From: an uncultured Candidatus Bathyarchaeia archaeon | Lineage (GTDB): Archaea; Thermoproteota; Bathyarchaeia; Bathyarchaeales; Bathycorpusculaceae | NCBI GenBank assembly: GCA_964450845.1 | Contig: CAYVGZ010000018.1 | Location: 1-21,681 of the forward strand | DNA: 21,681 bases | Direction: 5' to 3' | Part shown: positions 1-21,681 of the stretch, piece by piece | Layout: each line of letters starts with the position of its first letter | Numbering within the stretch: position 1 is the first letter of the stretch | Notes under the pieces: generated by a model | Seen by the model: the letters and a program-made list of their open reading frames with translations, nothing else | What the model was told of the DNA's origin: nothing | The model's database searches: none | Made by a program: the position numbers and the translations under genes

Positions 1-94
1 TGAGAACAAACTGGCGAGTTATTTCAGCCGAGTAGGTTCCCAAGCCACCGACGATCTTTGGGGGATACTCCCAGACCAGAACAGCAAGCTTCAT
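1..94 (-). CDS. Glycosyltransferase family 4 (GT-B) protein, N-terminal 31 codons only; gene runs off the left edge
   Basis: Manual translation from ATG at 94: MKLAVLVWEYPPKIVGGLGTYSAEITRQFVL. The WEYPP..GGLG motif is typical of the GT4 N-terminus. Not in the ORF track. Confidence 0.8.
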   Translation of the reverse strand, partial: MKLAVLVWEYPPKIVGGLGTYSAEITRQFVL

Positions 95-168
95 TGTTTT
101 TCATCTTGCCTATTTCTTAATAGTCCCTTACTGTTATTGCGCGTGTGCACGTGTTTCTCAAGGTTTTC

Positions 169-456
169 CTACTCTCTTGTAAGGGTTATTTCCACTGTTG
201 AAACCATCCGAGCCCTGTTTTCACCCTCTCTCGGTGGCATCTCCTCTGTTCCGATAGCGATTTTGCTTACTTTTAGGTCTTTTAGGAAGCGACTTCTGGT
301 TATTTCAGCTGCGTCAACAGCTGTGGTAATCGCTCGGCCTCTGGCCTTCAAGGTTATTTCTTTAGCATTGCTCGCGGATAGGCCTGTAATAATCGCTAGA
401 ACATAGTCCATTGGTGGTTTACTTCCAATGAAAACAATTCCCGATTTTTCCGCCAT
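169..456 (-). CDS. albA: DNA/RNA-binding chromatin protein Alba
   Basis: 95 aa with VFIGSKP.MDYVLA, ITLKARGRAITTAVDAAEI and IGTEE..VSTVEITL, the Alba family pattern. GGAGTGA ribosome-binding site upstream. Confidence 0.95.
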   Translation of the reverse strand: MAEKSGIVFIGSKPPMDYVLAIITGLSASNAKEITLKARGRAITTAVDAAEITRSRFLKDLKVSKIAIGTEEMPPREGENRARMVSTVEITLTRE

Positions 457-531
457 TTTCCATCACTCCTTTCACAATTTATTGTAACTTGTAACGTTGC
501 TGCGTTTTTCTCGCCCTTCAACAACAGAACG

Positions 532-717
532 CTGCTACCCCATAATATGCAAACCTCCTTATAAAGCGATCAATCAACAGAGTAGTCTGAGGATATTTTT
601 GCACGATTCCATTTTTCTTCGTCGACTTCCCTAGCGATAAGAAAAGGAAAGCTTTCATGCGCAAATTGTACGTGATGTGCGTACTCGTGAGGAAGTATAA
701 ACTATTGGGGGTAGCAG
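532..717. repeat. 10-bp inverted repeat (CTGCTACCCC 532-541 / GGGGTAGCAG 708-717) in the divergent albA-rpl35ae intergenic region
   Basis: Perfect reverse complements read directly. The copies end 75 and 76 nt upstream of the albA and rpl35ae start codons. Function is not established. Confidence 0.4.
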
Positions 718-793
718 ACAGGAGCTAAGGCAAAGCGAAACAGATTTAAACGCTAGTTGTGTCTTAAAAGGAAGGTTGCACCGGTGAAAACCT

Positions 794-1063
794 TTGTCTC
801 AACCAGTTCATGGAGCAATAGTAAACTATCGAATAGGCATCAGAACGCAAATGTCAAAGGAATGCCTAATCCGATTTACACACGTAAATTCCGTCTCTCT
901 AGCAGGCCAACTTATCGGGCAAAAAGTAGTTTGGAAGGAAGGAAAGAATACGCTTATCGGGAAAATTGTGGGTTTACACGGTAAGAAAGGCGTGGTCAGA
1001 GCAAAATTCCGAAAAGGAGTGCCCGGTCAGGCTTTGGGAACAACTGTTGAATTAGTCGGCTAA
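794..1063 (+). CDS. rpl35ae: 50S ribosomal protein L35Ae (eL33)
   Basis: 89 aa: G.IVNYR.G..TQ, AGQLIGQKVVW, GKIVGLHGKKGVVRAKFRKGVPGQALG. TTG start with GGTGA upstream and a TTTAAA box at 744-749. Confidence 0.92.
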   Translation: MSQPVHGAIVNYRIGIRTQMSKECLIRFTHVNSVSLAGQLIGQKVVWKEGKNTLIGKIVGLHGKKGVVRAKFRKGVPGQALGTTVELVG

Positions 1064-1087
1064 AGCTTTTTGCTGTACCCTAGCCCT

Positions 1088-1969
1088 TTAAACGCTGGCT
1101 ATTCTTGCCAGCAATGCATAAGCCCAGATCGCGGTCACCCCAATAATTCCATACTTTCCCGTAGTTTTCTGTATGTTAATGACATTTTCTGTCGATGGGT
1201 TCTTTAACAAAGCAACATAACGCATTGTAATGGGTATGGAGAGGGGGAAGAGTACGAAAAACAAGAATAAATGTCTGTAAGGTAGTAAACCAAAAGCTGA
1301 ATAGACGAATGGCGAGAAACTTGCCGTCAAAAACATAAATCCAGCGACAATAACACCCTTCTTCCTTCCATACTTAACAACAAAAGTGTGAACCCCAGTT
1401 TTACGGTCTGCTTCATAGTCTCCAATGGCTTGGATAATGTGACCACCACACTGAATTAGCACTAGCGGCACAGCACTTAACATAATTAATGGAATGTTAG
1501 AGATTAGCTTATCACTTAACCCCCCTCCCATTAAGAATGGCAGAAAGCCAGCGCCTACACCTGAGATAACGAAGTCCGCAACTGGTACGCTTTTCAGTCT
1601 GAATGGGGGAGTGGAATAAGCAGTCCACAGTCCTAAGTAAACAATAAACAACGGGAGAACATGAACGTTGGCTATGAGCACCAAAATCAAACATGAGATG
1701 ACTAGTAAGAAAGAGAAGACTAATGTCTTACTCGGTGCTATTCGTCCGGAGGCAACAGGCAGATTTGACTTGACCTCGTTCTCTCGATCCTCGTCACGGT
1801 CAAAGTATTGGTTCAAAACGAAGACGCTGGCCGTAGCAAGTGAGAAGGCAAAGAGGATTATAGCAGTAATCTCAAAGGGAGGCACACCAAAGAGAATACT
1901 CCCAAAACCAAAATTGAAAATCCATCCAAACCAACTCCCAACTCTCGTAGCCTCAAAATATTGAAACAT
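1088..1969 (-). CDS. UbiA-family membrane prenyltransferase (substrate not assignable)
   Basis: Multi-TM 293 aa with both Asp-rich motifs, NQYFDRDED and GDYEADRKTG. Confidence 0.9.
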   Translation of the reverse strand: MFQYFEATRVGSWFGWIFNFGFGSILFGVPPFEITAIILFAFSLATASVFVLNQYFDRDEDRENEVKSNLPVASGRIAPSKTLVFSFLLVISCLILVLIANVHVLPLFIVYLGLWTAYSTPPFRLKSVPVADFVISGVGAGFLPFLMGGGLSDKLISNIPLIMLSAVPLVLIQCGGHIIQAIGDYEADRKTGVHTFVVKYGRKKGVIVAGFMFLTASFSPFVYSAFGLLPYRHLFLFFVLFPLSIPITMRYVALLKNPSTENVINIQKTTGKYGIIGVTAIWAYALLARIASV

Positions 1970-2163
1970 TTTATGCCTTCCAGAACGAAGTTAAAAATTG
2001 CGGAATTTAAGAGTTATGCCCATTTGCTCAGGCATTTCGGTTTTCGCGTGCATTCTAAAAAACATAACTGCGGCAGTCAAACCTAACTACACAGCACGGA
2101 GACTTTCAGCGGCTTCACCAAACTATCGTCTCCTTTAATGTAAAGGCGTCCCGAAAATGTGAG

Positions 2164-2169
2164 AAAAAA
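2164..2169 (-). terminator. Putative U6-tract terminator of Lys-rich micro-gene copy A
   Basis: T6 on the minus strand, 27 nt after the micro-ORF stop. Copy B has T7 at an equivalent 28 nt. Confidence 0.45.
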
Positions 2170-2196
2170 GGAGAGTAACCTATCGCTGTTAGCTTT

Positions 2197-2253
2197 CTAT
2201 TTAGTTTTCTTCTTACTTCCTTTTTTCTTCTTTCCAGTTGGACTTTTAGGCAC
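2197..2253 (-). CDS. Lysine-rich micro-peptide, copy A (MPKSPTGKKKKGSKKKTK, 18 aa)
   Basis: GTG start 6 nt after GAGGT, TAG stop, 9/18 Lys. Paralogous to 20025-20078 in upstream element and in the AAGAAGAAAAAAGG (KKKKG) core. Confidence 0.6.
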   Translation of the reverse strand: MPKSPTGKKKKGSKKKTK

Positions 2254-2258
2254 GTCAA

Positions 2259-2300
2259 GACCTCGAATCTATAATACTCAGTGATTTCTATATATAATCT
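2259..2300 (-). promoter_or_regulatory. Promoter/leader of micro-gene A: TATA box (TTATATA 2297-2291), conserved element and GAGGT RBS
   Basis: Minus strand TATAGAAATCAC-TGAG-TATTATAG-ATTC-GAGGTC (2292-2259) is 29/34 identical to 19985-20018. Confidence 0.6.
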
Positions 2301-2369
2301 CGTATGCACTCATTATCTTAACACATCATCCAAAATCTGTCCCACACATGGTTATTAACAGTATTTGAA

Positions 2370-2400
2370 CCCGTTTGGGTATGGGGACGGGCAGCCCCAT
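2370..2400 (-). other. Candidate H-type RNA pseudoknot in the intergenic region downstream of htrA
   Basis: Minus strand AUGGGG-CUG-CCCGU-CCCCAU-ACCCAA-ACGGG gives a 6-bp stem 1 and a 5-bp stem 2, both perfect. Strand and function are uncertain. Confidence 0.3.
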
Positions 2401-2465
2401 TATTGGAATTAACCTCTTCTGGTCCGAATTCTATGGTAGCTACATCAAACAGAGAAGAACGAAAA

Positions 2466-3608
2466 TTACATAGGCGGCTTGGGTCTTGTTCCTAAAGTCA
2501 CTGGTATATGTTCTTGTAGTTCTCCTCTTACAACGGTTACGATTAGAGTTTCTCCTGGCTGCGTGTTTTCTTCAAGATAGGTTGCTAAATTATCTCCGTT
2601 CCTGATGCGGCTTCCGTTGAGAGCTATTATTATATCACCTTTTAGAATTCCTGCGTCTTGCGCAGGGCTTGGATCTGCGTAGTCAACTATTCTCCAACCG
2701 TAAGTTACATTCACTCCTAGTTGTTGGGCTGTTTCATAGTTCATGTCTGTTCCAGTTACGCCTAGGTAGGAGTGCCCTTCATAAGTGCCTGTTGAGACTA
2801 GAGATTCTATTTCTCTAAGTATTGTGTTTGATGGAATGGCGAATCCTAATCCTTGCGAATCCTGAACTATGGCTGTTGTTATTCCAACAACTTTGCCGAC
2901 ATAGTTTAGTAATGGGCCTCCTGAGTTTCCAGGGTTTATTGGGGCACTCGTCTGTATAATATCCGCGATAGCAAAGCCTCCAGTGTACTCCTCAGTAATT
3001 GTTCTACCAAGGGCGCTTACTACACCAGTCGTTAGCGAGCTAACTAAACCGTATGGGTTTCCTATAGCTATCACAGGGTCACCTACTCTTAATGTTGAGG
3101 AGCTAACAATCTCGAGGGGAATGAACTCATTTTCTGGCGCATCAACCGCTAGGACAGCTAAATCTGCATATGGGTCAGTCCCATTCACTATAGCCGAGTA
3201 GCCATTTCCATTTGAAAATGTTACGCTTATGCTTGTTGTTCCATGTACAACATGATAATTCGTTATCACAAGCATTATTCCAGTGAAATTGTAAACGAAT
3301 CCGGAGCCTTGAACAGTTCCTGTATTTGTTGTTCCATAAACCAGAACGGCTGAATCTTTCACTCTTTCATATAGTTCCGTCAAGCCTGTAGTGTTTTGGT
3401 AGATTATTATATTTTGGTAAGTGACATTTTGGAAGCCCCATAATTTAGACATACGAGCCGTGAGATTTGAAACGTCCTCTCTTAAACTGCTGATTTGTTG
3501 GTAGGCTATGTAATAGGTTATTATTGTTCCAGCAAGTAATCCTATTAGTAATATTACTGATAGAAATGTTGAAGAGGTTCTCTCGTAATGTTCTTTAAAC
3601 TCACCCAA
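2466..3608 (-). CDS. Membrane-anchored HtrA/DegP-like trypsin serine protease with PDZ domain
   Basis: N-terminal TM; catalytic triad motifs TNYHVV, DLAVL and INPGNSGGPL; C-terminal PDZ (SYLGV, SPAQDAGILKGDII). Confidence 0.95.
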   Translation of the reverse strand: MGEFKEHYERTSSTFLSVILLIGLLAGTIITYYIAYQQISSLREDVSNLTARMSKLWGFQNVTYQNIIIYQNTTGLTELYERVKDSAVLVYGTTNTGTVQGSGFVYNFTGIMLVITNYHVVHGTTSISVTFSNGNGYSAIVNGTDPYADLAVLAVDAPENEFIPLEIVSSSTLRVGDPVIAIGNPYGLVSSLTTGVVSALGRTITEEYTGGFAIADIIQTSAPINPGNSGGPLLNYVGKVVGITTAIVQDSQGLGFAIPSNTILREIESLVSTGTYEGHSYLGVTGTDMNYETAQQLGVNVTYGWRIVDYADPSPAQDAGILKGDIIIALNGSRIRNGDNLATYLEENTQPGETLIVTVVRGELQEHIPVTLGTRPKPPM

Positions 3609-3687
3609 TTTTTTTCACCTTTTCAGTTTTAGAAATAAAATTGTATTCTTAAAGATAAAAATTCCGCAAAAGGTTGCTATTTTTGGG

Positions 3688-4866
3688 TTATTCTTCAAAA
3701 AGCTGTGTAGTTGCCAGTAATGCTATGAAGAGTGTTAGCGCAATTCCTATGATGAATGGATAAAAAGGAGAAATGCTGTACAGTACGCCGCCCACATACG
3801 GCGCTATGAAGGAGCTGAACACCATAATCGCTTGCGGTATAGAGACCCAACGAGCCCTAATAGATTCTGGCGCAATTGGGCCAATAATAGCACCCATTAG
3901 CGACCATGTTATGTAGGAGCCGCCAGCTATGAAAAACGCAATTACAAGAATGGAAAAATTGTTGAACAGCAGAAGAAAAATTAGAGATATGCTGCAGAGC
4001 AAAAGGGAAACAGCCAATGCGTATGATTTTTTCCACTTGTCTCCCAGCCTGCCTAAGAGAATCCCTAAAACAGCAGATCCAAAGAATAAAACCGAACCTA
4101 AGACACCGATTTCAAACTTGCTATAACCATACTTGTCTGCGAGAAACTGGGGAATGAACGGTCGAAACAGCATTAAAACGAACCAAATGGAAGCAAAGAA
4201 AATTGACAACGTGAGCAGTTTTCTTGTTTTTAAGAGTTTGAAAAATGAATTGTGCTCGTGTGAAGGGCTTTGCTTATAGCCCATCAATTGTTGTTTGCTG
4301 ATGAACATGAGGATGAAGCATGCTGAAGCATAGAGAATCGAACCTAAATAAAAGATGACTCGTGAACCAACTGTTTCTGCTATGTAGCCTCCTAATGCTG
4401 GAGAAAAAATGTAGCCGAAAGACCATCCGGAAGAAATGGCTGCAAAAGTCAAAGTCAACTTGCTTTTGTCCGCAGCGCCTACAATATAGGCCGTGGTTGT
4501 CGGTCCGCCAAGCCAAACTCCCCACAGAATCATTCCTGGCACCATTTGAAGCCAGTTGTTGGCGAGAGAGAAAATCAAAGGAGCTGGAATCCAAGCAATC
4601 CAGCCTGCAATCATGATTTTTTTGCGGTCATATCTATCTGCAAGCGTTCCAGCCAAAAGCAGTGTCAACGCTGTCGATAGACTCATGATGGCATAGAGTA
4701 TTCCAACTTCCACCGAATTGGCTTTTAAAGTCTCAGTAATGTAAACGGGTAACAGGTAAGCGTAGAGACCATCCCCAAAAGAGCCGACCAAATTGCATGT
4801 CAAAATAAGTTTTAAGTCTCTGTTCAAAACTCCGAAAGGAAAGCCTAGCTTAAAGATTCTCGCCAC
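3688..4866 (-). CDS. Major facilitator superfamily transporter
   Basis: About 12 hydrophobic segments, with MFS motif A in both halves (GTLADRYDRKK; GRLGDKWKK). Confidence 0.9.
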   Translation of the reverse strand: MARIFKLGFPFGVLNRDLKLILTCNLVGSFGDGLYAYLLPVYITETLKANSVEVGILYAIMSLSTALTLLLAGTLADRYDRKKIMIAGWIAWIPAPLIFSLANNWLQMVPGMILWGVWLGGPTTTAYIVGAADKSKLTLTFAAISSGWSFGYIFSPALGGYIAETVGSRVIFYLGSILYASACFILMFISKQQLMGYKQSPSHEHNSFFKLLKTRKLLTLSIFFASIWFVLMLFRPFIPQFLADKYGYSKFEIGVLGSVLFFGSAVLGILLGRLGDKWKKSYALAVSLLLCSISLIFLLLFNNFSILVIAFFIAGGSYITWSLMGAIIGPIAPESIRARWVSIPQAIMVFSSFIAPYVGGVLYSISPFYPFIIGIALTLFIALLATTQLFEE

Positions 4867-4946
4867 ATTTGACGCCTTGTTTTTTCGCTATTTCTCAGCC
4901 TATGGATAAATACTTTAGTTTTAAAATTGCTGAATTTATTAATGTG

Positions 4947-5951
4947 TTAGGATTGTTTTCTTCTGTCGATTATGTCTAGGGCTTCTGGTCCAGTGCCAAT
5001 TAGCACAACGGGGATTCCTGTTTGTTCTTCAACTTTGTTTATGAATTGCTTTGCTTCCATAAGAAGTTCATCATATGTTCTTGCACCTTTGCATTCTGCG
5101 AATAGAATGTCAAGTTTTGTGAGGGCGGCTTGCGTTGCACCGTTAATCATCATAGCCTTCTTCGCTAGTTCAAAGTTGAAGGGGGCAGAACGTCTATCAC
5201 GACCTGTTCCAGCAGCAGTTTCAAACCAACCGCGCTTCAAAGCTTCTTCTTTTGTCAATTCTCCAGGCAATGGGCCTGTGCCAACGCGTGTCATGAAAGC
5301 TTTAAACACTACTAGCACATCGTTAATTTTTGTTGGGCCTACGCCTGCCTCGGAGCATATCGCTGAGGCGCTTGTGTCTCTGCTGGTGACATATGGATAT
5401 GTTCCATGGAAAAGCGAAAGCATCAAGCCTTGAGTTCCTTCTAACAAGACTTTTTTGCCAGCGTCTATTGCATTGTTGACTTCTGTTGCAACATCTGTTA
5501 AGTATGGCTGCAGTTCTGGAATGTCTTTTGCGAGTTTTGCTGTTCTGCGGACGCGTTCTTCTATTGCTGGTCCTATGCCCCATCCCGTTGTGCCTAAACC
5601 CTTTAGATGTGTACTTGTTTTGTCTTGAATTGAATGTTTCTCTTCGATGATGGATGCTTGCTGGTCTATGCCTATGCGGTTTTTCACGTTTGTTGCTTCA
5701 ACTTCCTCGAGGAACTTTGAAACATGAACGTTTGCGCCTGCACCAATTAGTAAACGACATTTCTCATATACAAAGGCTGCTGGAACCATGTGTAAAGCGT
5801 AGCGGTTGCCTTCAAGCCAAACAGTGTGGGCAGCGTTAACGGAGCCTGTTCTCACACAGACGTCCAACTTATCCTTTAAGGCTAAGTAAGAGACTATTTT
5901 TCCTTTGCCTTCGTCTCCCCAAAAGGCTCCTGCTATAACTGTGCAAGGCAT
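4947..5951 (-). CDS. purA: Adenylosuccinate synthetase (short archaeal type)
   Basis: GAFWGDEGKGK, NAAHTV, EGTQG, GTYPYVTSRD, TRVGTGP and TKLD motifs. Confidence 0.97.
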   Translation of the reverse strand: MPCTVIAGAFWGDEGKGKIVSYLALKDKLDVCVRTGSVNAAHTVWLEGNRYALHMVPAAFVYEKCRLLIGAGANVHVSKFLEEVEATNVKNRIGIDQQASIIEEKHSIQDKTSTHLKGLGTTGWGIGPAIEERVRRTAKLAKDIPELQPYLTDVATEVNNAIDAGKKVLLEGTQGLMLSLFHGTYPYVTSRDTSASAICSEAGVGPTKINDVLVVFKAFMTRVGTGPLPGELTKEEALKRGWFETAAGTGRDRRSAPFNFELAKKAMMINGATQAALTKLDILFAECKGARTYDELLMEAKQFINKVEEQTGIPVVLIGTGPEALDIIDRRKQS

Positions 5952-6099
5952 TTTATCACCATTGATAAAATTTTCTGAAGCCTATTTAAGACTATTTGAC
6001 ATGTTTATGTAAAGCATTCCTTATTTTTCTAATTATCTTTCAGTGTTAATAGAAGATTTTCCATAAAACTTTAATGAAAGGGATGCGTATTGACTGTTC

Positions 6100-9000
6100 G
6101 TGAAGCTTTTGAAAAGAAAACTCTTCGCAAATAGAAGAGGAAAAATCAGAAAAACCTTCTTTTGGATAATGTTTCCAACCATTATTATCAATATGCTTGG
6201 TCTGTTTCTCAGTGTTCAGACTGTGGCTTTAGGTGCTAGTTCAAAAAACACTGCTGACGGAGACGCCTACCTAAAAGCATCCCTTGGCAAAGAGGACAAC
6301 GCTATTGTGAAGGTGGTTGAACACAAAATCACAGAGAGCGAATTGGAGGAGTTAAAACTTGAAATGGGTGTTTACCAAAATAATGTCACTTACAATAAGA
6401 TATTTGATGGACACGGGACTGGACTACATCCTCCAACAGAGAGCAAATGGATAAGCATTGCTGAAGAAACACTTATCGTAGATAAAATTTTGTGGGTAAA
6501 CGCATCTATAAGCGCGCCCTCCTCCGTAGATCACACAAATTCATCGTGGTTCCCACCAATCGGAAACCAAGATGGAGAAGGTTCATGCACCACTTGGGCT
6601 GTGGTGTATTACATGAAGACTTTTCAGGAGGCAAAAGAACACGGATGGAATCTGTCTGGAGCAACTTGGGAAGGTGGATACAGTGGGCATCCAAGCTTGG
6701 CGTATCAGGACAAGATTTTCAGTCCAGACTTTGTTTATCATCAAATCAATGATGGGGTTGATGAGGGGTCATGGTTTGATGATGCAATGGACTTGGTGTG
6801 TTCAATTGGTGCCTGTACTTGGGAGAAAATGCCTTACGATCCCAATGATTCAGTCACGTGGCCTTCTGAAGAGGCTTGGCGAGAAGCCCCGTTATATCGT
6901 GGCAATAGTACAGGATTCGAATCTATGTATCTAAATACGGTTTATGGTGTTGAAAATCTCAGGAACTGGATAGCCTCAGGCAATTTGGCGGTAATTGCTA
7001 TAGATGCTAACAGTTACGCAAGTCTAACAAGTGATGATTTGTGGACGTTGGATAATTATGAAGAAATGGAGTTGAATCATGCGAATACGATAGTTGGATA
7101 TGACGATAATTTCGCGTATATAGAAGAGGGTGTACCCCGTCTTGGAGCTTTCAAGATAGCGAATTCTTGGGGTGTGGGAGGATGGGAAAATGTTGCTGAT
7201 GGTTGTTACTGGATGTCTTATGAAGCTATGAAGCAAATTGTTAGTTATGCCTACTTTTATCGTGACAGAATAGCCTATGAACCGAAAGTGTTTGCCTCAT
7301 TCAAAATAGACCATGCTGAAAGAGACAATTGCGACATAACATTGGGAATAGGAGACAAAAGTGCCCCCATTCTGACAAAAGAGTTGGAAATTTGGGATTA
7401 TCTAGGCGGTTCCTTGCCCTTTTGTTCTAATAACATAGTTGTTGACATAACGGAATTTGAAGGTGGCGTGCCAACTGTTATTGGTCAGCAGTTCTTCATA
7501 AGGATATATGAACCGGGATACCTCTCCACGCTGGGAACAATTCTTGATTTTTCAATCGAATATTATGAGAATTACAGTTCTCAGGCTCCACTTGTTGTGG
7601 CGATATCTGATGATCCTCCAGTTGACACTGTAACCAACGATTATGTCTATGCAGAAGTTACATTACTTTCCAGCGTGAGTATCGAATATCCTTCTAGTGG
7701 ACAATATGTTGACGGTACAGTAGCTATTACGGGAAGTGCGTACCAATATCGGAGGCAAGAGGTTTACGCCGAAGACTTCAATCATGGAGGAAATATGCCA
7801 AGCGGCTGGATGGTGTATAGCGCTGGTCCCGATGTGCATCCGTGGACTATAGAACTTAGGGCTGATTGTAAAAAGGATTACTGGGCAGAGTGCAATAGTA
7901 ACGTGCTCCCCACTACCACAAACATAACAGAATGGTTGTATATGACAGATAGTTTCAATGCGACAGGCTACTCGTCGCTTGATCTTGAATTCTATTCATA
8001 CTACAGATCCTTCACTGGTCCTGAATATGCACAAGTTCTGTACGCAACAAGCCAAAGCTATCCCAACTTCACTGTATTGGAAACTTGGGACTCAACTGGG
8101 AAAAGGCACCACCACATCAGCCTTACCGCTGCTGCTGGAGATCCAGAAGTTCATTTAGCTTTCATATACCATGGAATATGGGATTACTATGTAGAGGTTG
8201 ACAACATAGTTGTGTATGGTCTGAAAACATTAGACGAAGTAGCAGTAAAAATAGACGACGAAGATTGGAACATTGCCACTGGAACCACCTCTTGGACTCA
8301 CAACTGGGATACCAATGCTTGCCCCAACGGAAACCACACAATCACCGCAAGGGCGCATTACGGAGTAGCCCATACTGAAGCATCAATAGATGTCTTTGTT
8401 TGCAATAACCTAATCTATATTGACGAGTTTTTCGTCTCAGACAATCGCTGCAACGTGGGTTCCATGCAAACGGTGGGATGCCATGCAGTGTACGCAAAAA
8501 ACGGTTCAAACGTAACGGAAGGAACAATATGGGTGAACGGCACAGGGCATTCAATCAACAATACAGGATGGTGCGCATTTGACGTAACATCCAGTAATGT
8601 TGGGAAAAATACGTGGACAGTTACTGGCGTCTCATGTGATGGAACGCAATACTACGAGGTTACCGCTTCCAGTCCCTACATAATATTTGACAAAGTAAAC
8701 ATAATTTTAACAGTTAACGATACGCGAATAGATGTTGGCTCAGAAGCTTCTATCAACTGGACTGGAATTCACGCATATGATGGAACAACCTTTATGGGCT
8801 CAATCGCATTAAATGATACCTTAACGAAAAATCAAGTTGGCATATACAAATTTACATGCGCTTCAATTTCAGATTCGCAGTATGGCATAACAGCGTTCGA
8901 TTCTAACGAAGTTTATTGCATCTGGGATAGAATCAAAATTTCAAATGGCGGAGTCACCCATTCATCAACAAACATAACTCAAGAAGAAACAGTATGGTTT

Positions 9001-9639
9001 ACAATTGAATATGAATATGATGGAAGCGTACCTTTTTCTGGAGAAGTCTACATCAACAACACTCTAGCCACTTATTCAACGCTCAACGACAGATGGGAAT
9101 ACAACTATACTCTTTTCTCACCCGAAACCATAACTTTCAGCGTGTCAAAAATTGTTGACAACCTTTATGGACTGACAAATGTAAATGACGCTGTAGGACC
9201 TTTGCCCATAACATGGCATCATTTCCAAATTCTGTACGAAGGAGAAACCTACGTGATACCCATAACAACAAACAGCCATGTTTCGAACCTTCAATTTAAT
9301 GCATCACTTAAACAAATCATGTTCACTGTCTCTGGAGAAACAGGAACCATGGGATACTGCAATATAACCATACCCAAAACTTTGTTAAAAGCAGAACCGT
9401 TGGAAGCTTGGAAAGTATTTCTTGATGGCTACCCGCAATCGCAATACGTCGTCACGGAAAATGATACTCATACATTCATCTACATGAATTACACTTACAG
9501 CAACCACGGAATCCAGATACAAGGAACTTGGGCAGTAACAGAGTTTTCGCCAACCACAATTCTGCTACTATTGATGCTCAGCACCATGTTCACAGTGGCA
9601 CTTAGAAGGCATGCGAGGAAAACTCGTCAAAAATGCTAA
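6100..9639 (+). CDS. Secreted, C-terminally anchored papain-like (C1A) cysteine peptidase with Ig-like and adhesin-like domains
   Basis: Signal-like N-terminus; Q157/C163 (GNQDGEGSCTTWA), H327 (NHANTIVGY), N355 (IANSWG); beta-rich C-terminal domains; ends in VTEF + hydrophobic helix + basic tail. Confidence 0.9.
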   Translation: MKLLKRKLFANRRGKIRKTFFWIMFPTIIINMLGLFLSVQTVALGASSKNTADGDAYLKASLGKEDNAIVKVVEHKITESELEELKLEMGVYQNNVTYNKIFDGHGTGLHPPTESKWISIAEETLIVDKILWVNASISAPSSVDHTNSSWFPPIGNQDGEGSCTTWAVVYYMKTFQEAKEHGWNLSGATWEGGYSGHPSLAYQDKIFSPDFVYHQINDGVDEGSWFDDAMDLVCSIGACTWEKMPYDPNDSVTWPSEEAWREAPLYRGNSTGFESMYLNTVYGVENLRNWIASGNLAVIAIDANSYASLTSDDLWTLDNYEEMELNHANTIVGYDDNFAYIEEGVPRLGAFKIANSWGVGGWENVADGCYWMSYEAMKQIVSYAYFYRDRIAYEPKVFASFKIDHAERDNCDITLGIGDKSAPILTKELEIWDYLGGSLPFCSNNIVVDITEFEGGVPTVIGQQFFIRIYEPGYLSTLGTILDFSIEYYENYSSQAPLVVAISDDPPVDTVTNDYVYAEVTLLSSVSIEYPSSGQYVDGTVAITGSAYQYRRQEVYAEDFNHGGNMPSGWMVYSAGPDVHPWTIELRADCKKDYWAECNSNVLPTTTNITEWLYMTDSFNATGYSSLDLEFYSYYRSFTGPEYAQVLYATSQSYPNFTVLETWDSTGKRHHHISLTAAAGDPEVHLAFIYHGIWDYYVEVDNIVVYGLKTLDEVAVKIDDEDWNIATGTTSWTHNWDTNACPNGNHTITARAHYGVAHTEASIDVFVCNNLIYIDEFFVSDNRCNVGSMQTVGCHAVYAKNGSNVTEGTIWVNGTGHSINNTGWCAFDVTSSNVGKNTWTVTGVSCDGTQYYEVTASSPYIIFDKVNIILTVNDTRIDVGSEASINWTGIHAYDGTTFMGSIALNDTLTKNQVGIYKFTCASISDSQYGITAFDSNEVYCIWDRIKISNGGVTHSSTNITQEETVWFTIEYEYDGSVPFSGEVYINNTLATYSTLNDRWEYNYTLFSPETITFSVSKIVDNLYGLTNVNDAVGPLPITWHHFQILYEGETYVIPITTNSHVSNLQFNASLKQIMFTVSGETGTMGYCNITIPKTLLKAEPLEAWKVFLDGYPQSQYVVTENDTHTFIYMNYTYSNHGIQIQGTWAVTEFSPTTILLLLMLSTMFTVALRRHARKTRQKC

Positions 9640-9872
9640 CTAGCCTGAATCAAATTTAGGTTCAACTGTTCTGCCCACACTATGCTCCTCAAAGGTACTT
9701 TAAACTCGTTTTCTTTCCCGTAAGGAACACATCTAACAAAAGTTTCTCTTCTGAACTCGTCTTTTAGAAGCTCTGACAACTGAACATTTATTATAACTGA
9801 GCCATCTCTTAAGTGAAGGTTCACATTCTTTCCAAGAAAAGACTTCGCCGTGTTCATGCTAAACCTTTCCAT
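9636..9872 (-). CDS. Small hypothetical protein, predicted Sm/LSm- or SH3-like beta-barrel
   Basis: GGAGTGGTGA RBS before the ATG. FLGKNVNLHLRDGSVIINVQL resembles an Sm1-type helix-strand-G-strand pattern. The fold is an inference. Its stop codon overlaps the C1A peptidase stop. Confidence 0.7.
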   Translation of the reverse strand: MERFSMNTAKSFLGKNVNLHLRDGSVIINVQLSELLKDEFRRETFVRCVPYGKENEFKVPLRSIVWAEQLNLNLIQAS

Positions 9873-9875
9873 CTG

Positions 9876-10013
9876 TCACCACTCCAAATCCCTGTCTGCC
9901 ATTCTGCTCCAACATCGCCTACAAATAGGCAATCTTTCCCCTCTAAAAAGAATGTAAACTTCAATGTCATTGTTCTTGCATTCTCTATTCCAAGGGTTTT
10001 TACAATGTTCCAT
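9876..10013 (-). CDS. 45-aa four-cysteine putative zinc-binding microprotein (MEHCKNPWNRECKNNDIEVYILFRGERLPICRRCWSRMADRDLEW)
   Basis: Manual translation; below the ORF-track cut-off. GGAGGT 8 nt before the ATG; C4-x7-C12 and C31xxC34; stop 3 nt before the start of 9636-9872. Confidence 0.8.
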   Translation of the reverse strand: MEHCKNPWNRECKNNDIEVYILFRGERLPICRRCWSRMADRDLEW

Positions 10014-10164
10014 TAATGCGTACCTCCAGTGGCAATCCACTGCGAGAACGCTCTGCAGTTTTCGCTTTTAAAACACTCTGTGAAACGACATTCCCGCACG
10101 GTGGAGAGAGATAAGTTAAAGTGAGCCAAACCATTTAAGCAATGTCTGGTTTCCACTTTATTTC

Positions 10165-10620
10165 TTGAAGGTTGAAAAGTTGGACCGCAATGATGTGAGG
10201 GAAATTTTAACGAGATACAAAACCGTTGCCGTTGTAGGATTGTCACGAGACCCTTCCAAAGATAGCTATCAAGTGGCTGAATATTTGAAGAAACACGGTT
10301 TTCATATAGTGCCAATCAATCCCTTCGCAGATGAAGTTTTGGACGAGAAAAGTTACAAAAGCCTATTAGACATGCCAGCTGAAGTTCAGAAAACCCTCGA
10401 AATTATTGACATTTTCAGACCTTCTGCCGAGGTTTTACCAATAATCGAACAAGCGGTTCATCTGAAGAAGCTAATTGGCGTACCCTACGTGGTTTGGATG
10501 CAGCTTGGAATAATAAATGACCAAGCAGCAGAAACAGCTAAAAAAGCAGGCTTAACCGTGGTGATGAACAAATGCATGATGCAACAGCACCGTCGCCTAT
10601 TTACCAGCAATGCAGAATGA
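10165..10620 (+). CDS. CoA-binding domain protein (YccU-like Rossmann fold)
   Basis: VAVVGLSRDPSKDSYQVAEYL..HGFHIVPINP, DIFRPS, VWMQLGI and NKCMM motifs. Exact start uncertain. Confidence 0.9.
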   Translation: MKVEKLDRNDVREILTRYKTVAVVGLSRDPSKDSYQVAEYLKKHGFHIVPINPFADEVLDEKSYKSLLDMPAEVQKTLEIIDIFRPSAEVLPIIEQAVHLKKLIGVPYVVWMQLGIINDQAAETAKKAGLTVVMNKCMMQQHRRLFTSNAE

Positions 10621-10659
10621 GGTCGATGCAGAATTGGTTTTTAACATCTAATAACCTGC

Positions 10660-11205
10660 TTAAATTTGGATTATTGCAGGCGTGATTTTTTCTTTTGTTA
10701 TTCTCAGCAAAGCCACAGTTGGTTTGGCTATAAAAGGTGGCATAGGATTCGTTGGGCTTCCAGGGTTTATGAACAACGTGTTTTCTTCCCATTTCATACT
10801 AGAGTTATGCGTATGTCCATAAACTAACACATTAAAGCCGTTCTTCTTAGCAATTTCACGCATTTTCCTTATTCCAAAAAGTGCTCCCGGGTCATGTATA
10901 ACGCCGATTTTCCAATCGAAAGCCTTAACAGAATTCATTTTTGGCAATTTCCCACGAATTTCTGGTCCATCCATGTTTCCATACACAGCCAAAACAGGCG
11001 CAAGCTGCTCTAACTCATCAATAACAGACATTTCCACTAAATCACCCGCATGCACTATAAAATCCACTTTATCAAAAACTTCGAAAACCTTTTTCGGAAT
11101 ATCCCTAGCCCTCACAGGTATATGAGTATCAGATATCAAACCAACAGACTTTGTTGGAGAATATTCACGCAACTGAGAAAGAACCTGCGGTTGCTCAGTG
11201 GCCAT
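10660..11205 (-). CDS. Calcineurin-like metallophosphoesterase (YfcE/MJ0936 type)
   Basis: ISDTH, HAGD, GNMD, IHD, GHTH and NPGS motifs in canonical order. Confidence 0.92.
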   Translation of the reverse strand: MATEQPQVLSQLREYSPTKSVGLISDTHIPVRARDIPKKVFEVFDKVDFIVHAGDLVEMSVIDELEQLAPVLAVYGNMDGPEIRGKLPKMNSVKAFDWKIGVIHDPGALFGIRKMREIAKKNGFNVLVYGHTHNSSMKWEENTLFINPGSPTNPMPPFIAKPTVALLRITKEKITPAIIQI

Positions 11206-11330
11206 TCAAAGTCCTCTATAACATCCCTATAGAAGTTTCAAATAAAAGTACTTCTACATTCTTTCAGTTAGTAAGTCGGAATCGTGAGATTTAAATCTCA
11301 AAAAAGTTTAAAAATGGGTGGCGTTCAGCG

Positions 11331-11678
11331 TTGATCGAGTTTTATGGTTTTGGCTCAATAGTCATAAATGGTAAAAAATACACAAGCGACGTTATAGTTT
11401 TTCCAGAACGAGTCATAGATGACTGGTGGAGAAAGGAAGGACATAGAATTTACGTAGACGATTTAAAAGAAATCCTTAACTGTGAACCCAAACCTGAAAT
11501 GCTCGTAGTCGGCACAGGCTATTATGGAATCGTGAAGATTTCACCTGAAGTAGAAACCATTCTAAAATCTCAAAAAATTGAATTGGTGACTCAACCGACA
11601 AAGAAGGCATGTCAAACGTTTAACAAACTTTTAAAGTCTAGCAGGCGAGTGGTCGGAGCTTTCCACCTGACATGTTAG
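11331..11678 (+). CDS. Mth938-like domain protein
   Basis: YGFGSIVINGKKYTSDVIV, LVVGTGYYG, T..AC.TFN and a C-terminal HLTC. Confidence 0.88.
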   Translation: MIEFYGFGSIVINGKKYTSDVIVFPERVIDDWWRKEGHRIYVDDLKEILNCEPKPEMLVVGTGYYGIVKISPEVETILKSQKIELVTQPTKKACQTFNKLLKSSRRVVGAFHLTC

Positions 11679-11736
11679 AGGGATAAAATCTTAAGTGGAT
11701 TAGACTTATACATCTGAGGCAATAGGTGAATCCTCA

Positions 11737-13095
11737 ATGTGTGCTAAATTGCTAAAAGAAATTGAAGAAGAGGTCACAAATCTTCTAAGCGATTTAATCC
11801 GCATAAACACAACCAACCCGCCAGGAAACGAAACAGAAGCAGCAAAATCCTTAGCTGAAACCTTAGAAAAGGAAGGCTTTAAATGCGAACTTTTCGAGTC
11901 CGCGCCCGGAAGAGGCAGCATAATCACACGCCTTAAAGGAACAGGCGAAAAACCAAGCTTGCTTTTACTTTCACACTTAGATGTGGTGGCTGCGAACCCC
12001 AAAGAGTGGAGTGTAGATCCATTCGAAGGCGTAGTGAAAAATGGTTTTGTTTGGGGACGTGGCGCATTGGACATGAAGTCGATGACAGCCATGGAAATTA
12101 TGGTTCTTAGGCTTCTGAAACGAAATACAGTGAAACTTAAAGGCGACGTTATACTGGCTGCCACAGCCGACGAGGAAAAGGGCGGAGAAGCAGGAGCAGG
12201 CTGGCTTGTACGGAATCATCCCGAAAAAATTCGAGCAGACTATGTAATAAACGAGGGCGGAGGCCTAGCAATCCCAATCGGAGGCAAAAACATCTTCACA
12301 ATTCAAACAGCAGAAAAGGGAATTCTATGGTTAAAAGTTAAGGCGAAGGGCAAACCTGGACACGGGTCTATACCAGGCGCAGCGGACAACGCCATACTTC
12401 GCATGAACAAAGTTATCGAAAGACTTGGGAATTACAGAGCAAAAATGACCGTTGTCCCAACTGTAAAACAGTTTCTAACCCAAATCGCAACAGAAAACAA
12501 AACCGCACAACAAGCCTTGTCCCTTTTACTTCAAAAACCCGATATGGGCGACCAAATTTTGGATATGTTTGGTCAGATGGACAAAGTTGTGGCTGAGGAA
12601 ATTCGGGCAAGTCTAAGAATGACTATTGCGCCTACAATAATTCATGGAGGCGTGAAAGAGAACATAATTCCATCTGAATGCGAAGCCGTTTTCGACTGTA
12701 GAATTCTACCTGGACAAACTCCTACGGAAGCCATGAACGAGATAAAAGGCTTACTAAAGGATGTTGACCTAGAAAAACTGGAGTTTGAAACAATTCAAGC
12801 CAGTGAACCGTCGGAATCGCCTACAAACACACCGCTCTACAAACAGATTGTAGACGTTATAAAAGAGTTTGAACCAAACTGTTCTGCAGCGCCAATTCTG
12901 CTCACTGGCGGAACTGACTCCCGCTTCTTCAGGAAATTAGGCAGCATATGTTACGGCTTTGAACCGATGCGTTCAGACATGCCCTACGGAGAAATTTTGA
13001 AAATGGCACACGGTATAGACGAGCGAATATCCATAGAAAACCTAGTATTTGGAACAAGCGTCCTCTACAACATAGTTGAGCAATTCATGACTTAA
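11737..13095 (+). CDS. M20/M25/M40 family metallopeptidase/amidohydrolase
   Basis: SHLDVV, GRGALDMK, ADEE, NEGG, GHGS, GGTDSRF and HGIDE metal-binding motifs. AGGTGA RBS. Confidence 0.93.
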   Translation: MCAKLLKEIEEEVTNLLSDLIRINTTNPPGNETEAAKSLAETLEKEGFKCELFESAPGRGSIITRLKGTGEKPSLLLLSHLDVVAANPKEWSVDPFEGVVKNGFVWGRGALDMKSMTAMEIMVLRLLKRNTVKLKGDVILAATADEEKGGEAGAGWLVRNHPEKIRADYVINEGGGLAIPIGGKNIFTIQTAEKGILWLKVKAKGKPGHGSIPGAADNAILRMNKVIERLGNYRAKMTVVPTVKQFLTQIATENKTAQQALSLLLQKPDMGDQILDMFGQMDKVVAEEIRASLRMTIAPTIIHGGVKENIIPSECEAVFDCRILPGQTPTEAMNEIKGLLKDVDLEKLEFETIQASEPSESPTNTPLYKQIVDVIKEFEPNCSAAPILLTGGTDSRFFRKLGSICYGFEPMRSDMPYGEILKMAHGIDERISIENLVFGTSVLYNIVEQFMT

Positions 13096-13251
13096 AACAG
13101 CTTTTAAGAGCTTTTAAGAATGTTTTGTTAAAAAGCTTCTCCATTAGTTTAAACTATTATCACTTCTGCCAAAAGTGAACATTAAAACTTTTTTAGGTCA
13201 ACTTAATATATTCGGATGGTCTTCTTATGTTCTTCTGAAGGAGGCTTTGGC

Positions 13252-13542
13252 ATGCCAGCAATAGAGATTGGTAGAATTTGTGTGAAATTGGTTGGTCGAG
13301 AGGCTGGAAGAAAATGCGTGATAGTTGACATAATGGACAAAAGCTTCGTAGTAATAACTGGTCCAAAAACGATTACAGGCATAAAGAGACGAAGAACAAA
13401 CATCAACCATATTGAACCACTCCAAGACAAAATAGCCATTACACGAGGAGCATCCGACGAAGAAATCACAGAAGCACTGAAGACATCAGGCAAGATAGAA
13501 GAAATCACGCAAAAAGTTAAACCCGCATTGGCTTCAGCTTAA
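13252..13542 (+). CDS. rpl14e: 50S ribosomal protein L14e (eL14)
   Basis: MPAIEIGRICVK..GREAGRKCVIVDI.D..FV.ITGPK..TGIKRRR.NI.HIEP. The GGAGG RBS supports ATG 13252 over the track start at 13216. Confidence 0.95.
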   Translation: MPAIEIGRICVKLVGREAGRKCVIVDIMDKSFVVITGPKTITGIKRRRTNINHIEPLQDKIAITRGASDEEITEALKTSGKIEEITQKVKPALASA

Positions 13543-13595
13543 ACTCTTATAACTCTAAGCCTTTTTTCATATTTGTAGAGGTGATGCATTCGGCT

Positions 13596-14617
13596 ATGCC
13601 TAGAAGTGTTGCTCCATGGGAAATTAAGCGTAAATTGTTGGTGAAGGCTGAAGATAAAACTGACCCGCGCTATGGACATATACCAGAAGAAAGACCAGGA
13701 GAAGGATACATCCGATACGGTGTAATAAATCTTGACAAGCCAGCTGGTCCGACAAGCCACGAAGTAGCTGCATGGGTTAAACGTATCCTAAATCTGCAGT
13801 GTGTTGGTCACGGCGGGACTCTAGAGGCATAAGCCAGAGAAATCCCAAAGTGACCGGTGTCTTACCTATCACCTTAGAGGAATCTAGGAAAATTGTTCAG
13901 GCTTTACTCTACAGCGGGAAAGAATACGTTTGCGTAATGAAACTTCACGGTGATACAACAGAAAAGAGAGTCAACGAAGCCCTAGAAGAGTTTGAAGACA
14001 CCATTTACCAAAGGCCACCCTTGAGGGCTTCGGTTAAGCGGCAACTGAGAACAAGGAGAATCTATTACATTGACTTTCTCGAAATGGACGGGCGAAACGT
14101 GCTTTTCAAGGTTGGGTGTGAAGGCGGAACATACATACGCAAACTTTGTTATGATATAGGAGAAGTTTTAGGCTGTGGAGCACACATGCAGGAACTCCGC
14201 AGAACCAGAGCAGGGCCTCTTATTGAAAATAGAGACATTGTAACTTTGCATGATGTGGCTTACTGGTTTACAGAATGGCAACAGCAAAAAGGTGATGAAA
14301 TTTTGAGAAAATTCATACAGCCCATGGAAAGGGCTTTGGCTCTAGTTTCAAAGATTTACATAAGAGATTCGGCTGTTGATGCCATATGCCATGGAGCAAA
14401 CCTGACCGCACCAGGCATCTTATCTTTGGAAACTGGAATAAACAGCGGCTCAATGGTGGCAATCCTCAGTTTAAAGGGTGAGGCTGTGGCTTTGGCTAAG
14501 GCTGTGGCTTCTACAGAGGAGATTTTGAACATGGAACATGGAGTTGTTGCCAAAACTGAACGGGTTCTGATGCCAAGAGGAACGTATCCAAAATGTTGGA
14601 AAAGTGGCGAAGCATAA
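13596..14617 (+). CDS. cbf5: H/ACA RNA-guided pseudouridine synthase Cbf5, spliced (exons 13596-13824 and 13842-14617; 334 aa)
   Basis: Joins track ORFs 13581-13832 and 13799-14617. Removing 17 nt restores GHGGTLDPKVTGVLP with the catalytic Asp. NLDKP.GPTSH, GTYIR, LRRT and a C-terminal PUA domain are present. The start could be GTG 13581. Confidence 0.95.
13825..13841 (+). other. 17-nt bulge-helix-bulge mRNA intron in cbf5 (AGGCATAAGCCAGAGAA)
   Basis: Outer helix GGGA/TCCC, 4-bp central helix CTCT/AGAG, 3-nt bulges AG^A and AA^A, intron hairpin GGC-ATAA-GCC. Cutting after the second bulge base gives G|AT = Asp. Confidence 0.92.
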
Positions 14618-15235
14618 ATGCGCAAAAAAGGTGAAGAACTAGACCAATATTTTGCGGCACATCCAAAATCCAAGATGAGGCTTGGAATAATCCGTACACA
14701 CCTTCGCGGAATCCATTTCGAGTTTCTAACGGCTTCAGGTGTTTTTTCTAAGAAACACGTTGATTTAGGCTCAAGATTGCTCATAGAATCTATGGTTCTT
14801 CCTCAAGAGGGTTATGTTTTAGATATTGGATGCGGTTATGGCGCAGTTGGAATTGCAGCCGCTACCTTTAACCCCGATTTGCGAGTTATCATGGTTGATG
14901 TCAATGAGCGAGCTGTGCGTCTTGCAAGGCAAAACGCTGAAAAGAATTATGTTAGTAATGTAGAGATTAAGCGTGGCTATTTGTATGAACCTGTTAAAAA
15001 CTTGACTTTCAACTGTGTGCTTTCGAATCCACCTGTGAGTGCTGGAATGGAAATCGTTAAGGCAATAATTTCTGAAGCGCCAGCGCATATGGCAAGTAAA
15101 GCCATGTTCCAGATGGTTGTGAAGTCCAAGATTGGCGGGAAAAGGTTGGTTATGGTTTTTGAGGGGGCTTTTGGAAACGTTGAGGTTTTAGCTCGGAAAA
15201 GTGGTTACCGCGTGTTAATGTCAAAAAAGCTGTAG
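14618..15235 (+). CDS. Class I SAM-dependent methyltransferase, RsmC/MTS-like
   Basis: GVFSKKHVDLGSRLL, VLDIGCGYG, VDVNERAV and VLSNPP motifs. The ATG directly follows the cbf5 stop. Confidence 0.88.
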   Translation: MRKKGEELDQYFAAHPKSKMRLGIIRTHLRGIHFEFLTASGVFSKKHVDLGSRLLIESMVLPQEGYVLDIGCGYGAVGIAAATFNPDLRVIMVDVNERAVRLARQNAEKNYVSNVEIKRGYLYEPVKNLTFNCVLSNPPVSAGMEIVKAIISEAPAHMASKAMFQMVVKSKIGGKRLVMVFEGAFGNVEVLARKSGYRVLMSKKL

Positions 15236-15247
15236 GGCTAGGTTTTT

Positions 15248-15475
15248 TCAGTCTAAGGTTAATTTGTTAACTATTTTTCTTACAATTGGAATTATTATCA
15301 AGGATGTCGGTAAACTTACAATGAAGCCAATGATGAATGCTCGAGGCCATTTCTCTAAAAACCCAGCAAAACCTACGTTTGCCAAAGTCAGGGTCAGGGA
15401 CATTGAAAACGACATGCCCAATGACATTAAAGCTGCAAATAGTATTATGGAATATTTCTTGTCTATTTTCATCAT
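15248..15475 (-). CDS. Small membrane protein, DUF2798-like (75 aa)
   Basis: KKYSIILFAALMSLGMSFSMS...GFLEKWPRAF...IPIVRKIV matches the recalled family pattern. Start trimmed to MMKIDKK because the track extension runs antisense into the tRNA. Confidence 0.75.
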   Translation of the reverse strand: MMKIDKKYSIILFAALMSLGMSFSMSLTLTLANVGFAGFLEKWPRAFIIGFIVSLPTSLIIIPIVRKIVNKLTLD

Positions 15476-15559
15476 GGTCACTATCCAATTAACATAGTCA
15501 CACGAAGGCAAACAAATAAACATTAAATCACCCAACATTATAAGGTTAAGTCTAGCAGT

Positions 15560-15668
15560 GCCGGGGTCTCCTAGCCAGGTATGGAGCAAGCCTGGAGACG
15601 TTAGGGCATTAGCGCCTAATAGCTTGTGGCCTCTCGGGGCCGCGTGGGTTCAAATCCCACTCCCGGCG
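15560..15668 (+). tRNA. tRNA-Ser(GGA) with a 23-nt intron at 37/38 (15598-15620)
   Basis: Acceptor GCCGGGG/TCCCGGC with G73; anticodon stem CAAGC/GCTTG; mature loop CT-GGA-GA; long variable arm GGCCT-CTCG-GGGCC; T arm GTGGG-TTCAAAT-CCCAC. Confidence 0.9.
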
Positions 15669-15693
15669 CTTACGCTGAACCTATGCGTTTTCT

Positions 15694-17649
15694 TTATGGG
15701 TTTAGATGTTTCTTGAAGAAATCAATTATCTTTGTATAGCAGACTACTTTGTTCTTGAATTTTATGACATCATGTCCCTCTTCTTCGAATACTAGGAATT
15801 CGGTTTCCACTCCTTTTGCTTTGAGGTCTTCAACCACATCTTTCGATTCTGCAACAATAACCCTTGGGTCATTTCTGCCTTGGATAATGAGCATTGGACA
15901 CTTGATGTTTTTTAGGTAAGTTTTCGGTGAGCGTTCTGTTAGAAATTCCTTATCCTTTTCTGGATGACCCACTGACAAGATGAAGAAGGTTTGCCATGTT
16001 TGGGGAAGCCTGTGGATAAAAGAGATTAAGTCATAAGGCCCAAACATGTCACATGCAGCCTTCCACAAGTCGGGGTGTCTAGACGCAAGGGTTAACGTCA
16101 TGAAGCCTCCATAAGAACGACCGATCACCGCCCGTTTAGATGAGTCGATTCGAGGGTCTTTTTCAAGCATTTTTAATCCTTCAATGTGGTCGAGTCTGTC
16201 TTTGCCGCCCCAATCGTGGTCTACATGTTTCATGTATTTTAGGCCGTAGCCGCTGCTGCCTCGTACGTTGGGTACGAAAACTGCGAATCCGTTTAAGGTG
16301 AGGTATTGGATTAGTGGCATTGAGAACCAGGTGAAGTCTGGTCTTTCTTGGCTTTGTGGGCCACCGTGCACGTATAGAACGAGGGGTCTGGGGCCTTTGA
16401 AGTTTAGTTCTTTGGATGGTAGGTAGAGGCGAGCTGAGATTCTTAATCCGTCGAATGATGTGTAGCTTGCGTCTTCTCCTGGTGAGAGGAATTTTTTGTC
16501 GATGCCGAGAATGTGTTCGTGGGATAGTGTTTTTGGCGTTTTTGTTTTGGTGTCTGTTGGGTAGAGGTAGATTTGTGCGGGAATGTTTGCTTTTGCATGT
16601 GAAAGAACGTATTCTACTTTTGTTTGGTTTGGTGTTTTTTGCAGTTCGAATTCGTATCCCAAAAGTGTTCCTTCTTCGAGGGGTGGTAAGCCGCAAAGTG
16701 TTCGCGTTATTTTTAGCATTTTTTTGCCTTTGTCGTCGTGGTAGTGGCATTCGTAAAGCCATGAGCATCCGTCAATGTTGTATTCGAGAAGGTAAATGTC
16801 GTCATGTACTGTTTTGAGGTCTACTAGTTCGCCTTTTCCTTTGTGTTCAATTCCTGAAATCTGTACTTCGGTTATGTTGTCTGGGTTGTTAAGGTCGAGA
16901 TAGCCGATGCTTCCTTCGTCGTTGAATAGGTTTGTTCGGGTTAGGAGGCCTTTTTCGTCGGGTGTGAAGTTGCAGGTTCCGAAACCAGACAATTTGATTT
17001 GCTGGTCTTTGGTTCTTTTGTCGATTGGGGTTCCATAGAGTAGTTGTCTTTGTGGGGTTTCTTTGTGCCAAATGTAAAGGATGGTGTCTGCGGCTGTGTA
17101 GCCATCTGCCAGAATCACGATTGTATGATTCTTGTTGACGCCATTCCATGTGTTGCCGTAAAGACTTGTGCCGAGCGAAGTGATTTCGAGTGTGGCTAAA
17201 TCGACTTTTAGGCCTTCGATGTTTGGTGTTTTTCGGTCGTCTCTGAAGAAGTAGGCAATGTTCTTCTCTGCGTCGCAGTGGATGCAGCCTAATTGTTCAT
17301 TTTTGTATTTGCCTCCAAAGATTGGTTCAGGGATTCCTCCGTCGATTGGAATGAAGCAGGGTTGATAGTTTTCGTTTCCGTTCTCGTCAATCATTACTAG
17401 AATTTTGCGAAGTTTGGGCAAGACGTAGTAGTTTTGTCCTGCCATCAAGTGTGGGTTTTGTAAGGCTAGACCTGCTGGCAGCAGTGGTTCAGGTATGCTT
17501 CCTTTCTGGTCCATGGCGTAGAGGCTTATTACGCCACTCATGTCGCTTAGAAAGTATACTTTGCCTTCAGCTAATTGTGGTGAAAGCAACAGTCTTGCAG
17601 AGAGCAAGGATTGAATCGGAAACTGAGCATTAACGTTCAGTTTGCTCAT
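15694..17649 (-). CDS. S9 family (prolyl oligopeptidase/acylaminoacyl-peptidase-like) serine peptidase
   Basis: VHGGP, NVRGSSGYG, nucleophile GRSYGG, QGRNDPRV (Asp) and EEEGH (His). AGGTGA RBS supports ATG 17649. Confidence 0.93.
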   Translation of the reverse strand: MSKLNVNAQFPIQSLLSARLLLSPQLAEGKVYFLSDMSGVISLYAMDQKGSIPEPLLPAGLALQNPHLMAGQNYYVLPKLRKILVMIDENGNENYQPCFIPIDGGIPEPIFGGKYKNEQLGCIHCDAEKNIAYFFRDDRKTPNIEGLKVDLATLEITSLGTSLYGNTWNGVNKNHTIVILADGYTAADTILYIWHKETPQRQLLYGTPIDKRTKDQQIKLSGFGTCNFTPDEKGLLTRTNLFNDEGSIGYLDLNNPDNITEVQISGIEHKGKGELVDLKTVHDDIYLLEYNIDGCSWLYECHYHDDKGKKMLKITRTLCGLPPLEEGTLLGYEFELQKTPNQTKVEYVLSHAKANIPAQIYLYPTDTKTKTPKTLSHEHILGIDKKFLSPGEDASYTSFDGLRISARLYLPSKELNFKGPRPLVLYVHGGPQSQERPDFTWFSMPLIQYLTLNGFAVFVPNVRGSSGYGLKYMKHVDHDWGGKDRLDHIEGLKMLEKDPRIDSSKRAVIGRSYGGFMTLTLASRHPDLWKAACDMFGPYDLISFIHRLPQTWQTFFILSVGHPEKDKEFLTERSPKTYLKNIKCPMLIIQGRNDPRVIVAESKDVVEDLKAKGVETEFLVFEEEGHDVIKFKNKVVCYTKIIDFFKKHLNP

Positions 17650-17894
17650 TTTTTTAATCACCTAGCGAAGAAACAAATTGGACACACACGAATATAACAG
17701 TTTAGCGGGTGTTTTCTTGTGTGCTCTGTTGCTCTCTGCGTGTCTAGACCCCCCCTTACATATAGATTGAACTTTGGCTTCTAGCATTGTTTCAAAGCAG
17801 ATGGTTTGGATTAGTCTTAGACGCTGTTTTATAGTTGATAAAGTTTATTTGTGACATTGTCTTGTTTGATTCTCGGCGTCTTAGCCTAAAGAAA

Positions 17895-18001
17895 GCCCTG
17901 GTAGTATAGTCCGGTCACAGATGTTGTTTATCAACATTGCCGGAATAGTATATGCGGCTGTCGCCCGCAGGACCCGGGTTCGAATCCCGGCCAGGGCGCC
18001 A
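17895..18001 (+). tRNA. tRNA-Asp(GTC) with a 29-nt D-loop intron (17917-17945, position 20a/20b) and encoded CCA
   Basis: Acceptor GCCCTGG/CCAGGGC-G-CCA; anticodon arm TGCGG-CTGTCGC-CCGCA; T arm CCGGG-TTCGAAT-CCCGG; BHB with central helix CCGG/CCGG and bulges TC^A and AA^T. Confidence 0.95.
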
Positions 18002-18015
18002 TAATCTTCTCCCAA

Positions 18016-18312
18016 CTAACCAGTCTTATCTGCGCTCTTCTTTTCCTTCTCTTCAATGAACCGCTTAAGCTTCTTCTCCATCTTCAACTCGTAAACATGC
18101 TCCTTAACAGGTGGAGGCAAACTCTTCTTCTTAAAAAGCAAGTTGGGAATCACAATTCGTCTTTCTCCAGCCTTCACATGCACCTTTTCGCCGCTGACAA
18201 GGTCCTCAAATGGCTCCAAGGCTTCTACAATCCAGTATCCACGGCTTTTGGTCAAGACCTTAACCATGAACTTTCCCTTATAGAACCTAACTTCATCACT
18301 CATGACGGGCAC
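18016..18312 (-). CDS. Hypothetical protein (beta-rich N-terminus, charged helical C-terminus)
   Basis: 98-aa ORF filling the gap between tRNA-Asp and nreA, with protein-like composition. No family recognised; start uncertain. Confidence 0.65.
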   Translation of the reverse strand: MPVMSDEVRFYKGKFMVKVLTKSRGYWIVEALEPFEDLVSGEKVHVKAGERRIVIPNLLFKKKSLPPPVKEHVYELKMEKKLKRFIEEKEKKSADKTG

Positions 18313-18423
18313 ATACTATTATTTCTCACCAAGAGAGCAGATATAAAATGCACGCTTTTCCCTAGCATCTGCATACACAGAAAACATAAGAGACACTTTA
18401 GACTAAGATTAAAACGATAAAGA

Positions 18424-19773
18424 TTGACGTTTTACCAAACACAAACCGACAAAAATTCTAAAGACACATGGTTACATGAAGTCCTAAAAAAAATCAGCCC
18501 AAACCAACAAGAGACTCTAACGGTCACAGCCAAAGCCTCAAAAAGCGGTTTATGCGTAGTCTGCAAAGGCTCAAGACTTCTCTGCGGCAAAACCCGCTGC
18601 CCAATACTAGTCAAAGTCAACTACTATCTGAAAAGTGTTCCACTAATGCAAAGCGAAGACATCGAAGGCGCTTCGCCTCCAAGCGTTTTTGTCGGAAGAA
18701 TCGGCTACCCACACGTTTATGCTGGACCACTCGTGCCTCCTGTTCATGAAGACACAAGCCTCTACGACCTGCCAGAATTCTGGTTTGGAAAAACAATAGA
18801 CGACATTGTCGGTTTTCGCTCCATGCTTATTCGCGGAAAACACCGCGTTCACGTGCGTAAATTTGAGGAAGCTGGAAAAATAATTGAGAAAACCCGTGAA
18901 CTAGCCCTAGCCGTTAACCCTGTAGATGTTGAATTAATGCTGAAGAAAAAGCCTAGAGGCTTCCTGCTTTTAGACGATGAAGTTCAACCATTTGGTCCTT
19001 CAGCACCAATCCGTGACCTGATTGTTAGCAATGCCCGTTGGGATCATCAAATCGAAAAAGCCTACGGCGACACAGACCTAAAAGCCACCAACGCAGTTCT
19101 GGAAATTTACAGCAAAGGCGTGCTAGTGACAAAAATCCAAAGAGCCTTCAACGTCGGTGCCTTCGGCGTAAAAAAGAACAGACGACTTGTTCCAACCCGT
19201 TGGAGCATAACAGCCGTAGACAGCATCATCTCAAAAGAACTAATGGAAAAAGTCAAAACATTCCCAGAAATAAGCGAATACCGCGTGTACGAATCGCGCT
19301 ATTTGGACAACATTTTCCAAGTCCTAATGCTTCCAAATGCATGGAGCTACGAAGCCATAGAAGCCTGGTACCCTGGCACTGTCTGGAATCCACATGGCAG
19401 AGAAATTTTCCTCTTTTCAGATTGGGAAGGCAATGATGGAAGAACCACTTATGCGGAAATAGGCGGATGCTACTATTCTGCTCGCCTAGCAGTTTGCGAA
19501 CAACTCGCAAAAGAAAGAAGACAAGCCACAGCAATAGTCTTACGGGAAGCGCATCCAGGCTACATCATGCCAGTCGGCGTGTGGCAAGTACGAGAAAACG
19601 TAAGAAACGCTATGCGACAAAAACCTTCAACTTTCAACACGTTGGATGACGCTTTAAAGTGGGTTGCAGGCAAATTCCAAATTCCACTGCAACGATGGAT
19701 AATGCGAAGCGAACTGTTGAAGAATGCGCTTTTTCAAAAGAAAATAACAGACTTTCTAGGTAAGGTGCGTTAG
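18424..19773 (+). CDS. nreA: Archaeal Nre DNA repair protein (PCNA-interacting)
   Basis: N-terminal four-Cys cluster CVVCKGSRLLCGKTRC, SPPSVFVGRIGYP, RRLVPTRWSITAVD, GGCYYSARLAV and a C-terminal PIP box QKKITDF. Confidence 0.9.
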   Translation: MTFYQTQTDKNSKDTWLHEVLKKISPNQQETLTVTAKASKSGLCVVCKGSRLLCGKTRCPILVKVNYYLKSVPLMQSEDIEGASPPSVFVGRIGYPHVYAGPLVPPVHEDTSLYDLPEFWFGKTIDDIVGFRSMLIRGKHRVHVRKFEEAGKIIEKTRELALAVNPVDVELMLKKKPRGFLLLDDEVQPFGPSAPIRDLIVSNARWDHQIEKAYGDTDLKATNAVLEIYSKGVLVTKIQRAFNVGAFGVKKNRRLVPTRWSITAVDSIISKELMEKVKTFPEISEYRVYESRYLDNIFQVLMLPNAWSYEAIEAWYPGTVWNPHGREIFLFSDWEGNDGRTTYAEIGGCYYSARLAVCEQLAKERRQATAIVLREAHPGYIMPVGVWQVRENVRNAMRQKPSTFNTLDDALKWVAGKFQIPLQRWIMRSELLKNALFQKKITDFLGKVR

Positions 19774-19971
19774 CCTAGACCTAATGGACAGAGAACAGAA
19801 ATATAGTCAAAAAGCGGTTGAAGGATGCTATATTCCATTTTTCTGACTTTATTTTGTCCTCATGCATCAAAACGTTCTTCTGTAGCGTCTTTTTCTCCAA
19901 AAAATCGCTGCTAGCTAGTTAACAACTATATTTAGACAGATTTTTGAAAAGCAAGTCAATGTTACAAGCTG

Positions 19972-20018
19972 ATAGAAAATTTTTTATAGAAATCACGCAG
20001 AATTATAGGTTTGAGGTC
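19972..20018 (+). promoter_or_regulatory. Promoter/leader of micro-gene B: BRE-like AGAAAA, TATA box TTTTATA (19982-19988), conserved element and GAGGT RBS
   Basis: 19985-20018 is 29/34 identical to minus strand 2292-2259. Confidence 0.6.
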
Positions 20019-20024
20019 ACAATC

Positions 20025-20078
20025 GTGGCTGGATCCAAAACAAAGAAGAAAAAAGGGAAGACAAAGAAAAAGAAGTGA
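20025..20078 (+). CDS. Lysine-rich micro-peptide, copy B (MAGSKTKKKKGKTKKKK, 17 aa)
   Basis: GTG start 7 nt after GAGGT, TGA stop, 10/17 Lys. Paralog of 2197-2253. Confidence 0.62.
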   Translation: MAGSKTKKKKGKTKKKK

Positions 20079-20106
20079 ATTAACAACCACTAGACCAAAC
20101 ATCCTC

Positions 20107-20113
20107 TTTTTTT
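20107..20113 (+). terminator. Putative U7-tract terminator of micro-gene B
   Basis: T7 run 28 nt after the stop, mirroring copy A. Confidence 0.45.
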
Positions 20114-20167
20114 AATATTCTTTCTCTAATCGGTAGGAATTATCGAGTCTAGCACATTTTGAAACGC

Positions 20168-20440
20168 CTAATCTTCTCCCAAAATGAGCAACAAACCGCA
20201 TAAAATGTTTAAGCCACCGATAAAGCCTAAAGCACCAATAAATATTATGTTAAGTCTTGCTGAAAGAACAGGGTCTGAGGGGGTAATCAAAATATATATT
20301 CCAAAAGCGAAAACCAGAAGACCACAAGTAATCATTAACCCACTCAATTTTGAACCTAGCCGCCTAACAATGTTGAAAACTTGATAGCGTTCTTCTTCCA
20401 CTGTATTTTTTAAGAGTTTATCCTCGCCTTCTTCGCCCAT
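20168..20440 (-). CDS. Small two-TM membrane protein, probably co-transcribed with the APC permease
   Basis: 90 aa with an acidic N-terminus and two long hydrophobic helices. Starts 6 nt after the permease stop. Confidence 0.7.
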   Translation of the reverse strand: MGEEGEDKLLKNTVEEERYQVFNIVRRLGSKLSGLMITCGLLVFAFGIYILITPSDPVLSARLNIIFIGALGFIGGLNILCGLLLILGED

Positions 20441-20446
20441 AATTTT

Positions 20447-21681
20447 TCACTCACGTTTTCTTGTGACGTTAAGTAGTCCTGCAATAAGATAAGTTATGCT
20501 GACAAGAATAGCGACGCCAAAAATCAACGAAGCAATATCTTGAGACAATGATATTGGCAGTAAATCTGACATTATTAGATATGCAAACAGCGCTGAAAAA
20601 GCGCTTATGCCAAGGTTCATTCCGCCCATGGCAAGGCAAACTCTGTAGTGTCCTACCATCTTAATGTAGTAGGCTATAAGACCGAAAATAAAAAGCTCTA
20701 AACCTATAAGTAATGTACTCGGCTCTAAGAAGAAGACAAGCAACAGCGAAGTGACTATTCCCAAAATGGGCGTTAAAGGATAAAACGGAACTTTGAAAGG
20801 TCTGTACAGATTCGGCTTGTCTCTTCGCAACTTAATCAACGAAAGATTAACAAAAACAAAACCGATTATGAAGCCAAAATCAGTGGCGTAGGTAACAAAA
20901 TTCACGATTCCAGTTGCTGCAAACGCTGCTATAAAAACTGAACCTACCAAAATTGCTATAACTGGAGTACGTAAACGTGCATGAAGGGTGAAAAAACCTT
21001 TTGGAAAATACCCATCTCTAGCTAAGGCATAGGCAACCCTTGAACTAGCCATAACGGAAGTGTTAACCGAAGACAAGGCAGCAATAATTCCAGCAACGGT
21101 AATTATTCCAACGCCAACGGGTCCCATAAACTGTTCTGCCACATAAGCCAGAGGCGATGCCTTACCAGCCAAGCTTTCAGCAGGAACGATCTTGAACACA
21201 ACAAAGGCAATTGTGGTGTAGATTAAAATTAACGCAAAACACGACAGCAGTATGGCTCGAGGAATAGTTTTGCCCGGGTCTTTAATCTCTGCCTGTGCTA
21301 CCGCTATGGCTTCTCCGCCCAAGTATACTACAAAAATAAAAGCTGATGCTCTAAGCACTCCTAAGAAACCTTCTGGCGCCTTAAGTTCTAAAGATCCAGC
21401 ATTTTGGCTGGTGAAAATGCCCAGAACGATGAATACGCCTAAAAGACCCAACAAAATCATCACCAAAGCTGTTTGGGTTAGTCCTGTCTCTTTCACGCCT
21501 TTAATGTTAACTATAGTGAATATTGCGACTGCTATTATGGCGATTAAGGGTATATTGACTGTTGGGATGACGTAGGATATTAAATATGCGAAGCCAACTG
21601 AGGAAAAAGATGCATAAAACATGTTACTTATCCACTCAAACCAGCCTGTAGCGAAAGACAAGAATCCGCCGAATGATGCTT
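20447..21681 (-). CDS. APC-family amino acid permease, 5-prime end beyond the window
   Basis: Frame is open past the track start to the edge (..ASFGGFLSFATGW). GGEAIAVAQAEIKDPGKTIPRAI, SRVAYALARDGYFP and LRRDKPNLYRPFKVPFYP motifs. Confidence 0.9.
   Translation of the reverse strand, partial: ASFGGFLSFATGWFEWISNMFYASFSSVGFAYLISYVIPTVNIPLIAIIAVAIFTIVNIKGVKETGLTQTALVMILLGLLGVFIVLGIFTSQNAGSLELKAPEGFLGVLRASAFIFVVYLGGEAIAVAQAEIKDPGKTIPRAILLSCFALILIYTTIAFVVFKIVPAESLAGKASPLAYVAEQFMGPVGVGIITVAGIIAALSSVNTSVMASSRVAYALARDGYFPKGFFTLHARLRTPVIAILVGSVFIAAFAATGIVNFVTYATDFGFIIGFVFVNLSLIKLRRDKPNLYRPFKVPFYPLTPILGIVTSLLLVFFLEPSTLLIGLELFIFGLIAYYIKMVGHYRVCLAMGGMNLGISAFSALFAYLIMSDLLPISLSQDIASLIFGVAILVSITYLIAGLLNVTRKRE

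Follow-up and report, generated by a model that had tools for sequence, protein, structure and literature searches.

A family of predicted lysine-rich micro-protein genes in Candidatus Bathyarchaeia

Tiny polybasic proteins and the two units of the window

Several kinds of very basic protein are known against which a short lysine-rich gene product can be compared. The ribosomal protein eL41/eS32 (PF05162) of archaea and eukaryotes, of ~25 residues, is tiny and extremely basic, is encoded by a stand-alone gene and is often missed by gene callers. In bacteria, Thx, bS22 and bL37 are tiny polybasic ribosomal proteins that are rich in arginine, and each of them is fitted to a specific rRNA site. 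H1-like tails and the bacterial H1-like nucleoid proteins, such as Hc2 of Chlamydia (PF07382), are tens to hundreds of residues long, contain repeats and often have a folded domain attached; the mode of action expected of H1-like tails is disordered, charge-driven binding of nucleic acid.

The stretch of DNA analysed here (the window, 21,681 nucleotides) is one whole contig, C18, of a Bathyarchaeia MAG with a genome of 1.64 Mb that is 93% complete and distributed over 120 contigs. It contains two homologous, unannotated units, copy A and copy B, in each of which a short lysine-rich ORF follows promoter-like and Shine-Dalgarno-like (SD) motifs and is itself followed by a T tract (Table 1). The peptide of copy A, MPKSPTGKKKKGSKKKTK, contains nine lysines, and that of copy B, MAGSKTKKKKGKTKKKK, contains ten. 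Lysine makes up ~50-60% of the peptides, the rest being Gly, Ala, Ser, Thr and Pro, and the net charge is ~+9 to +10. In size class, charge and frequent absence from annotations, the units resemble Thx, bS22 and bL37, with which no homology is detectable. In composition they come nearest to the Lys/Ala/Pro-rich H1-like tails and to Hc2, in which Lys is likewise accompanied by Ala, Gly, Ser, Thr and Pro while Arg is nearly absent, a likeness by composition alone; unlike in those proteins, however, the whole gene product here consists of 12-23 residues. They differ from eL41, whose motif is rich in Arg and Trp, in that the lysine-rich family is almost without Arg, contains no aromatic residues, and varies in copy number and length.

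Table 1. Coordinates of the features of copies A and B, counted from the first nucleotide of the window
Feature	Position	Strand	Basis
Copy A, TATA-like box TTATATA	2297-2291	minus	direct read of sequence
Copy A, 34-nt promoter-proximal/leader element, common to copy B	2259-2292	minus	genome search
Copy A, Shine-Dalgarno-like GAGGT, 6-nt spacer to start	2264-2260	minus	direct read
Copy A, 18-codon Lys-rich ORF, GTG 2253-2251, TAG 2199-2197	2197-2253	minus	direct read
Copy A, 27-nt 3' untranslated stretch and T6 (2169-2164), predicted archaeal terminator	2164-2196	minus	
Copy B, purine-rich BRE-like AGAAAA and TATA-like TTTTTATA (19981-19988)	19974-19988	plus	direct read
Copy B, GAGGT, 7-nt spacer to start	20013-20017	plus	direct read
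Copy B, 17-codon Lys-rich ORF, GTG 20025-20027, TGA 20076-20078	20025-20078	plus	direct read
Copy B, 28-nt 3' untranslated stretch and T7 (20107-20113)	20079-20113	plus	

The two copies align with 77% identity over 203 columns. The 34-nt element has exactly two matches in the 1.64-Mb genome, namely the one of copy A and the one at 19985-20018 in copy B. An A/T-rich box is located ~24-26 nt 5' of GAGGT, at the same distance in every aligned homolog, and the BRE-like and TATA-like arrangement of copy B is kept in its homologs of the same peptide type (type B, see below). When the genome was filtered for ORFs of 11-30 aa with at least 50% Lys or Arg, an SD-like motif upstream and a T5 tract within 50 nt downstream, three ORFs passed genome-wide: copies A and B and an out-of-frame reading of an acidic micro-ORF, to which we return below. 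The arrangement is far beyond chance.

An earlier note on this DNA had placed copy A at 2164-2300 on the minus strand and copy B at 19972-20113 on the plus strand, and had counted 101 nt in both for the span that begins at the G of GAGGT and closes with the T tract; the layout proved exact to the base, and the span is the same in the two copies. It had also pointed out that copy A is hidden by a 64-aa ORF in another frame. That ORF is present at 2115-2309(-); as a candidate gene it was rejected, being an accident of the purine-rich sequence that is not conserved.

Among the proteins encoded in the window are archaeal Nre, UbiA, an HtrA-like protease and adenylosuccinate synthetase. Copy A is flanked by the HtrA-like protease gene and the UbiA prenyltransferase gene. 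Copy B comes after the Nre gene, and opposite it are a 90-codon ORF in convergent orientation and an amino-acid permease gene; the next gene after it (20168-20440) is convergent, and copy B therefore cannot be a leader for a downstream gene. In relatives, the type-B units are mostly found between a Na+/H+ exchanger gene and the gene of a 549-aa protein without a family, and the type-C units between the gene of an ECF transporter S component and a tandem ferritin-like gene. The flanking genes thus differ by paralog type, which upholds the proposal that each unit is a stand-alone gene with unrelated neighbours. Synteny that is the same within a type and different between types fits old paralogs that are inherited vertically and are not tied to a single pathway. 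In many type-A, -B and -C units, a gene on the same strand starts ~100-180 nt after the stop of the micro-ORF. A search for archaeal AmoA gave no match in the genome of the window, and none in the control genomes either.

Spread and coding character of the units in Bathyarchaeia

Orthologs of copy A with 85-87% identity and an intact ORF were found by BLAST in two relatives. A covariance model that used sequence only, made from four units, had matches in 96 of the 151 genomes of the same GTDB family, belonging to 56 of its 70 genera, with 1-4 matches per genome. We fetched 69 loci from other genomes, 67 of which hold a complete unit; together with the two copies of the window this gave 69 units that were read. 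In 58 of the 69 fetched loci, GAGGT is followed by a 5-8-nt spacer, a start codon, a lysine-rich ORF of 13-23 codons and a stop, and in a further nine the unit lies behind GAGGC, AGGT or GGTG in place of GAGGT; one of the two remaining loci contains a one-base deletion. GAGGT is invariant across a 55-sequence alignment, and the spacing from GAGGT to the start is 7 nt in 58 of 60 extracted units. The ORFs of the units read range from 12 to 23 codons, and in the homologs the T tract is located 27-32 nt 3' of the stop, usually with CCC before it.

The peptides fall into four recurring types: A, similar to copy A; B, similar to copy B; C, similar to MAKAAKGKKKKAAKKK; and D, similar to MPKATKGKKKKPAKK. 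The view of a two-member family has accordingly to be widened, as there are at least four peptide types, 1-4 matches per genome and at least 56 genera. The start, frame and stop are kept in ten type-A orthologs of 17-18 codons, and the frame is kept in ~25 type-B orthologs, in which TAA, TGA or TAG serves as the stop at one and the same position.

A 21-nt motif of the unit has matches in nine public records, all of them Candidatus Bathyarchaeota/Bathyarchaeia MAGs, several of which stem from peat or soil projects. With a second model, for which 55 units were used, strong matches were confined to genomes of the same family and to a single genome from a sister family of the same order. Weaker matches were obtained in seven other Bathyarchaeia families, where ~10 of 21 examined loci contain an SD-led lysine-rich ORF of 14-28 codons and a T tract, homology being unprovable for such sequences. 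In 301 Thermoproteota genomes, a generic pattern of SD motif, start and four lysines occurred at about the rate of the reversed control, except for the Bathyarchaeia family units and one other family, f58, which is considered below. A six-frame search of 201 genomes of the class with an 18-position peptide profile, which is insensitive, matched the query alone.

Several features of the alignments point to selection on an encoded peptide. Insertions and deletions between the ORFs are multiples of three. Column entropy is highest at third codon positions in all three length classes, with values for positions 1/2/3 of 0.70/0.59/0.88 bits in the 17-codon class, 0.34/0.36/0.59 bits in the 16-codon class and 0.15/0.11/0.38 bits in the 18-codon class; values of 0.74-1.51 bits are attained in the 3' untranslated stretch of these sequences. 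Among 27 disjoint nearest-neighbour pairs, used to reduce pseudo-replication, the differences are distributed over codon positions 1/2/3 as 41/30/66 (binomial p = 2e-4). In the same pairs, divergence per site is 0.106 within the ORF and rises to 0.21 over the preceding 25 nt and to 0.42 over the following 25 nt, so that no other part of the unit is conserved as well as the ORF; the leader, which had been taken for the most conserved part, is surpassed by the ORF across orthologs, as is the 3' untranslated stretch. Each type keeps its exact length and its residues at non-Lys positions, and where amino acids are exchanged the change is conservative. The checks of homologs that the earlier note had proposed gave a positive outcome: start, frame and stop are kept in homologs, and synonymous exchange of AAA and AAG is seen. 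No conserved open stretch was found across homologs in the other sense frames or in the antisense frames.

The start codon is unusual. It is GTG in 65 of the 69 units, ATG in two and TTG in two, and the GTG is kept while the bases around it vary; a rough count of the SD-led long ORFs of the same genome gave 169 with ATG, 80 with TTG and 38 with GTG (~13%). Equally marked is the choice of the basic residue. In 58 distinct ORFs there are 530 Lys codons and 2 Arg codons, although AAA can be converted to AGA by a single transition, and lysine is thus not interchangeable with arginine in the micro-ORF family.

The lysine codons themselves are used in a particular manner. AAG accounts for 52% of the Lys codons in the family versus 34% in the long ORFs of the genome, and the longest run of A has a mean length of 5.3 nt, versus 7.5 ± 0.24 nt when AAA and AAG are shuffled within each ORF; none of 2000 shuffles gave a mean as low as that observed. 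This avoidance is seen in all peptide types, and the statistic is inflated by shared ancestry. On long poly(A) stretches ribosomes tend to slide and polymerases to slip, and avoidance of A runs therefore fits a sequence that needs to be copied and decoded faithfully. It should be noted that the sequences are kin by descent, and that both the shuffle and the binomial figures overstate independence.

Taken together, the gene architecture, the conservation across many genera and the selection at the protein level are shown by the sequence comparisons, and judging from these sequences the units are very probably real, translated micro-protein genes rather than genes for small RNAs.

No published or curated family that covers the peptide was found in the literature, Pfam, NCBIfam or the PDB, which agrees with the initial impression that it does not belong to a described archaeal family. 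A 23-residue lysine-rich relative had no match among the Pfam and NCBIfam families at E up to 1, and a profile of the peptide alignment matched no PDB sequence at E up to 10. The exact sequences of this relative and of the acidic peptide of the same genome as the window are absent from a collection of 15 billion proteins. A literature match on the term "lysine-rich" concerned the K-boxes of eIF2-beta and was set aside as irrelevant.

Possible roles of the peptide

The reading that we favour, with a probability of roughly one half, is that the peptide is a charge-based binder of polyanions, mainly of nucleic acid. We infer a simple course of expression, in which each unit would be a self-contained monocistronic gene of ~100 nt that is transcribed from an archaeal BRE/TATA promoter through a short SD-bearing leader. 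Translation would initiate at the GUG and yield a peptide of 17-18 residues, and the oligo-T terminator would end the transcript. The product would work through its charge alone: a small polycation, free to diffuse, it would bind polyanions and neutralise them. Its likeliest target would be nucleic acid, to which it would attach like a free-standing histone-H1 tail or protamine-like segment. Since there is no hydrophobic core, such a peptide must be disordered. One possibility for the GTG start is that it limits the output of a potentially harmful polycation; beyond such a possible limit on the amount made, the near-universal GTG has no explanation under the polycation model.

An unlikely alternative is that the lysine-rich peptide has a partner of opposite charge, the tiny acidic Glu/Trp-rich protein of the same genome, and that the pair serves in charge neutralisation, mutual chaperoning or the formation of condensates, possibly in relation to translation. 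This possibility arises from the acidic micro-ORF mentioned above. The genome of the window contains exactly one SD-led acidic micro-ORF, MPEEEEWEEEEEEEWEEEEW (G000:C25:8300-8362(-)), which has its own T tract and consists of 20 codons that specify only Glu and Trp after Met-Pro. The acidic locus is conserved in 95 of 101 genomes of the family. Its peptides are built of repeats of about four Glu followed by Trp, and nearly all of those read end with Glu4-Trp-stop. In 18 of 19 fetched loci, the acidic ORF is located ~125 nt upstream of the gene for ABCE1 on the same strand, and it is this adjacency that gives the proposed pair a possible translation-related context. The Glu4-Trp-stop signature is present, mostly once, in 122 of 301 Thermoproteota genomes, with about a dozen control matches, and in several other classes an ORF with this ending again precedes the start of an ABCE1-like gene. 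Four acidic micro-proteins had no match in Pfam or NCBIfam.

The acidic and the lysine-rich ORFs are in some cases arranged in tandem, which argues for a pair. In family f58 of the Thermoproteota, a long acidic Glu/Trp tail is joined to a LysW-like zinc ribbon (PF21344, 30 bits), and a lysine-rich ORF of 14-15 codons (MAEKKPEEKGKKKKK) starts 45-52 nt after the stop of the zinc-ribbon protein; in one genome, these two genes are located downstream of a TldD/PmbA gene pair. In a genome of the same family as the window (G057), an acidic ORF is followed 35 nt on by a 23-codon lysine-rich ORF that ends with Glu-Glu-Glu-Trp. A joint pattern found such adjacency in 4 of 401 genomes, a fifth listed match being an internal acidic repeat, and the reversed control gave none. 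These observations suggest that micro-proteins of strongly positive and strongly negative charge may act in pairs. Against a pair in the present case speak the rarity of the adjacency and the fact that the two kinds of gene are unlinked in almost the whole family as well as in the genome of the window, where the lysine-rich genes are on contig C18 and the acidic gene is on contig C25; moreover, homology between the f58 peptides and the lysine-rich family cannot be established for such short sequences of low complexity. An extension that we regard as speculative and improbable is that the Thermoproteota possess a two-component polycation/polyanion system that acts on the ribosome or its recycling, in which the acidic, Trp-ended tail would mimic the tail of the ribosomal stalk, the oligolysine peptide would be its antagonist or co-condensing partner, and the tandem arrangement of f58 and G057 would represent the ancestral operon.

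It is quite unlikely that the peptide is a dedicated ribosomal or ribosome-associated micro-protein that is buried in rRNA and has a role like that of eL41/eS32, Thx or bS22. The size, the charge, the strong SD and the stand-alone signals of a kind associated with high expression do resemble those of the tiny ribosomal proteins, and the possible tie to the ABCE1-adjacent acidic peptide loosely hints at translation. However, the genome encodes a separate homolog of eL41 (G000:C4:13656-13727(-)), which is preceded by an SD-like motif and followed by a T tract, and which may itself start with GTG, a feature it would share with the lysine-rich units. When the genome was searched in all six frames with PF05162 (E up to 10), this was the only locus found, with 17.2 bits (cut-off 22.3); despite the score below the cut-off, its translation shows the Arg/Lys/Trp motif of eL41. 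Neither of the two micro-ORFs of the window was matched by the Ribosomal_L41 profile (PF05162) at E up to 10. The lysine-rich ORFs are therefore not eL41, since the genome has its own eL41 and the profile passes over them. An eL41-like role, which had been among the earlier suggestions, is disfavoured by this separate homolog and by the use of Lys almost to the exclusion of Arg: only 2 of 532 basic codons specify Arg, whereas the motif of eL41 is rich in Arg and contains Trp. In addition, eL41 is encoded elsewhere and the lysine-rich units give 1-4 matches per genome rather than a single copy, and this copy number, the length of 12-23 codons and the loose conservation outside the Lys runs are unlike what a peptide held in a fixed pocket would show. 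None of the units at the loci examined is located inside a cluster of ribosomal-protein genes.

We regard it as very unlikely that the micro-ORF is regulatory, that is, that stalling at the Lys codons reports the supply of Lys-tRNA or translation stress and thereby tunes read-through of the terminator or the stability of the mRNA. Such a device would agree with the runs of Lys codons, with the T tract 27-32 nt after the stop and with the same-strand gene that follows within ~100-180 nt at many loci of types A, B and C, as well as with an inefficient GTG start. The downstream genes (those for UbiA, the 549-aa protein without a family and the ferritin-like protein), however, are unrelated to each other and to lysine metabolism, and copy B and its orthologs face a convergent gene. 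Conservation of the non-Lys positions and of the exact length within each type, with conservative nonsynonymous changes, also speaks against regulation by the act of translation alone, as does the avoidance of long A runs, which would be the strongest signal for stalling and sliding. A long-range stem between the run of Lys codons and the C-rich/T-tract terminator occurs in every minimum-free-energy fold, but the z scores of the folds are not significant, and pairing of the Lys run with the terminator is no stronger than in synonymously permuted ORFs (mean z = -0.03), and since these permutations pair equally well, the stem pairing is not under selection. A small hairpin that sequesters the SD and the GUG in types A and B was dropped as a candidate, as it is not kept in type C. 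Without a constant, related downstream gene and without extra pairing between ORF and terminator, a classical leader-peptide attenuator is unlikely, although terminator read-through into the same-strand genes that follow at many loci may give the units a role in cis.

Finally, that the unit specifies a non-coding, purine-rich small RNA in which the ORF is incidental is extremely unlikely: a short unit with promoter and terminator, a very purine-rich tract that might pair with pyrimidine-rich targets and the long-range stem of the minimum-free-energy folds would suit such an RNA, but there is no Rfam match at gathering thresholds and no tRNA match in the window, the folds are no more stable than those of shuffled sequences (z +0.69 to -0.83), the consensus alifold structure has -1.6 kcal/mol with one covarying pair, and codon-phase conservation, kept starts and stops, whole-codon indels and the use of all three stop codons all indicate a coding sequence.

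Meaning for archaeal micro-proteins

Genes as small as these fall below the length limits of the gene callers, protein databases and search tools that were used, and whole conserved families can consequently go unseen. The present case concerns genes of 18 and 17 codons whose clear selection at the protein level extends over dozens of genera of the Bathyarchaeia, a lineage represented here mostly by uncultured MAGs from peat and soil. Three properties of the family are unusual: GTG is almost obligatory as the start, Lys is used to the near exclusion of Arg, and long A runs are avoided. The unannotated acidic Glu/Trp micro-protein encoded just upstream of ABCE1 may be of interest for archaeal translation independently of the lysine-rich family. 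As to the lysine-rich peptides themselves, if they are abundant polycations, they would represent a new class of small charge-based regulators of nucleic acids or condensates in archaea.

Acidic Glu/Trp micro-ORF near ABCE1

Outside the window, on contig C25 of the same genome (G000), we found an unannotated acidic micro-ORF with a ribosome-binding site (GGAGGTGA) and its own T tract, located 127 nt upstream of ABCE1. The product consists of Met-Pro followed exclusively by Glu and Trp; it is absent from the protein collection searched and has no match in Pfam or NCBIfam. The locus has been kept in 95 of 101 genomes of the same GTDB family, and the adjacency to ABCE1 is retained in 18 of the 19 loci fetched. 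A Glu4-Trp-stop signature is present in 122 of 301 Thermoproteota genomes, versus about 12 control matches.

One genome of the family, G057, has an additional acidic ORF, whose C-terminal end is Glu5-Trp. After 35 nt comes a hybrid ORF of 23 codons, Lys-rich at its beginning but with Glu-Glu-Glu-Trp as its last residues, and the pair is surrounded by MgtE and PhoU/TrkA-C genes.

Coordinates of the features within and outside the window
Feature	Position	Strand	Basis
Acidic micro-ORF, 20 codons, unannotated	G000:C25:8300-8362 = L125:2001-2063	-	translation read
Acidic ORF + hybrid ORF pair	L146 / L162, G057:C11, around 170265-170350	-	loci read
Zinc-ribbon loci of family f58	L160 (G577:C1:186500-193500), L120, L121		loci read
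Likely eL41 homolog, unannotated	G000:C4:13656-13727 = L115	-	PF05162 search + motif
GTG starts of the Lys-rich units	window 2251-2253 and 20025-20027
1179-aa ORF	window 6100-9639	+	Pfam search
90-codon ORF, convergent on Lys-rich copy B	window 20168-20440	-	Pfam search, neighbour clustering

Zinc-ribbon loci in another Thermoproteota family

Genomes of family f58 encode a protein of 90-94 aa in which a LysW-like zinc ribbon (PF21344) is joined to a long Glu/Trp tail; it scores 38.5 bits, under the cut-off, against the NCBIfam LysW/ArgW model. In these loci, the zinc-ribbon/Glu-Trp gene is followed by a hairpin and T tract and then by a Lys-rich ORF of 14-15 codons. The G577 locus has a TldD/PmbA gene pair upstream and a Na+/H+ exchanger gene nearby.

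Lys-rich units, window ORFs and eL41

Within the window, no Pfam family above threshold was found for the 1179-aa ORF; the sole match, to a bacterial Ig-like family, is faint and at 22.7 bits lies under the cut-off. The 90-codon ORF has no Pfam family either, and in three relatives an ORF related to it (cluster 20) occupies an unchanged position beside the permease gene. Of the 69 units of the Lys-rich family, 65 begin with GTG, whereas GTG starts about 13% of the long ORFs led by a Shine-Dalgarno-like motif in G000; the bases around this GTG are variable.

A possible GTG start, together with an SD-like GGAG and a T tract 3' of the stop codon, is also found at an ORF on contig C4 of G000. Its score against PF05162 is 17.2 bits, below the cut-off of 22.3 bits, and it carries an Arg/Lys/Trp-rich motif; this ORF is likely the eL41 homolog of the genome.

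Follow-up and report, generated by a model that had tools for sequence, protein, structure and literature searches.

The window analysed here, a stretch of 21,681 nt, carries a cbf5 gene whose two parts lie in different reading frames of the same strand (Table 1). The first frame (13581–13832) ends ...GGTLEA* where it runs into a TAA at 13830–13832, inside the predicted intron, and the remainder of cbf5 follows in another frame, the 17 nt of the insert amounting to an offset of 2 nt. The start of exon 1 was set at the ATG at 13596 because full-length relatives begin (MPR...) at that position; an in-frame GTG farther upstream, at 13581, is a less probable start. In silico excision of 13825–13841 joins CTA G|AT CCC (L-D-P), with the split at 13824/13842, and gives a single ORF of 334 codons from the ATG. 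The joined exons read ...GHGGTLDPKVTG..., and the predicted spliced junction is ...GGGACTCTAG joined to ATCCCAAAGTG.... Directly upstream of cbf5, an ORF at 13216–13542 (+) gave no Pfam match at E ≤ 0.001; by eye it resembles ribosomal protein L14e.

Table 1. Features of the split cbf5 locus in window coordinates
Feature	Position	Strand	Description or basis
cbf5 exon 1	13596..13824	+	229 nt; its last base (G) opens the catalytic Asp codon
Predicted 17-nt BHB intron, A GGC AUAA GCC AGAG AA	13825..13841	+	Bulge cleavage and a one-residue gap relative to Cbf5 homologues
cbf5 exon 2	13842..14617	+	776 nt; last two bases of the Asp codon (AT) to the stop codon
Strict hBHBh' recognition motif	13815..13846	+	MFE fold; top-scoring ORF-restoring BHB in the genome scan
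Extended exon–exon helix, GGUCAC 13806–13811 / GUGACC 13850–13855	13806..13855	+	Fold of 13805–13856

Both parts of the gene were recognised as Cbf5. Pfam searches returned DKCLD for exon 1 (E = 9e-20) and the rest of TruB_N, TruB_C_2 and PUA for exon 2. Against the NCBIfam Cbf5 model (NF003280), exon 1 covered positions 2–66 and exon 2 positions 68–321, and exon 2 alone scored 348 bits (cut-off 242). On the Cbf5 of Pyrococcus abyssi (2AUS), exon 1 aligned to residues 7–81 and exon 2 to residues 83–334 (E = 1e-90). The translation of exon 1 ends ...VGHGGTL and that of exon 2 (13844–14617) begins PKVTGVLP; relative to 2AUS and NF003280, the sole residue absent between the two is the catalytic Asp. 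Measured by what defines the family (TIGR00425 / NF003280, with DKCLD, a TruB catalytic domain with GxGGTLDP, and PUA), the match was full-length. No further lesions were seen in the exon translations, and the exons shared 91% amino-acid identity with a sister species. These results bear out the preliminary description, which had named the gene cbf5, placed the intron inside the catalytic Asp codon, and stated that excision removes the in-frame TAA, mends the 2-nt offset and joins G|AT.

The bases at 13815–13846 are GGGA CTCT AGA GGC ATAA GCC AGAG AAA TCCC. The MFE fold of these 32 nt was a strict hBHBh' (−10.8 kcal/mol, 78% of the ensemble), identical in its letters and its pairing to the strict BHB that had been predicted there. 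It comprises an outer helix of 4 bp (GGGA/UCCC), a central helix of 4 bp (CUCU/AGAG), bulges of 3 nt each on opposite strands (AG^A and AA^A), and an inner helix of 3 bp (GGC/GCC) closed by a loop of 4 nt (AUAA), with 11 of 11 pairs being Watson–Crick. On either strand the bulge follows the central helix on its 3' side, which is how a tRNA intron at 37/38 is arranged. A further helix of 6 bp (GGUCAC/GUGACC) stacks outside the BHB across a 3 × 3 internal loop, and the 52-nt context folded at −23.5 kcal/mol (z = −4.8), with 0 of 200 shuffles folding equally well. For cbf5 the published rule is that each bulge is cut behind its second base (PMC2738675), and cuts so placed excise exactly the 17 nt in question.

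A BHB fold by itself proves nothing, because BHB-like folds are common by chance: with G-U pairs permitted, 55 were found in the window versus 45 in shuffles, and for BHBs with 11 Watson–Crick pairs 0.43 were expected per shuffled window versus 2 observed. Chance cannot explain, however, a motif at the sole position that restores both the frame and the catalytic residue, conserved with covariation in relatives. The window contains a second strict Watson–Crick BHB-like motif at 19792–19844 (−), which would define a 38-nt intron. Its helices are AT-rich (AGAA/TTCT and AAAT/ATTT), it lies in the spacer after an Nre gene with no obvious host gene, and it falls within the chance expectation of 0.43 per window.

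The cbf5 loci nearest to that of the window all came from Bathyarchaeia assemblies, and the genome, previously described as probably bathyarchaeal, belongs to this class. We compared 110 Bathyarchaeia cbf5 loci, comprising 96 distinct site sequences. Inserts of 17–39 nt were present at exactly this base in 80 of the 96 distinct sites, and 16 were intronless. The length of 17 nt was the shortest class among the 80, and the 17-nt intron recurred base for base in another species of the genus (L004/L033). Across the 80 sites, 96.6% of the helix cells paired in register, compared with 24–54% when the 3' partner was slid by 1–3 bases; in the central helix, 319 of 320 cells were paired. Compensatory changes were seen at central-helix position 2 (U-A in 54, C-G in 23) and at the first inner-helix pair (G-C in 56, A-U in 20), whereas the bulges were nearly always AGA and AAA. 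Thus structure rather than sequence was conserved, as is required of a BHB intron, with covariation in both the central and the inner helices. The pairs of the outlying GGUCAC/GUGACC helix were retained in 62–80 of the 80 sites. Furthermore, insert lengths were spread over all three frames (31/25/24 by length modulo 3) and an in-frame stop occurred in 73 of 80, indicating that the insert is not translated. In the intron-bearing genes the synonymous positions that form the helices were frozen (GGG ACY CTA G|AT CCC), whereas in the 16 intronless genes the same positions were free, with mostly GAC for Asp.

The distribution within the class fits intron loss. A FastTree phylogeny was built from exon-2 proteins in 101 rows, 19 of them intronless. 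At least 5 changes were needed to account for intron presence, versus 17.7 for shuffled labels, and the intronless rows were nested inside intron-bearing clades. An exact search of JGI metagenome contigs for the spliced junction gave 3 matches, all belonging to one intronless lineage (L115–L117; Ga0315279_10012755, Ga0315285_10000097 and Ga0299915_10095948). These were considered as transcripts and rejected, the three contigs being genomic and up to 84 kb long; within the JGI contigs searched, the junction thus matched only genomic intronless alleles. Their cbf5 is uninterrupted, with intact exon halves (GGGACYCTAG|ATCCC) and GAT for Asp, and the lineage is sister to intron-bearing loci (support 99). 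We read these alleles as a recent, base-exact deletion of the predicted 17–39-nt unit, and this exact loss supports the predicted intron boundaries. A single full-length protein was found among the 120 nearest database matches (P0074; 334 aa, on a 1458-nt JGI contig). Its exon 2 was 92.6% identical to that of the intron-bearing sister species, and it could be either a spliced transcript or an intronless relative.

An intron at this codon is known from other archaea, as the preliminary description had noted. A BHB intron in cbf5 pre-mRNA has been reported in Desulfurococcales and Sulfolobales, including Aeropyrum pernix and Sulfolobus/Saccharolobus, with sizes of 16–44 bp (PMC2738675); the earlier sources, Watanabe 2002 and Yoshinari 2006, are represented here by their citation in Yokobori 2009 (PMC2738675). 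That survey scored Thermoproteales, Cenarchaeum, Nitrosopumilus and Korarchaeum as intron-free in 2009, traced the gain to the ancestor that Desulfurococcales and Sulfolobales share, and described most crenarchaeal cbf5 motifs as relaxed (PMC2738675). Later papers named cbf5 as the only coding-region case (2020; PMC7714728) and held the intron to be limited to a small group of related archaea (2023 review; PMC10485636). The crenarchaeal intron shares with the one in the window the gene, the split site, the codon phase (G|AT) and the cleavage rule (PMC2738675), and in either case an active enzyme requires that the insert be taken out. At 17 nt it also belongs to the published size class. The preliminary description had stressed a very short intron, a point that was overstated: 17 nt is within the published range, and inserts of 11–14 nt occur elsewhere in the phylum. 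The host class differs: Bathyarchaeia were absent from the 2009 survey. The motif differs as well, being a strict hBHBh' with 4 of 4 outer pairs here versus mostly relaxed forms in Crenarchaeota; the samples that we judge likely to be Sulfolobales and Desulfurococcales formed just 2 of the 4 outer pairs. Our literature searches, which mostly excluded subscription journals and so leave absence in print unproven, returned no report of a cbf5 intron in Bathyarchaeia. The intron in the window is thus the known cbf5 intron, in a class for which we found no published report.

Two other known systems resemble it in part. Canonical hBHBh' tRNA introns, such as those at 37/38, have the same motif and presumably the same enzymes (EndA, RtcB and Archease). 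Here, in contrast, the host RNA is a messenger, and the outer helix is coding and constrains the synonymous sites of Gly-Thr-Leu-Asp-Pro. In Haloferax volcanii, HVO_1309 has a BHB intron and its mRNA is a substrate of the splicing endonuclease, as proposed here, but that intron lies in the 5' UTR, whereas the present one interrupts a codon inside the reading frame (PMC7714728).

The distribution extended well beyond Bathyarchaeia. Among 401 genomes sampled from the phylum, the exon-2 open frame was only about 255–290 aa long in many families. We then examined the site in 50 genomes from about 45 further Thermoproteota families. In 38 of these an intron occupied the same G|AY position, a result to be read as a list of family-level presence and not as a frequency, the choice of genomes having leaned to short frames. 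One of the 38 intron-bearing sites (L143) was scored by eye. The inserts were 11–75 nt long and the central helix was always 4/4; the bulges (AG^A, AR^A) and central helix (CYCU/RGRG) were near-identical in all 38. Three samples, whose identities were inferred, matched the published sizes (22 for S. solfataricus, 38 for A. pernix and 21 for D. amylolyticus), which served as a check of the parser. Inserts of 11, 13 and 14 nt were observed at the same site in other families (L131 in G044, L170 in G046 and L151 in G095, respectively), shorter than any published cbf5 intron (16 bp). The 11-nt insert is without an inner helix, its 5' bulge being fused with the hairpin loop.

The presence of the intron in approximately 80% of Bathyarchaeia cbf5 genes and in most of the sampled families of the phylum points to an origin much older than published, with repeated precise losses. 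One alternative concerns origin and not mechanism: the bathyarchaeal intron may have been gained independently of the crenarchaeal one, perhaps more than once, because the exons at this site by coincidence already provide half a BHB. Transposition of BHB introns among tRNA sites has been proposed in Thermoproteales, and the patchy distribution (at least 5 state changes on the Bathyarchaeia Cbf5 tree) and the variation of the loop and inner-helix sequence between classes are compatible with separate gains. On the other hand, the position and phase are identical, and the bulges and central helix are near-identical among the 38 intron-bearing genomes of the 50 sampled. The nesting of intronless genes in intron-bearing clades, with their exon halves decayed, fits loss, and one lineage shows a fresh, precise loss. 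We regard independent gain as rather unlikely. Under the old origin, a bolder version can be considered, to which we attach distinctly less credence: the Asp-codon intron might be ancestral to all Thermoproteota (TACK), have persisted in most families throughout, and be positively maintained instead of just tolerated because it ties production of the H/ACA pseudouridine synthase to the activity of the tRNA-splicing enzymes. If this were true, it would constitute a built-in coupling of two RNA-maturation pathways, and selection for efficient splicing would account for the strictness of the bathyarchaeal motif and for its frozen synonymous sites.

The genome, whose assembly is 93% complete, encodes the enzymes that splicing would need. 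EndA was found at G000:C32:594-1184 (TIGR00324, 87.9 bits; cut-off 59.6) with its N-terminal and catalytic domains, and the RNA ligase RtcB and Archease at C19:18769-20079 and C19:11749-12165, respectively. In the 93%-complete assembly there was no second PF01974, PF02778 or NF007085 match that would indicate a beta subunit or second EndA; a weak second PF01974 match (C1:24306-24452, E = 0.34) was considered as an EndA subunit and proved to belong to an unrelated protein. The nearest PDB relatives of the EndA were 5X89 and 1A79, the enzymes of M. kandleri and M. jannaschii, rather than the crenarchaeal alpha subunits. Crenarchaeal cbf5 introns have been linked to the heterotetrameric (alpha-beta)2 endonuclease, which is able to cut relaxed motifs. 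A single EndA, with no beta subunit found in this assembly, is no real objection here, because a motif as strict as this one should be cleavable by every type of EndA. The combination of a strict BHB in an mRNA with a single detectable EndA gene makes this locus well suited to testing whether the tRNA machinery splices mRNA.

Judging from the motif, the exactly restored protein, the conservation with covariation and the enzymes present, we consider it very probable that 13825–13841 is a real intron of the cbf5 pre-mRNA, of the BHB type that the splicing endonuclease removes. In the mechanism we propose, the cbf5 transcript would fold locally into a strict BHB, half of it exon (GGGACUCUAG... 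and ...AUCCC) and half intron. The EndA of this genome would cut after the second base of each 3-nt bulge, and RtcB, aided by Archease, would ligate the exons to form a GAU codon for the catalytic Asp, putting the 229-nt and 776-nt exons in one 334-codon frame. In the H/ACA pseudouridylation complex Cbf5 is the catalytic subunit, and an active form of it would then come only from the spliced mRNA. We infer the cleavage and ligation steps because an intron at the same codon has been studied experimentally in Sulfolobus and Aeropyrum (cited in PMC2738675 and PMC10485636). cbf5 is single-copy in this genome and Nop10 and Gar1 are single and intact; on these grounds we soundly infer that H/ACA pseudouridylation would depend on EndA and RtcB.

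Were the gene a pseudogene, or the 17 nt an artefact of assembly or sequencing, the locus would yield no functional Cbf5; in line with this, the unspliced frame does stop at TAA 13830–13832 with the remainder in another frame, and gene calls in databases present the locus as truncated. This reading is highly improbable. Both exons are strongly conserved (the 91% identity to the sister species) in a gene that carries no other lesion, and this is the only cbf5 of a 93%-complete genome in which Nop10 and Gar1 are intact. An insert at the same base occurs in 80 distinct sequences with compensatory changes; because independent assemblies share it, an assembly artefact in particular is very unlikely. 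Equally improbable is retention of the insert in the mRNA, whether the ribosome hops across the hairpin (bypassing) or shifts frame there, or two polypeptides are made that assemble: a stable hairpin with an early stop superficially resembles a bypassing take-off context, and GTG 13850–13852 (V of PKVTG) is taken as a start by gene callers, but the conserved feature is the BHB geometry (3-nt bulges 4 bp apart) and not take-off or landing codons, insert lengths of 17–39 nt fall in all frames, two separate polypeptides would be without the catalytic Asp, and in Crenarchaeota the homologous intron at this site is taken out of the RNA itself (PMC2738675; PMC10485636).

The splicing reading has consequences for annotation. 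Of the 120 nearest database proteins, 119 were exon-2-only calls of 255–260 aa starting VTGVLP or MTGVLP, in accord with the earlier expectation that pipelines would miscall the gene. In Bathyarchaeia and many other Thermoproteota, the essential gene cbf5 is routinely annotated as a truncated 255-aa protein without the catalytic residue, which distorts completeness estimates, orthologue sets and metabolic and RNA-modification inferences. The intron is also far more widely distributed than the published view, which places its origin in the ancestor of Desulfurococcales and Sulfolobales and confines it to a small group (PMC2738675; PMC10485636). It is this distribution, wider than in print, together with the consequences for annotation, that makes the intron of interest, and not the present window alone.

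A genome-wide scan for ORF-restoring BHBs yielded 436 candidates under loose rules, mostly spurious; under tightened rules, which do not provide a census, cbf5 ranked first of 10. The second in the genome-wide scan was a 54-nt BHB-like insert at G000:C34:14970-15023 (+); without it, two open frames, one of 151 and one of 252 codons, would become continuous. Also split is pcm, the gene of a protein-L-isoaspartate O-methyltransferase (G000:C13:20309-20982; locus L174:1452-1516). Its two frames match positions 4–62 and 60–208 of Pfam PCMT and are separated by an insert of about 32 nt. In its fold (a relaxed BHB) the central helix is CGCC/GGCG, the bulges are ACA and AAA, the inner stem has 8 bp and the outer helix is weak. 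This insert is a second candidate mRNA intron in the genome; it was missed by the tightened scan owing to its weak outer helix.

In the same genome, ARAGORN in intron mode called introns in 11 of 48 tRNA genes. Together with pcm, the tRNA-Ser gene among them that lies in the window is a candidate further substrate of the splicing enzymes, which speaks for the intron reading of cbf5. The window gave no tRNA with default ARAGORN or with Rfam at the gathering threshold. ARAGORN intron mode placed a tRNA-Ser(GGA) with an intron of about 23 nt at 15560–15668 (+), approximately 1 kb downstream of cbf5, and this gene was recovered in Rfam E-value mode at 37.3 bits.

Inteins of about 530 aa (Intein_splicing and LAGLIDADG_3) were observed between TruB_N and TruB_C_2 in two other cbf5 genes, one from the same order as the window's genome (G032, L173:307-2922 (+)) and one from the same family (G052, L172:703-3066 (−)). 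The G032 gene has the intein without the intron, and the G052 gene combines the intein with a 22-nt BHB intron at the Asp codon, so that both RNA splicing and protein splicing would be needed.

Follow-up and report, generated by a model that had tools for sequence, protein, structure and literature searches.

Lysine-rich micro-genes of Bathyarchaeia and their possible role as nucleic-acid-binding polycations

Can an ORF of only 17 codons, lying in an intergenic gap and absent from the annotation, be a gene in its own right, and if so, what would its product do? The question is raised by a DNA stretch of 21,681 nt (here called the window), which is contig 18 of the assembly of an uncultured Bathyarchaeia archaeon (G000; 1.64 Mb, 93% complete, 120 contigs). 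Three public DNA runs that hold a large share of the window come from a hot-spring metagenome study. An earlier reading of the letters alone (the sequence-only reading) had proposed that a lysine-rich micro-gene begins at GTG 20025 (copy B), that it is unannotated, independently expressed, and selected, and that a second, diverged copy lies elsewhere in the window (copy A). The comparative data described here support that proposal. Typical gene callers drop ORFs of such length, and the family to which both copies belong, although found in most genera of a large archaeal lineage with a global distribution, is for this reason invisible in every public annotation.

The copy B locus and its expression signals

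On the 5' side of copy B is an archaeal Nre gene (18424-19773, +) and on its 3' side a convergent 90-aa membrane ORF (20168-20440, -); the gap between these two measures 394 nt, and an amino acid permease gene follows the membrane ORF. The unannotated 17-codon ORF runs from GTG 20025 to TGA 20078 (+), and 10 of the 17 residues of its product, MAGSKTKKKKGKTKKKK, are lysine, the rest being alanine, glycine, serine, and threonine. We collected 38 distinct members of the family and aligned 37 of them (alignment A4), which served to build R1, a covariance model that is based on sequence alone and spans the whole unit. R1 matched copy B at 19976-20110 (E = 4.9e-22). The features of the two units in the window are as follows.

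19885-19965 (+): putative upstream block, a possible regulatory site, partly conserved
19974-19979 (+): BRE-like AGAAAA just 5' of the TATA box, read from the sequence
19976-20113 (+): copy B expression unit from promoter to terminator, about 138 nt, with a predicted mRNA of about 100 nt
19982-19988 (+): TATA box TTTTATA, with the start codon 37 nt downstream, a near-constant spacing in relatives
20001-20008 (+): A/T-rich element AATTATAG between the TATA box and the predicted transcription start, the position of a proximal promoter element
20013-20017 (+): Shine-Dalgarno sequence GAGGT, 7 nt 5' of the start; GAGG is invariant in 37 of 37 aligned members
20025-20078 (+): copy B ORF, GTG plus 16 codons plus TGA (stop at 20076-20078)
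20103-20113 (+): terminator-like CCTC plus T7, with T7 at 20107-20113, 28 nt after the stop
2164-2300 (-): copy A expression unit (paralog type A), matched by R1 with E = 1.5e-26
2197-2253 (-): copy A ORF of 18 codons, GTG 2253 plus 17 codons plus TAG, encoding MPKSPTGKKKKGSKKKTK
2305-2390 (-): upstream block of copy A, similar to 19885-19965 (+)

Each signal that had been named for copy B (AGAAAA, TTTTATA, GAGGT 7 nt before GTG, 17 codons, and T7 28 nt past the stop) was confirmed base for base. We take the role of AGAAAA as a BRE from the archaeal promoter consensus; in alignment A4, a purine-rich (G/A)NAAAT block before the TATA box is >90% conserved. In the 37 aligned members, TTTTATA or TTTAAATA precedes the start codon by a nearly fixed number of nucleotides, and between paralog types (described below) the columns of A4 differ here by a gap of only 1 to 2 nt. 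The A/T-rich element AATTATAG has a fixed spacing and is conserved across types A, B, and C; its position makes it a putative proximal promoter element. At the other end, nearly every family member closes with CC(C)(A) plus T5-7 about 25 to 35 nt past the stop, whereas, downstream of other genes in the genome, a C-rich prefix is found at only 20% of the first T5+ runs. Against this genome background, the C-rich terminator prefix is family specific.

Further upstream, about 60 to 100 nt before the TATA box, types A and B have the block TTAA.AAC..T.TTT.G.CAGATTTT.G.A, which is weaker in type C; the variant common to types A and B reads TTAA.AAC..TATTT.G.CAGATTTT.G.A. Positions 19920-19949 are 70% identical to the corresponding DNA of another genus, G010. 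This partly conserved block may be a regulator binding site, and because it is common to both copies, the duplicated unit is larger than promoter plus ORF.

Copies A and B can be aligned across promoter, ORF, and 3' end. The upstream element and KKKKG core that the sequence-only reading had found in both were borne out as a 33-nt element and a 14-mer, AAGAAGAAAAAAGG; the 14-mer occurs exactly twice in the window versus 0.06 times expected, and two occurrences were seen in 0 of 100 shuffles. Both peptides consist of lysine plus glycine, alanine, serine, threonine, or proline, and arginine and aromatic residues are absent from both, so that the earlier description of small residues between lysines and no arginine is correct for both window copies. 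It had also been suggested that more copies exist beyond the window. This did not hold within the 1.64-Mb assembly G000, where no copies other than A and B were found, but it did hold in relatives, which have them in at least 55 genera. An exact search for the 33-nt element in relatives, which was too strict, gave matches in G000 only. Copy A is flanked by an HtrA-like protease gene on one side and a UbiA gene on the other, and the window also contains one of the three Alba paralogs of G000 (169-456, -). GATGATG and CTGA boxes lie 5' of copy A; we considered a C/D-box sRNA there and rejected it, as these boxes are not conserved in orthologs.

Extent of the family and evidence for coding

We defined the family by a GTG, ATG, or TTG start with GAGG 7 nt and a BRE/TATA element about 37 nt upstream of it, 13 to 23 codons of which at least 40% encode lysine, and a C-rich T-run 25 to 35 nt past the stop. 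Every one of these elements could be read in copies A and B, and R1 matches both. Within the window's Bathyarchaeia family, R1 matched 92 of 151 genomes and 55 of 70 genera, with 1 to 4 copies per genome, and among high-quality genomes the micro-gene was detected in 52 of 78. The genome share of 61% is a lower bound, because R1-"negative" genomes still held diverged versions, of 15 to 19 codons, that weaker searches turned up. In a class-wide sample, 16 of 151 genomes were matched (G000 included), as were 10 of the 15 family genomes sampled; outside the window's family, this sample yielded little, with one strong match in a sister family. The exact architecture pattern (GAGG, spacer, start, lysine tract, T-run) was present in 40 of 401 genomes of the order, and the reversed control gave 0. 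In a scan of all GTDB species representatives, an architecture-type pattern picked out about 30 records from Bathyarchaeia whose peptides are nearly identical, and DNA and six-frame searches of relatives found a copy-B-like unit in several genera. The micro-gene family is spread widely through one taxonomic family, and single genomes can lose it.

The members fall into at least four paralog types (the three main ones, A, B, and C, and a histone-adjacent type H of about 16 to 18 aa) that have one common architecture: BRE/TATA, A/T-rich element, GAGGT, GTG, 13 to 23 codons of which about half encode lysine, and a C-rich T-run terminator. Type A has 18 aa with the core M-S-K-S-P-T-G-KKKK-G-S-KKK-T-K, type B (17 aa) includes copy B, and type C (16 aa) comprises MAKAAKGKKKKGGKKK and close variants; more diverged forms have 13 to 23 aa. 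G000 has types A and B only. Types A, B, and C, which share a KGKKKKG core, a GTG start, and CCC plus a T-run, are paralogs distinct from type H and lie at other loci. Orthologs of copy A with 18 codons were found in at least 12 genomes, with mostly synonymous differences, and 17-codon orthologs of copy B in at least 9 other genomes. The non-lysine residues SPTG and AGS are conserved, which suggests something more specific than bulk charge. A 23-aa family member had no match in Pfam at E values up to 10, and full-text searches of the literature found no description of such peptides.

The cross-genome search found homologs with a conserved frame. We fetched 37 R1 matches by score, blind to frame, and 36 of them carry GAGG, a start, and a lysine-rich ORF of 13 to 19 codons at the same model position. 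The starts of these intact matches are GTG (34) and ATG (2), and their stops are TAA (21), TAG (12), and TGA (3) at the same model position, so stop codons interchange in place; at the copy B stop site itself, TGA, TAA, and TAG swap among orthologs. Changes at codon positions 1, 2, and 3, counted as minimum changes per column within each type, number 18, 17, and 41 (chi-square, P = 7e-4). The indels within the ORF are of 3 or 6 nt in A4 and of 3 and 21 nt in G058 and G023b, such that all indels among intact members are multiples of three. The one exception among the 37 matches (G042; type C, L191, C12 10498-10623) has a damaged TATA box, GAGTT in place of GAGGT, and a 1-nt deletion in an A-run that leads to a premature stop. 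This copy is either a pseudogene or the result of a homopolymer sequencing error; joint loss of TATA box, ribosome-binding site, and frame is as expected of a dead gene. A frameshifted type A copy was also seen in G091, of the same order.

Synteny is kept between the copy B locus and genus G010, and the two can be compared along their length. From 76% in Nre, identity drops to 39% in the spacer upstream of the unit, rises to 75% between TATA box and T-run, drops again to 38% past the terminator, and returns to 75% in the gene that follows; the ORF itself is 81% identical, versus 73 to 76% for the flanking coding sequences. Conservation therefore begins at the promoter and ends at the terminator, as an island of 75% in intergenic DNA of 38 to 39%. 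Codon positions, indels, the 36 of 37 conserved frames, and the start and stop swaps together reveal protein-level selection on the short frame. We conclude from these comparisons that copy B is very probably a real translated gene, and that it is, as judged by its sequence and those of its relatives, a free-standing, monocistronic protein-coding micro-gene of this uncultured archaeon. The synonymous sites of the first two lysine codons of the KKKK tract never vary, so RNA-level constraint also exists. The reality of a micro-ORF was settled here by a whole-unit profile combined with tests of codon position, indels, and start and stop interchange.

Other gene models were weighed against the same evidence. 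The sequence-only reading had pointed to an in-frame ATG at 19959 and to a 1-nt frame difference from copy A, both of which are present, and had offered a 39-aa protein from that ATG as an alternative. In its wider form, the true product would be a 39- to 44-aa protein from ATG 19959 or TTG 19944 with the lysine tract as its tail, and we give it hardly any credence. The longer frame is open in G000 and G412, and a segment, IEIT..YRFEV, looks conserved between copies A and B. The bases of this segment, however, coincide with the TATA box, the A/T-rich element, and the Shine-Dalgarno sequence, at a fixed spacing that is also found in type C, and the likeness therefore reflects conserved promoter elements at that spacing. 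No ribosome-binding site precedes ATG 19959, the lysine tract of copy A is out of frame with the longer ORF, an in-frame stop lies no more than about 10 codons from the start in most members, and G020, the nearest relative of copy B, has both TAA and TAG in the longer frame; the 39-aa protein is thus refuted. Scarcely credible, too, is the idea of a hydrophobic (Phe/Leu-rich), type I toxin-like peptide on the opposite strand or of a chance ORF in a purine-rich spacer. Polylysine codons do read as Phe/Leu in antisense, and antisense frames are open at both copies; in one of them the wobble positions are those of the sense frame, so that the codon test is by itself no argument against an antisense peptide. 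Antisense ORFs nevertheless vary in frame, start, and length, none spans the tract in 8 of 11 type A members, and the sense strand is the one on which promoter, Shine-Dalgarno sequence, start, and terminator are conserved. No conserved opposite-strand hydrophobic ORF with its own start, as expected for a type I toxin-antitoxin system, was found, and chance is excluded by the 0 control matches in 401 genomes and by the 14-mer shuffle test. It is likewise very unlikely that the ORF is a lysine-rich leader peptide or attenuator that senses lysyl-tRNA, for example for the amino acid permease beside copy B. Such a role would fit the run of lysine codons followed by a T-run in copy B and the permease nearby in G000, G010, and G020, but the gene that follows copy B points towards it (20168-20440, -) and leaves no target for attenuation. 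Moreover, neighbors change between types and genera with no conserved downstream gene on the same strand, G002 keeps the Nre flank without the micro-gene, and at every locus the unit carries a promoter and a terminator of its own with fixed spacing. Finally, the unit could be mainly a small RNA or a dual-function RNA, with translation secondary or regulatory; its purine tract GAAGAAAAAGGG would then base-pair either in cis, with the C-rich U-tract at the 3' end, or with targets in trans. We consider this improbable. For types A and B, RNAalifold predicts a helix between terminator and KKKK-G tract, and in these types the cognate 3' end mostly pairs better than random G000 terminators (percentiles of 0.007 to 0.19 for type A, with copy A at 0.007, and of 0.011 to 0.29 for type B, with copy B at 0.23). 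The family-specific C-rich terminator prefix, the two invariant synonymous lysine sites, and a type A 3'-UTR hairpin with one compensatory pair also speak for an RNA role. Against it, type C members that have Ala-Ala after KKKK, where others have Gly-Gly, pair no better than random (percentile of about 0.6), and an ORF/terminator helix as a universal feature was rejected because type C does not support it. The helix arms are low in complexity and almost invariant and so provide no true covariation; a search of known RNA families (Rfam 15, gathering threshold) gave 0 matches in the whole window; and the third-position excess, multiple-of-three indels, and start and stop swaps indicate selection on protein.

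Genomic neighbors and proposed function

The surroundings of the micro-gene differ by type. Type C lies 5' of a double bacterioferritin-like gene in 12 loci, type B follows Nre in 7 loci, and type A is found near UbiA or TFE-alpha. We considered a Dps link for type C and rejected it, as the double ferritin-like gene is nearest to bacterioferritin. Type H, with 16 to 18 aa in K-K-P-A / K-K-A-P repeats, was found in five sampled genomes, and in three genera (G018, G387, and G303) it is divergent to a histone gene about 90 to 200 nt away. These loci, each beside a second histone gene, are as follows.

L200:575-1010 (G018, C4): type H locus
L203 (G387, C9): type H locus
L204 (G303, C7): type H locus

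In G018, the type H ORF has 18 codons and the family promoter layout and lies about 90 nt from the divergent histone gene; its R1 match is weak (E = 4e-4), and those of the four other genomes range from 1e-8 to 1e-12. In five genomes, that of the window among them, 1 to 2.4 kb separate type A from an Alba paralog, and the block Alba-UbiA-type A micro-gene is also found in at least 4 other genomes (L087, L126, L144, and L165). Many neighbors are unrelated to DNA, namely the bacterioferritin-like gene, an ECF transporter component, UbiA, the amino acid permease, and an Na+/H+ exchanger; because of this, and because neighbors differ by type, the histone and Alba links may be inherited synteny. 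The micro-gene can also be missing from an orthologous site. In G002, of the same genus, Nre is 90% identical and the DNA after it is unrelated (L249, C23): the copy B unit, the 90-aa membrane ORF, and the permease are absent after Nre, and R1 finds no match in G002. This difference points to recent loss or rearrangement at the locus.

Histones, and rarely tailed variants of them, have been described in Bathyarchaeia (PMC6136690). We found histones in 15 of 15 sampled family genomes and in 137 of 151 genomes of the class; in the 15 family genomes, their presence is independent of micro-gene detection. No histone fold (PF00808) was found in the 93% complete assembly G000, most likely because of a gap in its 120 contigs. 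The peptide as a replacement for missing histones was rejected, as histones are present throughout the family and no correlation was seen. A detached histone tail was rejected as well: all of the ten Bathyarchaeial histone loci with long open frames that we inspected encode ordinary tail-less histones of about 70 aa, which are preceded by noncoding read-through, and none of these histones has a lysine tail.

What, then, might the product do? A strong promoter and a leader of about 12 to 15 nt would yield an abundant mRNA of about 100 nt. Removal of the initiator methionine, which is followed by alanine, serine, or proline, would leave an unstructured peptide with a charge of about +9 to +10; the predicted mature peptides have 15 to 17 residues, 9 to 10 of them lysine, and are not expected to fold. 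Such a peptide would be an oligocation encoded by the genome and would work in trans to bind and neutralize nucleic acid. We see the chances that the lysine-rich peptide is a nucleic-acid-binding polycation as evenly balanced. Its likeliest target would be genomic DNA or chromatin, which it would contact like the C-terminal region of a linker histone or like a histone tail, RNA or ribosomes being less likely; DNA or chromatin is favored because of the histone and Alba links and the H1-tail-like composition. That the target is specifically chromatin is a possibility we hold only tentatively. A still bolder version, which we regard as doubtful, is that the peptides are free-standing "histone tails" or minimal linker histones, that is, trans-acting oligolysine peptides that would dock on histone- or Alba-bound DNA and tune its compaction, with paralogs A, B, C, and H serving different chromatin partners. 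If true, archaea would have nucleoid-associated factors of a new class, the size of peptides, from which lysine-rich tails may have evolved. Models of archaeal chromatin are currently built on histones, Alba, and a few larger proteins, and the peptide would add to these nucleoid proteins. If made at the level that the signals suggest, it would form a cellular pool of +10 oligocations affecting DNA compaction, RNA stability, or ribosome function.

The main competing function is that of a tiny ribosome-associated or rRNA-binding protein, comparable to eL41, bS22, bL37, or Thx, which would fill a negatively charged pocket of rRNA. A strong promoter, a strong Shine-Dalgarno sequence, and a very small, highly positively charged product would suit such a protein, and proteins of this kind are routinely missed by gene callers; the eL41-like ORF of G000 is itself only 28 codons long. 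We nonetheless consider this function unlikely. Known tiny ribosomal proteins are dominated by arginine and aromatic residues, and the window copies have neither. Single genomes carry as many as four paralogs, only 52 of 78 high-quality genomes yielded the micro-gene at all, the orthologous site in G002 has none, and the peptide drifts in length (13 to 23 aa) and sequence. Being multi-copy, patchy, and missing at the G002 site, it does not behave like the gene of a core ribosomal protein; multi-copy and patchy as it is, it looks accessory. In addition, eL41 is encoded elsewhere in G000. The copy B peptide lacks arginine, tryptophan, and the methionine-containing R-x-K-W-K-K-K-R-M-R-R core of eL41 (about 25 aa, Arg/Lys-rich, a single gene), and its identity with eL41 was rejected for want of this core and in view of the separate eL41-like ORF. 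The latter (contig C4, 13653-13739, -; L197:257-340, -) has 28 codons, a GTG start, and the sequence R-A-K-W-K-K-K-R-M-R-R, and it matches PF05162 over positions 2 to 25 of 25 with E = 0.0011 and 19.3 bits, which is below the family cut-off. This ORF, whose length is below the range of most gene callers, is probably the eL41 gene of G000. Taking origin and function together, a micro-gene family that encodes a free oligocation acting on nucleic acid is the best overall explanation of the sequence evidence, and we put its chances at about even.

Similar short ORFs and comparison with known systems

Short ORFs of a similar kind occur elsewhere. ORFs of the form MAKKK(A/K)AKKKK..., with 17 to 29 codons, stand directly behind a Shine-Dalgarno sequence, end right after the lysine tract, and recur within a phylum, at the following loci.

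L052, L057, L064, L108: MAKKK-type loci of CPR bacteria
L054, L055, L066, L084, L103: MAKKK-type loci of Planctomycetota
L082, L089, L090, L120: MAKKK-type loci of Woesearchaeota

These are probably separate polylysine micro-gene families, and they may be convergent rather than homologous. No family member was found in IMG/VR viral contigs, where the only similar match was a 20-codon ORF of a temperate bacteriophage with a K-G-KKKK-G-G-KKK core (L223:8017-8079, +). It lies in a replication module (O-like initiator, DnaB helicase, and integrase), is identical in five contigs (L221, L223, L227, L229, and L230), and may be convergent. G000 itself has a 13-codon ATG ORF (M-A-C-G-G, six lysines, G-K) on contig C1 at about 22544-22585 (+; L041), which begins right past the stop of the preceding gene without a Shine-Dalgarno sequence and has a Cys-rich relative in another archaeon (L091).

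The gene family described here, which is real, selected, and unannotated, is a new and very small version of the lysine-rich polycation theme. In size class, extreme charge, and annotation gaps, the micro-gene peptides resemble eL41 (25 aa), bL37 (about 24 aa), Thx (about 26 aa), and bS22 (about 33 aa). Those proteins, however, are arginine rich with aromatic residues, single copy, and universally kept within their lineages, whereas the basic residues of the window copies are lysine only and the micro-gene is multi-copy and patchy. Adenovirus core peptide mu and the protamines are DNA-condensing, charge-neutralizing polycations of about 19 to 50 residues. Both are arginine based, mu is cut from a precursor, and they are viral or sperm specific; they have no sequence relation to the micro-gene peptide. 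The C-terminal domain of H1, chlamydial Hc1 and Hc2, Pseudomonas AlgP, and the PAKKA-type tails of mycobacterial HupB have the same composition, with about half lysine and the rest alanine, proline, serine, threonine, and glycine, and, like the peptides, they are not expected to fold. Type H, of the K-K-P-A-K-K-A kind and adjoining a histone gene, is the closest in look to these H1-like proteins. The composition is thus H1-like (Lys/Ala/Pro-rich, low complexity), whereas at 17 aa the copy B product falls short of the tens to hundreds of residues typical of that group: H1-like proteins have about 60 to 200 residues versus 13 to 23 here, and the micro-genes are free-standing, encoding lysine-rich peptides without a globular or HU domain.
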